A stretch of 64,000 bases of DNA from an uncultured Candidatus Binatia bacterium (GCA_965215605.1 OZ244070.1:2464001-2528000), one strand, 5' to 3'. Counted from the first letter of the stretch, positions 1 through 64,000 are shown. Numbers and translations are program-made. The notes: generated from the letters alone by a model not told the origin.

Positions 1-1146
1 CGTGAGCGCACCGGTCTTGTCGTAACGCGACAGCGCCGGGATCTGGTAGCACAGCGACTTGCCCGTGCCCGTGGGCAGGATGCCGAGCACGTGCCGGCCC
101 TCCATGGCGGCCTTGACGATGGTGCGTTGCATGGGCTGCCCCTCGTCGTCCACGGGCTCGGGGCGGAAGTCGTCGAAGCCGAACCAGCGTTTGAGCTCCT
201 TGCGCGGGTCGTGGCGCACCCGGCACCAGCCGCAGGCGGAGTCCGCGCAGGCCGTGTCCCGCAGAAGCCGTACCAGCCGCCCCGCCTCCGGGAACTGGTG
301 GCGCACCCAGGGAGGCATGACCGAGTTCCCGCCCGCCACGGACAGCCACGCCAAGGCGTAGGCCAGAGACCAGCGGGAGTCGGCCGTTGCCGCCGGCTTG
401 CGGGCTTGAACGGGTGCGCCGGCATGGTCCGCTACCATGGACTGGGCCGCCGCCGCGGCGTGAACTGCTGTCATGGTATGGGCCGCCACGACTTCGGTCG
501 CCTGGACCGCGCAGCCCGCGCCTTCCAGCTGCCCCCGGATGGCCTCGCGTGCTTCCGCGTCCGACGGACGGGGCGCGCCGCCTCGGATGTCCTCGAACAG
601 AACGTCCAGCGCCCGATCCTGGCCCTCCGCGTCCGGAGTGACGAGCCAGTGCCACGCCGTCAGGAGATCGGCGGCCGCCTCCCGGAGCGCCCGGCGCTGG
701 TCGCCGAGCACCTCCATGGCCAGACGGGCGTCGAGTTCCGGATTGTTCAACTGCCGGCGCCGCAGCCCGCCGTCCTGGTAGTGCTTCACGAGATGGTGAT
801 AGGGGTTGCGCGGGAAGGCGAGGGGGTTGAGGCGCAGGGTGTCGACCGGGGGCAGTCGAAGCAGCTTCAGATCCGGCTTCGCCGCCTTCAGGTGGGGAAG
901 GTCGAAGGCGATCAGGTTGTGTCCGAGAAGGAAGGAGGCGTCGTTGGCGAAATCGTCAAGCTTGTCGAGCGCCGGGTTGAGACGATCGCCGGAGTGGGTC
1001 AGGGATTGGCCGGTGTCCATCCGGACGGCGCCAAGGGCGTGGATGGTCCCGCTCTCTTTGTCGACCTCCAGGTCCAGTGCAAGGCCGCGGGAGAGAAAGG
1101 CCTCGCGTTCGCCGCTTCGCCGGCCAGGGTCACCCGACTCCACCAT
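1..1146 (-). CDS. Large RecQ-family ATP-dependent DNA helicase, 5' part (runs off window start)
   Basis: Not in the ORF track because it has no stop in the window. Manual translation from ATG 1146: MVESGDPGRRSGEREAFLSRGLALDLEVDK...WSLAYALAWLSVAGGNSVMPPWVRHQFPE...HVLGILPTGTGKSLCYQIPALSRYDKTGALT; the last segment is RecQ motif I. Confidence 0.85.
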   Translation of the reverse strand, partial: MVESGDPGRRSGEREAFLSRGLALDLEVDKESGTIHALGAVRMDTGQSLTHSGDRLNPALDKLDDFANDASFLLGHNLIAFDLPHLKAAKPDLKLLRLPPVDTLRLNPLAFPRNPYHHLVKHYQDGGLRRRQLNNPELDARLAMEVLGDQRRALREAAADLLTAWHWLVTPDAEGQDRALDVLFEDIRGGAPRPSDAEAREAIRGQLEGAGCAVQATEVVAAHTMTAVHAAAAAQSMVADHAGAPVQARKPAATADSRWSLAYALAWLSVAGGNSVMPPWVRHQFPEAGRLVRLLRDTACADSACGWCRVRHDPRKELKRWFGFDDFRPEPVDDEGQPMQRTIVKAAMEGRHVLGILPTGTGKSLCYQIPALSRYDKTGALT

Positions 1147-1354
1147 GGCCCCAAAATAAGAGATCGCCCTTCAAGAACAAAGAGTTGGAAACAGGCCTCC
1201 GCCTTCCCGGATCCCGTGACCCTGGAAGGGAGATTTGAACCTGCGGGCAAGGCTTGTCAAACGGTGCATTGGGGGATTCCCTGTATGGAATCAACTACTT
1301 GTCCGCAGCAGGCACGCCCTGGCCGCGCTTGGCTGCGATGAAAAAATTTCGAGA

Positions 1355-1783
1355 TCATCGCGTTCCCGCGTAATCGGCCAGCGTCACTACGGTCTCGCCG
1401 TGCTCGGTCGGCGCCACGGCCGTCACGAATCGACGGTCCGCCGTGACCACCGTCGCGCCGATGCGGTGCGCGAGCGCGAGATACACGCAGTCGTACACCG
1501 GGTGGTCGAGGGCCAGCGCCAGACGCACCGCGTCCGCGGTGACGGTCTCATCGTCGTTCCAGCGCAGCGGCATGTCGCGAAGCAAAGCCATGGCGGCGCC
1601 CGCATCGGCGTGCTCTATCTCGCCTATTCGTGCCTTGCGCCACAGCGTATTGGCAACCTCGGAAGCCATCAGGCGCGGCGCGTGCAACTCATGGCCGCTC
1701 GCCGCCAGTTCCCGCGCGGCGTCGGAATCGGGCTCGTCGACCAGCAACTTGACCGCCACGCTCGCATCGACCACGAAGCGCAT
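1355..1783 (-). CDS. PIN-domain (VapC/FitB-like) toxin
   Basis: MRFVVDASVAVKLLVDEPDS...SEVANTLWRK...HPVYDCVYLALA...VVTADRRF carries the PIN acidic residues; ATG 1783 overlaps the upstream stop (TGATG). Confidence 0.9.
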   Translation of the reverse strand: MRFVVDASVAVKLLVDEPDSDAARELAASGHELHAPRLMASEVANTLWRKARIGEIEHADAGAAMALLRDMPLRWNDDETVTADAVRLALALDHPVYDCVYLALAHRIGATVVTADRRFVTAVAPTEHGETVVTLADYAGTR

Positions 1784-2043
1784 CAGAAGTCGTCGCGGTG
1801 ACCGTGGTCGCGGTCCTCGCGGATCAGCACTTCCGCCGGGGTTTGCTTGCGACCCCTGGTCTTCTCCCGCAGCCGGTCCGACGCCTCCAGGAAGGCCGCG
1901 CGTTTGGCCGCCATGTCGTCGTCGGCGGCGCACTCCAGGACGTGGCGCACCTCGCCCTCCAGGGAGCGGTTGTTCGACGAGGCACGCCGCTTGAGGCGGT
2001 CCACCACGTCATCGTCGAGTTGTCTCACGTTGATCGTCGCCAT
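1783..2043 (-). CDS. Ribbon-helix-helix antitoxin (FitA/Arc-like)
   Basis: MATINVRQLDDDVVDRLKRRASSNNRSLEGEVRHVL RHH signature, C-terminal LIREDRD, translationally coupled to the PIN gene; GGAGA RBS upstream. Confidence 0.88.
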   Translation of the reverse strand: MATINVRQLDDDVVDRLKRRASSNNRSLEGEVRHVLECAADDDMAAKRAAFLEASDRLREKTRGRKQTPAEVLIREDRDHGHRDDF

Positions 2044-2060
2044 CGGCTCGTCTCCAAGAT

Positions 2061-2079
2061 TGCTATCAAATTGGTAGCG
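2061..2079. promoter_or_regulatory. Putative antitoxin autoregulatory operator
   Basis: Imperfect inverted repeat TGCTATCA-aat-TGGTAGCG just upstream of the antitoxin; the left half equals the TGCTATCA half-site known for Neisseria FitAB. Confidence 0.55.
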
Positions 2080-2294
2080 CGCCATCGCGGTTCATGCAAG
2101 CCCCTGCGAGAAGGACATCGGGCGCCATTTGCGGCCACGGGCGGACAGCAGCGGACGCATGTATGTTCGGCACTTGTTCCACCCATCGGAGAAGACGGTG
2201 ATGCGCCGCTGGGTGGCGGAGACGAAGCTCCACCGGGGTCGTCTCAATGGCGGCCGGGCCGTGCAATGGCGCGAACGGAGGAAAGGCGGGTCCC

Positions 2295-4952
2295 TCAGAA
2301 GCTCAACGAAATGTCCCGGTGGTTCGAGAGGCAGGCGGCCACCGGTTTCGCGATGTCGGCAGGCAGCCGTTCGAGTTGCCGGATACCGATGGTTCCGCGC
2401 AGGGCGTCCTCGTAGGCGGCGAGACCGGGCTCCAGTTCCCGGGCGGCCCGGGACCGCCACTCCACCTCGCGATCGAAGAGAGCGATCGCCTCGCTCAGGT
2501 GTTTCGCGGCGCGCTCCCGGCCGGATGCTCCTCGCCTCGCCTCGGAGCGCGCCTTGGAGAGGATGGATCGCAAATCGTGGGTTCCGGGAATGGTCTGGAG
2601 CGCCCGCTCGACGTCACGGATCGCGGCACCCGCCAAATCGGCCGTGTGGGTATGCAGGATTTCGGGCAATGCCCTGACTGGCGCGCCGCTGTCCTCCAAT
2701 GCCGCTGCCTTCGCCAGCATCTCGCGTACGGAACGCGCGGAGGCGTAGGCATCGTCAACATTGCGCCGGTAGGCGCGTCGGGCGCCGGCTTCCCTTTTTT
2801 CCAGGGACAAGTAACGCCGGCGCAACTCCTTCCCGCCTTCGGGGCGTCTTCCCTCCACTCGGATACTCTGTTTCGTCAACTCATCGATCTCCTGGCGCAA
2901 GGCGGCCGCTTCGCCGGCGTTCGCATCCCGTCCCATGCGCCGGAGGGTGTCGCGGAGTTCGCCGAGTTTGCGGTCGATTCGCCGTTGGTCCGCGTTGCCC
3001 CGTCGAATGACGGCATGGACGGACTTGTAGGTCTCTCCGAACGCGTTCCGCTCCGCGCTGGCGCGGCGCACCTCCGAGACCAGGCCGAAGGTCCGTGCGG
3101 CCTTCCCCATGCCGTCCGTCAGGCTTCGTCGCACCATTTCCGGCAGATAGCTCGTGTCGAGAGCCTGCGCCCTCCGAATGCTCGCGCGGATGGCATCGCC
3201 GTGGCGGTCGTATTGTTGGAACAGGTGCTGTTCCAGGCAACGCTGAAGGCGCGGGTTCCGGGGCGGCGGCGCGGTTTCTCCGGTGAGGGACGTGCGCGCC
3301 GGCAGGTAGTTCACCAGCGGAGGATAGAAACCGACGATGGCGAGCGCCGCGAGCTGCAGGGCGATGAACGGGACCACTCCCTTGTAGATGTCCGTGGTCA
3401 ACACCGAGGGTGGGGCGACGCCGCGCAGGTAGAACAGCGCGAAGCCGAACGGCGGCGTCAGGAAGGACGTCTGCATGTTGACGCCGATCATGACCCCGAG
3501 CCACACCGCGGTGATGTTGGCCGAAGGATCCGACAGCAGGATGGGCGCCACGATGGGCACCACCACCACCGCGATCTCGATGAAATCCAGGAAGAAGCCG
3601 AGGATGAAGATCACCGCCATGACCACGATGAACTGGGTCCAGAAACCCCCGGGCAGGGTGGTCAGGAACTCCTTCACCAGCTCCTCGCCGCCGAAGCCCC
3701 GGAAGGCCGCCGTGAGCATCGCCGCGCCCAGCAGGATGATGAAGACCATGGCCGTGGTCTTGGCGGTCTCCACCATGACGCCGGCGAGCATGTTCTCCGT
3801 GCGGTAGGCGCGCCAGCCGCTCCAGGCCACGGACACCAACAGTCCGGCCACCGCGATGGCCGCGGCCGCCACGCCCACGGCCTCGGACACGCTGTGGATG
3901 GTGCGTACGTTCAGGTCCACGGTGGCGAGCAGGATGAAGAGCGCGATCAGGCAAACCCCCGCGATGATCGCCGGCGTGTAGCATCCGCGCTGCCCCTGGG
4001 TCAGCCGGTACCCCGCCATGATGGTGGCGCCGACGGCGCCGATGGCGCCGGCCTGGTTGACCGTGGCGATGCCCGCGATGATGGACCCGAGCACGGCCAG
4101 GATCAGCGCCAGCGGCGGCACCAGGGCCAGCACCACTCGGACGGCGAACTGGCGGTCGAAGCGCCCTTCCAGGGGGATGGCCGGCGCGCTGCCGGGCCGT
4201 ATGAGTGCCACCGCGAGAACGTAGATGACGTACAGGCCCACGAGCACCAAGCCGGGCACGATGGCCCCCAGGAACATGTCGCCCGCGCTGGCCGATGTGA
4301 TGTCGAACTCCGTGGGCATGACGAAGTTGCCCGTGGCGGCCTTATAGTCCACCTGGCGCAACGTGCTCGCCTGGTCGGTTGCATTGGAGAGCTGGTCGGC
4401 CAGGATGATGAGCACGACCGAGGGCGGGATGATCTGCCCCAGGGTGCCGGCCGCGGAGATGGTTCCGGTGGCGAGCGGGCGCGAGTAGCCGTTGCGCAGC
4501 ATGGCCGGCAACGAGATGAGTCCCATGGCCACCACGGTGGCGCCGAGGATGCCGGTGGTGGCGGCGAGCAGCGCCCCCACCAGCACCACCGAGATGCCGA
4601 GCCCGCCCGGGATCGGCCCGAACAGCCGCGCCATGGTCACCAGCAGGTCTTCGGCGATCTTGGACCGCTGCAGCATGATGCCCATGAACACGAACAGCGG
4701 CACGGCGATGATGGTGTCGCGCTCCACCTCCCAGTAGACGCCGCGAAAGTTGGTGACCCCCGCCGTCAGCCACTGGATCGGCCCGTCCTGGGCGAAGAAC
4801 GAGCTGGCGTCGCCGGTAAAGACGTAGCCCGTGAGAGCCGCGAGCCCGATGGTCAGGATGGCCGAGCCGGGCAGCGCGAAGGCCACCGGGAACCCTGACG
4901 CCAGGGCTCCGGCCATGACCAGGACCAACAGCGCGAGGAAGAAATGCTCCAC
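2295..4952 (-). CDS. TRAP transporter large permease (DctM) with long hydrophilic C-terminal extension
   Basis: GFPVAFALPG, AVPLFVFMGIMLQRSKIAEDLL, GTLGQIIPPS, LGFFLDFIEI, MQTSFLTPPFGFALFYLRG motifs; likely GTG start at 4952 just past the dctQ stop. Confidence 0.9.
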   Translation of the reverse strand: MEHFFLALLVLVMAGALASGFPVAFALPGSAILTIGLAALTGYVFTGDASSFFAQDGPIQWLTAGVTNFRGVYWEVERDTIIAVPLFVFMGIMLQRSKIAEDLLVTMARLFGPIPGGLGISVVLVGALLAATTGILGATVVAMGLISLPAMLRNGYSRPLATGTISAAGTLGQIIPPSVVLIILADQLSNATDQASTLRQVDYKAATGNFVMPTEFDITSASAGDMFLGAIVPGLVLVGLYVIYVLAVALIRPGSAPAIPLEGRFDRQFAVRVVLALVPPLALILAVLGSIIAGIATVNQAGAIGAVGATIMAGYRLTQGQRGCYTPAIIAGVCLIALFILLATVDLNVRTIHSVSEAVGVAAAAIAVAGLLVSVAWSGWRAYRTENMLAGVMVETAKTTAMVFIILLGAAMLTAAFRGFGGEELVKEFLTTLPGGFWTQFIVVMAVIFILGFFLDFIEIAVVVVPIVAPILLSDPSANITAVWLGVMIGVNMQTSFLTPPFGFALFYLRGVAPPSVLTTDIYKGVVPFIALQLAALAIVGFYPPLVNYLPARTSLTGETAPPPRNPRLQRCLEQHLFQQYDRHGDAIRASIRRAQALDTSYLPEMVRRSLTDGMGKAARTFGLVSEVRRASAERNAFGETYKSVHAVIRRGNADQRRIDRKLGELRDTLRRMGRDANAGEAAALRQEIDELTKQSIRVEGRRPEGGKELRRRYLSLEKREAGARRAYRRNVDDAYASARSVREMLAKAAALEDSGAPVRALPEILHTHTADLAGAAIRDVERALQTIPGTHDLRSILSKARSEARRGASGRERAAKHLSEAIALFDREVEWRSRAARELEPGLAAYEDALRGTIGIRQLERLPADIAKPVAACLSNHRDISLSF

Positions 4953-4954
4953 GG

Positions 4955-5962
4955 TCAGGACGGCTCGGGTGTGGGATGGTGCGGGTCTTCGCCCCGGAGG
5001 ACCGCCATGGCGTTCAGGAAGTATGCCAGGAACTGCGTCATCATGGAGACGGCGTACACGGCGAGGAATCCCGCCATCAGGTACTTGACGTAGAGGCCGA
5101 AGCCGCTCTGCGAGGTCTCGAAGTAAAGCAAGGGGGTGTTGATGACCGAGGCCTTGCTCGACATGCCAACGCCGAGAATGGTCCAGCACAGGGGCACGCC
5201 CAGCAGCAGCGAACCCCACGCGTTGACCAGCGCCTTGCGCCTCTCGTTGAAATGGGTGAACAGCACGTCCACGCGCACGTGGCCCTCCGCCACCAGGGTG
5301 TGTGCGCTGGCGAACAGGAACAGGGCGGCATACCAGAAACGGACCAGGTCGCCCATGAAGGCCTGTTCATAGGAGAAGATGAAGCGCGCGATGACGATCT
5401 GGAACTCGGCGACCACCACCAGCAGCGAGAGCCAGATGAAGTCGAGCCCGCGCTTGAAGCACGCCACCACCGCCGCGGCCAGGATCAGCGGCACATGCAC
5501 GTAGGTGCCGCGGAAGCTCGAGATGCCCAGCCGCTGAGCCAGCGCCTCGCCAAACACCGAAGCCAGCAGCCCTTCCACGCGCAGGAACGAGATGGCGCCG
5601 TCGACGACGCCGATGAAGAACGTCGACCAGAAGGCCGCGGCGATGACGTAGGCGGTGACGGAACTGAGCAGCGCCGCGTCCGACGCGAACGGCCGCTGCC
5701 GGGTCATGAACGCAATGACGGTGATGACGGCCACCGTCAGGACGTAGCTGGCGAGTTGCAGCCACGCCTGGAGGACCGTTGTCCGGTCGAGTGCGGCCTG
5801 CGCCAGGATGCCCCCGATGCCGGGCCAGCCCTGCCAGAAGATCAGGTAGTTGTTGAGAAGGAAAACGAACGTGATCGCGGCCAGCGACAACGCGAACGCT
5901 CGGTAGAGCGCATTTTTCGTTTCGGGCCATCCGCCGCCCGCGTCCCACCAAGCCTGTGCCAC
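4955..5962 (-). CDS. TRAP transporter small permease (DctQ-like, N-terminally extended)
   Basis: Multiple TM segments with EGHVRVDVLF motif; lies between dctP and dctM. Confidence 0.85.
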   Translation of the reverse strand: MAQAWWDAGGGWPETKNALYRAFALSLAAITFVFLLNNYLIFWQGWPGIGGILAQAALDRTTVLQAWLQLASYVLTVAVITVIAFMTRQRPFASDAALLSSVTAYVIAAAFWSTFFIGVVDGAISFLRVEGLLASVFGEALAQRLGISSFRGTYVHVPLILAAAVVACFKRGLDFIWLSLLVVVAEFQIVIARFIFSYEQAFMGDLVRFWYAALFLFASAHTLVAEGHVRVDVLFTHFNERRKALVNAWGSLLLGVPLCWTILGVGMSSKASVINTPLLYFETSQSGFGLYVKYLMAGFLAVYAVSMMTQFLAYFLNAMAVLRGEDPHHPTPEPS

Positions 5963-5988
5963 TGTTGTAAAACCTGGTGACCTGTCGC

Positions 5989-6016
5989 ACTACGGGCCGG
6001 GGAGCCGGCCCGTAGT
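5989..6016. other. Perfect 12-bp stem-loop between dctP and dctQ (likely mRNA-stabilising or attenuating hairpin)
   Basis: ACTACGGGCCGG-GGAG-CCGGCCCGTAGT, no U-tract. Confidence 0.6.
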
Positions 6017-6025
6017 CCCGGATGT

Positions 6026-7180
6026 CTAGCCGGAGACGCCCAGCACGCGGTTGCGCTGCTCCACGTAGGCTTGGTCCGAGACGTTCGACCAGCCGCCGAC
6101 CTCCCGGCGCGCCTTGTCGAAGCTGTCGTGGATGCGCTTGGCGAGATCGCTGTGGGTCACCACGCCGTCGAAAACTTCCTTGGCCGCCTTTCCGAACGCG
6201 TCGTAGATCTCGTCGTTGAACTTGCGCACCTCGACGCCCTGATCGCGGGTCAGCCGAGCCAGCGCCGCGCCGTTCTTGGCGTTGTACTCGGCCATCATCA
6301 CGTCGTTCTCCATCGAGGCCGCGGCCTCGATCAGGGCCTGATCCGACTTCGACAACCCCTCCCAGAACTTCTTGTTGAAGCCCGCCGACAACATCGAGCC
6401 GGGCTCGTGCATGCCGGGGTAGTAGTAGTACTTGGCCGCTTCGTAGAACTTCATGACCTCGTCGTTCCACGGCCCCACCCATTCGGTGGCGTCGATGGCG
6501 CCCGAAACCAGGTTCTCGTAGATCTGGCCGCCCGGAAGGGAGACCGGCGAGGCGCCGAGCTTTGCCATGACGTCGCCGCCCAGGCCCGGAATACGCATCT
6601 TGAGGCCCTTGAGGTCGTCGGCGCTGTTGATCTCCTTGCGGAACCAGCCGCCCATCTGGACGCCCGTGTTGCCGCACATGAGGCCCTTGAGCCCGAATTC
6701 GCCGGCCAGTTCGTCCCAGAGTTCCTGCCCTCCGCCGAAACGGATCCAGGCGTTCATTTCGGTGTAGGTGAGGCCGAAAGGCACCGCCGTGAAATAGGCC
6801 CAGCCCGGGTGCTTGCCCTTCCAGTAGTAGTCGGCGGCGTGATAGGCCTGCGCATTGCCCGAAGCCACCTCGTCGAACGAATCGAAAGCGCCGACGCGCT
6901 CGCCGGCGGCGAAGTAGCTCACCTGGATGCGGCCGTCGCTCATGTCCTGCACGCGCTTGGCAAAGCGCTGTGCCCCGGTGCCGAGACCGGGGAAGTCGCG
7001 CGGCCAAGTGGTGACGATGGCGACTTCGAGGCGGTCCTTCACGATGGCAGGGGCTTCAGGCGCCTTGACCACGGGGGCCGGTGCCGGCGCCTCTTGCTGG
7101 CCCGATATGATGGCCGCGGTTGCGCCGGCGCCCACGACGACACCGACGGCTGCTCCGGCAAGAAAGTCACGACGATTCAT
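6026..7180 (-). CDS. TRAP substrate-binding protein (DctP/TakP-like) with Tat signal
   Basis: MNRRDFLAGAAVG twin-arginine leader; GNTGVQMGGWFRKEI, DLKGLKMRIPGLGG, IDATEWVGP, YYYPGMHEPG. Confidence 0.92.
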   Translation of the reverse strand: MNRRDFLAGAAVGVVVGAGATAAIISGQQEAPAPAPVVKAPEAPAIVKDRLEVAIVTTWPRDFPGLGTGAQRFAKRVQDMSDGRIQVSYFAAGERVGAFDSFDEVASGNAQAYHAADYYWKGKHPGWAYFTAVPFGLTYTEMNAWIRFGGGQELWDELAGEFGLKGLMCGNTGVQMGGWFRKEINSADDLKGLKMRIPGLGGDVMAKLGASPVSLPGGQIYENLVSGAIDATEWVGPWNDEVMKFYEAAKYYYYPGMHEPGSMLSAGFNKKFWEGLSKSDQALIEAAASMENDVMMAEYNAKNGAALARLTRDQGVEVRKFNDEIYDAFGKAAKEVFDGVVTHSDLAKRIHDSFDKARREVGGWSNVSDQAYVEQRNRVLGVSG

Positions 7181-7445
7181 GAGATCCCCCTTGTTGATGA
7201 GTCGTTTGTTATCCGCTTGATCAGCGGCTGTGCCGCCCCCCGAAACCGGCAGCGTCCGTCTTGGCGAGCTCCGCGACAAACCGTACATCGCCGCACGTCG
7301 CGGCCCGGTTAACCGATACTACGACAAGCCGGATGCCCGCGCAACGAAAATCTTGTGTAAAGGTCAGCAATAACGAGGCAGTGTAGCCTCTCCGTCAAGG
7401 CGGCGCGGGCCTTGCCGAAAGAGGCGGAGAAGCGCCCCTGCTTCG

Positions 7446-8630
7446 TCAGTTGCGTTCGCGAACGCTCGTCACCAGCATGCCGAACACGGCGAACGCCACC
7501 CCCGAGCCCAGCAGCATGGCCAGCGTCATGTTGTCGAGCCGCGTGATGAGCAGGCCCATGGCTACCGGGGTGGTTTGGGCTGCCACGTAGTGCATGGACA
7601 TGATGAGGCCGCTCGCCTCGCCCACCCGGCCCTTGGCCGCGGAGTCCTGCGCCAGCGCCACCACCAGCGAGGGCACCGGCGACTTGGACAGGCCCAGGAG
7701 ACAGATGCCCGCGGCCAGGGCCAACGGGTGGGTAAGCCAGCCGTACACGGCCAGCACCACCAGAACGCCGGGAAAGGCGCCCATGAGAATGATGCGCTTC
7801 CGTCCCACGCGGTCGGACAGCATCCCCAGCACCAGGGCTCCGAGAATCGGGGTGGCCCCCCAGGCCGCCATGACCAGACCCGCCTGGTCGAGGGTCAGCT
7901 TCACGGCCTCGCGGAGAAACGTCGGAGTCCAGGACGAGGTGATCCAGAACACCGAGCCGCCGAAGAACTGCGCGGCGGCCAGGATGATCATGTTCCGGTT
8001 CATCATCCGCGGCTTTCGGGCGCTCGCCGCGCGAGGCGCGGCCTGCGCCCGGGCCGGTTCCCTGATGCGCAGCCACTGGATCAACGCGATGCCGGCGGCG
8101 ATGCACCCCACGGTGGCGGTGGCCCCGCGCCAGCCGACACGCTGGATGATGGCGGCAGCCACGATGGGTCCGCTGACGCTGCCGAGCCCGTAGGTGGCGG
8201 AGAGCAGGCCCATTCCCAGTCCCCGCCGCGACGGCAGGAGGTCCGACACCAGGGACAGGACCGAGGCGGTGATGGCGCCGTATCCCAGACCGGCCAGGGC
8301 CAGCAAGGCGACCGCGGCTCCGTAGCTCCGGACGGTGGATACCAGGCCGAAACCGGCGCCCAGGGCGAGTCCGCCCAGGACCAGCACCCTGCGACGGCCC
8401 AGATTGTCGGAAAGGCGTCCGGCCGACCAGCTCGCGCACGCCGCGACCACGAAGATGGCGGTAAAGAGGGTGCCTGCCCAGACCTCGGAGAGTTCGAGGC
8501 TGGCCCGGATCTCCGGCAGCCCGATTCCCATCACCGCCACCACCATGGCCGGCCCCACCGCGGAGAGGGCCGCGACCAGTACGGACCCCCAGTCGGTCCG
8601 GGTGGACTCGGGAGTCGCGGCAGCCGGCAC
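7446..8630 (-). CDS. MFS transporter
   Basis: About 12 TM segments; motif A GRLSDNLGRRRV and GMLSDRVGRKRI. Confidence 0.88.
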   Translation of the reverse strand: MPAAATPESTRTDWGSVLVAALSAVGPAMVVAVMGIGLPEIRASLELSEVWAGTLFTAIFVVAACASWSAGRLSDNLGRRRVLVLGGLALGAGFGLVSTVRSYGAAVALLALAGLGYGAITASVLSLVSDLLPSRRGLGMGLLSATYGLGSVSGPIVAAAIIQRVGWRGATATVGCIAAGIALIQWLRIREPARAQAAPRAASARKPRMMNRNMIILAAAQFFGGSVFWITSSWTPTFLREAVKLTLDQAGLVMAAWGATPILGALVLGMLSDRVGRKRIILMGAFPGVLVVLAVYGWLTHPLALAAGICLLGLSKSPVPSLVVALAQDSAAKGRVGEASGLIMSMHYVAAQTTPVAMGLLITRLDNMTLAMLLGSGVAFAVFGMLVTSVRERN

Positions 8631-8657
8631 AGGTCAGCGGTCCCGGGATGGAATGGG

Positions 8658-8683
8658 GTACGGCCCCGCGGGCGGGGCCGTAC
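8658..8683. other. GC-rich intergenic hairpin
   Basis: GTACGGCCCCG-cggg-CGGGGCCGTAC between the beta-propeller gene and the MFS gene. Confidence 0.45.
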
Positions 8684-8703
8684 GGTGGGTGTGGACGGTC
8701 AAG

Positions 8704-9681
8704 CTACGCGCCGATGGCGATCTCGTTGATGCACGGCAGCCCGCTGGCTATCGTGCGGCAGCCCGATTCCTCGACGATCATGATCTCGCCTTCGGAGGTG
8801 GCGGCGATGATGCCGGGGCCGTCGGGGTCGGGCACGGTGTCCATGATCCCGCCGTTGAGGTCCTCGGCCAGCGTCTTCCAGTTGGCGCCGCCGCGCTCGC
8901 TCCGCAGAACGGCCGCGCTGGCCCGCACCTTGCGCACCCAGGTGTTGGGCCGTCCCAGCGTGACTCCGAGGTACAAGCTGCCGTCATCGGTCTCGTTGAT
9001 GGTGGTGCCGTAGGTGCGGGTGTCGGACGGCGTGATCTCCTCCCAGTGGGCGGCCCGGTCGCGGCTCCGGAAGACCCCTTCGCCGCAGGCGGCCACCACC
9101 ATCTCGGGTTCATGCTTGCAGTGGTGCAGTTGATGGATGTCGCGGTCCCACAGGCCTTCGTTGGCGGTGTTCCAGTCCTGGCCCTTGTCGTCGCTCACGA
9201 GCAGTCCGCCTACCTCGATGCCGGCGTAGAGCCGCGACGGCGAGGAAGGGTCGTTGGTGAGATAGCGGGTGCGGGGCGCCTGGGCCGGGTTGGGTGGAAA
9301 GACCCCGCAAACGCCGCCCTCGCGCACGCCCGGCAACTCCTGCCAGCCCTTTCCGGGTGCGCCGTGGAAGAGCGCCGCCGGGCGGGTGCCGACGAACAGC
9401 GATCCTGGCAGCGCCCACAGCGAGAAGATGTCGAGGTGCGGCACGTTGGGGGTGGACCGGGTCCAGCTCTCGCCGCCATCATGGGTGTAGAAAAGCCCCG
9501 AGTGCTCGGTACCCCCGTACACGGTCCGCGGGTCCTCCGGATCGACCGCGATGCAACTCAGGTTCCAGAACGTCAGGTCCCGTTCCACCTGGCTCCACGA
9601 ATCGCCGTTCTTCTCGAAGCGGTACCACCCGGAATGGGTCATGACGTGAAGCGCCTTCGTGTGACCGTTCGTATCGCTCAT
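8704..9681 (-). CDS. BNR/Asp-box beta-propeller protein (WD40/YVTN/BNR-like)
   Basis: Repeated Asp boxes THDGGESW, SDDKGQDW, SRDRAAHW, SERGGANW; LYAGIEVGGLLVS. Confidence 0.8.
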   Translation of the reverse strand: MSDTNGHTKALHVMTHSGWYRFEKNGDSWSQVERDLTFWNLSCIAVDPEDPRTVYGGTEHSGLFYTHDGGESWTRSTPNVPHLDIFSLWALPGSLFVGTRPAALFHGAPGKGWQELPGVREGGVCGVFPPNPAQAPRTRYLTNDPSSPSRLYAGIEVGGLLVSDDKGQDWNTANEGLWDRDIHQLHHCKHEPEMVVAACGEGVFRSRDRAAHWEEITPSDTRTYGTTINETDDGSLYLGVTLGRPNTWVRKVRASAAVLRSERGGANWKTLAEDLNGGIMDTVPDPDGPGIIAATSEGEIMIVEESGCRTIASGLPCINEIAIGA

Positions 9682-9795
9682 GGGGGTCTCCTCCCGCGGG
9701 GTTGGCTGAAAGACGTGGGCAGTTGCGTGGGAACGCGAACAGCTTGCCGACCTCTATCAATCTTGCGGTCGGAGTGTCAAGCAGGCCTCGGGCCG

Positions 9796-10548
9796 TTACG
9801 CGTCGGCCAGCAGCGGGTTCAGCTTGCGGAAGAATTCGCCGATCTCGCCCTCGTAGCTATAGTCGGCCAGGGATTCGATGTGCGTGGATTCCCGGTTGAC
9901 GATGGCGAGGATCGCGCCGGCCTGCTTGGCGATGACGGGGAACGACGCGGCGGGTTGCACCACCAGGGACGAGCCCACCACGATGAAGACGTCCGCTGCT
10001 TCGCTCCAGACCTGGGCCTGCTGCATGGCGGCTTGCGGCATGGGTTGCCCGAAGGAGATGGTGCCGGTCTTGAGCAGCCCGTTGCAGGCGTCGCAGCGTG
10101 GCGAGGTGAACTCCTCGCCCAGGCCTTCCAGCACCGCGTCCGGATCGAAGCTCTTGCCGCAGCCGAGGCACACCACCGTGCGGTCCGAGCCGTGCAGTTC
10201 CACTATCTTGTCGTCCGAGACGCCGCCCCGGCTGTGCAGGCCGTCGATGTTCTGGGTGATGAGTCCCAGGAGCTTGCCGCGCTTTTCGAAATCACTGATG
10301 GAGGTGTGACCGATGTTGGGCTTGACCTCCTTGTAGAGCTGGTAGCTTTCCTTCTTGCGCTGCCAGGCCTGGACGCGCGCTTCCTCGCTGTTCATGAACT
10401 CGTCGAAGTAGACCGGCCTCATGCGGGTCCACTTGCCGCCGGGGCTTCGGAAGTCGGGGATGCCCGATTCGGTGCTGATGCCGGCGCCGGTGAAGAAGAC
10501 GATGTCGGTGGCGCGCCGGAGCGTCGCGGCGAAGTCGTCGAGGGTCAT
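9796..10548 (-). CDS. cobB: NAD-dependent protein deacylase (sirtuin, CobB/NpdA-like)
   Basis: FTGAGISTESGIPDFRSPGG, TQNIDGLH, ELHGS, two CxxC zinc pairs, VGSSLVVQPAA; start chosen at ATG 10548 from a GGAAGG RBS. Confidence 0.88.
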   Translation of the reverse strand: MTLDDFAATLRRATDIVFFTGAGISTESGIPDFRSPGGKWTRMRPVYFDEFMNSEEARVQAWQRKKESYQLYKEVKPNIGHTSISDFEKRGKLLGLITQNIDGLHSRGGVSDDKIVELHGSDRTVVCLGCGKSFDPDAVLEGLGEEFTSPRCDACNGLLKTGTISFGQPMPQAAMQQAQVWSEAADVFIVVGSSLVVQPAASFPVIAKQAGAILAIVNRESTHIESLADYSYEGEIGEFFRKLNPLLADA

Positions 10549-10720
10549 GGTCATCCTTCCGGAAAGGTTGCGTCCGCGGCCGAGCGCCAAGTCTCCCGAA
10601 TGTGGCTCGCGAAGTCAAATCGCGACGGGCTCGCGGCGGCTCTCCGTTGACTCGCTCCATCCGGGGCGATATGCCATCCATGGTGCGACGTTCGCCGGTT
10701 CCCGTGCCGTGCACCCGACG

Positions 10721-10745
10721 CGGGCGGGGTTGACCCCGCCCCTAC
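10721..10745 (-). repeat. GTAG-type REP-like palindrome, copy 1
   Basis: Reverse complement GTAGGGGCGGGGTCAACCCCGCCCG; related copies at 36839 and 56279. Confidence 0.65.
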
Positions 10746-10766
10746 ACCAGACGACCGAGGTAACCA

Positions 10767-13043
10767 ATGGCAGCAGACAAGATCGTGGGCGTTCCCACCC
10801 CCCGTGTGGAGGGCGTGGGCAAGGTGACGGGCGAGGCGGTCTACGCGGTGGACGTGACCCTTCCGGACATGCTGTGGGGCAAGGTGCTGCGGAGCCCGAT
10901 CCCCTACGGGAAGATCAAGCGCATCGACACGAGCCGGGCGGAGCAGGTCCCGGGGGTCCGGGCCGTGGTCACCGGCGCCGACGTGGCCGGGCTCAAGATC
11001 GGCCGGCGGCTGTGCGACATGTCCATCCTGGCCGAGGACGTGGTCCGCTTCGTGGGCGAGAAGGTGGCGGCGGTGGCGGCCGACAGCGAGGAGGCGGCGG
11101 AGCGGGCGGCGGAGTTGATCGCGGTGGAGTACGAGGACCTGGAGCCGGTGCTCGATCCGCTGGAGGCGGTGAAGCCCTCGGCCCCTCTGATCCATCCGGA
11201 CGTCATGAGCTACGACGGACTCATGGCGCCGCTGGACTCGCCCACCAACACCTTCGTGTACCTGTCATGGGGCAAGGGGGACGTCGAGAAGGGGTTCGCC
11301 GAATCCGACGTCATCGTGGAGAACACGTTCTACACGCAGCCGGTGCACCAAGGCTACATCGAGCCCCACTCCTGCGTGGTCAGTGTGACGGAATCCGGGA
11401 CCGCGGAGATCTGGTCCTGCAGCAAGACCCCGTTCGCCCTGCGCCAGCAGCTTGCCAAGGCCTTGCAGATGCCGTTCGAGAGCCTGATGGTGCATCCGTG
11501 CTACATCGGCGGCGATTTCGGCGGCAAGGGCGACTTCATGGACGTTGCCGTGGCCTACGTGCTGTCGCGGAAGAGCGGGCGTCCGGTGAAGATGGTCATG
11601 GACTACGACGAGGAGCTCATGGCCGGCAACCCGCGCCACGCCTGCACCATCAAGGTCCGCACCGGAGTCAAGCGGGACGGCCGGATCATGGCGCATCATC
11701 TCGACTTCATCTTCGACAGTGGCGCCTACGGCGCCTTCAAGCCCATCGGCTTTCTCTTCGGCGCCCAGGAGGCCGGGGGCGCCTACAACATGCCGCACCA
11801 CCTGAGCGAGGAGCGGGTGGTCTACACCAACAAGATCCCGTGCGGGCACATGCGGGCCCCGGGCGACCCCCAGGGCTTTTTCGCCACCGAGAGCCAGATG
11901 GACGCGGTGGCCAGGGAACTGGGCATGGACCCGGTGGAGTTCAGGAAGATCAACCTGATGCATGACGGCGACGAGTCGCCCACCGGCCACGTGCTGCACC
12001 ACATCAAGGCCGAGGAGACCCTGGACAAGGCCGTCGCCGAGTCCGGCTACCGGACCCCCAAGGGCGCCAACACCGGGCGCGGGGTGGCCGTGGCCCAGTG
12101 GCTGCCGCTGGGAGGCGAGTGCTACGCCTTCGTCACCATCGACACGGACGGGTCCGTCACGGTCTCGTGCGCGGCCATGGACCAAGGCAGCGGCACCTAC
12201 ACGGTGCTCCGGCAACTGGCGGCCCAGGAGCTCCAGGTGCCGCTGGAATCCGTGAACCTGGAGACCCTGGACTCCACCCAGGTGGAGAAGGACCAAGGCC
12301 TGGGCGGCAGCCGCGGCACCCGGATCTACGGCAACGCCGCCTACCGGGCGGTGACGGCGGCGAAGGAAGAACTGTTGCAAATCGCGGCCGAGGCCATGGG
12401 CACGGACGTCGACAAGGTGGCGGTGGCCGAGGGGGGCGTGACACAGCTCGACGCGGAGCGGCGCATGACCTTCGCCGAGCTGGTCCGCGCCAAGGGCTCG
12501 GCCATCGAGGGCGCGGGCCACTACAACGACACCACCATGGGCCCGGAAGCTTCCATGTGCGCCGAGGTGGCTGAGGTGGAGGTGGATCCCGAGACCGGCC
12601 AGGTGGAGCTACGCAGGGTCACCGCGGCGCTCAACACCGGCACCATCATCAACCCGCTCATGCACCAGGGTCAGATCGACGGCGCCATCGTCATGGGAGT
12701 GGGCTACGCGCTCATGGAGGACGTGCAGTTCGACGACGGCAAGGTTACCACGGCCAACCTCGGCGACTACAAGATACCGACCATCCGGGACCTGCCGGAG
12801 CTGCGCACTGCCCTGATCCAGTCCGACACCGGCAGCGGCCCCTACAACAGCATGAGCATCGGCGAGACGCCCATCATCCCGTTCGCCGCCGCGGTGGCCA
12901 ACGCGGTGGCCGACGCCACCGGCGCGCGCATCCGGTCGCTTCCCATCACGGCCGAGAAGGTGCTGTCGAGGATGTCCGAGTCTGGCGCGCCGGCCTCTCG
13001 ATCCGCCCGCCAGGGGCTGGACAGCGTCCTGCCTCGTGGCTAA
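10767..13043 (+). CDS. Xanthine dehydrogenase-family molybdopterin-binding large subunit
   Basis: KVTGEAVYAVD, VHQGYIEPH, IGGDFGGK, GHMRAPGDPQ, EVEVDPETG, GQIDGAIVMGVG, SIGETP. Confidence 0.92.
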   Translation: MAADKIVGVPTPRVEGVGKVTGEAVYAVDVTLPDMLWGKVLRSPIPYGKIKRIDTSRAEQVPGVRAVVTGADVAGLKIGRRLCDMSILAEDVVRFVGEKVAAVAADSEEAAERAAELIAVEYEDLEPVLDPLEAVKPSAPLIHPDVMSYDGLMAPLDSPTNTFVYLSWGKGDVEKGFAESDVIVENTFYTQPVHQGYIEPHSCVVSVTESGTAEIWSCSKTPFALRQQLAKALQMPFESLMVHPCYIGGDFGGKGDFMDVAVAYVLSRKSGRPVKMVMDYDEELMAGNPRHACTIKVRTGVKRDGRIMAHHLDFIFDSGAYGAFKPIGFLFGAQEAGGAYNMPHHLSEERVVYTNKIPCGHMRAPGDPQGFFATESQMDAVARELGMDPVEFRKINLMHDGDESPTGHVLHHIKAEETLDKAVAESGYRTPKGANTGRGVAVAQWLPLGGECYAFVTIDTDGSVTVSCAAMDQGSGTYTVLRQLAAQELQVPLESVNLETLDSTQVEKDQGLGGSRGTRIYGNAAYRAVTAAKEELLQIAAEAMGTDVDKVAVAEGGVTQLDAERRMTFAELVRAKGSAIEGAGHYNDTTMGPEASMCAEVAEVEVDPETGQVELRRVTAALNTGTIINPLMHQGQIDGAIVMGVGYALMEDVQFDDGKVTTANLGDYKIPTIRDLPELRTALIQSDTGSGPYNSMSIGETPIIPFAAAVANAVADATGARIRSLPITAEKVLSRMSESGAPASRSARQGLDSVLPRG

Positions 13044-13076
13044 CGGCCGGCAACGCGCCCACGGACCCGTAGTTTC

Positions 13077-14342
13077 GTGAAGCCATATTTCAGGCAGGGC
13101 ACCAGCTTCATGTCCACCTGGTGGGTCGTGTTTGCCGGCGCCTTCGCCCACGCCGTCAGCACGGGTCTGGCCTATTTCGGCCTGAGCGCCTACTTCCCGT
13201 CCTTCGAGCGCGAATTCGGCTGGAGCCGCACCGCCATCTCCGGCGCCTTCTCCATGGCCCGGGTGGAGTCCGGCCTGCTGGGGCCTGCCGAAGGGTATAT
13301 GACCGACCGCCTCGGTCCGAAGCGGGTCATGTACCTGGGCATCGTGATCTGCGCCCTGGGTTTCCTCGGCATGAGCCTGGTGAACTCCCTGCCGATGCTC
13401 TACGTCACCATCGTCGTGGGCATCGTGCTGGGTTCCAGCGTTGGATTCTACATTCCCGTCAGCGTGGTCGTGGCCACGCTGTTTCGCGCCCGCCGCAGCC
13501 TCGCCTTCGGCATCTTCCGCATGGGCCCGGGACTCTCCGGTCTGATGGTGCCGTTGGTGGGTCTCATGATCGTGTGGTGGGGTTGGCGCACGGCGTCGGT
13601 GGCCTCGGCGGTGATCATCGTGGTCATGGGCTGGCCGCTGGCCCGTGCCATCGGAAACGCCTATGAACGGCGCGCCGGCGTGGAGCCGCCAGCGAATCCG
13701 CCAGCCCCTGGCGCTGCCGCGAAAACCCCGCCGCCCGAGGTCTCGCTGACGCTCAAGGAGACGCTGCGCACGCGGTCGTTCTGGCTTCTCGCCGCGGTCA
13801 TGGGCCTGCGTCAGATGGTCACGGAGGGGATCTCGGTCCACCTCGTGATTCTCCTGGTGGACCGGGGCTGGAAGCAGGAGGTGGCAGCCGGACTGCTCGG
13901 GACTTCCGCCCTCATCGGCGTCCCGTCGCGCCTGGCTTTCGGCTGGATGGGAGACTTCATCGACAAGCGCAAGCTCATGATCGGCCTGCTCGCCGCGCTG
14001 AGCGTTTCGGTCCTGACCATGGGAATGACCACCTCCTCCGCGTGGTTCATGGCCGGGCTGGTGGTGTACTCCCTTTGCTACGGCGGCCTCGCCTCGCTCC
14101 AGGAACCCATCCGCGCCGACTACTTCGGCATCCGCCACTTCGCCAGCATCCAGGGCTTCAGCCGCCTGTTCGTCACCGCCGGCAGCGTCATGGGCCCCGT
14201 CAGCGCAGGCTTCTTCTACGATCTGACCCAGAGTTATACCGTGCCCCTCACGATCTTCGCCGGCTCCGCCTTCACTTCCACCGTGCTGATGTTCTGGACA
14301 CTGCCGCCGGCCAAGCCCCGCTCGAACTCCACGCCTCCGTAG
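13077..14342 (+). CDS. MFS transporter (OFA/MCT-like)
   Basis: EREFGWSRTAIS, GYMTDRLGPKRV, GWMGDFIDKRK, ADYFGIRHFASIQG; alternative ATG at 13110. Confidence 0.88.
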   Translation: MKPYFRQGTSFMSTWWVVFAGAFAHAVSTGLAYFGLSAYFPSFEREFGWSRTAISGAFSMARVESGLLGPAEGYMTDRLGPKRVMYLGIVICALGFLGMSLVNSLPMLYVTIVVGIVLGSSVGFYIPVSVVVATLFRARRSLAFGIFRMGPGLSGLMVPLVGLMIVWWGWRTASVASAVIIVVMGWPLARAIGNAYERRAGVEPPANPPAPGAAAKTPPPEVSLTLKETLRTRSFWLLAAVMGLRQMVTEGISVHLVILLVDRGWKQEVAAGLLGTSALIGVPSRLAFGWMGDFIDKRKLMIGLLAALSVSVLTMGMTTSSAWFMAGLVVYSLCYGGLASLQEPIRADYFGIRHFASIQGFSRLFVTAGSVMGPVSAGFFYDLTQSYTVPLTIFAGSAFTSTVLMFWTLPPAKPRSNSTPP

Positions 14343-14402
14343 ACCCGAACCGCCGCCCTGCGGCCCCGAACGCTGTCTCCCTCACCCCGGACCACTCCTC
14401 CA

Positions 14403-14429
14403 GGATCCCGGGTCAGGCCCGGGATGACG
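14403..14429. repeat. REP-like palindrome ending in GACG (CGTC-type)
   Basis: GGATCCCGGG-TCAGG-CCCGGGATGACG in an intergenic gap; degenerate ...AATGACG relatives near 29161-29212. Confidence 0.5.
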
Positions 14430-14487
14430 GAGGGGTGGTCCGGCGTGAAGTTGCAGCGGACATTCGTTCATTGTACTCGTGAAGGGC

Positions 14488-14970
14488 ATGAGCGAATCCG
14501 GATTCAGCGTTCCCAGGGAGGAGAGGTACTTCGAGGATTACGTGGCGGGCTCGGTGCATGAATTCGGCCCGGTGAGCCTGAACGAGACAGAGATCGTCGA
14601 CTTCGGCAAGCGTTTCGTGCCGCAGCCGTATCACGTCGATCCGGAGCTTGCGAAAAAGACCATTTACAAGGGGCTCATCGCCAGCGGCTGGCACACCGCC
14701 GCGGCCATGATGCGGGTCTATTCCGACAACTATCTCTCGGCGGTTGCCAACCTCGGGTCCCCGGGGGTGGACGAGCTCCGCTGGAACAAGCCCGTGCGGC
14801 CGGGTGACCGGTTGACGGTGCGCGTCACGGTGCTGGAGACCCGCAGGTCGAGTTCGAAGCCGGAACGCGGCATCGTCAACTCGTTCCTGGAGACCCTGAA
14901 TCAGGACGGCGACGTGGTCATGAGCATGAAGATGATCAACTTCATGACCGCCCGGCAGGCGCCCGCATAG
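14488..14970 (+). CDS. MaoC-family dehydratase (hotdog fold)
   Basis: RYFEDY, PQPYHVDPELA, GLIASGWHT, SPGVDELRWNKPVRPGD. Confidence 0.88.
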   Translation: MSESGFSVPREERYFEDYVAGSVHEFGPVSLNETEIVDFGKRFVPQPYHVDPELAKKTIYKGLIASGWHTAAAMMRVYSDNYLSAVANLGSPGVDELRWNKPVRPGDRLTVRVTVLETRRSSSKPERGIVNSFLETLNQDGDVVMSMKMINFMTARQAPA

Positions 14971-15028
14971 CATCCCGGGCGAGCAACGCGCGGCAGGTTC
15001 GTTGGCGCACATGGAACGAGGGAGGCGC

Positions 15029-16033
15029 GTGATCTACGACATCGAAATCAACTCCGCGGCGCATTACCCGGCGGCGGACGTGGTGGGTCTGGTGGAGCGG
15101 GCGGAGCAGGCCGGGTTCGGCGCGTTCTGGAAGGGCGAGTCCAACAGCACCGACCCCATGGTGCTGATCTCCGCGGCGGCCAGCCGCACCAGCACCATCA
15201 AGCTGGGGACCGCCATCTACCACATCTACGGCCGCAGCCCGGTGACGCTGGGGTTGCAGGCGGCCACGCTCCAGGACCTCTCCGGCGGACGCGTGCTGCT
15301 GGGGCTGGGGGTGGCCAACAAGGCCATCGCGGCCTGGCACGGAGGGGTCTTCGACCGTCCGCTGCGGCGCGCGCGGGAGTACATGGAGGTCGTGCGCAAG
15401 GTGGTGGCTGGGGAGCGGGTCGAGTACGAAGGGGAGATCTACAGCACCGGCAAGCGCTTCCAGCTCTCGTGGAAGCCGCGGCACCCGCTTATGCCCGTCT
15501 ATCTTGCCGGCCTGGGGCCGCAGATGACACGACTGGCGGGAAGGATATCGGACGGAGTCTTCATCAACATGGCCACGCCCGAGAAGATCCGCGAGATCGC
15601 GGATCGGACCCAGGCGGCGGCCCAGGCCGTTGGACGAGGCCCGGTCGACGTCATCGGAAAGGTGCGCGTGTCCCTCAATGCGGACCGCGAGGTGGCGCGC
15701 TCCAAGCTCCGGCAGGCGCTGACGTTCTACAACATCGCGGACCACTACAGCGACATGCTGCGGGAACAGGGCTTCGTCGCCGAGGTGGATGCAATTCAGG
15801 AGGCGTTCCGGAGCGGCGGCTTCAAGGCGGCCATGGGCGCCCTCACCGACGACTACATGGACCGGCTGCCGGTGATCCCGGCGACGTCGGTGGCGGAGAT
15901 CAAGGACCGGTTGGCGCCGTACATGGAGGCAGGGGTGACGCGGATGGTGGTGCCGTACGTTCCCGTCAGCGAGCCCGCCGCCGAGGACGCCGAGCGGTTC
16001 ATCACCGCCTGGGGCGAGGACGCCGCCGGCTGA
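15029..16033 (+). CDS. LLM-class flavin- or F420-dependent oxidoreductase
   Basis: AEQAGFGAFWKGE, TSTIKLGTAI, TLQDLSGGRVLLGLG, PVYLAGLGPQMTRLAGRISDG; GTG start after GGAGG. Confidence 0.85.
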   Translation: MIYDIEINSAAHYPAADVVGLVERAEQAGFGAFWKGESNSTDPMVLISAAASRTSTIKLGTAIYHIYGRSPVTLGLQAATLQDLSGGRVLLGLGVANKAIAAWHGGVFDRPLRRAREYMEVVRKVVAGERVEYEGEIYSTGKRFQLSWKPRHPLMPVYLAGLGPQMTRLAGRISDGVFINMATPEKIREIADRTQAAAQAVGRGPVDVIGKVRVSLNADREVARSKLRQALTFYNIADHYSDMLREQGFVAEVDAIQEAFRSGGFKAAMGALTDDYMDRLPVIPATSVAEIKDRLAPYMEAGVTRMVVPYVPVSEPAAEDAERFITAWGEDAAG

Positions 16034-16072
16034 TGCGGCGACGAGACTACGGAATACGAAAGCGAGGAAACA

Positions 16073-17086
16073 ATGTGTGATTTCGCAGCAGACGCGGAAG
16101 CCGCCGGCATCCTGGTGGGCCGGACCCTTACCCTGGAACGCGTCCGCCAACTCAACGCCAAGGACTACTTCTACCAGATGCTCAAGGACAACCCCGAGAT
16201 GCTCAAGATCTACCCGGGCATCGAGGACGAGTTGCTTGAGGACGCCATCGACTGCCACATCCACGCCTATCCCGACTTCGTGCACCGATCCCAGGACATG
16301 ATCCAGATCGCGGTGGATGCGTCCAAGGCCGGCATGCGGGCACTGGCCTTCAAGGACCATTGGAACGTCAGCGCCAACGCCTGTTACGTCGTGCAGCGCC
16401 ACATCGACCACCTCGTCGAGACGGGGGAGTTGGAAAATCGGGTGGAGGTCTACGGCGGCTGCGGCATGTGCTACGGCATGAACCCCGAGTACGTCCGGAT
16501 AGCGCTCCAGTACCCCAATGCCAAGATGATCTGGTTCCCGACCTTCACCTCGTTCGGGTTCTGGCGCAGCGCCGGCCATCCGGAGAAGGGCGGCGTGCGC
16601 CTGGTGAGCGAGGAGGGCGAGGTGCTGCCGGAGGTGGTGGAGATCATGAAGATGGCGGTGGAGAACAAGGTCGGCATCGGCTTCGGCCACACCGACTTCG
16701 AGGAACTCCTGCCGCTGTGCAAGAAGGCCAAGGAGCTGGGCGTTCGGGCCACCCTGGACCATCCGCTGCTGGAGCTCAACAAGCTGCTGCTGGACGAGAT
16801 GAAGGAGCTGGCGGACTTGGGCGTGTACGTGGGCACCTACTGCCAGCCCATGATCCCGAGCCTCTACCAGCCCATCGCCGATCCCATGGAGACCGTCAAG
16901 ACCATCGCCGAGATCGGCCCCGAGCGCTGCATCATCGGCAGCGACTTCGGCCAGGTGCTGCACCTGAACGCCGTCGACGGCATGCGCGTGTTCATCCGCG
17001 CGCTGCTGGGGTTCGGCATCACCAAGGATCAGATTTCCATCATGCTCAAGGACAATCCGGCCAAGCTCATGTGGCTGGACGACTGA
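16073..17086 (+). CDS. Amidohydrolase-fold metalloprotein (DUF6282-like)
   Basis: [35 protein letters not shown]. Confidence 0.75.
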
Positions 17087-17115
17087 GAGAGCGAACAGAG
17101 AAGGAGTCGACGGAA

Positions 17116-18789
17116 ATGGCCGAACCACTGAACCGGCACAGCCGGGCCATCACCCAAGGGCCGGACCGGGCGCCGTCCCGGGCCATGTTCAAGGCGGTAG
17201 GGTTGACGGACGAGGATCTCGACAAGCCGCTGGTGGGCGTCGCCAACACCTGGATCGAGGTGATGCCGTGCAACTTCCACCTGCGCCGGCTCTCGGCCAA
17301 GGTGAAGGAGGGCATCCGCGCCGCCGGCGGAACGCCCATCGAGTTCAACACCGTGGCGGTCTCCGACGGCATCTCCATGGGCACCGAGGGGATGAAGGCC
17401 TCGCTCATCAGCCGCGAGGTCATCGCCGATTCCATCGAGCTGGTGACCCGCGGGCACCTGTTCGACGCGGTGGTGGCGCTGTCGGGCTGCGACAAGACCA
17501 TCCCGGGCACGGTCATGGCCCTGGCGCGGCTGGACCTGCCGTCGCTGATGCTCTACGGCGGCTCCATCATGCCGGGACGGTTCCAGGGGCGCGACGTGAC
17601 CATCCAGGATGTGTTTGAGGGGGTGGGCGCCCACGCCGCCAAGAAGATGACCGATGCCGAGCTGCTGGACCTGGAGAGCCGTGCCTGTCCCGGCCCGGGC
17701 GCGTGCGGTGGACAGTTCACTGCCAACACCATGGCCACCGCCTTCGAGATCCTGGGGATCTCTCCCATCGGCAGCGCCAGCGTGCCGGCCATGGACGACA
17801 GCAAGGACGACGTCGCCTACCGCGCCGGCGAGATGGTCATGGATCTGGTGCGCAAGAACCTGACCGCGCGGCAGGTCATCACCCGCGAGGCACTGGAGAA
17901 CGCCGTGGCCTCCATCGCGGCCACCGGCGGTTCCACCAACGGCGTGCTGCACCTCCTCGGCGTGGCCCGCGAGGCGGAAGTCGACCTGCGCATCGACGAT
18001 TTCGACCGCATCAGCTCCCGGACGCCGCTGATCGCGGACCTGAAGCCCGGCGGCCGCTTCGTGGCCAACGACCTCTACCGGGCCGGCGGGATTCCGCTGG
18101 TGGCGCGCCGCCTGCTGGACGCCGGCCGGCTGAACGGTGATTGCATGACCGTCACCGGGAAGACCCTGGGCCAGGAGGTCGGGGAAGCCGAGGAGACTCC
18201 CGGCCAGGAGGTGGTACGGCCGGTGTCCGAGCCGCTCAAGCCCACCGGCGGGCTCGTGATCCTCAGGGGCAACCTGGCGCCCGAGGGCTGCGTGGTCAAG
18301 GTGGCAGGGCACGAGCGCACGCGCCACAGCGGTCCGGCGCGGGTGTTCGACCGCGAGGAAGACTCCTTCAAGGCGGTGCAGAATGGAGAGATCGAGGAAG
18401 GCGACGTGGTGGTGATCCGCTACGAGGGCCCCATGGGCGGTCCGGGCATGCGCGAGATGCTGGGCGTCACCGCCGCCCTGGTGGGGGCCGGCCTCGGCGA
18501 GTCCGTGGCGCTTCTCACCGACGGCCGTTTCTCCGGCGCCACCCACGGGCTCATGGCCGGCCACGTGGCGCCGGAGGCCGCCAGGGGCGGCCCCATCGCC
18601 GCGGTGCGGGACGGCGACACCATCACGTTCGACGTCGACGCCCGCCGTCTCGACGTGGAGATCTCCGAGGAAGAGATGGACAAGCGCCTGCGGGAGTGGG
18701 AGGCGCCGGAGCCGCGCTACGCCAGCGGCGTCATGGCCAAGTACGCCAAGCTGGTGTCGTCGGCTTCAGAGGGCGCGGTAACGAGGTAA
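17116..18789 (+). CDS. ilvD: Dihydroxy-acid dehydratase
   Basis: [73 protein letters not shown]; ATG 17116 after AAGGAG. Confidence 0.96.
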
Positions 18790-18808
18790 GCGGGAAAGGA
18801 GGTGCACA

Positions 18809-19213
18809 ATGGCCAAGTACAACAAGATGTCCATGCCCCTGAAGGACGTGAAGGACAAGGAGTTTCTGGCGCGCCGGTTGAACTGCGAGGGAGTCGGCTT
18901 CGGCATCGTGCGGATCAAGCCGGGCAAGGGCGCGGAGTACGTGCACCAGCACAAGGTGCAGGAGGAGGTGTTCATGACCCTCAAGGGCGACGGCACCATC
19001 ATCCTGGACGGCCGCCGGATCCCCATGCCCGAGGGCACCGTCATCCGGGTGAGCCCGGAGGTCAACCGCGCCATCGGCAACGACTCCAAGCGCGACGTGG
19101 TGTTCCTGTGCATGGGCGCGGTCCCGCCGAAGGACTTTCCCTTGGGCGGCCGCACGCTGTTGGGCGACGGCATCCCGCACCGGGACAAGGTGCCGCGCTG
19201 GAAGAAGGCGTAG
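18809..19213 (+). CDS. Cupin-domain protein
   Basis: HQHKVQEEVFMTLKG cupin motif 1; GGAGG RBS. Confidence 0.8.
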   Translation: MAKYNKMSMPLKDVKDKEFLARRLNCEGVGFGIVRIKPGKGAEYVHQHKVQEEVFMTLKGDGTIILDGRRIPMPEGTVIRVSPEVNRAIGNDSKRDVVFLCMGAVPPKDFPLGGRTLLGDGIPHRDKVPRWKKA

Positions 19214-19278
19214 CTCTCCGTTGAACCGTCGCGTCCGCCGTATTAACATGGACGCTACCAAGGGTTCGGAGGCCCTCG

Positions 19279-19593
19279 ATGAGCAAGCGCGAGCACGACC
19301 TCGACCGCGAAGTCGTCGTCGAGACCGAGAAGAAGCTCAAGCGGCCCTCTCTTTTCAAGGTGCTGCTGCACAACGACGACTACACCACCAAGGAGTTCGT
19401 GGTCCAGATCCTGGAGTACGTGTTCAACAAGGACAACACCGAGGCGGTGCAGATCATGATGCACGTGCATCGGAACGGCATGGGGGTGGCCGGGGTCTAC
19501 CCCTACGAGGTGGCGGAGACCAAGGTGAAGACCGTGGAGGGACTGGCGCGCCAGTACGAGTATCCGCTCAAGTGCAGCATCGAAGAGGAATGA
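19279..19593 (+). CDS. clpS: ATP-dependent Clp protease adaptor ClpS
   Basis: KVLLHNDDYTTKEFVV...MMHVHRNG...EVAETKV...YPLKCSIE. Confidence 0.96.
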   Translation: MSKREHDLDREVVVETEKKLKRPSLFKVLLHNDDYTTKEFVVQILEYVFNKDNTEAVQIMMHVHRNGMGVAGVYPYEVAETKVKTVEGLARQYEYPLKCSIEEE

Positions 19594-19630
19594 ACTTCCG
19601 AGAGCGAATAAGCCTCGAAGGGGCGGGAAC

Positions 19631-21874
<2,244 letters not shown>

Positions 21875-21895
21875 CCCCGGGCCATCTGGGATTGG

Positions 21896-21947
21896 AATTT
21901 AGTCAGTAATCATTGACTAAATTTAGTCAGTAATGATTGACTAAATT
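21896..21947. repeat. Tandem duplicated AT-rich palindrome (24-bp period)
   Basis: AATTTAGTCA-GTAATCAT-TGACTAAATT followed by AATTTAGTCA-GTAATGAT-TGACTAAATT, the two copies sharing the central AATT. Confidence 0.85.
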
Positions 21948-22140
21948 TGGGCAGCGGTCATCATCCTTCAGTTGTGGCCGCTGTCGATCCCCGCTTTGCC
22001 TCGCACAACCTCCATCTTGAAGATCCGGAGTTGTTCCGCGCCATGGACCCGTGTCCACGGGTTGCCAAACGAGTTGCTGCCCTTGCACCTGCAGCGGTTG
22101 GGTGAATCGCCACACTACGTGACGTGGTGAGAGACTGGGA

Positions 22141-23307
22141 CTATGCCCCTGACCCCTCCCCCTTCTTCAACGGGCTTCCATCCAGCAGATACTCCTGCCG
22201 CGCCAAGGTCTCGGAGCGTTCTTCCTGCAGGTAGCGCTCAAGTGCCTGCCGGAAGCGTTTGTCGCGGATGTAGTGGGCGCTGTAGGTCTTGGCGGGCTCG
22301 AGGCCGCGGAGGTTCTTGAAGCTGCCGCCGGCGCCGGCCTCGAAGCGGACCAGCGATTCGTCGATGCAGTGCTCGATGGCGGCGTAGTAGCACACGTTGA
22401 AGTGCAGGTAGCGGTGGTCCTCGAAGGCGCCCCAGTAGCGGCCGTAGAGGGTGTCGGGGCCGCGGATGTTGAAGGTGCCGGCGATGATGTGACCGTCGCG
22501 TTGGGCGACGATGGGGCAGAGGAACGGGTAGGGCCGCTTCAGCAGCTCGTCGAAGAAGCGGCCGTTCAGGTATTGGTGGCCGTAGTAGAGGCGGTCGATG
22601 TGGTGCTTGTACAATTCGAACATGGTGCGCTGGATGTCCGGGGTGACGTCGTCGTAGGGCAGCGCCCAGATCTGGATGCCCTGGTTTTCCAGTTCCCGCC
22701 GCTCGTGCTTGATCTTGTTGCGCCGACCGCTGCGGAACGCTCCCAGGTAGTCGTCGAAGGTGCCGTAGTTCCGGTTCTGCCAGTGAAACTGGAGCCCGAT
22801 CTTGGGGATGTAGTCCAGGTCCTCCAGCGCCTCCATCTCTTCCTGGTCGCAGAAGTTGATGTGGATGGACGACAACTCGTTGCCGCTGCAGATTTCTACC
22901 AGCGCCCGGCCAAGGATGGCGATGACGCTTCGGCGGTCGATCCCGGGAGCGGTGAGGAAGCGCGACCCTACCACCGGCGTGAAGGGCACGCCCACGAGCA
23001 TCTTGGGATAGTACTCGATGCCCGCCTGCATGGCGTAGCCGGCCCACTGGTGGTCGAAGACGAACTCCCCCATGCTGTGGGACTTGAGGTACATGGGGCA
23101 GGCGCCGAGGATCTCCTTGCCCCGTTCGACCACAAGGTGGTGCGGCGCCCAGCCGGTTTTGTCACAGACGCAGCTCGTTTCCTCCAGGCAGTCCAGCCAG
23201 TCCCAGCGCATGAACGGCGAGCCGTCCCGCAGAAGCGAATCCCACGTCTCTCGCGGCACCTCGTTGATGCGGCGGACGATGCGGACCGAAAGCTGTTCCT
23301 CCCCCAT
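22141..23307 (-). CDS. FemAB-related GNAT-family protein (DUF482 type)
   Basis: PMYLKSHSMGEFVFDHQWA, YYPKMLVGVPFTPVVG, LYGRYWG, LHFNVCYY, FEAGAGG. Confidence 0.88.
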   Translation of the reverse strand: MGEEQLSVRIVRRINEVPRETWDSLLRDGSPFMRWDWLDCLEETSCVCDKTGWAPHHLVVERGKEILGACPMYLKSHSMGEFVFDHQWAGYAMQAGIEYYPKMLVGVPFTPVVGSRFLTAPGIDRRSVIAILGRALVEICSGNELSSIHINFCDQEEMEALEDLDYIPKIGLQFHWQNRNYGTFDDYLGAFRSGRRNKIKHERRELENQGIQIWALPYDDVTPDIQRTMFELYKHHIDRLYYGHQYLNGRFFDELLKRPYPFLCPIVAQRDGHIIAGTFNIRGPDTLYGRYWGAFEDHRYLHFNVCYYAAIEHCIDESLVRFEAGAGGSFKNLRGLEPAKTYSAHYIRDKRFRQALERYLQEERSETLARQEYLLDGSPLKKGEGSGA

Positions 23308-23358
23308 GGCCCCACCTTCTTGCCAGAAGGGCCGGAGCAGGTCTAGTCAGTAGAGACC

Positions 23359-24234
23359 GTGACTCTCTTCGCTCTGACCCTCCTCCTGGCGGCCGCCTTC
23401 ATCCACGCCACCTGGAACCTCCTGCTCAAGCGAGCCGAGGGCGGGCCGGTGTTTCAATGGCTTTTCGCCGTGCTGTCCGTGGGCCTGTACCTGCCTGCCG
23501 TACTGGTGCTGAATGGGGTTCGGCCGATCCACCTGGACGCGAACGTTGTTGCCGTGATCGCCGGGAGCAGCCTGTTGCACACGCTCTACTACGGCGTGCT
23601 CCAGCGGGGCTACCGGGCGGGCGACCTGTCCGTGGTCTACCCCCTGGCCCGTGGCACCGGACCTTTCCTGGCCGTCATCGGCGCGGTGCTGATATTTGGC
23701 GAGCGTCCCGGCGCGGGGGTCCTCGCCGGCGGCCTGCTCATCATCCTGGGCGTCTTCGTGTTGAGCGGCGGAGGCGCTTGGTCCCGCCGAGATGATCCGG
23801 CCCGGTCCGCGGTGTGGTATGGCCTGGCCACCGGCGTGGTGATCGCCAGTTATACGCTTTGGGACAAGAATGCCGTAACCGGATGGTCCATTGCGCCGCT
23901 ACTGCTCGATTGGGGCACCAACTGCGGTCGCTCCATCCTGTTGGCGCCCATCGCCATGCACCGCCGGGGCGAATTGCGCGCGGCCTGGCGAAACCATCGA
24001 CGGGAGGCGCTGGGGGTCGCGCTGCTCAACCCGCTGGCCTACATCCTCGTGCTGACGGCGTTGCGGGTCACGCCCGTGAGTCACATCGCGCCCGCCCGGG
24101 AGATCAGTATCCTGATCGGCTCGTTGATGGGAATACGCCTGCTCGGAGAAGGGGATCCGAAGGTACGGCTGCTGGGCGCGGCAAGCATGACGCTGGGTCT
24201 GCTGCTCATCGTGACGAGTGGAACGGCGCCCTGA
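23359..24234 (+). CDS. EamA/DMT-family transporter
   Basis: AAFIHATWNLLLK, GDLSVVYPLARG, APAREISI; about 10 TM segments. Confidence 0.88.
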   Translation: MTLFALTLLLAAAFIHATWNLLLKRAEGGPVFQWLFAVLSVGLYLPAVLVLNGVRPIHLDANVVAVIAGSSLLHTLYYGVLQRGYRAGDLSVVYPLARGTGPFLAVIGAVLIFGERPGAGVLAGGLLIILGVFVLSGGGAWSRRDDPARSAVWYGLATGVVIASYTLWDKNAVTGWSIAPLLLDWGTNCGRSILLAPIAMHRRGELRAAWRNHRREALGVALLNPLAYILVLTALRVTPVSHIAPAREISILIGSLMGIRLLGEGDPKVRLLGAASMTLGLLLIVTSGTAP

Positions 24235-24244
24235 TCCGCGGGCT

Positions 24245-25147
24245 TCACCGGCGCCGGCGCTTCTGGAAGCTGGGGTCGGGCGTCCCCTTCCAGCAGCGGG
24301 CGACGAAGGGATAGCCCTCGGTGATGAAGTAGGCGTAGGAACCGCTGGGGAATTCGGCGGACCGGGTCACGGCGCCGTTGCATTCATCCAGGTCGCCGCT
24401 GCCGGCGACGTATTGCCAGTCCTGCACGAAGGCCCCGTCATGGGCGCCGTCCGGTTCGTCCCCGCCGGGGCGCGCGGCGGATTTCAGCCGGTAGGAAGCG
24501 CGGACCCTCTGTATGCCGTTGCCCAGGTCGCCGGTGATTGCATAGATAGGAAAGCCGTCCGCTGCCCAGCCGATCAGGGGCGAGTGAGCATCCGCGCTCC
24601 AGCCCAGTTGCCGCAGCAGGCCCGTGGGCAGCGCGTGATAATGGTAGGCGCCGGTCCGTTGGACGTGGGCATGGTTGGCATCCAGCCCCAGCCGGACCGC
24701 GCCCCCGAGGGCGTCGTAGTTCCAGCCGCCCCGGCGCTCGCCATGCCAGTATTCCGCGGTGCCGGCCTCGAACGGAACGCCGTTGACGGCCACGCCCCAA
24801 AGCCAGCGACGCGCGTCGGTGGCCCTGTCTGTCCGTTTCGGTTCGGTGGTGACGGTGAGGAGGTAGTCTTGCGGGCCGATGGTGTGGGGGTTGCCGCGGT
24901 TGGGAAAGGCTCCCACCGGGTGCGCCGGGATGCCGTTGGAACGGATCGTCCGGGTCGTGCCGGACACGTCGATGGAAGCTCGCGGGGAGCCCGCCGTCTC
25001 GCTTGCGGGCCTGAGCGTCACTTCGGCCGTCTCGGTTGCGGTATGATACCGGGCCGGCGGGCGACCTGTCCGTTGCGCCATGGCCGTTGCCGTGAACAGC
25101 ACCACGCCGGCGGTGGCACCTGCTACGATACAGAAGATCGCTTTCAT
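24245..25147 (-). CDS. Secreted YHYH-domain protein
   Basis: Signal peptide; GVAVNGVPF, HAHVQRTGAYHYH, SPLIGWAADGFPIY, GDLDECNG. Confidence 0.85.
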   Translation of the reverse strand: MKAIFCIVAGATAGVVLFTATAMAQRTGRPPARYHTATETAEVTLRPASETAGSPRASIDVSGTTRTIRSNGIPAHPVGAFPNRGNPHTIGPQDYLLTVTTEPKRTDRATDARRWLWGVAVNGVPFEAGTAEYWHGERRGGWNYDALGGAVRLGLDANHAHVQRTGAYHYHALPTGLLRQLGWSADAHSPLIGWAADGFPIYAITGDLGNGIQRVRASYRLKSAARPGGDEPDGAHDGAFVQDWQYVAGSGDLDECNGAVTRSAEFPSGSYAYFITEGYPFVARCWKGTPDPSFQKRRRR

Positions 25148-25157
25148 CGGGATTCCG

Positions 25158-25808
25158 CTATTCGATGGTCAGGTAGCGTTCCAGGCGGGTTGCCTCGCCC
25201 TTGTCGGCGTGAGCGCCCACGCGGCTGCGGAAGTCCTCCATGCTGGCGAAGGGGCGGGACTCCTGGATCAGCTTGAGGATTCCGTCGTTGAGCCCGGGGA
25301 TCGTGCGCAGGTGTGCGTCGCTGGCGCCGTTCAACTTGATGGGCACGAAGACGTACTGTTCAAGGCGGGCGACCTCCGCGTCATCGACGTACTTGCCGAT
25401 CTCGCGCTGGAACTCCGCCAGCGCTCGGTACGGCCGGTATTCGCGGAACTCCCAGCTCATGCGGCGGCCGACCCCCGGAACCATGCGGATGGCCTCGACG
25501 TTGGCGTTGTTCAGGTTGATGGGGAGGAACAGGCGGACGTAGAGCTCCTTGCGCTGCTCCGCGCTCAAGGCCGGCGCCAGCGCCTTGTCCAGCGCCTCCA
25601 TGTTCAGGTACGGCCTGCCGGCGACAACGCGGCCGGCCAGATCAGGATTCAGTCCGGGCAGACCGGCGAGCTCTTCCGCACCGGCGGTGTTGGGGTTGAG
25701 CACGCCCATGTTCTTTCCCACCTGAGCCCGCGCATGCGGGGCTGCGGCAAGGGACAGGACCAAGCCGGCCAGCAGCAAGACGGGGACGATGATCGGTCGG
25801 TTGTTCAC
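25158..25808 (-). CDS. Secreted helix-hairpin-helix (ComEA-like) repeat protein
   Basis: GTG 25808 after GGAGA; signal peptide ending AHARA-like; three repeats LNPNTAGAEELAGLPG, INLNNANVEAIRMVPGVG, IKLNGASDAHLRTIPG. Confidence 0.8.
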   Translation of the reverse strand: MNNRPIIVPVLLLAGLVLSLAAAPHARAQVGKNMGVLNPNTAGAEELAGLPGLNPDLAGRVVAGRPYLNMEALDKALAPALSAEQRKELYVRLFLPINLNNANVEAIRMVPGVGRRMSWEFREYRPYRALAEFQREIGKYVDDAEVARLEQYVFVPIKLNGASDAHLRTIPGLNDGILKLIQESRPFASMEDFRSRVGAHADKGEATRLERYLTIE

Positions 25809-26269
25809 GGTTGTTCTCCTTCTCCGGTTGCGGCCGTGGGTCTGAGAGCCGGGTGCCGAAACGCGTAGAGCAGCCCCAGCAGCCCGAGTTGGGTCATGGC
25901 GCCCGGCGCGAGCGCGGGCATCGCTCCGGTCATCGCCTCGGTAAAGAGCTTGAAACCAGACATCGTCGGCGTCATCTCCAGCTCGAATTCCACGTTGCTC
26001 TCGTAGTGGTGCCAAATCCCCACGGGCCCGGCGAGCACGAACAGCACCATGGTCACCTGGAAGGCGCGAAGGCTCCAGCGCCTGCGTCGGGTCACCCAAA
26101 TGCCCATGGTGATGAGGCTGGCGGCGAGAAGGATCAGCGGTATCCACTGCTCGAAGTCTTCGATGTGTCCCAGGAGCAACAGCTCGCTGCCGGTCCCCAG
26201 CACGCCAATGGCGAGAATGACGAGAAGCAGCCGCCGAAACATCGACTCGCTCCGATCCACCATGTTCAT
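25805..26269 (-). CDS. Conserved hypothetical 4-TM membrane protein
   Basis: Four hydrophobic segments, ELLLLGH and PALAPG motifs; stop overlaps the HhH gene start (GTGA). Confidence 0.7.
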   Translation of the reverse strand: MNMVDRSESMFRRLLLVILAIGVLGTGSELLLLGHIEDFEQWIPLILLAASLITMGIWVTRRRRWSLRAFQVTMVLFVLAGPVGIWHHYESNVEFELEMTPTMSGFKLFTEAMTGAMPALAPGAMTQLGLLGLLYAFRHPALRPTAATGEGEQP

Positions 26270-26338
26270 GGGGATTAGACGGTATCGGGTTCCGGTCCCT
26301 GAGGGGCAGGGAGGGCTCGGATCGCAGGTGGGGGCGGT

Positions 26339-29032
26339 TTATGCCTTCCCGGCGAGTTGCCGGAGCACGTATTCGAGGATGCCGCCGTGGTGGTGGTATG
26401 ACAGCTCCGCGGGGGTGTCGATGCGGCAGGTCACCTGGAAGGTGGTCACCTTTCCCTCGGCGCTTGTCGCGGTCACCTGCAGTTGCTTGCGCACGCTCAG
26501 GCCGCCGGCCACGCCGGCGATGTCGTAGGTCTCGAAGCCGGTGAGACCCAGCGACTCGGCGTTTTCGCCCTTCATGAACTCCAGCGGCAGGATGCCCATG
26601 CCGATGAGGTTGCTCCGGTGGATGCGCTCGAAGCTCTCGACGATGGCGGCCTTGATGCCCAGGAGCCGTGGCCCCTTGGCGGCCCAGTCCCGGGACGATC
26701 CGGTGCCGTACTCCTTGCCGGCGATGACGATGAGCGGAGTCCCTTCTTCCTGGTACTTCATGGCGGCGTCGAAGATGGACATCTGTTCGTTGTCGGGCTG
26801 GTGTACGGTATAGCCGCCCTCGGTACCCGGCGCGATCTGGTTCTTCAGCCGCACGTTGGCGAAGGTGCCGCGCATCATTACCTCGTGGTTGCCCCGGCGG
26901 GCGCCGTACTGGTTGAAGTCCTTGGGCTCCACGCCGTGCTCGGTGAGATAGCGCGCCGCCGGCCCGTTGCGCTCGATGGACCCGGCTGGCGAGATGTGAT
27001 CGGTGGTCACCGAATCGCCCAGCAGCGCCAGCACCCGCGCTCCCTTGACGTCACCCGGCGCGGCCGGCTCCGCGGGCATGTCGGCGAAGAACGGGAGCTC
27101 CCGGACATAGGTGGAGTCCGGGTCCCAGGCGAACAACTCGCCCTCCGGCACCGGCATGCTCCGCCACATGTCGTCTCCCTCGAAGACGTTGCTGTACTCC
27201 TTGCGGAAGGCGTCGGCCGTGACGCCCTTGGCCACTTCCGCGCGCACCTCCTCCGGGCTGGGCCAGATGTCCCGCAGCATCACCGGCTGCCCGTCGGAGT
27301 CCTGCCCGATGGGGTCGTTGTAGAGGTCCACGTCCATGTTGCCGGCGATGGCGTAGGCCACCACCAGCGGCGGCGAGGCCAGGTAGTTGGCCCGGATGTG
27401 GGGATGGATGCGGCCCTCGAAGTTCCGGTTTCCCGAAAGCACGGCACTGGTCACCAAGTTGCCTTCCTGGATGGCGTTGCCGATGTTCTCCGGCAGCGGT
27501 CCGCCGTTGCCCACGCAGGTGGTGCAGCCGTAGCCCACCAGATGGAATCCCATCTCTCCCAGGGGCTCCAGCAGGCCGGTCTGGGTCAGATACTCGGTGA
27601 CCACCTTGGAACCCGGCGCCAAGCTGGTCTTGACCCAGGGCTTGGCCTTGAGGCCACGGGCCACGGCCTTCTTGGCCAGCAGCCCCGCGCCTATCATCAC
27701 CGATGGATTGGAGGTGTTGGTGCAACTGGTGATGGCGGAGATCACCACCGAGCCGTGGGTGAGCTCGAAGGAATCGCCGTTCTGCCGCACGGCCACGGTG
27801 CTCGGGGTGTCGCCGCCTTTCATGGTGGGCAGGGCCTCGGCAAAGGACTGCTTGACGCCGCTCAGCGGCACCCGGTCCTGGGGCCGGCGGGGTCCCGCCA
27901 GGCTGGGCTCCACCTCGCCCAGGTCGAGCTCCAGGGTGTCGGAGAAGACCGGGTCCGGCGTGTCGTCGGTGCGGAACAGTCCCTGCTCCTTGCTGTAGGC
28001 CTCCACCAGGCTGATGAGCTGGGGGTCCCGGTTCGACAGCTTCAGGTAGGCCAGGGTCTCGTCGTCCACCGGGAAGAAGCCCACGGTGGCGCCGTACTCC
28101 GGCGCCATGTTGCCGATGGTGGCCCGGTCCGCCAGCGCCAGGCTGGAGAGCCCCGGACCGTAGAACTCCACGAACTTCTCCACCACGCCCTTCGCCCTCA
28201 GCATCTGCACGATGGTCAGCACCAGGTCGGTGGCGGTGGCGCCCTCGGGAAGCCGGCCATGGAGCTTGAAGCCGATGACCTCGGGGATCAGCATGATCAG
28301 CGGCTGGCCCAGCATGGCCGCCTCGGCCTCGATGCCGCCCACGCCCCAGCCCACCACCCCCAGCCCGTTGATCATGGGCGTGTGGGAGTCGGCCCCTACC
28401 AGCGTGTCGGGATAGGCCAGGGTGTCGCCGTTGGACTGGGCGGTGAAGACCACCTTGCCCAGGAACTCCAGGTTGACTTGGTGGACGATGCCGGTGTCGG
28501 GGGGCACCACGCTGAAGTTGTCGAAGGCCTTCTGCCCCCAGCGCAGGAACGCATACCGTTCCTGGTTGCGCTCGTACTCCAGCTTCGAGTTGGAGGCGAA
28601 CGATTCGAGGGAGCCGAAGTGGTCCACCTGCACCGAGTGGTCGATGACCAGGTCCACGGGCTGGAGCGGGTTGATCCGTTTCGGGTCGCCTCCCAGCCGC
28701 CGGATGCCTTCCCGCATGGCCGCCAGGTCCACGATGGCGGGCACTCCGGTGAGATCCTGCAGCAGGATGCGCGCCGGCATGAAGGCGATTTCCTTGTCCG
28801 GTTTCGCCCCGGGGTCCCAGCCCGCCAGCGCGCGGATGTCGTCCGCCGACACGTGCCGGTCGTCCTCGCACCGGAGCAGGTTCTCCAGCAGGATCTTGAG
28901 GGAGAACGGCAGCCGTTCCACCGGCAGCGAGGTCTCCTTCGCCAGGGCGTCGAGGCGATAGATCCGGTAGCGGTTGCCCCCGACGTCGAGGGACGAGGCG
29001 GTGTGAAACGTGTCGATGCTCTGTGATGCCAT
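26339..29032 (-). CDS. acnA: Aconitate hydratase A
   Basis: [62 protein letters not shown]; ATG 29032 after AAGGAG. Confidence 0.96.
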
Positions 29033-29251
29033 GTCAGGCTCCTTGAAATGGATTTTCGGTTTCAGGCGGTCCGGAAGGACGCGGGCGGATGGATGCCGCG
29101 GGGCCTGGGAACGCTTCTTTCTAGCGTAACCGGTGCGGCTTGCCAAATCGGCGGGGAAGCATTCCCGGACTCGATCTGGACACGGCAATGACGCAGGGTG
29201 GCAGGAATGACGTCTGCGGGTGCTGGAGGTAGTCGCGTAGGATGCGGGTAC

Positions 29252-30442
29252 TTAGACTGCCTTGTCCCGGTGCAATCGAGCGATGCCCTCATCGTCGTAG
29301 CCGAGTTCCTGGAGGATCGAGTCGGTGGCGTCGCCGAGCTCGGGGATGGGGTCGTAGCGGGCCGGGCTGCCAGAGAGGTTGAGCGGGCTGCCGATGACCG
29401 GCACCTTGCCCACGGGCGAGTCCACCTCCCGGATCATGCGCCGGGCGGCCGCCTGGGGATGGGCCAGCACCTGGGCGATGCCCCGGACCTTGCCGTTGGG
29501 CAGTTCCGCGGCCTGGAGGCGTTCGAGCCAGGTCTCGTGGCCGTGCTCCAGGAAGAGTTCCTCGATGGTCTCTTCCAGAATACCGCGGTTCTCCCTGCGC
29601 GCCTCCACGGTGGCGAAGCGGGGGTCTTCCATCAGCGATTTGCGTTCCATCACCTTGAGGCAGAAGACTTCCCAGTCCTTGGGCGTGGCCACGGCGAGGT
29701 TCACGTACTCGCCGTCCCCGGCCATATAGGGGCCGTAAGGGGTGACGTAGTGGTGCCGCATGCCTACCCGGCTGGGCTCCTCGCCCCGGTGCCAGTAGTG
29801 GTGCGGGAAGTACCCAAGCCAGGAGAGGATGCTCTCGAACATGGAGATGTCGATGACCTGCCCCTCACCTGTCTTCTCCCGCTGGAACAGCGCCAGCACG
29901 ATGCCCAGGGCCGCGTACATGCCGGAGGCGATGTCGGACACGGACACGCCGGCCCGGGCGGGCTTGTCGGGGTAGCCGGTGGTGGCGATGATGCCGGCCT
30001 CACCCTGGATCAGCAGGTCGTAGGCCTTGACGTCCCGGTAGGGGCCGTCTTGCCCATAGCCCGAGAGCGAGCAGTAGACGAGCCGCGGGTTGATCTCGTG
30101 GAGGGTCTCCCAACCCAGCCCCACGCGCTCGGCCACTCCCGGGGCGTAGTTCTCGAAGAAGACGTCGGTGGTCTGCGCGAGCTTGTGGAGGATCTCCAGC
30201 CCCTCGGGCTTCTTGACGTCCACCGTGAGGCTCCGCTTGTTGCGGTTGAGCCACACGTAGCCCGACGACAGCCCCTTCACCGCCGTATCCCAGTGGCGGA
30301 TCAGGTCGCCCACGCCGGGGCGCTCGATCTTGATGACCTCGGCCCCCATCTCCCCCAGCAGACCGGTGCCGAAGGGGCCCGCGAGCACCTGCTCGAAGGC
30401 CATGACCCGCACGCCGCTCAGGGCCAGATCGCCATCACTCAC
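29252..30442 (-). CDS. Family III CoA transferase (CaiB/BaiF)
   Basis: QVLAGPFGT, GAEVIKIERPG, WLNRNKRSLTVD, SGYGQDGPY, AYDLLIQGEAG. Confidence 0.92.
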   Translation of the reverse strand: MSDGDLALSGVRVMAFEQVLAGPFGTGLLGEMGAEVIKIERPGVGDLIRHWDTAVKGLSSGYVWLNRNKRSLTVDVKKPEGLEILHKLAQTTDVFFENYAPGVAERVGLGWETLHEINPRLVYCSLSGYGQDGPYRDVKAYDLLIQGEAGIIATTGYPDKPARAGVSVSDIASGMYAALGIVLALFQREKTGEGQVIDISMFESILSWLGYFPHHYWHRGEEPSRVGMRHHYVTPYGPYMAGDGEYVNLAVATPKDWEVFCLKVMERKSLMEDPRFATVEARRENRGILEETIEELFLEHGHETWLERLQAAELPNGKVRGIAQVLAHPQAAARRMIREVDSPVGKVPVIGSPLNLSGSPARYDPIPELGDATDSILQELGYDDEGIARLHRDKAV

Positions 30443-30941
30443 CGTCGGCGATCTCCGGGAAGATGTCGCGGCGGGGGGCGAACTCCTTGCGCCACACCAT
30501 GACGCTGCGGGCGTAGTCGATGACCACCTTGCCTTCCTGCTGCACGCCCCGGGTGCGCACCTTGACGATGCCCCACTGCGGTTTCGACCTGGAGTCGCGC
30601 TTTTCCAGCACCTCGGACTCGGAGTAGAGGGTGTCGCCGGCGAACAGCGGGTTGGGCAGCGTGATCTGGTCCCAGCCCAGGGCGAAGCCGTTCTCGCTCA
30701 CGTCCGCCACCCCCATGCCGGCCACGATGGCCAGGGTCAGGGCGCTGTTGATCAGGCATTTCCCGAACTCGGTGCGCTTGCCGTACTCGTTGTTGAAGTG
30801 GATCTGGTTCGTGTTGTTGGTGAGCAGCGTGAACCAGATGTTGTCGTTCTCCGTCACCGTGCGTCCGACCCGGCACCGGTACACGTCGCCGACGTTGAAG
30901 TCCTCGAAGTAACGCCCTTCCCAGCCCTGTACGACCGCCAT
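30435..30941 (-). CDS. MaoC-family hydratase (RipB/itaconyl-CoA hydratase-like)
   Basis: GRYFEDFNVGD, GRTVTENDNIWFTLLT, IHFN, EFGKCLINS, PLFAGDTLYSESEVLEKR; ATG 30941. Confidence 0.85.
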   Translation of the reverse strand: MAVVQGWEGRYFEDFNVGDVYRCRVGRTVTENDNIWFTLLTNNTNQIHFNNEYGKRTEFGKCLINSALTLAIVAGMGVADVSENGFALGWDQITLPNPLFAGDTLYSESEVLEKRDSRSKPQWGIVKVRTRGVQQEGKVVIDYARSVMVWRKEFAPRRDIFPEIADGE

Positions 30942-31056
30942 GGGGAATCTCCTTCCAGGCAAGATGGTGACACTTAAGGGTACACCGTTGGCGTGCACGA
31001 AGTGGGAATCATTGTCGCATGCTCATCGTCTTCCCGCCGCCCCGTCGTCAGCCGTG

Positions 31057-33348
31057 CTAAGCGGACTCCAGCTGATCGCCGATCGGGAGGGTACGGATAC
31101 GCTTGCCGGTTGCCTGGTAGATCGCGTTGACCAGCGCCGGCGCGTAGGGCGGCAGGCCGGGCTCGCCAACACCGCAGGGACGCAGATGCGTGAAGTCCTC
31201 GACGATGTGCGTGCGCACATCGAGAGGCGCATCGCCCATGCGGGCGATCGTGTAGTCGTGGAAGTTGCTCTGGTCGACCGCCCCTCGCGTGGTGGTGATC
31301 TGCCCATGCATCGCGAGCGAATGGCCGTCGACGGCAGCACCTTCCATCTGCTTCTTCACCCCCTCGGGATTGACGTAGAGGCCGCAGTCGATCGCCATGT
31401 CCACTCGCGGGACATGGAGCGAGCCGTCGTCACGCACCACCACGTGTACGGCCGTTCCCACATAGCTGTGGAAGCTGCGGTGGCAGGCGATCCCCAGGCC
31501 ATGACCGGGCGGCATCGACTTGCCGTAGCCCGACTTCTCGGCCACCACGCGGAGCACGTTCGAGAGCCGCTTCGGCATGATCGGCCAGTCCTCGATCGAG
31601 TCGCCGTAGTTCCAATGGCGCTTCACGCCGTCCCTGGCGAGGTCCATGACGTCCGCATCTCCGATGAGCTCCAGCAGGAACTCCACCGGGTCGCGGCCAG
31701 CGGCCTCGGCCAACTCGTTCGCGAAACAGTTCATGGTGAACGCGTGCTGGATGTTGTTGACCGAGCGGAACCAACCGATCCTGATCATGGCGTCGGCCTC
31801 GCCGTTCTCGATGCGCAGGTTCGGCACCCGGTCGTAGGGCGTGTCGACAAGGCCCAACCCGAATTCAACAGGATGGCCGGTCCGCTGCACCGGATTCCAG
31901 AGCGACATGAGCGAGGGCCACGCACCCGAATGATGCCACGCCGTGACCGTGCCCGAGCCGTCGAGACCTGCCCTGAGCCTGTGAGCGCTCGCGGCATGGT
32001 AGTAGCCGTGCCGGATTTCGTCCACGCGGGTCCACTGCACACGCACCGGCGCGCCGATTCTGGCGGACAGTATCGCCGCCTCGCATGCGAAGTCGGGCTT
32101 GGATTTGCGGCCGAAGCCGCCGCCCAAAAGCGTGACCTCGCATTCGACCTCGGTCTTCTCGATGCCGAGCGCCTCCGCCACATACTGCCGGGTCTCGTTG
32201 GGTGCCTGGGTGGAGGTCACGATCCTGACGGGCCTACGGGTAGCGTCGGCCAGGGCGACCGGCGGCTCCATCGGCGTGTGGACGAGGTAGGGCACGAAAT
32301 ACTCTGCCTCAACCACCCGGGCGGCCGAGCCCAGCGCCTCGTCAACGTTGCCCCGGTCGCGGATTACGTGGCCGCCGGCGCGCGCCGCGGACCTCAGCTC
32401 GTCGTTGTAGGCGCCCGAATCGTGCCTGACGTTCGGGCCGTCCTCCCACTCGATGACCAGTCGGTCGCGCCCCTCCATCACCGACCAGGTATTGGTGCCG
32501 ACCACGGCGATGCCGCCGAGCGCACGGAAATGCGCCGGCATGGCGTCGGCGAGCCCCGGGATCTCGATCACCTGCTCGACGCCTTGTACCTTGAGCGCCT
32601 CGCCGGCGTCGAACGACTTCACCTTGCCGCGATAGACCGGCGGGCGCGCCACGACGGCGATCTTCATGCCGGGGACGCTGACGTCGGCGCCGTAAGTGGC
32701 GCGTCCGGTGCTCATGTCGTAGTTGTCGACCACCGGCATGTCGCGGCCGATGTACTTCCACTGCGACTTGTCCTTGAGCTTCGGCGCTGCATCTCCTACC
32801 GGCACCGCGATGTCGGCCGCGGCGTCCACAACCTCACCGAAGTCAAACGACCGGTCCGTGCCGCTGTGATAGAGGCGGTGGTTCCTGGCGTGGACCTCGC
32901 GGGGATCAACGCCCCACTTTCTGGCCGCTGCCTGCTCCAGCACGTAGCGGCCGGCTGCGCCCAGTTCGCGCATGACCTCGAAGTGGTGGCGGGTGCTGCG
33001 CGAACCGTCGGTGTTCTGCTGGTCCTTGCCGGCGGGGTCGAACCGGGTCTCGTCGCCCGGCGCCTGCCGGATCCTGACCCGCTGCCAATCGGCTTCGAGC
33101 TCGTCGGCGAGGATCATCGGGATGCCGGTGCGCACGCCCTGACCCATCTCGGAACGGCTGCACGTCAGCGTGACCGTGCCGTCGTCCGCAATCTCGACGA
33201 AGAGGTTGGGCTTGACCGAGTTGATGCCGCTCTGGCCGCGCGCCTTCGGGATCAGGGAGGCGACATTGGCGCCGAGCACGAAGGCGCCGGTGACGCCGAC
33301 AGACTTCAGGAAAGTGCGCCGGCTGACGTTCCGTATGCCGAACATCAT
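31057..33348 (-). CDS. Isoquinoline 1-oxidoreductase beta-like molybdopterin subunit with Tat signal
   Basis: SRRTFLK leader, RSEMGQG, TDGSRS, HTPMEP, LLGGGFGRK, GVGEPG; start overlaps the small-subunit stop. Confidence 0.88.
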   Translation of the reverse strand: MMFGIRNVSRRTFLKSVGVTGAFVLGANVASLIPKARGQSGINSVKPNLFVEIADDGTVTLTCSRSEMGQGVRTGIPMILADELEADWQRVRIRQAPGDETRFDPAGKDQQNTDGSRSTRHHFEVMRELGAAGRYVLEQAAARKWGVDPREVHARNHRLYHSGTDRSFDFGEVVDAAADIAVPVGDAAPKLKDKSQWKYIGRDMPVVDNYDMSTGRATYGADVSVPGMKIAVVARPPVYRGKVKSFDAGEALKVQGVEQVIEIPGLADAMPAHFRALGGIAVVGTNTWSVMEGRDRLVIEWEDGPNVRHDSGAYNDELRSAARAGGHVIRDRGNVDEALGSAARVVEAEYFVPYLVHTPMEPPVALADATRRPVRIVTSTQAPNETRQYVAEALGIEKTEVECEVTLLGGGFGRKSKPDFACEAAILSARIGAPVRVQWTRVDEIRHGYYHAASAHRLRAGLDGSGTVTAWHHSGAWPSLMSLWNPVQRTGHPVEFGLGLVDTPYDRVPNLRIENGEADAMIRIGWFRSVNNIQHAFTMNCFANELAEAAGRDPVEFLLELIGDADVMDLARDGVKRHWNYGDSIEDWPIMPKRLSNVLRVVAEKSGYGKSMPPGHGLGIACHRSFHSYVGTAVHVVVRDDGSLHVPRVDMAIDCGLYVNPEGVKKQMEGAAVDGHSLAMHGQITTTRGAVDQSNFHDYTIARMGDAPLDVRTHIVEDFTHLRPCGVGEPGLPPYAPALVNAIYQATGKRIRTLPIGDQLESA

Positions 33349-33800
33349 CAGACCCCCTTCGCGGCCGTGCGGACCGCCGCGAAGATCCGCTGGTAGGTGC
33401 CGCAACGACAAATGTTGCCGAACATGCCGTTCACGATCTCTTCGTCGCTGGGGTTGGGGGTCTTGTTGAGCAGCGCCGCCGCCGACATGATCTGCCCGGA
33501 CTGGCAGTAGCCGCACTGGGGCACGTTGTGGGCGCGCCACGCCCGCTGCACGGGGTGGTTGCCGTCCGCGTCGAGCCCCTCGATGGTGGTCACTTCGGCG
33601 CCGTCGGCCTCCGATACCGGGGTGACGCAGGAGCGGACGGCCTCGCCGTTCACGTGCATCGTGCATGCGCCGCAGAGCGCGACACCGCAGCCGAACTTCG
33701 TGCCCGTCAACTCAAGCTCGTCCCGAACATACCAAAGAAGCGGCATGTTGGGATCGCCGTGAAACTGGCGGCTGACCCCGTTGATCTTCAGCGAAATCAT
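33348..33800 (-). CDS. 2Fe-2S small subunit (IorA-like)
   Basis: [33 protein letters not shown]. Confidence 0.92.
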
Positions 33801-34008
33801 CCCAACTGGCTCCCTGTGGTCGCTGATCGACCCCATACCGGGTCGTCCGGCTTGATGGAATTCCTCTCCCTCTGAACAAACTGCTTTCTCATGTCATGAT
33901 GACGAGAAACGGTCAAGGTATGGACGCCTCCATTGCGGAATATGCCGGGAATTTACGGGACACGACACTGGCATGGTGGGCCCCGAAGGACGCAACTCCG
34001 GCCGACGC

Positions 34009-34743
34009 TCACCGGGCCTTGAACACGATGTCGCCGAAGTATGCGACCGCCGACTCGCCGGTGTTGTCGGTATCGGTCATCACCGCCACGCCGGAGACCC
34101 GCGGCGGGTCCCCGCCGAACGCCTTGCGGTAGTCCTCGACGAGATTCCGCGATTCGCTGACCCACCGGCCGGCCTTGGCCTTGCCGCTCTCCACCACGAT
34201 CATCCGGACCCGGTCGGTGTAGGGGTTGGGGACGATGGTCCCCACCGGGCTCCTGCTCTCCCAGATGTAGGTGATGGCGCCCATGGGCGGGTATTCGCCC
34301 TGGGCCAACCGGATGGCCTCGTACTTCGCCCGTTCGAACATGCCCACCTTGCTGCTGTCATACCTGAACGTGATGTACACCCGGGCCGGGTAGTCGTCGC
34401 CGTCCTTCCGGGTGACGTCGCCCTTATCGAGGATGTTTTCGACCTTCCAGCGCCACTCGACCACGGGATAACGCATGGGGTCGAAGTCCACCTTGCGCAC
34501 CAGCCCCGAGGCCGAGCCCCGGCTCACCGCCTTGACCGCCACGGTGCCGCCGTCGTCAACCAGCGAGTATTCCGTGTGCTTCTCGATCTTGTCGAAGGTC
34601 AGCGGCTCCCAGGATTCCGGGAAGGGACCGCCGGCCTTGGCGGCCGAGAACTTCCCGATATCCAGCAACGCCGGCGATTGCGCTCCGAGGGTCGCCGCCG
34701 CCAGGACCACGGTAAGGGCTGTCAGCATGTACCAAATTGGCAT
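34009..34743 (-). CDS. Exported DUF3047-family protein
   Basis: Signal peptide; SASGL, WRWKV, GDDYPARVY, YIW, VMTDTDNTG. Confidence 0.8.
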   Translation of the reverse strand: MPIWYMLTALTVVLAAATLGAQSPALLDIGKFSAAKAGGPFPESWEPLTFDKIEKHTEYSLVDDGGTVAVKAVSRGSASGLVRKVDFDPMRYPVVEWRWKVENILDKGDVTRKDGDDYPARVYITFRYDSSKVGMFERAKYEAIRLAQGEYPPMGAITYIWESRSPVGTIVPNPYTDRVRMIVVESGKAKAGRWVSESRNLVEDYRKAFGGDPPRVSGVAVMTDTDNTGESAVAYFGDIVFKAR

Positions 34744-34776
34744 TCAAGGCCTCCAATTTGTATAGTACCCGCACCC

Positions 34777-35940
34777 ATGATGGATTTCACCCTGACCGAG
34801 GACCAGGTGCAACTCCGGGAGGAGATCCGCAAGGTCTGCCAGGACTATTCCGACCCTTACTGGCGGGAGGTGGACGCCAGGGGCGAGTACCCCGAGGCGT
34901 TCGTGCGCAAGCTCACGGAGTTGGGCTGGCTGGCGGCGCTGATCCCCGAGGAGTACGGCGGCATCGGCTTGGGGATCACCGAGGCCAGCATCATCCTGGA
35001 GGAGATCAACCGCTGGGGCGGCAACGCCACCGCGTGCCACGCGCAGATGTACACCATGGGGACGGTGCTGCGGCACGGCAGCGAGGAGCAGAAGCGGCGC
35101 TACCTGCCCGGGGTGGCCAGCGGCGCGCTGCGCCTCCAGGCCTTCGGCGTCACCGAGCCCGACTCCGGCTCCGAAACCACGCGCATCCGCACCACCGCCG
35201 TGCGCAAGGGCGACCGCTACGTGGTGAACGGGCAGAAGATCTTCATCTCGCGGGTGTTGCAGTCGGACCTGATGCTGCTGCTGGCGCGCACCACTCCCTA
35301 CGACGAGATCACGGACAAGACCCGCGGGCTGTCGGCATTCCTCGTGGACCTGCGGGAGGCGGGCCAAGCGCTGGAGGTGAAGCCTCTGGACATGATGATC
35401 AATCATCATACCAACGCGCTTTTCTTCTCCGATCTCGAGGTCCCGGTGGAGAACCTCATCGGCGAGGAGGGCATGGGCTTCCGCTACATCATCGACGGCT
35501 GGAACGCGGAGCGCATCCTGATCGCCGCCGAGGCGGTGGGGGACGGGCACTGGTTCGTGGACCGGGCGGCGCGCTACGCCGACGAGCGGCAGGTGTTCGG
35601 CCGGCCCATCGGCGCCAACCAGGGAATCCAGTTTCCCATCGCCCAGGCCTACGCCCACATCGAGGCGGCGGACCTGGTGCGCTATCACGCGGCCTCGAAA
35701 TTCGACCGCGACGAGCGCTGCGGCGCCGAGGCCAACATGGCCAAGCTGCTGGCCTCGGAAGCGTCGTGGGAGGCGGCCAACGCCTGCATGACCACCCACG
35801 GCGGCTACGGACTGTCGGTGGACTACGACGTCGAGCGGAAGTTTCGCGAAACCCGGCTCCTGACCATCGCGCCGGTGAGCAACAACCTGGTGCTGGCCTA
35901 CCTGGGCCAGCACGTGCTGGGCATGCCGCGTTCCTACTGA
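34777..35940 (+). CDS. Acyl-CoA dehydrogenase
   Basis: IPEEYGG, HAQMYTMG, AFGVTEP, NGQKIFISR, RQVFGRPIGANQG, HGGYG; ATG 34777 or 34780. Confidence 0.93.
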   Translation: MMDFTLTEDQVQLREEIRKVCQDYSDPYWREVDARGEYPEAFVRKLTELGWLAALIPEEYGGIGLGITEASIILEEINRWGGNATACHAQMYTMGTVLRHGSEEQKRRYLPGVASGALRLQAFGVTEPDSGSETTRIRTTAVRKGDRYVVNGQKIFISRVLQSDLMLLLARTTPYDEITDKTRGLSAFLVDLREAGQALEVKPLDMMINHHTNALFFSDLEVPVENLIGEEGMGFRYIIDGWNAERILIAAEAVGDGHWFVDRAARYADERQVFGRPIGANQGIQFPIAQAYAHIEAADLVRYHAASKFDRDERCGAEANMAKLLASEASWEAANACMTTHGGYGLSVDYDVERKFRETRLLTIAPVSNNLVLAYLGQHVLGMPRSY

Positions 35941-35955
35941 GCGAGAGACACGACC

Positions 35956-36834
35956 ATGGACCTGCAACGTTCCTGGATGTTCGTGCCGGGCCACCGGCAG
36001 CGGATGATCGACAAGGCCCTGGGGCTGGACGCCGACGCCCTCATGCTGGACATCGAGGACGGCGTGGCCCCGGCGGAAAAGGATCAGGCGCGGCGGCTCA
36101 TCGGCGAGGCCCTGGGCCGGGAGCGGGCGCCCCGGGAGCCGCTCCGGTACGTGCGCATCAACGCCATCGGGCACCAGCGCATGGCAGACGATCTGGCGGC
36201 GGTGCTGCGGCCGGGGCTCGACGGGCTGGTGCTGCCCAAGGTGGAATCGCCGGAAGAGATCGCCACGGTGGAGTCCCTGGTGGCGGACCACGAAAGGGCC
36301 ACCGGCGGGACGGTGAAGCTGCTGGTGGCCATCGAGAGCCCCCGGGGACTCCTGGCGGCTCCGGCCATCGCCGGGTGCTCGCCTCGCGTCGTGGGGCTCA
36401 TGTTCGGCGCGGAGGACTTCGGCCGGGAACTGGGCCTGCCCGCGTCCCGCGAGGGGGAGGCCCAGGAGCTGCTCTACGCCCGCTCGGCGCTGGTGGTGGC
36501 GGCGGCTTCGGCCCATGTCCAGGCGGTGGACGGGGTCTGGGTGGATCTTCAGGATCCGGACGGGTTGGCCCGGTTCGCCCTGCAATCCCGGCGCCTGGGC
36601 TTCAGCGGCATGTCGTCCATCCATCCGTCCCAGATCGCGCCCATCAACGGCGCCTTCAGCCCCGGCCCCGAGGAGGTCGACTACGCCCGAAAGGTCATCG
36701 CGGCGTACGAGGAGGCCGCCGCCCGGGGCGACGGCTCGGTGGCCTTCGGCGGCCAGCTCATCGACCGGCCCATCATCGAACGGGCGCGCCGGACCCTGGA
36801 TCTTGCCGAGACCCTGGGCGTTGCGGACCCATGA
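35956..36834 (+). CDS. CitE/HpcH-family CoA-ester lyase
   Basis: RSWMFVPG, LDIEDGVAP, VRIN, LPKVES, IESPRG, FGAEDF, IHPSQI. Confidence 0.9.
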   Translation: MDLQRSWMFVPGHRQRMIDKALGLDADALMLDIEDGVAPAEKDQARRLIGEALGRERAPREPLRYVRINAIGHQRMADDLAAVLRPGLDGLVLPKVESPEEIATVESLVADHERATGGTVKLLVAIESPRGLLAAPAIAGCSPRVVGLMFGAEDFGRELGLPASREGEAQELLYARSALVVAAASAHVQAVDGVWVDLQDPDGLARFALQSRRLGFSGMSSIHPSQIAPINGAFSPGPEEVDYARKVIAAYEEAAARGDGSVAFGGQLIDRPIIERARRTLDLAETLGVADP

Positions 36835-36838
36835 CGGC

Positions 36839-36863
36839 GTAGGGGCGGGTTGCAAGCCCGCCC
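36839..36863 (+). repeat. GTAG-type REP-like palindrome, copy 2
   Basis: GTAGGGGCGGGTTGCAAGCCCGCCC just after the lyase stop. Confidence 0.65.
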
Positions 36864-36913
36864 GCCCCCGGTCCACCGGATGCGCCCGCGCGCAACATGA
36901 GGAGTACAAGGCC

Positions 36914-37729
36914 ATGCCCCAGGTAGAGAACGCCGAGAACCTCCGCTGCCTTACTGCCACCAACCCGGGTTATATGACCCTCCGGGGAACCAACCAGTAT
37001 CTGCTGGGTGACCGGGAGATCACCGTCATCGACGTCGCCCTCGGTTCGGACGAGAACCTCGACGGGCTGCTGGCCGAGATGGAGGCGCTGGGCGGCACCC
37101 GCATCACCCGGATACTGCTGACCCACATCCACATGGACCACTGCGGCGGCGCGCTGGCGCTGAAAGAGCGGACGGGCGCCGAGGTGGGCATCTCACGGGT
37201 GCGCGCCGGCCATCTCGGCGGCGAGGACTTCACCTACGACGAGGGAGACCGCATCCCGTATGACGGCGGCGAGCTGGAGGTGGTGTTCACTCCGGGCCAC
37301 GAGGCCGGGCATTGCTGCTTCTACGAGCGGGAAAAGAAGATCCTCTTCTCCGGAGACCACATCCTAGGCAAGGGCACCACGGTGGTGCCGGCGGGCGAAG
37401 GGAACATGCTCCACTACATGGAGTCCCTGGAGAAGCTCCTTTCGCTCGACATCGAGTTGCTGCTTCCCGGTCACGGCCCGTTCGTGACCGAGCCCATGGC
37501 CAAGATCCGGGAATACATCGACCACCGGCTCATGCGGGAGGACCAGATCCTGCAGGGTCTCCGGGACGGACGCCATTCCATCGGCGACCTGGTGGCGGTC
37601 ATATACGTGGACTACCCGCAGGCGTTGATGCGGGTGGCCCACTCGTCCGTGGAAGCCCACCTGTTGAAGCTCGTGGCGGAGGAACGGGTTCGCCGGGAAG
37701 GCGACCGGTACTTCCCGTGCAACGAGTGA
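36914..37729 (+). CDS. MBL-fold metallo-hydrolase with C-terminal winged helix (LACTB2-like)
   Basis: NPGYMTLRGTN, THIHMDH, TPGH, FSGDH, LPGHG; ATG 36914 after GAGGAG. Confidence 0.88.
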   Translation: MPQVENAENLRCLTATNPGYMTLRGTNQYLLGDREITVIDVALGSDENLDGLLAEMEALGGTRITRILLTHIHMDHCGGALALKERTGAEVGISRVRAGHLGGEDFTYDEGDRIPYDGGELEVVFTPGHEAGHCCFYEREKKILFSGDHILGKGTTVVPAGEGNMLHYMESLEKLLSLDIELLLPGHGPFVTEPMAKIREYIDHRLMREDQILQGLRDGRHSIGDLVAVIYVDYPQALMRVAHSSVEAHLLKLVAEERVRREGDRYFPCNE

Positions 37730-37756
37730 ATATCGCGATCACTGAGGTGTCGTTCG

Positions 37757-37990
37757 GTGGTGGAGGACAGCAGCAGCCACGGGCGGCTCGACATGGCGGT
37801 GCGGTTCGCTGGGCACGTCTATCTGTTCGAGTTCAAGGTGGTGGAACAGGCGGGAGCGGCGCTGGCGCAACTGAAGGCGCGGGGCTACGCCGACAAGTAC
37901 CGGGCCACGGGCGAGCGGATCCACTTGGTGGGTGTGGAATTCAGCCGGACATCCCGCAACGTCACCGCGTTCGACGTGGAGGCGGCGTGA
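37757..37990 (+). pseudogene. Isolated C-terminal PD-(D/E)XK fragment of an AAA-ATPase/nuclease family gene
   Basis: EDSSSHGRLDMAV...YLFEFKVV...ALAQLKARGYADKY...LVGVEFS; only 77 aa with no ATPase part. Confidence 0.65.
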
Positions 37991-38024
37991 AGCCGACCAT
38001 TGTAGAGCTTGACCCTGTGGGTCC

Positions 38025-38726
38025 TCACTGCTTCGCCACCGGCGGCCACTTCTCCACGAGCACTGCGGGAATTCCCTCGCGGGACAGGCGGGCGGCGTAT
38101 TCCCTGGCCGCCTCGGCCCCGGTGAAGGTGCCGAGGCGGACCCGGAAGAGACTCTCGTGGGGCTCGATCACCACGGGCCTGTCGTGCCGGCTCTCCAGCC
38201 GGGCTTTCAACTCACGGGCCTTGTCGAGGTCCGAGAACGCCCCCACCTGCAGGGTGTAGTCCAGATGGTCGGGAATGGCGGTGAGCGGCTGGCCGCCGGT
38301 GTCCAGGACATCCACCCGCACCGGCGCGGTTCCCGGGCCGATCATGTCCACCTGTCGGGCCGCGGCGTAGGAGAGGTCGATGATCCGTCCTTTGGCGAAG
38401 GGTCCCCGGTCGTTGATCAGCACGGTCACCGACTTGCCGTTGGCAAGGTTGGTGACCCGCACGTTGGAGCCCAGCGGCAGGGTCGGGTGCGCGGCGGTCA
38501 TGCCGTGCTGGTCGTAGACGGTCCCGCTGGTGGTCTTCTTGCCGTGAAAGCCGGGTCCGTACCAGGACGCGACGCCTTCTTGCGTGAGCGGCGCGGCGGG
38601 CGGCGTGGAAGCGATGGGCGGCGGCGGCGGTGCCGGAGGCTCCGGCCCGTAGGGGGCGCAGGCGTAAACCAGAACCAGGGCGGCGGCGGCCCACGGGGCG
38701 AGGCCACGGAGGCGTGCAGGAACCAT
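38025..38726 (-). CDS. rlpA: Septal ring lytic transglycosylase RlpA-family lipoprotein
   Basis: Lipobox-like VYAC, Pro-rich linker, GVASWYGPGFHG, TAAHPTLP, INDRGPF, IIDLSYAAA, SPOR domain (LQVGAF). Confidence 0.9.
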   Translation of the reverse strand: MVPARLRGLAPWAAAALVLVYACAPYGPEPPAPPPPPIASTPPAAPLTQEGVASWYGPGFHGKKTTSGTVYDQHGMTAAHPTLPLGSNVRVTNLANGKSVTVLINDRGPFAKGRIIDLSYAAARQVDMIGPGTAPVRVDVLDTGGQPLTAIPDHLDYTLQVGAFSDLDKARELKARLESRHDRPVVIEPHESLFRVRLGTFTGAEAAREYAARLSREGIPAVLVEKWPPVAKQ

Positions 38727-38735
38727 CGAGGTTGG

Positions 38736-38746
38736 ATTATACCGCA
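38736..38746 (-). promoter_or_regulatory. Sigma70-type -10 element for rlpA
   Basis: Minus strand TGCGGTATAAT; perfect TATAAT ends 9 nt before the ATG. Confidence 0.45.
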
Positions 38747-38901
38747 ATATCGGCTGCATGTAAGCGGTAACCCGGCCGGCGGCTCCGTTTACGGGGCGTG
38801 GTGTATTGTGGTACTTTTTTACTTGCGGGCTTGGTCCGGAGGGCGGGTCCGCAAGCGGTCCCGGCAACGGGACCAGTCCCGTTGGAGGAGAGTGTCGCGT
38901 C

Positions 38902-39648
38902 ATGTCCGGACATTCCAAGTGGAGCACCATCAAGCACAAGAAGGCGGCGAAGGACGCCAAGCGGGGCAAGCTGTTCACCAAGTTCATCAAGGAGATTACG
39001 GTGGCGGCCCGCATGGGCGGGGGCGATATCACGAGCAACCCGCGTCTGCGCACCGCCGTCCAGACCGCCCGTGACAACAGCATGCCCAACGAGAACATCG
39101 AGCGCGCCATCAAGAAGGGGACCGGCGAGCTCGAAGGGGTGTCCTACGAAGAGGGGAGCTACGAGGGGTACGGCCCCGGCGGAGCCGCCTTTCTGGTGCA
39201 GGTCCTGACCGACAACCGCAACCGGACGGTGTCGGACATCCGGCGCATGTTCAACAAGCACGGCGGGAGTCTCGGCGAGACGGGCTGCGTGGCGTGGATG
39301 TTCGACAACAAGGGACTCATCGTCGTGTCCAAGGAGGCGGTGGATGAGGAGGCATTGCTGGGGCTCGCCCTGGAAGCCGGCGCCGAGGACGTCAACGAGA
39401 GCGACGACGTGTTCGAGATCGTCACCCAGCCCGAGGACTTCGCCACGGTGCGTGAGAGCCTCGACAGCGGCAACGTCCCGGTGGTGTCGGCCGAGGTGAC
39501 CATGATCCCCAAGACCACCACCACGCTCGGCGGCAAGGAAGCCGAGCAGACCCTCAACCTCACCGAGGACCTCGAGGACCACGACGACGTTCAAAGCGTC
39601 GCGGCCAACTTCGACATTCCGGACGAGATCATGGAGAAGGCCGGTTGA
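38902..39648 (+). CDS. yebC: YebC/PmpR-family protein
   Basis: [42 protein letters not shown]. Confidence 0.95.
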
Positions 39649-39667
39649 CGCCGTCGGAGAACGAGAT

Positions 39668-40231
39668 ATCGAAACCATCCTGGGCATAGACCCCGGAACC
39701 CTCAAGACCGGGTGGGGCTTGATCCGCGCGGACGGCAACCGCCTGGAACACGTGGCCCACGGCACGGTCCGTACGTCCCCCAGCCAATCCCAGGACCGGC
39801 GCCTCCACCGGATATTCACCGAGCTGGCCAAGGTCATCCGGGAGCACGAGCCCGGGCACGTCAGCCTGGAGAAGGTCTTTCTGGCGCGCAATGTGCAGAG
39901 CGCATTCAAGCTCGGCCAGGTGCGCGGGGTAGCCCTGCTGGCGGCGGCGGAACGCGGTGTCGCCGTCTCCGAATACAACGCGGTCCAGGTCAAGAAGGCG
40001 TTGACCGGGTACGGCCACGCGGGCAAGGGCCAGATACAGCAAATGGTGACGGCCATCCTGGGGCTGCCCGGCGAACCCGAGGAGGATGCCGCCGACGCTC
40101 TGGCGGCCGCCATCTGCCACGGTCATCTGCACGCGTTCGGAGCCGGCGTCCTGGCCGGCACGGCCCGGCGGGGGAGAAGCTCCCGCGGGTTGCGCTGGCC
40201 GGCGGACACGCTGTCTGGCGGCAAGGGCTGA
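39668..40231 (+). CDS. ruvC: Holliday junction resolvase RuvC (start uncertain, see findings)
   Basis: ILGIDPG at about 39677, LEKVFLARN, KLGQVRG, VKKALTGYGHAGK, DAADALAAAICH. Confidence 0.9.
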   Translation: METILGIDPGTLKTGWGLIRADGNRLEHVAHGTVRTSPSQSQDRRLHRIFTELAKVIREHEPGHVSLEKVFLARNVQSAFKLGQVRGVALLAAAERGVAVSEYNAVQVKKALTGYGHAGKGQIQQMVTAILGLPGEPEEDAADALAAAICHGHLHAFGAGVLAGTARRGRSSRGLRWPADTLSGGKG

Positions 40232-40287
40232 AGGATGCGCGGTCTTCCATTGCCCGCAGCGCCGGCCGGTCCGGACGGAGTTCCATC

Positions 40288-40872
40288 GTGATCGCCAAGG
40301 TTCGCGGAATACTGGACCACAAGGCGCCGGGCGAGGTCATCGTGGACGTCGGCGGCGTCGGTTATCAACTGTTCACGGCGCTCAGCGTGTTCTACCGCTT
40401 GCCCGAGGTGGGGCAGCCGGTGACCCTGCTCGTGTACACCCATGTCCGGGAGGACGCCCTCCAGTTGTTCGGCTTCTACGACCCCGCGGAGAAACAGGCA
40501 TTCATGCTGCTGACCGGGGTGTCGGGCATCGGCCCCCGGCTGGCCCTCAACATCCTGTCGGGGATGGCGGCCGGGGAGCTGTTGGACGCCCTCCGGGAGG
40601 GCGACGTCGCCCGGCTGGTGTCGATACCGGGGGTGGGCAAGCGGCTGGCGGATCGCATGATCGTGGAGCTGCGTGATAGGATAGAAGCTCTGCCGGATGC
40701 CGCCCCGGAGGCGGCGGCCGCTCCCGGGATCCGGGGCGACGCGCTGTCGGCGCTGGTGAACCTCGGCTACCGGCGCCCGGATGCGGAGCGGGCCGTGCGT
40801 CAGGTGCTGGGCAACGGCGCCTCCGAGTTGGAAACGGTGCTCAAGGAAGCCCTGCGCCTGCTCAGCCTCTAG
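40288..40872 (+). CDS. ruvA: Holliday junction branch migration protein RuvA
   Basis: GTG start, [51 protein letters not shown]. Confidence 0.95.
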
Positions 40873-40900
40873 CGTCACCGGATTCAGCGGAACCGCGTTC

Positions 40901-41938
40901 ATGGAAAACAGAGCCATCTTGCCCGCGGGCACCGAGGAGGACGTCCTCTACGACTCGAGCCTCCGCCCCCGGCGTTTCAGCGAATACTTCGGACAGGAGA
41001 AGGTCAAGGCCAACCTCGGGGTGGCCATCACGGCCGCCAAACGGCGCGGCGACGTGCTGGACCATCTCCTTTTCCACGGCCCTCCCGGCCTGGGCAAGAC
41101 CTCTCTGGCCCATCTGATCTCGAGGGAGATGGAGGTGGAGATACGGCCCACCTCCGGTCCGGTGGTGGAGCGGCCCGGAGATCTGGCCGCGCTGCTTACC
41201 AACCTCGACGTCGGCGACATCTTGTTCATCGACGAGATTCACCGCCTCAACCACATTGTGGAGGAGGTGCTGTACCCGGCCATGGAGGACTTCCAGGTGG
41301 ACGTGATGATCGGGCAGGGGCCCGGCGCCAAGTCCATCAAGCTGGAACTCAAGCGGTTCACGCTCATCGGCGCCACCACCCGTTCCGGCCTCCTGACCCC
41401 GGCGTTGCGCAACCGGTTCGGCGCCGTGTTCCGCCTCGACTTCTACGAGCCGGAGGTGTTGGCGAAGCTGCTTGCCCGGTCCGCGGCGCTGCTGGGCGTG
41501 GGCGGCGACGACGCCGGCTTCATGGAGATCGCCCGCCGCTCCCGCGGCACGCCGCGTATCGCCAACCGGCTGCTGCGCCGCGTCCGGGACTACGCCGAGG
41601 TCCACGGCGAGGGCAGGGTCACCCGGCCGGTGGCCTGTCAGGCCCTGGAGATGCTGGAGGTCGATGAGCAGGGTTGCGACAAGATGGACACGCTCCTCCT
41701 AACCACCATCATCGACAAGTTCGACGGCGGCCCCGTGGGACTGGACACTCTGGCGGCGGCCATCGGCGAGGAGCGGGGCACGGTGGAGGACGCCTACGAG
41801 CCGTACCTCATCCAGGCGGGCTTCCTGGAGCGCCGGCCCCAGGGCCGTGTGGCCACGCCGGTGGCGTACCGGCACCTCGGGCGGTCGCAGTCGGCGGCGC
41901 GCGTGGACAGGGAGAAGCGGCAGAAACGGCTCTTGTAG
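40901..41938 (+). CDS. ruvB: Holliday junction DNA helicase RuvB
   Basis: [52 protein letters not shown]. Confidence 0.96.
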
Positions 41939-42082
41939 CGCTCACGGGAGCCCGTATCGACGGTGGCGTCGACACCGGCGCGGGGGACGGCTTGCCGGCC
42001 GGCGGGCGACGTCATTTCCTTTGTGCTTTGCGGGTGGAAGCGATAGAACGGTGTGACACGGGAGGCGGATCGAGCCACTCCG

Positions 42083-44305
42083 ATGAGCACGGTCAAAAAG
42101 GACGAAGAGACGCTCCGGGCCGAGGATCGGACGCGGCGCAGGCGTGAAGGCTGGCTGATACTCATCGCCGCCCTGATGATCCTGCTGTTCGCGTTCTTCG
42201 AGGATCTCCTGCCGGATGTCGCGGCGGACTACGCCTTCACCGGCAACGTCGCGTTCTTCCTGCTGGTCAACATCAACATCATCCTGCTGGTGCTGCTGGT
42301 CTTCCTGGTTTCGCGGAACCTCCTGAAGCTGGTGCTGGACCGGCGCAAGCGCATCCTCGGTTCCCGGCTGCAGGGGAGGCTGGTGTTGGCCTTCGTGGGC
42401 ATCTCCCTGGTGCCCACCGTGATGCTGTTCCTGATCGCCGAGAGCCTGGTGACGCGTTCCGTCGACAAGTGGTTTGACTCGCAGATCGTGAACGCCCTGA
42501 GGGGCTCCCTCGACATCAGCGCCACCTACTATCAGAACTCCGCGGACAACGCGCTTTACTTCGCCCGGCAGCTCAGCCAGCGCGTGGGCGACGGGCGGCT
42601 TCTGGAAGCGAAGAAGATCGACGGGCTGAAGCGTCTCGTGGAGGAAAAGCAGCGCGAGTACAATCTCGGCACGGTGGAGGTCTACAAGCCGGACGGGACC
42701 GCGCTGGTGAAGGCCTTCAACGACCAGGTGCCCACCGGGGTCACGGTGAGTTCGCAGGCGGATTTCCTCAACAGCGCGCTGCGGGGCCTGGAGGCGACCC
42801 GCACCCAATCCCTGGGCGAGGGCGACGTGCTGCGGGGCGCGGTGCCGGTGTACGGGGAGGGGAGGAGGATTATCGGGGCGGTGGTGGTGGACTACTTCGT
42901 GCCCACGAGCGTCAGCAAGAAGGCGCAGCAGATATCGCGCTCGTACGAGGAACACAAGCACTTGGCGGTCCTCAAGGAGCCCGTCAAGAACACCTATATC
43001 CTGACCCTGCTGCTCATCACCCTGGTGATGATCTTCGCGGCCACCTGGTTCGGGCTCGCGCTGGCCAAGGGCATCACCGTGCCGATCCAGCAGTTCGCGG
43101 AAGGGACCCACGAGGTCGCCCACGGCAACCTGGACTATCGCATCGAATCCGGCGGCGACGACGAGATCGGAGCGCTGGTGGCGTCCTTCAATCAAATGAC
43201 CGCGGATCTCAAGCACACCAACTCCGAGCTGGAGCAGCGGCGGCAATACATGGAGACGCTGCTGGCCAACATCACGGCCGGAGTGATTTCGGTGGACTGG
43301 TCGGGCAAGGTCACCATCATCAACAAGGCGGCCGAGCTGATGCTGGGCATCCACGCCGGGGACGTGCTCCGCCGGGACTACGAGGAAGCGCTGCAAGCCC
43401 CCGATCTGGCGCCCTTGCTCGACGTGATCAAGCAGGTCAGGGACAGTTCCGGCGTGGAACGCGACGTACGGATCGTGGGCCGCGACCGGCCCCTGACGCT
43501 CATGACCGTGGCCGCCAGCCTACGGGACGACGACGGCAACACGCTCGGCATCATGGTCTTCATGGAGGACATTACCGAGATCCAGAAGATCCAGCGGGTG
43601 GAGGCTTGGCGCGAGGTGGCGCGCCGCATCGCTCACGAGATCAAGAATCCGCTGACGCCGATCCAGCTTTCGGCGCAACGTCTGCGGAAGCGTTACGAGA
43701 ACGTTCTGGACGGAGACGGGGCCGTGCTCGACAAGTGCACGTCCACCATCATCCGGCAAGTGGACGAGCTCAAGACCCTGGTGAACGAGTTCTCCAACTT
43801 CGCCCGGCTGCCCACCGCCCAACTCGTTGCGGACGATCTCAACGAGGTGGTCCGCGAAGCGCTTTTCCTGTTCAAGGAAGGGCACCGGGACGTCGAGTTC
43901 GACTTCTCGGAGGATGCCTCGGTTCCGCCTGTCGAGCTGGATCGCGAGCAGATCAAGCGCGCCATCTTCAACTTGTTGGACAACGCCGTGGCTTCGCTCG
44001 ACGGCACGGGGCGCGTCGAGATCGCCATCCGGTTCGACGAGGCTTTCGGCATGGTGCGGCTGGAGGTGGCGGACGAAGGGGAAGGCATCGCCCGGGAGGA
44101 CCGGGGCCGGATCTTCGAGCCCTACTACTCCACCAAGAAGGACGGCACGGGGCTGGGTCTGTCCATCGTGGGAACCATCGTCGCCGACCACCGGGGATAC
44201 ATCCGCGTGCGCCAGAACCAGCCCCACGGAACACGCTTCATCGTCGAGCTCCCCTCGGCCTTGCAGGCGGACGCCCAGGATTTCCGTGCCAGCGAGGCAT
44301 CCTGA
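42083..44305 (+). CDS. NtrY-like membrane sensor histidine kinase (TM-periplasmic-HAMP-PAS-HisKA-HATPase)
   Basis: N-terminal TMs, SVDKWF, HAMP DEIGALVASFNQMT, PAS, AWREVARRIAHEIKNPLTPIQLSAQRL, NLLDNA, DEGEGI, GTGLGL. Confidence 0.92.
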   Translation: MSTVKKDEETLRAEDRTRRRREGWLILIAALMILLFAFFEDLLPDVAADYAFTGNVAFFLLVNINIILLVLLVFLVSRNLLKLVLDRRKRILGSRLQGRLVLAFVGISLVPTVMLFLIAESLVTRSVDKWFDSQIVNALRGSLDISATYYQNSADNALYFARQLSQRVGDGRLLEAKKIDGLKRLVEEKQREYNLGTVEVYKPDGTALVKAFNDQVPTGVTVSSQADFLNSALRGLEATRTQSLGEGDVLRGAVPVYGEGRRIIGAVVVDYFVPTSVSKKAQQISRSYEEHKHLAVLKEPVKNTYILTLLLITLVMIFAATWFGLALAKGITVPIQQFAEGTHEVAHGNLDYRIESGGDDEIGALVASFNQMTADLKHTNSELEQRRQYMETLLANITAGVISVDWSGKVTIINKAAELMLGIHAGDVLRRDYEEALQAPDLAPLLDVIKQVRDSSGVERDVRIVGRDRPLTLMTVAASLRDDDGNTLGIMVFMEDITEIQKIQRVEAWREVARRIAHEIKNPLTPIQLSAQRLRKRYENVLDGDGAVLDKCTSTIIRQVDELKTLVNEFSNFARLPTAQLVADDLNEVVREALFLFKEGHRDVEFDFSEDASVPPVELDREQIKRAIFNLLDNAVASLDGTGRVEIAIRFDEAFGMVRLEVADEGEGIAREDRGRIFEPYYSTKKDGTGLGLSIVGTIVADHRGYIRVRQNQPHGTRFIVELPSALQADAQDFRASEAS

Positions 44306-44349
44306 GCCGGAGCGGGCCGAACCGAGACGTCATGGAGGATCCAGAAAAC

Positions 44350-45696
44350 ATGGAGTCAGCCCAAAGAACCGTGCTGGTGGTGGACGACGAGGACGTCATC
44401 CGCGAAACCGTACGCGAGATTCTCACCGACGAGGGCTACCGCGTGGTGGCCGCCGCCAACGGTTCGGAGGTCCTGGGCCTGGTGGAGAATGAGAGGCCCG
44501 ACGTCATCCTCCTGGACATCTGGATGCCCGAGATGGACGGGATCGTCCTCCTCAAGCAGATCAAGCGGGAGCATCCGGACGCCCGGATCGTCATGATCTC
44601 CGGCCACGGGAGCATTCACACGGCGGTAACGGCCACGCAGTTGGGGGCGTTCGATTTCATCGAGAAGCCGCTTTCCCTGGACGGGTTGCTGGCCACCGTC
44701 GAGCGGGCCTGCGGTGACGCGGGGCGCGAGGGTCCCGCCGCCGACGAGGGGCCGCGGGCGCTCCGAACCGGCCTCCCGGGGCTGTCGGCCCAAGGAGGTT
44801 TCCAAGGCAACGGCGGCGTGCCCCAGAAGACCCTCAGGAAAAGCGTGGTGGCGTGCGGTCTGGGCCTGCATTCAGGCGTCAGCACGGGCGTCATCCTGCA
44901 TCCCTTGCCGGAGGACAGCGGCATCCACTTCGGCGGAATCTCCGCCGACGCCACCGTGCCGGCGCATCTGGACTACGTGCGATCCACGGACTTCGCCACC
45001 TCGCTCCAGCGCGGCGGCGTGGTGGTGGGCACGGTGGAGCACCTGCTGGCGACGCTCCACTCGTACGGCATCACCAACCTGCTGATCAAGATGTACGGCG
45101 AGATTCCCATCATGGACGGCTCCGCCATGGAGTTCTGCCGGTTGATCGAGGAAGCTGGGGTGGTGGAGCAGCCGGGGCGATGCCCCGAGATCGTCATCGA
45201 CCGGACCCTTCGCGTAACCGGGGACGGGCAGGAAGAGATTTTCATCGAGCCGGCCGACCGGTTCATCGTCCACTACCGGCTTCAATATCCGCGTCCGGTG
45301 GGGATGCAGGAGTACACCTACGTGCACGAGGGCGCGGATTCGTTCCGCGACCAGGTCGCCCCTGCCCGGACTTTCGGTTTCCTGCGCGACTTCGAGAAAC
45401 TCGAGCGGATGGGCCTGATCAAGGGCGGCCGGCTCGGCAACTGCATCCTCTTCGACGAAGAGAAGGTCATCAACACGGAGTTGCGGTTCGACGACGAGCT
45501 CGCTCGCCACAAGATCCTGGATATCGTGGGAGACTTCTCGCTCATCGGCGGTTCCGTGCGCGGCCGGGTGACCGCGAACATGACGGGTCATGCCGACAAC
45601 ATCGCGTTGTTGCGGCAGGTCGCGGAAATCTATTGCCCCTCGGATGACCGGACCGCCGGCGGGGCCCGCCCCCATCCGGATCCGCTGTCCCCTTGA
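44350..45696 (+). CDS. lpxC: Receiver domain fused to UDP-3-O-acyl-GlcNAc deacetylase (REC-LpxC)
   Basis: REC: VLVVDDE, LLDIWMPEMDG, MISGHG, FDFIEKP. LpxC from about 44824: QKTLRKSV..GLGLHSG, TVEHLLATL, EIPIMDGSA, ARTFGF, HKILDIVGD, TGH. Single uninterrupted frame; ATG 44350 after GGAGGA. Confidence 0.92.
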   Translation: MESAQRTVLVVDDEDVIRETVREILTDEGYRVVAAANGSEVLGLVENERPDVILLDIWMPEMDGIVLLKQIKREHPDARIVMISGHGSIHTAVTATQLGAFDFIEKPLSLDGLLATVERACGDAGREGPAADEGPRALRTGLPGLSAQGGFQGNGGVPQKTLRKSVVACGLGLHSGVSTGVILHPLPEDSGIHFGGISADATVPAHLDYVRSTDFATSLQRGGVVVGTVEHLLATLHSYGITNLLIKMYGEIPIMDGSAMEFCRLIEEAGVVEQPGRCPEIVIDRTLRVTGDGQEEIFIEPADRFIVHYRLQYPRPVGMQEYTYVHEGADSFRDQVAPARTFGFLRDFEKLERMGLIKGGRLGNCILFDEEKVINTELRFDDELARHKILDIVGDFSLIGGSVRGRVTANMTGHADNIALLRQVAEIYCPSDDRTAGGARPHPDPLSP

Positions 45697-45711
45697 TGCC
45701 GGCCGTGATCG

Positions 45712-46128
45712 TCAGTTCCCGTCGAGTCCCAGCCGCCCGGCGAAGGGCTCGGGGAGCCGGAGGAGCTTGCGGTCGCGGCCGAGGCAGGCGTGCTTGGTCC
45801 AGCCCGAAGCCAGGGCGGCGCGTTCCCCCTCCAGACAGATCCGATAGTTGAATCGCAGGGCCACCCGGCTGAGGGACTCCACGGTGGTCTCGATCCGCAG
45901 CAGATTGTCGTAGACGGCCGGCCTGCGGTAACGGCACTGGACCTCGGTGACCGGGAAGAAGACGCCGTCCCGTTCCGCCTGGTCATAGGGGAAGCCGGCC
46001 TCCCGCATGAGCTCGGTCCTGCCGATCTCGAACCAGCGGAGGTAGTTCGCGTAGTAGGCGACGCCCATCTGGTCGGTATCGCCGTATATGACACGATAGG
46101 TGGTGATGTTCTTCACGGTCGGCGCCAA
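45712..46128 (-). CDS. Acyl-CoA thioesterase (YbgC/FadM family)
   Basis: RVIYGDTDQMGVAYYANYLRWFEIGRTE. Confidence 0.9.
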   Translation of the reverse strand: MAPTVKNITTYRVIYGDTDQMGVAYYANYLRWFEIGRTELMREAGFPYDQAERDGVFFPVTEVQCRYRRPAVYDNLLRIETTVESLSRVALRFNYRICLEGERAALASGWTKHACLGRDRKLLRLPEPFAGRLGLDGN

Positions 46129-46176
46129 CTCAAGGCCCGTAGGACGAACGCGCCGCGAGCACCCGGGGAACCCCGG

Positions 46177-47100
46177 TCAGTCGTCGGCTTTATCGCTCGG
46201 CGGGGCGGGTTGATTGAAGTCCCAGCGGTCACGGCTGGCCACCCGGATGTCCAGGGAACCGTCCCCGCGGATCACGTGGAAGGTGATGAGATCCCCCGCC
46301 CGCTTCTTCCAGACTTCCCGGTAGAGCTGGGGCCGCGTCTGCACTTCCTGTTCCTCCACGGAAAGGATGATGTCGCCCTGCTTGAGGCCCGCCGCTTCCG
46401 CGGGCCCCGACGGGGTGACCCCGGTGACCACCACGTGGCCGCCGAGACCCTGCGGGTACAGGCCGAGCCAGGGGCGGGGCGGGCGGCTCTGGACACGCCC
46501 GAAACGCCTGAGCTCGTCGGCGTCCCGAAGGTAGCACTCCACCGGGATGGCGAGCGTGAACTTGCCGACGTCGTTCAGGTTCAGGGACACGACCCCGAGG
46601 AGGCGGCCGCGGGAGTCCGCCAGCGTGCCCCCGCCGAACCCGGGATTGAACGTGCTCACCCGGATGGATCGTTCGAGCAGGTATTCCCACTGTCCGTCGT
46701 AGCCTTCGAGAGAGGTCACGTTGCCGTCGCTGACCCGCCGGTTGTTCTGTCCGCTGCTGGCGATCATGAACGCGGGTTGACCCACGGCGACGGACTCCGC
46801 CGGGCGAAGGAACGGGAGGTCGGCGGCGTCGATGTCGACCAGCGCGAGTCCGGTGTCGAAGTCCTGCGCGGTCAGGCGGCCCGGGTATTGCTTCCCGTCC
46901 GACAAGGTAACGGTAATCGCTTCGGCGCCGTTGACGACGTAGTTGACGGTCAGGATGGTGCCCGCGGGATCGACGATGGTGCCGGAGCCCATGCGCTCGG
47001 TGCCCAGGTTCCGGGCGGACGGGTGGTGTGACGGCACCCTCGTGTTGAGGTCCACCGTGGCCAGCAGCACAGCATGCACCAGACCCAGCCGCGCGTTCAC
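46177..47100 (-). CDS. S1C/HtrA-like trypsin-fold plus PDZ protein lacking canonical catalytic His and Ser
   Basis: MGSGTIVD, LTVNYVV, DFDTGLALV, FNPGFGGG, RPWLGL, SGPAEAAGLKQGDII; GTG 47100 after GGAGG. Confidence 0.8.
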   Translation of the reverse strand: MNARLGLVHAVLLATVDLNTRVPSHHPSARNLGTERMGSGTIVDPAGTILTVNYVVNGAEAITVTLSDGKQYPGRLTAQDFDTGLALVDIDAADLPFLRPAESVAVGQPAFMIASSGQNNRRVSDGNVTSLEGYDGQWEYLLERSIRVSTFNPGFGGGTLADSRGRLLGVVSLNLNDVGKFTLAIPVECYLRDADELRRFGRVQSRPPRPWLGLYPQGLGGHVVVTGVTPSGPAEAAGLKQGDIILSVEEQEVQTRPQLYREVWKKRAGDLITFHVIRGDGSLDIRVASRDRWDFNQPAPPSDKADD

Positions 47101-47253
47101 GCCCCACCTCCCAAAGGTTCCCAAGCTCGGGGAACCGGAATCGAGGCTCTTTGCGTTAGCAGAAACGTTCTGAGTTCACAAGGTATCGGGGGCGCGCGCC
47201 ACGTTGACAACGGCGTCTCGGGCCGGGTATCAAGTCTGGACTGGAGTGGCCTT

Positions 47254-47772
47254 GTGAAAATCCCCATCAACCGGATCGAGACCGTTCCCAAGGAAAGCCG
47301 TTTCTCCGAGGTCCCCGACATGGGCCACGAGGAACGCCCGGCGGCGGTGCGCTTTCCCTCGCCGATCCAGGTGAACGTCACCTACTACCGGTCGGGTCGG
47401 GAGCTGTTCTTTCACGGCGGACTCAAGGGTCAGGTGGAGGCGGACTGCAGCCGTTGTCTGGAAGGCGTCGCCTTCGTCATCGAAAAAAACTTCGACTTCG
47501 TGTTGACCCCGGACCCCCTTCCGACTAATAAAAACAGGGAGCTCACGGACGACGAGATGGGCCTGAGTTTCTACTCCGGGGACGATGTCGAGTTGTCGCC
47601 CTACGTCCGTGAGCAGATGTTGCTCGCCCTGCCTCTCCGGCCGCTTTGCAGCGAAAGCTGTCGTGGCCTGTGTCCCGGTTGCGGTGCCGAGTTGAACCGG
47701 ACTGGTTGTGAGTGCACGTCGCCGGGTGATCCCCGCATGGCGGTATTTCGTAATCTCCGGCTGGACCGTTAG
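47254..47772 (+). CDS. YceD/DUF177 protein
   Basis: CSRCL, EQMLLALPLRPLCSESCRGLCPGCG, DPR; directly upstream of rpmF. Confidence 0.9.
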   Translation: MKIPINRIETVPKESRFSEVPDMGHEERPAAVRFPSPIQVNVTYYRSGRELFFHGGLKGQVEADCSRCLEGVAFVIEKNFDFVLTPDPLPTNKNRELTDDEMGLSFYSGDDVELSPYVREQMLLALPLRPLCSESCRGLCPGCGAELNRTGCECTSPGDPRMAVFRNLRLDR

Positions 47773-47883
47773 CGCCGGCAAAGAAACTACAAAAGTGTCC
47801 TGGAAACGCGGCCGATGGGACGACCGGACCAGCAGATCGGCACACGCATCTCATGAGGCAGGACACTAGGACGGAAGACAAAC

Positions 47884-48066
47884 ATGCCCGTACCCAAGAG
47901 ACGAACCTCCAACAGCAAGAGAAACAAGCGCCGATCCCATGACGCCATTGCCGCTCCACAGTGGACGACGTGCTCTCGCTGTGGGGAAGCGACCCTGAGG
48001 CACAGAGCCTGCGCCGGTTGCGGCTACTACAAGACCCGGTCCGTGCTCCCCGGCGAAGAGACCTAG
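47884..48066 (+). CDS. rpmF: 50S ribosomal protein L32
   Basis: MPVPKRRTSNSKRNKRRSH...CSRCG...HRACAGCGYY. Confidence 0.96.
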   Translation: MPVPKRRTSNSKRNKRRSHDAIAAPQWTTCSRCGEATLRHRACAGCGYYKTRSVLPGEET

Positions 48067-48139
48067 TGCCCCGCAGCGTCCAAATGGAGCCCAAGATGCG
48101 CAGGACAGGCCGCTAGGACCTGCCCGTAGCCTATCCGTG

Positions 48140-49132
48140 ATGCGGCGGATTATCGTTGATGCGATGGGCGGTGACCACGGCCCTGGCGTTGTCGTCACGG
48201 GCGCCCTTCAGGCCGCGGACGAGTACGGAGTGGAGATCGTCCTGGTCAGCGAGTCCGGCGCCGTGGAGTCCGAGTTGTCGCGCCGCAAGCTCAACCCGTC
48301 CGCGGTGCACGTCCTGCCCGCCGCGACCTCCATCGACATGCACGAATCTCCCACCCGTGCGTTGAAGCAGAAGGATTCTTCCATGAGGGTCGCCTTCGAC
48401 CGGTTGAAGGCGGGCGAGGGAGACGCGGTGGTGAGCGCGGGAAATTCGGGCGCCATGATGGCCATCGGGATGTTCGTGCTGGGCCGGCTTCCCGGTGTCG
48501 ACCGGCCGGCGATCCTGACCGTCGCCCCGTCGGTGTCCGGCGGAACGGTGCTGCTTGACGGAGGCGCCAACACGGACTGCAAGCCTCGGCAATTGGAGCA
48601 GTTCGCGCACATGGGCGCCATTTACGCGGAGAAGATCCTGGGCATCACCGGACCGCGGGTGGGCGTCCTGAGCAACGGGGAAGAGGACGAGAAGGGAAAC
48701 GAGCTCACGCGCGAAGCGGTCCGCGAGCTGCGTTCCGCCGGCCTCGACTTTGTGGGCCACGTGGAAGGCCGCGACATCACCAACGGCCGGGTGAACGTGG
48801 TGGTCTGCGACGGTTTTACCGGCAACGTGGCGTTGAAGACCATGGAGGGGCTCGGACAGTTCGTATCCACGGTCCTGAAGGGGGCGTTCCGGAGCAGCCT
48901 GCTCAGCCGCGTCGGCTACCTGCTGAGCCGCCGGGCCATTGCACGGGCGTATGACCGCCTGGACTACGCTCACTACGGCGGCGCCCCTCTGGTGGGGTTG
49001 AACGGCGTGGCCATCGTGGCCCACGGGGGCTCGTCGGCCAGGGCTATCAAGAACGCCGTGCGGGTGGCGGCGGAAGCCGTGTCGCAGGACATCAACGGCT
49101 ATATCGTGAACGTGTTGAATCGGGAGTCCTGA
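48140..49132 (+). CDS. plsX: Phosphate acyltransferase PlsX
   Basis: VDAMGGDHGP, SAGNSGA, GVDRPA, GEEDEKGN, DGFTGNVALK, YGGAPLVG, HGGS. Confidence 0.95.
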   Translation: MRRIIVDAMGGDHGPGVVVTGALQAADEYGVEIVLVSESGAVESELSRRKLNPSAVHVLPAATSIDMHESPTRALKQKDSSMRVAFDRLKAGEGDAVVSAGNSGAMMAIGMFVLGRLPGVDRPAILTVAPSVSGGTVLLDGGANTDCKPRQLEQFAHMGAIYAEKILGITGPRVGVLSNGEEDEKGNELTREAVRELRSAGLDFVGHVEGRDITNGRVNVVVCDGFTGNVALKTMEGLGQFVSTVLKGAFRSSLLSRVGYLLSRRAIARAYDRLDYAHYGGAPLVGLNGVAIVAHGGSSARAIKNAVRVAAEAVSQDINGYIVNVLNRES

Positions 49133-50079
49133 TGCCGGACGGAAACGACATCGCCTTCGTCTTCCCGGGGCAGGGCTCGCAGGCCGTAGGCATGGGCAAG
49201 GCCCTGTGCGACCAGTTCGCCGAGGCGAGGGCCGCTTTCGAGGAAGCCGAGGATGCTCTGGGGCTGGATATGCGGGAGTTGTGCTTCCGCGGCCCGGAAG
49301 CCGATCTCAACCGCACGGAATACACCCAGCCCGCGATCCTGACGGCGTCCGTGGCCGCGTTGCGGGTGCTCGAACGGCAAGGCGGGGTGCGGCCCTCGTG
49401 GGTGGCCGGACACAGCCTCGGCGAGTACAGCGCGCTCGTTTGCGCGGGCGCGTTTCGGCTCGCGGACGCGGCGGTCGTGGTCCGCGAGCGGGGCCGCCTG
49501 ATGCAGGAAGCCGTGCCCCAGGGCGAGGGGGGCATGGCCGCGATTCTCGGGCTGGACACGGCCGCGGTGCGCAAGCTCTGCGCGGAGGCGGCGGACGGCG
49601 AGGTGGTGGCGCCGGCCAATCTGAACGGCGGCGGACAGGTGGTGGTCTCGGGAGCCCGCGGAGCCGTGGAGCGGGCTTCGCAACTGGCGCGGGACCGGGG
49701 CGCGAGGAGGGTGGTGGAGCTGGCGGTGAGCGCTCCCTTCCACTGCGCGCTGATGCGGCCGGCCGCGGAAGGGCTGCGCGAGGTGCTGGAGGGCGTGGCG
49801 GTAGCACCGCTTGCGGCAGGGGTCGTCACCAACGTGGAGGCGTCGCTGAACTCCGACCCCGAGCGCGTCAAGCCGCTTCTGGTGGAACAGGTGGTGGCGC
49901 CGGTCCGATGGGAAGAGTCGGTGCACGCCCTCCGGGCGCTCGGCTGCCGGCGCGCCGTCGAGTTGGGGCCGGGGAAGATCCTGTCCGGACTCGTCCGGCG
50001 CATCGATCGGGACATCAAGACCCTGAACCTGGACCAGCCCGGGGACCTGGACAAGGTGCTGGAGGAACTGGGAAGCTGA
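49132..50079 (+). CDS. fabD: Malonyl-CoA:ACP transacylase
   Basis: FPGQGSQAVGMG, TQPAI, AGHSLGEY, VSAPFHC. Confidence 0.95.
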   Translation: MPDGNDIAFVFPGQGSQAVGMGKALCDQFAEARAAFEEAEDALGLDMRELCFRGPEADLNRTEYTQPAILTASVAALRVLERQGGVRPSWVAGHSLGEYSALVCAGAFRLADAAVVVRERGRLMQEAVPQGEGGMAAILGLDTAAVRKLCAEAADGEVVAPANLNGGGQVVVSGARGAVERASQLARDRGARRVVELAVSAPFHCALMRPAAEGLREVLEGVAVAPLAAGVVTNVEASLNSDPERVKPLLVEQVVAPVRWEESVHALRALGCRRAVELGPGKILSGLVRRIDRDIKTLNLDQPGDLDKVLEELGS

Positions 50080-50081
50080 CC

Positions 50082-50834
50082 ATGGCCGCGGGACCGCTGA
50101 CGGACAAGGTCGCCCTCGTGACGGGCGGCAGCAGGGGCATCGGGCGGGAGATCGTCCTGTGTCTGGCCCGGCAGGGCGCGCGGGTGGTCATCAACTACCG
50201 GGAGAATCGCAAAGCGGCCGAGGGGGTGCTGGAGAAGGTCCTGGGCGAGGATGGCCTCGCCGAGCTGGCGCCCTTCGACGTCGCCCGGCAGGACGAGGTC
50301 GACGAGGCCGTCAAGGAGGTCATTGACCGGCATGAAAAAGTTGATATTTTAGTCAACAATGCGGGGCTGACCGTCGACGGTCTGTTGGTGCGCCAGTCGG
50401 CTCCCGACTGGGACCGGATCATCGACGTCAATCTCAGGGGCGTCTTCCATTGCACCAGGGCCGCCAGCAGGAGGATGATCCGGCAGCGGTACGGCCGTAT
50501 CGTCAATATCACCTCGGTGGCGGGTCAAATGGGGAATGTTGGCCAGTCCGTATACGCCGCCTCCAAGGCGGGTATCGAGGGATTTACCAAATCCATGGCC
50601 AGAGAGTTGGCGCCGCGAGGAATCACCGTCAATGCCGTGGCTCCGGGATTCATCGAAACGGAAATGACGGCGAGCCTGGGCGAGGAAATCCGGGGCAGGT
50701 ACCTTGGCGCGATTCCCTTGGCCCGGTTCGGCGGCGGGGACGACGTAGCCCTGACGGTGGCGTTTCTAGCGGGCCCCGGCGGGGGATACATTACCGGGCA
50801 AACCATCGCGGTCAACGGCGGGCTGTACATGTGA
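50082..50834 (+). CDS. fabG: 3-oxoacyl-ACP reductase
   Basis: [39 protein letters not shown]. Confidence 0.95.
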
Positions 50835-50899
50835 CTCCGCCAGGTGGATCGGCAACGAAGAGCATTTCGCGCGGCGCGATACGAACAGGAGGTAACGAG

Positions 50900-51136
50900 A
50901 TGGCGACAGACGTCGAGGCGAGGGTCAAGGAGATCATTTGCGAACAACTGGGAGTGAGCGACGGAGAGGTCAGCCCGGAAGCCTCGTTCATCGAGGATCT
51001 GGGAGCCGATTCCCTGGACATCGTCGAGCTGGTCATGGCGTTGGAGGAAGAGTACGAGATGGAGATCTCCGACGAGGACGCCGAGAAGATCAAGACGGTC
51101 CAGGACGTCATCGAATACATCGTAAGTCACCGTTAG
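50900..51136 (+). CDS. acpP: Acyl carrier protein
   Basis: [19 protein letters not shown]; AGGAGG RBS. Confidence 0.96.
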
Positions 51137-51269
51137 CGCCGGGCATCGGCAGGGTCACGGGCGCCGTCCGTGGTTCACGAAGGGCCAACGGCCTTCCGGG
51201 CACGTCGCCGGACGCGCGTGTCCGCGGACTCGCTGCGGCCCGAACAAGCTTTGAGACGAGGGTACGAGA

Positions 51270-52535
51270 TTGATCAACGCCAGCCTGGAGCAAGTCGATC
51301 CAGAGGTTTTCGAGGCGATCGGCAACGAGAGCGAGCGCCTGGAGTCCAACCTCGAGTTGATCGCGTCGGAAAACGTGGTCAGCGAGGCCGTCCTCGAGGC
51401 GCAGGGCTGCCTCATGACCAACAAGTATGCCGAGGGCTATCCCGGCAGGCGCTACTACGGCGGGTGCGAGTACGTGGACGTGGTGGAGCGGCTGGCGGTG
51501 GAGCGGGCCCGGGATCTCTTCGGGGCGGAGCACGTCAACGTCCAGGCGCACTCGGGCACCCAGGCCAACATGGCGGTCTACTTCGCGGTGCTGAATCCCG
51601 GCGACACCTACCTCGGCATGGACCTCTCCCACGGCGGCCACCTGTCCATGGGGAGTCCGGTGAACTTCTCCGGCCGCCTCTACAACGTCGTGGCGTACGG
51701 CGTGTCCGAGGAGACGGAATTTCTCGACTACGACGCTCTGGCCGAGTTGGCGCGCGAGCATCGGCCGCGGCTCATCGTGGCCGGAGCGAGCGCCTATCCG
51801 CGGACCGTGGACTACGAACGGTTCCGCGCCATCGCCGACGAGGTCGGCGCCTTGCTGATGGTGGACATGGCGCACATCGCCGGACTGGTTGCGGCCGGCT
51901 GCCACCCGAGCCCGATCCCCCATGCGGACTTCGTGACCACGACGACCCACAAGACCCTGCGCGGACCCCGCGGCGGGATGATCCTCTGCCGCGAGGAGCA
52001 CGCCAAGACCCTCAACAGCCGCGTCTTCCCGGGCATGCAGGGCGGTCCTTTGATGCATATCATCGCCGCCAAGGCGGTGGCCTTGAAGGAAGCGGCCACG
52101 CCGGAGTTCGCGAGCTATCAACGACAGATCGTCGCCAACGCAAAGGAGCTGGCCAAGGCCCTGACGGAGCGGAGCTTCCGACTCGTCTCGGGCGGTACCG
52201 ACAACCATCTGATGCTCATGGACCTGCGTGAGTCGGAGCTCACCGGCAAGCTCGCCCAGGAAACGCTGGAGCGGGCCGGGATCACCGCGAACCGGAACAC
52301 GGTACCCTTCGAAACCCGCTCGCCGTTCGTGACCAGCGGCGTCCGCATCGGCACCCCGGCCGTCACCACCCGCGGCATGAAGGAGCCGGAGATGCGGGTC
52401 ATCGCCGAGCTGATCCAGCGGGGGCTCGCCCACGTCGGCGACGAGGACGGTCTGGCCGCCATCGCCGCCGAGGTCCGGACCCTGTGTGAACGCTTTCCCG
52501 TCTACCGCAAGGACTCGCCGGCCAGACAGCCCTGA
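51270..52535 (+). CDS. glyA: Serine hydroxymethyltransferase
   Basis: [43 protein letters not shown]. Confidence 0.96.
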
Positions 52536-52574
52536 ACGCGGCGGGTCTTCGCGTCCCGGAACGTCAGGCATGCC

Positions 52575-53114
52575 ATGAAATGCCCTTTCTGCCGCCAGTC
52601 CAATAACCACGTCATCGATTCCCGGCTCGGGAAAGACGGAGAGATGATCCGGCGGCGGCGGGAGTGCATCGCGTGCGCGCGCCGCTTCACCACCTACGAA
52701 CGCGTGGAGGAAGCCATGCCCATGGTGGTGAAGAAGGATGGACGCCGGGAGGCGTTCGACCGGCTCAAGATCATCAACGGCCTGAAGCGCGCCTGCCAGA
52801 AACGCCCCGTCAGCATGGACGCCATCGAGGCCATCGCCGACCGCATCGAGCGCGGGATCCAGGAGCGCGGAGAGAAGGAAATACCGGGCTCGATCGTCGG
52901 CGAGGCGGCGATGCGCGAGCTCCACGACACCGACCCGGTGGCCTACGTCCGATTCGCCTCGGTCTACCGTTCCTTCAAGGACCTCGATGAGTTCATGGTG
53001 GAGCTCGAGGACTTGCTCAACGAGCGCAAGCACCGGACCCCCGCCGAGCCTTCCCGGAAGGCGGGCAGCGCCCGCAAGAAGCGACGGAAACCCTTGCCCG
53101 CCAGCGGCACCTGA
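52575..53114 (+). CDS. nrdR: Transcriptional repressor NrdR
   Basis: [34 protein letters not shown]. Confidence 0.96.
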
Positions 53115-53143
53115 TCCGGCAGACCGCCGGCCCAAGACGCGCC

Positions 53144-54235
53144 ATGCCCCAGGAAACGGATGAGCGTTACATGCAGGTGGCCCTCAGGCTCGCGCGCCGG
53201 GCCGCCGGCAGGACCAGCCCGAACCCGATGGTGGGAGCGCTGGTGGTACGCGGCGGCCGCATCGTGGGACGCGGCCATCATGTCCGGGCCGGCGCCGATC
53301 ACGCGGAGGTGGCGGCGCTCCGCCAGGCGGGCGCGGCAGCCCGTGGCGCCACGCTCTATGTCAACCTGGAGCCCTGCAGTCACTTCGGGCGCACGCCTCC
53401 GTGCGCCGGCGCCGTCATCGAGGCCGGCGTACGGCGGGTGGTGGCGGGCATGGTGGACCCCAATCCGGCGGTGGCCGGCCGGGGCGTGAGCGCCCTCCGG
53501 GACGCCGGCATCGCGGTGGACCTGCCGGTCCGGGAGGACGACTGCCGGCGTTTGAACGAGGCCTTCGTCAAGCACGTCACCCGGGGACTCCCTTTCGTCA
53601 CGCTCAAGCTGGCCGCGTCGATGGACGGCCGGATCGCCACCGCCACCGGAGATTCCAGGTGGGTGACGGGTCCGGCCGCGCGGAAGTACGTCCATCGTTT
53701 GCGCAACGAGGTCGATGCCGTGCTGGTGGGCTCAGGGACGGTGCTGGCGGACGATCCGCAGCTCACCTGCCGGATCCCCGGAGGAAGGGACCCCTGGCGG
53801 GTGGTGCTGGACCGAAGGCTGCGGACGCCGGCCGCCGCGAAGCTCGTGCGGCATCCGCGGGCGGAGAACACGGTGCTGGTGACCGGCAACGATGTTCCGG
53901 CGGCGCGCCGGAAGCGGCTCGAGGACCTGGGCGTCCAGGTGTGGAGCTTCCCGCTGCGGCAGGGCCGTGTCTCCTTCAGGCGCGTGCTTCGAAAGCTGGC
54001 GCGCGCCGGGGTAATGAGCGTCATGATGGAGGGAGGCGCCGTGACCGCAAGCCGTGCCATCGCGGAGAAGGCCGTGGACAAGGTGCTGTGCTTCTACGCC
54101 CCGAAGCTCATCGGCGCCGAGGGCATGCCCATGGTAGGGGACCTCGGCATCACCCGGATGCGTCAAAGCCCACGGCTGGACCGCGCCGAGGTCCGGCGGT
54201 TGGGTGAGGACATCCTGGTTTCGGCGTATCTGTGA
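53144..54235 (+). CDS. ribD: Riboflavin biosynthesis deaminase/reductase
   Basis: PNPMVGA, HAEV, LEPCSHFGRTPPC, LKLAASMDG, DDPQLT, EGG. Confidence 0.95.
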   Translation: MPQETDERYMQVALRLARRAAGRTSPNPMVGALVVRGGRIVGRGHHVRAGADHAEVAALRQAGAAARGATLYVNLEPCSHFGRTPPCAGAVIEAGVRRVVAGMVDPNPAVAGRGVSALRDAGIAVDLPVREDDCRRLNEAFVKHVTRGLPFVTLKLAASMDGRIATATGDSRWVTGPAARKYVHRLRNEVDAVLVGSGTVLADDPQLTCRIPGGRDPWRVVLDRRLRTPAAAKLVRHPRAENTVLVTGNDVPAARRKRLEDLGVQVWSFPLRQGRVSFRRVLRKLARAGVMSVMMEGGAVTASRAIAEKAVDKVLCFYAPKLIGAEGMPMVGDLGITRMRQSPRLDRAEVRRLGEDILVSAYL

Positions 54236-54330
54236 GCACACTTCGCGCGTACGAAGTAACAGCCGAAACGAACATTTGCGGATAGTCCGGGCCGAGGCGC
54301 TGTGCCCGTAGCAGTGTAGTTCGCGCGTTC

Positions 54331-54780
54331 TCACGGTGCGAGCGGGTTCAACGTCGGAACTCCTTCAAGGCTCGCCGCCTCGCACAGGCGTGTATCCGCG
54401 CACACGAACGTCAGGGGGCCGGGCACGTCGTGACGGACCACCAGACAGCCGGCAAGTTGAAGTGCGTCATAGGCCCTGAGCGGGTGACGGTCGATCAACC
54501 GCGCGGCCTCTTCCATCACCGCCGAGGTTGAGGGCTGAAGGAGAAAGGACGTGGTCGCATCTTCTTCAATCTGTTTGAGAATGAGATCCGCGTCGGCGCC
54601 TTCAATGTCGCCCTCACGCTGTCGCCGACGGACCGCGGACCGTGACTCGATCAGGGTGATGTCGAGAACGACGATCTGAACGTCGTCGCGATTCGCCGTC
54701 AAGGTTGTGATTCGTGCTGTCCCTTCTTCCTCGATATACAGTTTGACCAGTGCGCTCGTGTCCAGATAAATGCTTGCCAT
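54331..54780 (-). CDS. PIN-domain VapC toxin
   Basis: IYLDTSALVKLYIEEEG, E.RSAVRRRQREG, LRAYDALQLA, FVCADTRL. Confidence 0.9.
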   Translation of the reverse strand: MASIYLDTSALVKLYIEEEGTARITTLTANRDDVQIVVLDITLIESRSAVRRRQREGDIEGADADLILKQIEEDATTSFLLQPSTSAVMEEAARLIDRHPLRAYDALQLAGCLVVRHDVPGPLTFVCADTRLCEAASLEGVPTLNPLAP

Positions 54781-54788
54781 TGGACCGG

Positions 54789-55439
54789 TCAGCGTCTGTC
54801 ACCGAGCACGGTATCGGCAATCGAACCGCCTCCGATTCGGATCGGTGTGAAGTGGTTTCCCGGGCTCGAGGCCGCCGATTGAAACAACGGATGCCTCCGG
54901 TTGACCCGTATTGCGGTCACCGGGTGGTGGGGCTGATTCGGATTCGGCACCTGGCTGGTCAGGATCAGACGCTGATCTGTTGCGTGACGCAATAGAGAGT
55001 AAAGCATGTCCGGACTGCGCGCCCATTTGTGTCCGCACCCGGGAAGGACCTGATCGCGAAACCATTTCAGGCCTACGAAGGGGCGCGTGCATTCGATTTT
55101 TTTGAGCTCATCGAGAAGCTGGCCCAAGGGCTCTTCGAAATCGAGGGGTAAGGTCGTCTTGACGGAATCCGGGGCGGCCATGTCTGCTCGGTGGTCCCCG
55201 TGACCGGGAGCCTCGACCGGGATGAACCGTATTACCACCTCGCAACGGTCCGGATCGAAGTAACTGCCCGCCGCGTCTTCCCGTACTTTCCTGCCGCCAT
55301 CAACGTTACGAATGATTACTTGAGGGTTGTGGTCACCGACCGGGAGATGCCTCAGGCCCTCCAGTGCGGGAGGCAGGCTTGCAGCTGTCAAGTTCGCCAA
55401 GCCTTCCTCTATTTCTCTCTGGATATGACTGATCTTCAT
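54789..55439 (-). CDS. Hypothetical 216-aa protein, probable atypical antitoxin
   Basis: Ends 8 nt before the PIN gene; AGAGGA RBS; C-terminal FTPIRIGGGSIADTVLGDRR resembles VapB-type tails. Confidence 0.65.
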   Translation of the reverse strand: MKISHIQREIEEGLANLTAASLPPALEGLRHLPVGDHNPQVIIRNVDGGRKVREDAAGSYFDPDRCEVVIRFIPVEAPGHGDHRADMAAPDSVKTTLPLDFEEPLGQLLDELKKIECTRPFVGLKWFRDQVLPGCGHKWARSPDMLYSLLRHATDQRLILTSQVPNPNQPHHPVTAIRVNRRHPLFQSAASSPGNHFTPIRIGGGSIADTVLGDRR

Positions 55440-55450
55440 ATGGCAATCCT

Positions 55451-55502
55451 CTATTATTTAAATATCAAACTGATAATATCTAAATATTAGATAGATATCA
55501 AT
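55451..55502. promoter_or_regulatory. AT-rich promoter/operator region of the second TA module
   Basis: Strongly AT-rich patch in a GC-rich window, with inverted repeats TATCA-aac-TGATA (55463-55475) and TATCTAA-ata-TTAGATA (55477-55493). Confidence 0.55.
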
Positions 55503-55526
55503 ACACACCCTCGTAAACCCATGCCT

Positions 55527-55555
55527 TTGACAAAGGACACAATATTCAGGACACT
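55527..55555 (+). promoter_or_regulatory. Possible sigma70 promoter for ribE-ribBA-ribH-nusB
   Basis: Perfect TTGACA at 55527-55532, 17-nt spacer, weak -10 GACACT. Confidence 0.35.
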
Positions 55556-55670
55556 CTGGTTGACTCGATCAAGGATGGCGTGTCGCAGTTCGACCGCCAG
55601 TCCGGAATCTGGTAAGCGTGTCCTGACGGTATGGCGAATCCGCCGCTGTCCCTCGCAAGACTCATCAACC

Positions 55671-56282
55671 ATGTTCACGGGACTCATCGAAGACGTCGGT
55701 AAGGTCTCCCGCTGGAGCGGCGGCGCGGAGGGGGGAGAGCTCGTCTTCGAGACCGCGCTTCCGGCGCGGGAAGCCTCGTTGGGCGACAGCATCGCGGTGA
55801 ACGGGTGCTGCCTGACCGTGGTCAGGAAGGCCGGACGGCGGCTGGCCGTGGACGTCTCGCCGGAGACCCTGCGGCGGACGAACCTCGGGGACCTGCGTGA
55901 CGGTCACGGCGTCAATCTGGAGCGGCCCCTGAGGGTCGGTGACCGGCTGGGGGGTCATTGGGTCACCGGGCACGTCGACGCGGTCGGGCAGATCACCCGC
56001 GTCGATCCGAGCGGCGACTTCACCTTCTTCCGTTTCCGTACCCCCGTCTCGGTGGGCCGCCTGCTGGTGCCCAAGGGCTCCATCGCGGTGGACGGCATCA
56101 GCCTGACCGTGAACGAGTGCACGTCACGCTCCTTCTCGGTTGCGATCATACCGTTCACGCTGGCGCACACGAATTTGCAGACCCGTGGTGTTGGTGATAG
56201 AGTCAACCTCGAAGCCGACATCATCGGAAAGTACGTCCTCCAGTCCGCAACGGCCTATCGCACGGGCACGCCGGACGCGTAG
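55671..56282 (+). CDS. ribE: Riboflavin synthase (alpha chain)
   Basis: MFTGLIE, GDSIAVNGCCLTV, VNLER, GGHWVTGHVD, KGSIAVDGISLTVN. Confidence 0.95.
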   Translation: MFTGLIEDVGKVSRWSGGAEGGELVFETALPAREASLGDSIAVNGCCLTVVRKAGRRLAVDVSPETLRRTNLGDLRDGHGVNLERPLRVGDRLGGHWVTGHVDAVGQITRVDPSGDFTFFRFRTPVSVGRLLVPKGSIAVDGISLTVNECTSRSFSVAIIPFTLAHTNLQTRGVGDRVNLEADIIGKYVLQSATAYRTGTPDA

Positions 56283-56304
56283 GGGCGGGGGTTCCAAGCC
56301 CGCC
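56279..56304 (+). repeat. GTAG-type REP-like palindrome, copy 3
   Basis: GTAGGGGCGGGGTTCCAAGCCCGCCC; its TAG is the ribE stop codon. Confidence 0.65.
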
Positions 56305-56347
56305 CGCGTGGCGAGAACGAGTTGCCCGGTCGAGCAATCCCCAAGCC

Positions 56348-57568
56348 ATGTCACTCACGTCCATCGAAACCATCCGGGAAGAACTCCTCAAGGGCCGCCC
56401 GATCCTGCTGCTGGACGAAGAGGGCGGCCACGGCGTGGGCCACGTCTGCATGCCGGCGGAGAAAGCGACTCCGGAGCACGTCAACCTGATGCTGCGTCAT
56501 GCCCGAGGCGTGCCGTATCTGGTGCTGGAAGCGGCGCGCATGCAGCAGCTCGGTTTCCACGTGGACGCAGGGTCGAATTTCCTTCCGGGACAGGATCCGG
56601 TCGGTGCTCCGGTGGGCGCCAACTCCTCCCTGGGGCTGGAGGTCTCGGCCGCCGGCCGCGCCCACACCATCCGGGCCGCTGCCCGGGACGACGCCGAGCC
56701 CGGGGACTTCGTGACCCCCGGCAACGTGTTGCCGCTCCAGGCCGGCACCGGGGGCGTGCTGGTCAAGGCAGGCGCGGCCGAGGCGGCGGTGGATCTGGCG
56801 GCGCTCTGCGGATTGCCGGCCGTCGCGGTGATCTGCCAGGTCCTGAACGATGACGGCTCCATCGCGACGGGGGAGGTGCTCAATGCCTTTGCCGGCCGGC
56901 ACGATCTCCGGATGGTGTCCATCGTGGACCTCATCGCCCACCGTCTCCGCAACGAAGCCACGATCCGAAAGGTCTGGGAGGAGGACTTTCCGAGCATTCA
57001 CGGCAAGTCTTTCAAGGCGATTCTCTACCGGACGAACCTCGACCCGTTCGAGCATATGGCCTTGGTGAAGGGCGAGGTGAACGGCCGCGACGACGTGGTG
57101 GTGCGGGTGCATTCGGAATGTCTCACCGGAGACGTGTTCTCGTCGGAACGCTGTGACTGCGGCGACCAGTTGCGCGCTGCCATCCGCATCATCGACCAGG
57201 AAGAGTGCGGCGTCATCGTGTACATGCACCAGGAGGGCCGCGGCATCGGCCTCACCAACAAGATCAAGGCGTACGCGCTGCAGGACCAGGGACGCGACAC
57301 GGCGGAGGCGAACCTGGAGTTGGGGTTCGACGTGGACCTGAGGGACTATGGGGTCGCGGCGGAGATACTGCGCCATCTCGGCATTCAGCGGCTTCGCCTG
57401 TTGACCAACAATCCGCGCAAGATCGTCAGCCTGGAAGGCTACGGCCTGTCGGTGAGCCACAGGATCCCTCTGGAGATCAAGCCTCACGACGGCAATGCCG
57501 GCTACCTGCAGACGAAGCGCGACAAGCTCGGGCATCTCCTGACCCACGTCGAGGACGAGCCACGCTAA
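56348..57568 (+). CDS. ribA: RibBA-type protein: GTP cyclohydrolase II with degenerate DHBP-synthase domain
   Basis: C-terminal [40 protein letters not shown] intact; the N-terminal RibB-like region lacks the usual catalytic motifs. Confidence 0.88.
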
Positions 57569-57587
57569 CCCACTGAAGGTGCCGGCC

Positions 57588-58055
57588 ATGGGAGTGATCG
57601 AAGGGAAACTGGATGCCGCCGCGATGAAGTTCGGGATCATCGCCAGCCGGTTCAACGGCTTCATTACGGAACGGCTGCTGGACGGCGCCCTGAGCGCCTT
57701 GAGGCGGCACGGCGCCGACACGGGAGAGGATGTGGATGTGGTATGGGTCCCGGGCGCCTTCGAGATATCCTTCTGCGCCCACAAGATGGCGGCCAGCGGC
57801 AAGTACGACGCGTTGATTTGCGTGGGGGCGGTCATTCGCGGCGAAACGGCCCATTTCGACTACATCTGCGGCGAGGCGTCCCGGGGCGTGGGCAATGCCA
57901 TGAATCAGCACGGTGTTCCCATCGCCTTCGGCTTGCTGACCACCAATACGGTGGAGCAGGCCGTGGACCGGGCCGGGGCGAAGATGGGCAACAAGGGTTT
58001 CGAGGCTGCCGTGACGGCCATTGAAATGGCGAGCTTGAACAGACAGCTCTCCTGA
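57588..58055 (+). CDS. ribH: 6,7-dimethyl-8-ribityllumazine synthase
   Basis: [36 protein letters not shown]. Confidence 0.96.
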
Positions 58056-58088
58056 GCTTCTCCGCTACCGTTCAACGGTTTCAAGTCC

Positions 58089-58523
58089 ATGGAGGGTGTC
58101 CGTCGCAGGGCTAGGGAGCTGGCGTTGCAGGTGCTCTATCAGATGGAGATCACCGGCGATCCCTCGCCCACCGGTCCGGACAGCTTTTGGGGCCACTTCC
58201 CGTCCCGCCCGGCAACGAGGGATTTCGCCCAGCGTCTGGTGGCCGGCACGGTGGAGCATCGGTCGGAGATCGACGGGCTCCTTGAGAACGCGGCCGAGAA
58301 CTGGAAGCTCGGCCGCATGCCAAAGGTGGATCTGGTCATCCTTCGGCTCGCCACCTACGAATTGGTCTTTTGCCCGGACATCCCGTTGAGCGTGAGCATC
58401 GACGAAGCCATCGAGATCGGCAACCGCTACGGGTCCGACGATTCCCCGACCTTCATCAACGGAGTGCTCGACCAGGTAGCGCGCGCCAACGGACTCAAGG
58501 AGAGTGAGCGGTCGGAGCCATGA
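58089..58523 (+). CDS. nusB: Transcription antitermination factor NusB
   Basis: [43 protein letters not shown]. Confidence 0.95.
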
Positions 58524-61009
58524 TCGAGAAATACGAGTTCTGGAATATCGAAGAGAGATGGCAGAGCGAGTGGGAACGGCTCGAGAGCTTCCGGGCCGGC
58601 GAGGACTCCGAGCTTCCCAAGTACTATCTGCTGGAGATGTTCCCGTATCCGTCGGGCCGCATCCACATGGGGCACGTCCGGAACTATTCCATCGGCGACG
58701 TGATCGCGCGCTACAAGCGCATGCGCGGGTTCAACGTGCTCCATCCCATGGGCTGGGACGCCTTCGGGCTGCCGGCGGAGAACGCCGCCATCGCCAACAA
58801 GGTCCATCCGGCGCGCTGGACCGTGGAGAACATCGACTACATGCGGGCCCAGCTCAAGAAGATGGGCTTCAGTTACGACTGGGCGCGTGAGCTGGCCACC
58901 TCCGACGCGAGCTACTATCGCTGGGAGCAGTTGTTCTTCCTGGAGATGCTCGAACGCGGCCTGGCGTACAAGAAGAGCTCGGCGGTCAACTGGTGCGGCG
59001 GCTGTCAGACCGTGCTGGCCAACGAGCAGGTGGTGGACGGTTCCTGCTGGCGCTGCGAGCAGGAAGTCCTCATGCGCGAGCTGCCGCAATGGTTCTTCCG
59101 GATCACGGCCTACGCGGAGGATCTGCTGGCGGGGTGTGACGAGCTCGAGGGGTGGCCCGACAAGGTGCTCACCATGCAGCGCAACTGGATCGGCAAGTCC
59201 ATCGGCGCCGAGATCCGCTTTCCTCTGGTGGACCGGGAGGGCGACCTCACGGTCTTTACCACCCGCCAGGACACGATCTACGGCGCCACCTTCGTCTCCT
59301 TGGCCGCCGAGCATCCCATGGCGTTGGAGCTCTCCCAAGGCACGCCGCAGCAACAGGCGGTGGAAGACTTCGCCCGGAGGGTGAAGCGCATCAGCCATTC
59401 CCGGCGCGGCGACGTGGACACGGAGAAGGAAGGGATCTTCACCGGGTCGTACTGCGTCAATCCGTTCACCGATGAAAGGGTCCCCATCTACGTGGCCAAC
59501 TTCGTGCTCATGGAGTACGGCACCGGCGCGGTCATGGCGGTTCCCGCCCATGACCAGAGGGACTTCGAGTTCGCCAGGAAGTACGACCTTCCGGTGCGTC
59601 CGGTGATCCACCCGCGCGGCGTCACGCTGGTGGCCGAGGAGATGACCGAGGCGTACGTCGCGGACGGGGTGATGGCCGACAGCGGCCGCTTCAGCGGCCT
59701 GAGCAGCGAAGAAGGCCGGAGCCGTATCGCGGCCTTCCTGGAGGAGCGGGACTGGGGCAAGGGCACGGTCCGCTACCGGCTGCGGGACTGGGGCATCTCC
59801 CGCCAGCGTTACTGGGGCGCGCCCATCCCGGTGGTCTATTGTGACGACTGCGACATGGTGCCGGTGCCGCGGGACGAGTTGCCGGTGCGGCTGCCCACCA
59901 ACGTGGCGTTGACCGGAGCGGGCGGCTCGCCGCTGGCCAACCTCCCGGAGTTTCACGAGACCGCCTGTCCCAGGTGCGGGAAGCCGGCCCGCCGCGAGAC
60001 CGACACCATGGACACGTTCGTGGAGTCCTCGTGGTATTTCGCGCGCTACGCCTGTCCCGACGAGGGCGACGAGCCGCTGGACCGGGACCGCGCCGCCTAC
60101 TGGATGGCCGTGGACCAGTACGTGGGCGGCGTCGAGCACGCGGTGCTGCACCTGCTCTACGCCCGCTTCTTTACGCGCGTCCTTCGAGACATGGGCTGGT
60201 TGTCCGTCACCGAGCCGTTCACCAATCTCCTGACCCAGGGCATGGTGATCAAGGACGGGGCCAAGATGTCCAAGTCGAAGATGAACGTGGTGGATCCGGA
60301 CGAGTTGATCCATCGCTACGGCGCGGACACGGCGCGGCTGTTCACGCTGTTCGCGGCGCCGCCGGAGAAGGACCTGGACTGGAGCGATCAGGGAGTCGAG
60401 GGCGCCCACCGGTTCCTGAACCGGGTGTGGCGTTTCGCCATGGGCCACCGCGAGCGTCTGGCCGGAGTCGCCGCGGACTCGAGCCGCGAGCCGGCCTCGG
60501 AGGCGCTCAAGGAGCTGCGCCGACGCATCCACTGGACCATCAAGAAGGTCACGGACGACATCGAGCAGCGGTTCCACTTCAACACCGCCATCGCCGCCAT
60601 CATGGAGTTGCACAACACCCTGGGCGCGGTGAGCGCCGAGGATCTCGACGGCGAGGGCGGGGCCGCGCTGGCCAAGGCCGCCCTGGAAACCGAGATCGTG
60701 CTGCTGGCGCCGTTCGTGCCGCACATCGCCAGCGAGCTGTGGCGGCGCCTCGGGCACGACGAAGACCTGGCCGCCGTGAGTTGGCCCGAGCATTCGGAAG
60801 CGGCGCTGGTCCAGGAGAGCCGTCTCATCGTCGTGCAGGTCAACGGGAAGCTGCGCGGAAAGGTTTCGGTTCCGGCGGACGCCGGCGAAGAGCACGTCGA
60901 GTCTACCGCGTTGGCCGATCCGCGGGTCGCAGGTTTCATCGACGGCCGTCCGGTCCGGCGAGTGGTGCAGGTGCCCGGCCGGCTCGTCAACATTGTGCTG
61001 GAGGGGTGA
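58520..61009 (+). CDS. leuS: Leucine--tRNA ligase
   Basis: [54 protein letters not shown]. Confidence 0.97.
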
Positions 61010-61011
61010 CG

Positions 61012-61611
61012 ATGAACTGGCCAAGCCCACTGCCGGTGGTACTCTCGCTGGTCCTCGCGCTGCTGGCGGGCGCGTGTGGCTATGGGTTCGTGGACTCCGG
61101 CGCCGGCCTCCCGGACGACGTCCGCACGGTCCATGTCGAGCCGTTCATCAACCGGACCCGCGCGGTGGGACTGGAGGACGGCCTCGCGCTGGCGCTGCGC
61201 CGCGAGTTGAGGCGGCAGGAGTCGCCGCGGGTGGTGGAGCGGTTCGAGGAAGCCGATGTGGTTCTCTCGGGGGTCATCCGGCACTACGGCATCACCAACA
61301 TCGCGGTCAACCCTTCGGACGAGGTGCTGCAACTGGAGGTCCGGCTCGACGTGGAGGCCACCCTCCGGCGCCGCCAATCGCGGGAAGCGCTGTGGCCGCG
61401 GCAGGTCATGAAGCTCCGGGAGGTGTACCCCGCGGCAAGGGGGGCGGTGGTCCCCAGTTCTTCCGGCTTTCGCCGTGATACGCTGAACGTCGAGGATGTG
61501 CGCCGGCTGACGGATGCCCGACTGGCGGAAGACTCCCGCGCGGGAGCGAGGAACAGGCTGCTCGAGCAGTTCGCCCGGTTGGTGCGGGAGCGGATGGCGG
61601 AAGGATTCTGA
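61012..61611 (+). CDS. lptE: LptE-family LPS assembly lipoprotein
   Basis: Lipobox LAGACGY, VHVEPFINRT; position directly after leuS. Confidence 0.8.
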   Translation: MNWPSPLPVVLSLVLALLAGACGYGFVDSGAGLPDDVRTVHVEPFINRTRAVGLEDGLALALRRELRRQESPRVVERFEEADVVLSGVIRHYGITNIAVNPSDEVLQLEVRLDVEATLRRRQSREALWPRQVMKLREVYPAARGAVVPSSSGFRRDTLNVEDVRRLTDARLAEDSRAGARNRLLEQFARLVRERMAEGF

Positions 61612-61624
61612 CGGCCCGCGGCGC

Positions 61625-61924
61625 CTATGCCTCGGTGCCGGCAGGCTCGGCTTGGGCAGGCGTCGTGGCGCCATGCGCGGCCCGGGCCAGACGGGACAGC
61701 TTTCTTGATGCGGTGTTGCGCTTGAGGACGCCCTTGGCGACGGCCTTGTCCAGCAGCCCGTTGACTTCCCGGATCTTCTCCGCGATGGTTTCCTGGTCTT
61801 TGGTTTCGATGGCGGCCCGTACCTTCTTGACCAGGGTCCTGACCCTGGTCTGGAGGGATTGATTGCGCTGGTGGCGCCGGATGCTTTGCTGGTGCCGCTT
61901 GATGGCCGATTTATGGTTCGCCAA
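61625..61924 (-). CDS. rpsT: 30S ribosomal protein S20
   Basis: TTG start after AGGAGG; ANHKSAIKR...LDKAVAKGVLKRNTASRKLSRL. Confidence 0.95.
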   Translation of the reverse strand: MANHKSAIKRHQQSIRRHQRNQSLQTRVRTLVKKVRAAIETKDQETIAEKIREVNGLLDKAVAKGVLKRNTASRKLSRLARAAHGATTPAQAEPAGTEA

Positions 61925-61959
61925 ATTGTACCTCCTGAAGTGCTGATTTGTAACACCGC

Positions 61960-63642
61960 ATGCGTGATGAGTCAACGGTCGGCGAGCTCGGCAGGGTAGC
62001 CCGGGCGACGGGGGTCGTCGGTTCCCTGACTTTCCTGAGCCGCCTGTCAGGTCTGGCCCGGGATATCGTCATCGGGTATCTGCTGGGGGCGCGAAGCGCC
62101 GCCGATGCGTTCTTCGTCGCCTTTCGGATACCGAACCTGTTGCGGCGCCTCACGGCGGAAGGGGCGCTTTCCGCGGGTTTCGTGCCGGTCCTTTCCGACT
62201 ACCTGACCAACCGTGGCCGCCGGGAGGCCATCGAGGCAAGCGGTGTGATCGTGACCTTCGCGGTCCTGTTCCTGGTCCTCCTGACCGTGGCGGGCTTGCT
62301 CTTCCCCGGCCCCCTGACCCGCCTGTTCGCGCCCGGATTCGCGGCAACGCCGGAGAAGTTCTCCCTCACCGTGCGGCTGGTGCAAGTCATGTTCCCGAGT
62401 ATTTTCTTCGTCAGCCTCGTGGCGCTTGCCATGGGATACCTGAACACCTTTCGTCACTTCGTGGCCCCGGCCGTGGCGCCGGTGCTGCTCAATCTTTCGA
62501 TCATCGCGGCGGCTTTCCTGCTCATGCCGTTGCTGTCCCAGCCCGTCATGGCCCTGGCCTGCGGCGTCCTGCTCGGGAGCATGGCGCAACTCTTGCTGCA
62601 GCTACCCTTCCTCCGGCGTCACGGGTTCTCCTGGCGCCCGCGCCTGGACTTCCGCGACGCGGCGCTGATCCGGTTTCTTCGGCTCATGGGGCCCGCGGTC
62701 ATCGGCGCCGCCGTCTACCAGCTGAACGTGCTCGTCAGCACCATCCTTGCCTCGCTGCTGGAGCCGGGCAGCGTTTCGTACCTCTACTACGCCGACCGCC
62801 TGCTGCAGTTTCCGCTGGGGGTCTTTGCCGTCGCCCTGGGCACCGCCGCGTTGCCGAGCTTCTCCGCGCTGGCGGCGCGTGGGGACATCTCCGGGCTGAG
62901 GACGACGTTGTGCTACTCGCTCCGGATGGTGAACTTCATCTCCCTTCCGGCCGCCCTCGGACTGATGGTCATCGCGGTGCCGGCATTCTCCCTGCTGTTC
63001 CAGCGGGGTGCCTTCGAGGCCGCCGACGTGCTCGCCAGCGCCCGCGCGTTGGTCTTTCTCGCGCTGGGCCTGTGGGCGGTCTCGGCATCGCGCGTGCTCG
63101 TTCCCATGTTCCATGCCATGCAGGATACCCGCACGCCGGTGCGGGTGGCATTCTGGACGTTCCTTTTGAATCTGCTGCTGAGCCTGGCGTTGATGGGGCC
63201 CGTGAACGTTTCGGCGGGGTCCAATACGTTCGTTCTGACGGTCGCGGCACTGGGGCAGGGTATCGGGGTGCTGAGCCTGTCCTATGCGGGGTTGGCGCTG
63301 GCCAACTCCCTGTCCGCCACGTTTCAGTTCGCCGCGCTCATGTGGCTCGTCACGCGCCGGCTCGGAGGCTTTCAGTGGCGCGAGTATCTCTCGTCGCTGT
63401 GGCGAAACCTCACCGCCGCGGCGGTGATGGCTGGCCCGCTGTTGTTACTGGCGAGACGGTTGAACTGGGATACGGGTACACTGGCTGCTCAGGCGATCGG
63501 CTTCGTCGCGTTGGTGGCAGCCGGAATGGTGCTCTATGGGTTGGCCGCGAGGTTGGCGGGGAGCCCGGATTGGCCCTTGGCCCGTAACATGGCAACCGCT
63601 CTCTTGCGGCGTCTTCCCGCCCGGGCGAACGACGTAACGTAA
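61960..63642 (+). CDS. murJ: Lipid II flippase MurJ
   Basis: SRLSGLARD, ADAFFVAFRIPNLLRRLTAEGA, YYADRLLQFPLG, DTRTPV. Confidence 0.95.
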   Translation: MRDESTVGELGRVARATGVVGSLTFLSRLSGLARDIVIGYLLGARSAADAFFVAFRIPNLLRRLTAEGALSAGFVPVLSDYLTNRGRREAIEASGVIVTFAVLFLVLLTVAGLLFPGPLTRLFAPGFAATPEKFSLTVRLVQVMFPSIFFVSLVALAMGYLNTFRHFVAPAVAPVLLNLSIIAAAFLLMPLLSQPVMALACGVLLGSMAQLLLQLPFLRRHGFSWRPRLDFRDAALIRFLRLMGPAVIGAAVYQLNVLVSTILASLLEPGSVSYLYYADRLLQFPLGVFAVALGTAALPSFSALAARGDISGLRTTLCYSLRMVNFISLPAALGLMVIAVPAFSLLFQRGAFEAADVLASARALVFLALGLWAVSASRVLVPMFHAMQDTRTPVRVAFWTFLLNLLLSLALMGPVNVSAGSNTFVLTVAALGQGIGVLSLSYAGLALANSLSATFQFAALMWLVTRRLGGFQWREYLSSLWRNLTAAAVMAGPLLLLARRLNWDTGTLAAQAIGFVALVAAGMVLYGLAARLAGSPDWPLARNMATALLRRLPARANDVT

Positions 63643-63679
63643 CGCCCCGCGGCGCCACGTTACGTCGTTCGACGGAATG

Positions 63680-64000
63680 CTACTTGGTCATGGATTTTTC
63701 GAACATGGCCTCGGCCTTGGCGGCGGCCTTCTCGGCCTTCTCCGCGGCGGCTTCGGCCCGTGCGGCGGCGTCGCCCGCCTTGCCCGCGGCGGCTTCGGCC
63801 CGTGCGGCGGCGTCGCCCGCGCTCTTGGTCGAGTCGCCCGCGCTCTTGGCGGCGGCTTCCGCCGTGCCGGTGGCGCTGTTCACAGCCTGGACATCGACCT
63901 TGAGGTCGTCGTGCCCGTGCGGCTGACCCGCGCACCCGCCTAACAGGGCGACGATCCCCATGCATACGGCCGATCGTACGAGGACTTTCTTGTAGTTGGT
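63680..64000 (-). CDS. Alanine-zipper (Lpp/OprI-like) lipoprotein, start beyond window end
   Basis: Frame is open to the window edge: TNYKKVLVRSAVCMGIVALLGGC lipobox, Ala-rich heptads, ends MFEKSMTK. Confidence 0.75.
   Translation of the reverse strand, partial: TNYKKVLVRSAVCMGIVALLGGCAGQPHGHDDLKVDVQAVNSATGTAEAAAKSAGDSTKSAGDAAARAEAAAGKAGDAAARAEAAAEKAEKAAAKAEAMFEKSMTK
63742..63820. repeat. 42-bp-period tandem duplication inside the alanine-zipper gene
   Basis: 37-bp identical block at 63742-63778 and 63784-63820, encoding AGDAAARAEAAA twice. Confidence 0.8.

Follow-up and report, generated by a model that had tools for sequence, protein, structure and literature searches.

The NtrY/NtrX two-component system is known from Brucella abortus (receiver structures 4d6x and 5m7n), Rhodobacter sphaeroides and Caulobacter crescentus, and its regulator NtrX, which has AAA+ and HTH modules, acts on DNA and governs a regulon of dozens of genes. 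Published work ties NtrYX to the envelope, and in R. sphaeroides and C. crescentus the system influences the transcription of lpxC (PMC7240162; PMC12444477). A two-component system devoted to lpxC is described for Desulfovibrio vulgaris, where ChIP-type data gave lpxC as the single mapped target of the sigma-54 regulator DVU2934 (kinase DVU2931); in Syntrophobacter fumaroxidans, lpxC is reported to adjoin the operon orthologous to it (Rajeev et al. 2011, PMC3333781). The kinase in the window (the whole 64,000-nt stretch of DNA that was analysed) shares the NtrY_N, HAMP, PAS, HisKA and HATPase layout of NtrY, and NtrX receivers are the best solved relatives as well as the best NCBIfam match of the window receiver, but the output here is an enzyme, LpxC, and both the AAA+ and HTH modules are gone. 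The gene order of S. fumaroxidans matches that of the lpxC-kinase-regulator loci found in 23 of 80 loci in this study, whose unfused regulators, with intact GAFTGA, may be counterparts of DVU2934. DVU2931/DVU2934 control is transcriptional and exerted by separate proteins, whereas the window protein has receiver and enzyme in one covalent chain and lacks the sigma-54 machinery.

Response regulators with enzymatic output include CheB (receiver-methylesterase), PleD/WspR (receiver-GGDEF) and RpfG (receiver-HD-GYP), alongside RssB; in CheB, the unphosphorylated receiver blocks the active site. Like the window protein, CheB, PleD/WspR and RpfG couple a receiver to a catalytic domain through a flexible linker. 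Their outputs are signalling or adaptation enzymes, while the output encoded in the window is a committed, normally essential step of bulk biosynthesis.

Lipid A synthesis is regulated at LpxC, and the stand-alone enzyme, with the same fold and catalytic residues as the window LpxC, has external regulators, which a review gives as FtsH/LapB/YejM in Escherichia coli, activation by MurA in Pseudomonas aeruginosa, Ght, and possibly Lon in alphaproteobacteria (PMC12444477). The same text acknowledges LpxC regulation outside a few model proteobacteria as an open question, and the words 'fusion', 'receiver' and 'response regulator' do not occur in it. In the window, the regulator and LpxC share one polypeptide, which appears to be wired to a histidine kinase. 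Our literature searches found no description of a receiver-LpxC fusion, in line with the guess of the initial annotation that no example had been characterised, and suggest that control of LpxC by a built-in receiver is an undescribed mode.

Organization of the locus

The locus consists of a sensor kinase gene and a receiver-LpxC fusion gene on the same strand (Table 1). As initially annotated, the two are separated by 44 nt (44306-44349), and 44350-45696 is one uninterrupted ORF that translates without a stop. The kinase ORF reaches back to a GTG at 42053 (42053..44305, + strand), which would yield 750 aa if used, and the fusion has an alternative ATG at 44332 (454 aa) from which relatives were called (e.g., P0005). 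The spacer holds a Shine-Dalgarno-like GGAGGA at 44334-44339. Between 41700 and 46300, the sigma-70 scan returned no promoter and the terminator scan two terminator-like sites, both on the minus strand and at chance level. The sigma-54 consensus had no match between 41408 and 46877, and 41 matches in the whole 64-kb window vs. 65.7 expected.

Misassembly at the junction, which had been raised as a possible flaw, is refuted by a contig from an independent study (run X5, 2180 nt, covering 43900-45445), since it runs from the end of the kinase gene through receiver and linker to 600 nt into LpxC; within the spacer, this related contig has a single extra G after 44308. Contigs X2 and X4 cover 44668-46100 with 0-1 differences.

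Table 1 Features of the kinase and receiver-LpxC genes (window coordinates)
Feature	Position	Strand	Basis or detail
NtrY-type sensor histidine kinase gene	42083..44305	+	740 aa from ATG 42083
Kinase membrane/sensor part	42140..43081	+	Kyte-Doolittle scan
Predicted phospho-histidine H528 codon, H-box HEIKNPL	43634..43636	+	motif search
Kinase-fusion spacer	44306..44349	+	44 nt, kinase stop to ATG 44350
Receiver-LpxC fusion gene	44350..45696	+	448 aa plus stop; no internal stop
Receiver (REC) domain, residues 8-117	44371..44700	+	Pfam Response_reg (PF00072)
Phospho-acceptor D56 codon	44515-44517	+	motif LLDIWMP
Gly/Ala/Pro-rich linker, residues 122-158	44713..44823	+	pLDDT <50 for residues 123-154
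LpxC domain, residues 159-425	44824..45624	+	Pfam PF03331, 265.6 bits
LpxC key codons	E230/H231 45037-45042; H387-D391 45508-45522; H414 45589-45591	+	
Unconserved C-terminal tail, residues 427-448	45628..45693	+	pLDDT <50 for residues 433-448

Domain content of the two proteins

The kinase is an NtrY-type membrane sensor with four hydrophobic segments. Its NtrY_N, HAMP, PAS, HisKA and HATPase_c domains all exceeded their Pfam cut-offs, NtrY_N marginally (28.8 bits vs. 23.2), and HisKA covers aa 519-586. In GTG-start numbering, three of the hydrophobic segments lie within aa 30-135 and the fourth at aa 310-343 (Kyte-Doolittle), leaving a loop of ~175 aa (aa 136-309) between segments three and four; a weak sCache_3_2 match at aa 161-279 (22 bits) fell under its Pfam cut-off. 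The window kinase shares 46% identity with its counterpart in unfused lpxC-kinase-regulator loci, and neither a second NtrY-like kinase nor another regulator partnering it was found in its own genome.

The receiver scored 117 bits against Response_reg (cut-off 30.2), and all of the motifs originally read from it are present: VVDDED (D12, D13), LLDIWMP (D56), MISGHG (S84) and FIEKP (K106), whose residues make up an intact phosphorylation pocket. AF2 gave a (beta-alpha)5 fold for residues 7-121 with pLDDT ~81-94. The nearest solved sequences are the Brucella NtrX receivers 4d6x/5m7n (E 3e-28); the best NCBIfam match is NtrX (128.5 bits, far off that model's full-length cut-off of 600 bits), and the receiver of the unfused regulator found its best match (52%) in that of the fusion. 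By these likenesses, it is of the NtrX/NtrC type, i.e., of the regulators that partner NtrY-like kinases. Pfam searches detected neither Sigma54_activat nor a Fis-type HTH (HTH_8) in the window protein, in which only 37 disordered residues separate the receiver from LpxC.

The active site of LpxC consists of zinc ligands (His, His, Asp) and a catalytic Glu/His pair. The motifs credited to the window enzyme at the outset are intact, namely TVEH (E230, H231), HKILD..GD (H387, K388, D391, D395) and TGH (H414), and these residues together with T341/F342 align with identical residues of P. aeruginosa LpxC. The protein exceeded the cut-off of the NCBIfam lpxC model (TIGR00325; 239.7 bits vs. 187.25), and Foldseek matched it to Aquifex aeolicus LpxC (1yh8_A; E 5e-32, target TM 0.94, rmsd 1.6 Å, 273 columns). 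It is the only lpxC of its genome (one PF03331 match; the genome is 97% complete), a check that had been proposed earlier, and two lpxA copies above cut-off suggest that a lipid A pathway exists there, of which it may be the housekeeping enzyme. Searches for LapB found none in this genome (best hit 29 bits vs. a cut-off of 363), where a PF18073 match considered as a LapB candidate was rejected as RadA, and none in the genome G442. Distant LapB-like proteins occur in the fused-type genomes G440 (91.5 bits) and G441 (70 bits) and also in unfused genomes; without clean complementarity between the two, the idea that the fusion substitutes for LapB was rejected.

The linker, first described as ~35 aa rich in Gly, Pro and Ala, measures 37 aa (11 Gly, 5 Ala, 4 Pro). 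Its length across the family is 25-68 aa, and its identity to the window falls from 47% in close relatives, whose domains are 86-88% identical, to 13% in middle and 6% in far relatives. The tail is 0-23 aa long and only 1-2% identical in middle and far relatives. Docking prediction of the receiver (1-124) against LpxC (155-430) scored 0.00 against a mark of 0.32, a run without controls that gives no verdict. The AF2 pTM of the fusion was 0.78, compared with a rough expectation of ~0.6 were the domains placed independently, from which we draw no conclusion.

Distribution and conservation of the fusion

The fusion occurred in all 40 relatives (39 with a single full-length match, one divided between two contigs), in 12/12 genomes of the same class and in about 103 of the 401 sampled genomes of its own phylum, while the fused type was present in at least 105 of 120 genomes of a second phylum. 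Both domains were found in all 120 90%-identity clusters among the matches listed, and the best 150 representatives of 50%-identity clusters included 63 full fused forms. The architecture was thus already in databases, as had been surmised, and a private deletion-fusion, the outcome against which the initial annotation had warned, is excluded by its sharing among relatives, class and two phyla.

Among 52 family sequences, D13, W58, S84, K106, E230, H231, H387, K388, D391, D395 and H414 are invariant, and D12, D56, T341 and F342 are each conserved in at least 90%. Of 184 fused proteins, 176 retain the acceptor motif; the eight without it comprise five truncated fragments and three in which the Asp is substituted (N in P0144, S in P0148, E in P0197). 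Divergence within the family reaches ~30% identity with the phospho-acceptor and the zinc/catalytic sites conserved, a pattern which indicates that both active sites are under purifying selection.

The fusion gene is directly preceded by the kinase gene in every one of the 11 same-genus loci fetched (L003-L013) and, among L014-L093, in 10 of the 13 fused loci with enough flank; in the unlinked cases (G440, G441), a full-length NtrY-like kinase without an adjacent regulator is encoded elsewhere in the genome. Seven LpxC residues are specific to the fused clade (G180, Y239, K247, C263, E267, L367, T412), with no interpretable surface mapped. No receiver residue conserved in fused proteins only was found, so no new contact surface is visible on the receiver.

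Origin of the fusion

Fused and unfused sequences separate on the LpxC tree with 100/99 support, the fused ones being one clade, and on this tree the fused family has a single origin. A constraint placing the fused receivers in one clade was not rejected (p-AU 0.861); in the free, poorly resolved receiver-domain tree they did not form one group (8 changes). At least two stand-alone LpxC proteins (P0195, P0217) are nested in the fused clade.

Long members of the family carry a receiver, a degenerate sigma-54 AAA+ module, an HTH and LpxC in one protein, with 270 aa between receiver and LpxC, and HTH_8 is present in the intermediate members P0130 and P0134. A GAFTGA-like motif was absent from all 22 AAA-bearing fused proteins, whereas 3/3 unfused regulators have GAFTGA plus the Walker B DE, and the AAA+ module was lost at least eight times within the fused family. 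In unfused relatives, the order is ruvB-lpxC-kinase-sigma54 regulator, with a complete regulator in the same ruvB-flanked locus; ruvB synteny is common to fused and unfused loci.

On this evidence, a complete sigma-54-type regulator from a ruvB-lpxC-kinase-regulator locus was joined to the N-terminus of LpxC, after which both GAFTGA and the Walker B glutamate disappeared from the AAA+ module and the module was deleted many times; the window protein is the minimal receiver-linker-LpxC form. The proposal in the initial annotation that the transcriptional output had been replaced by the enzyme holds insofar as AAA+ and HTH are gone and LpxC stands as the output. The enzyme was not a simple output-domain swap, as the long members retain decayed AAA+ and HTH: LpxC was first appended to the whole regulator, and AAA+/HTH decay came later. 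In this refined form, the evolutionary half of the earlier reading is well supported by sequence comparison. It would be an unusually clear case of regulatory evolution, in which a transcription factor was joined to the enzyme encoded by the gene that it had controlled and the factor's DNA and sigma-54 machinery decayed stepwise, with intermediate forms still living.

Proposed control of LpxC and alternatives

Gene adjacency, purifying selection on both active sites and the presence of a sole lpxC suggest a kinase-to-LpxC switch, that is, a two-component system of two genes whose response regulator has LpxC itself as its output. The kinase would phosphorylate D56 of the receiver, and the phosphorylated receiver would alter LpxC output post-translationally; phosphorylation probably controls the activity, stability or location of LpxC. 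The sub-mechanism that we tentatively prefer, by analogy and at somewhat less than even chance, is a CheB-like relief of inhibition, in which LpxC would be kept in a low-activity state by the unphosphorylated receiver, either singly or as an alpha4-beta5-alpha5 dimer, and phosphorylation would free it. Such a mechanism would preserve the sign of action of the ancestral activator and resemble CheB. A fixed, tight receiver-LpxC interface is disfavoured by the disordered 25-68-aa linker and by the 270-aa module of the long forms. That a bound protein can set LpxC activity has a precedent in MurA (PMC12444477).

A broader reading, conceivable but rather doubtful, is that in an ancient family spanning at least two phyla transcriptional control of lpxC was replaced by a closed post-translational loop, with the NtrY-type sensor reading the envelope through a ~175-residue periplasmic loop and setting LpxC activity within seconds by receiver phosphorylation. 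If true, this would be the first two-component system with a bulk envelope-biosynthesis enzyme as its direct output, and would add a fourth distinct way of controlling LpxC to FtsH/LapB, MurA and transcription. Lipid A synthesis is controlled at LpxC, which has long been pursued as an antibiotic target. For whole phyla, among them marine nitrite oxidisers of the Nitrospina group and Binatia-like bacteria of soil and sediment, the family offers an answer that can be tested directly, with its kinase and acceptor residue defined and a standard assay for the enzyme.

Phosphorylation could instead set the amount or location of LpxC and leave catalysis alone, via an FtsH/Lon/ClpXP degron, dimerisation or membrane recruitment near the kinase, which we consider unlikely and which is in any case a sub-case of phospho-control, not an alternative to it. 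RssB, which delivers RpoS, is a model for a phospho-receiver that exposes or hides a degron, and a flexible tether would suit recruitment. Regulated proteolysis is the best-known LpxC control and Ght localises LpxC in Neisseria (PMC12444477), and the failure to find LapB in the window's own genome points the same way; against this stand the C-terminal tail, the degron site in E. coli, which is unconserved and often absent in the family, and the lack of any degron or membrane anchor identified in the sequence. It is less likely still that the receiver is a relic, i.e., a folded appendage or a dimerisation or solubility aid on an LpxC that is constitutive or otherwise controlled. The Asp substitutions (3/184) and the nested stand-alone enzymes indicate that a phosphorylatable receiver is not indispensable for LpxC function in the fused clade, the search for a receiver surface specific to fused proteins found none, and the distant LapB-like proteins of G440 and G441 mean that other controls may operate, but the pocket (D12, D13, D56, S84, K106) is kept at 30-40% identity where linker and tail decay completely, the receiver was retained while the evidently useless AAA+ module decayed and was repeatedly deleted, and the kinase gene remains adjacent.

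In a reversed flow of information, LpxC would sense a metabolite through substrate or product occupancy and modulate the receiver as a phosphate sink or for kinase feedback. We regard this as very improbable: the genome yielded no other regulator partnering the window kinase that could carry an output, the invariant catalytic residues of LpxC fit a working enzyme, and this LpxC is the sole one in a genome where lpxA is present. An artefact or private accident (misassembly, frameshift read-through, or a strain-specific deletion joining ntrX to lpxC) is refuted by the independent contig that bridges the junction, the single full-length matches in 39 of 40 relatives (the other spread over two contigs), the 63 full fused forms among the best 150 representatives of 50%-identity clusters, and the prevalence of the fused type in the second phylum.

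Gene architecture and integrity of the junction

The initial annotation had described an NtrY-like kinase followed by a receiver and an LpxC domain in one open frame, and this was confirmed by the ORFs, the translation and the Pfam and NCBIfam matches. The fusion gene translates without a stop into 448 residues, with Response_reg at residues 8–117 (117 bits) and LpxC at 159–425 (265.6 bits); it passes the NCBIfam lpxC equivalog model (239.7 vs. a cut-off of 187.25), and its top receiver-only match in NCBIfam was the NtrX model. Its ATG lies 44 nt after the kinase stop and is preceded by GGAGGA (44334–44339); close relatives (e.g., the family protein P0005) are annotated from an alternative upstream ATG, at 44332. 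The kinase carries NtrY_N (28.8 bits vs. a cut-off of 23.2), HAMP, PAS, HisKA and HATPase_c domains, four hydrophobic segments with a loop of approximately 175 residues between the third and the fourth, and an H-box HEIKNPL with H528 (motif search).

Coordinates of the kinase, the fusion gene and associated features (positions refer to the window unless a genome or locus is named)
Feature	Position	Strand	Remark
RlpA-like ORF, upstream	~38025–38780	–	assigned by eye
ruvB	40781–41938		just upstream of the kinase
NtrY-type kinase	42053..44305	+	ORF listing; GTG start (ATG at 42083 in the initial annotation)
Receiver-LpxC fusion	44350–45696	+	448 residues, stop-free
Downstream genes	45712–50834		convergent 4HBT thioesterase, trypsin-like PDZ protease, YceD, then plsX-fabD-fabG
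lpxA, own genome	G000:C1:3699899–3700657		334 bits
lpxA, own genome	G000:C1:1779122–1779880		304 bits
RadA/Sms-like PF18073 match, own genome	L094 1366–2841 = G000:C1:2138544–2140019		KaiC-type ATPase + Lon_C
Long-form locus L027	3564–10850		Nitrospinaceae-labelled
LapB-like protein, genome with fused LpxC	G440:C18:49934–50917		91.5 bits
LapB-like protein, genome with fused LpxC	G441:C1:611957–612724		70 bits

The junction is no assembly artefact: an independent contig (run X5; Logan, different study) bridges positions 43900–45445 in a single 2180-nt piece, with 16 substitutions over 1546 nt and one inserted G (window 44308) in the kinase-fusion spacer. Run X5 represents a related strain, and its extra G leaves the coding frames unaffected. 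Contigs of two other runs (X2 and X4), both possibly from the source sample, extend across 44668–46100 with 0–1 differences. The fusion also proved to be the sole lpxC of the genome, as the assembly (4.06 Mb, 8 contigs, 97% complete) holds a single PF03331 match, and it is the only LpxC in three further fused-type genomes too. Two lpxA genes were present in the own genome, both above the TIGR01852 cut-off.

The receiver of the fusion carries D12, D13, D56, S84 and K106, and the LpxC part aligns to P. aeruginosa LpxC across TVEH, RTFGF, HKILD..GD and GH, which in LpxC supply the Glu/His pair of catalysis as well as the ligands of the zinc ion. When 52 receiver-LpxC proteins were aligned (identity down to approximately 30%), D13, W58, S84, K106, E230, H231, H387, K388, D391, D395 and H414 were invariant and D56 was retained in at least 90% of the proteins. 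Such conservation points clearly to selection across the family on both the phospho-acceptor and the catalytic sites, and both halves of the protein look functional. The AlphaFold2 model built from the same alignment had a mean pLDDT of 84.7 and a pTM of 0.78, with pLDDT < 50 confined to the linker (123–154) and the tail (433–448), and its LpxC domain matched Aquifex LpxC with a target TM of 0.94 and an rmsd of 1.6 Å. Linker length varies from 25 to 68 aa across the family, and linker identity to the window falls from 47% in close to 13% in middle and 6% in far relatives (domain identity in close relatives: 86–88%); linker and tail evolve freely.

Distribution and origin of the fusion

The fusion is not private to one strain, being present in 40/40 relatives (24 from the genus, the other 16 from two further families in the order), in 39 as a single match across the whole protein and in one split over two contigs. 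All 12 same-class genomes gave full-length receiver-LpxC matches, and a large protein search returned both Pfam domains in 120/120 listed 90%-identity clusters (identity 93–63%). Across the phylum, 344 of 401 sampled genomes had an LpxC match at E ≤ 1e−40; among the matches listed for this sample, 54 were full-length receiver-LpxC and a further 49, classed by identity and frame length, matched in the LpxC part alone (47–60% identity), with open frames of 399–837 aa in 48 cases and 277 aa in one. An E-value gap from 2.3e−78 to 1.3e−63 sets the fused type apart from ordinary LpxC, which has ≤ 45% identity and open frames of 280–370 aa. The best 150 representatives of 50%-identity clusters drawn from a 1.84-billion-protein library comprised 46 receiver-LpxC, 15 receiver-AAA+(-HTH)-LpxC, 2 receiver-HTH-LpxC, 7 N-truncated AAA/HTH-LpxC, 66 LpxC-only and 14 receiver-only proteins. 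In the phylum of the L027 genome (group name Nitrospinaceae taken from the record label), 58 of 120 genomes gave a full-length match to a 736-aa long form and 47 more had an LpxC part 58–73% identical, mostly in frames of 670–750 aa.

Pfam searches of family representatives revealed a graded series of architectures, including P0123 (736 aa; receiver, Sigma54_activat at 141 bits, AAA lid and LpxC), P0133 with weak AAA+ scores, P0130 and P0134 with receiver, HTH_8 and LpxC, and the type of the window, without AAA+ module and HTH_8. In an alignment with 18 long fused forms, three unfused regulators keep GAFTGA, the Walker B DE and the arginine-finger region; GAFTGA and the Glu after the Walker B Asp are absent from 18/18 long forms. 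By pattern search, a GAFTGA-like motif occurs in 0/22 and Walker A in 11/22 AAA-bearing fused proteins. Because long and short forms interleave on the LpxC tree, with at least 8 changes required, and very close pairs can be of unlike length (P0134, 491 aa; P0139, 735 aa), the AAA+ module appears to have been lost repeatedly and partly recently. The earlier proposal that the enzyme replaced an NtrX-like transcriptional output is supported in a refined form: the regulator-type origin and the loss of transcription modules agree with it, and a simple swap does not fit the long forms, which keep a decayed AAA+ and an HTH.

On the LpxC-domain tree (115 rows: 62 fused type, 53 ordinary), the split between fused and ordinary LpxC received an SH-aLRT of 100 on a quick mixture-model tree and 100/99 on a careful LG+G4 tree, and was found in 200/200 trees of an incompletely settled bootstrap. 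Four of the 62 fused-type rows have no N-terminal domain and were added to the group only after the tree was seen: a fragment, a garbled sequence and two complete proteins that stand alone. Resolution is poor on the receiver tree (119 columns), where the fused label needs 8 changes, but a constrained tree uniting the fused receivers scores 44.5 log-likelihood units better than the unconstrained quick tree (p-AU 0.861). Given the strongly supported LpxC split and this constrained receiver tree, a putative single origin of the fusion is rejected by neither domain.

Genomic context

Comparison of 80 loci, which were picked by similarity to the query and whose proportions are not natural frequencies, agreed with the anticipated synteny with an NtrY-like kinase: 18 were fused, with the kinase directly upstream in 10, a flank too short in 5 and at least 4.6 kb free of any kinase in 3. 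In 23 loci an unfused lpxC is followed by the kinase and a ~450-aa regulator (one with the regulator match on the opposite strand), 34 have kinase and regulator without an lpxC match, and 5 the regulator alone. Since ruvB lies upstream in 9/10 kinase-linked fused loci and in 9/23 lpxC-kinase-regulator loci, an ancestral order ruvB-lpxC-kinase-regulator became ruvB-kinase-regulator::LpxC in the same place, and the whole cassette has stayed in its chromosomal neighbourhood through the fusion event. Loci with ruvB just upstream of the kinase (fused) or of lpxC (unfused) are L014–L021, L029, L034, L037, L049, L056, L058, L067, L070, L082 and L084. No second NtrY-like kinase was found in the own genome, where the top match of the unfused regulator's receiver is the receiver of the fusion (52%). 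Two genomes with an unlinked kinase (G440 and G441) encode a full-length kinase homologue elsewhere, with no regulator adjoining.

The downstream gene order of the window is kept in L015–L017 and L029 and thus places the enzyme of lipid A commitment ~2.4 kb from the starter genes of phospholipid and fatty-acid synthesis, which share an acyl-ACP precursor with LpxC. The long form of L027 has no adjoining kinase and is flanked by envelope genes: on its upstream side an RlpA-like protein (DPBB+SPOR), on its downstream side LolA and an M50 protease of the RseP type. A candidate RlpA-like ORF, assigned by eye, lies upstream in the window too.

Proposed function

The architecture, the intact sites, the kinase adjacency and the sole-copy status are established. 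We infer that the kinase transfers phosphate onto D56 of the receiver and that this phosphorylation would alter LpxC output. Relief of inhibition is the candidate mode that we favour, because it would keep the sign of the ancestral activator and has a precedent among receiver-enzyme proteins in CheB. Seven residues of LpxC distinguish the fused clade, no fused-specific conserved residue was found in the receiver, and the tether between the two domains is disordered. Phospho-control is probably dispensable in places, because the acceptor Asp is replaced by N, S or E in three fused members (P0144, P0148 and P0197) and the receiver was lost in two lineages, leaving complete stand-alone LpxC nested inside the fused clade (P0195 and P0217); these five proteins are natural experiments on the need for the receiver.

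Judged by its domains, the fusion is a putative response regulator with enzymatic output; such regulators are a known kind, and the novelty lies in the output, the enzyme that commits the cell to making lipid A. A likeness to Desulfovibrio vulgaris, drawn from a published account rather than from sequence orthology, concerns the sigma-54 regulator DVU2934, encoded with the kinase DVU2931, for which lpxC was mapped as the single target, and Syntrophobacter fumaroxidans, where lpxC adjoins the orthologous operon (Rajeev et al. 2011, PMC3333781). In R. sphaeroides, NtrYX loss is described as raising lpxC mRNA 8.8-fold, indirectly (PMC7240162). A 2025 review names FtsH/LapB/YejM, MurA, Lon, transcription by NtrYX and ChvGI, and Ght among lipid A regulators, and the words 'fusion', 'receiver' and 'response regulator' are absent from its text (PMC12444477). 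A full-text search of the open-access literature, judged by titles, abstracts and passages of the papers, found no description of a receiver-LpxC fusion.

LapB was found neither in the own genome nor in G442, another genome compared. The only PF18073 (Zn_ribbon_LapB) match of the own genome was rejected as LapB, as it belongs to a RadA/Sms-like protein; this model is unspecific for LapB. Distant LapB-like proteins coexist with the fused LpxC in the genomes G440 and G441, and their matches extend into the model's zinc ribbon at the C-terminus.
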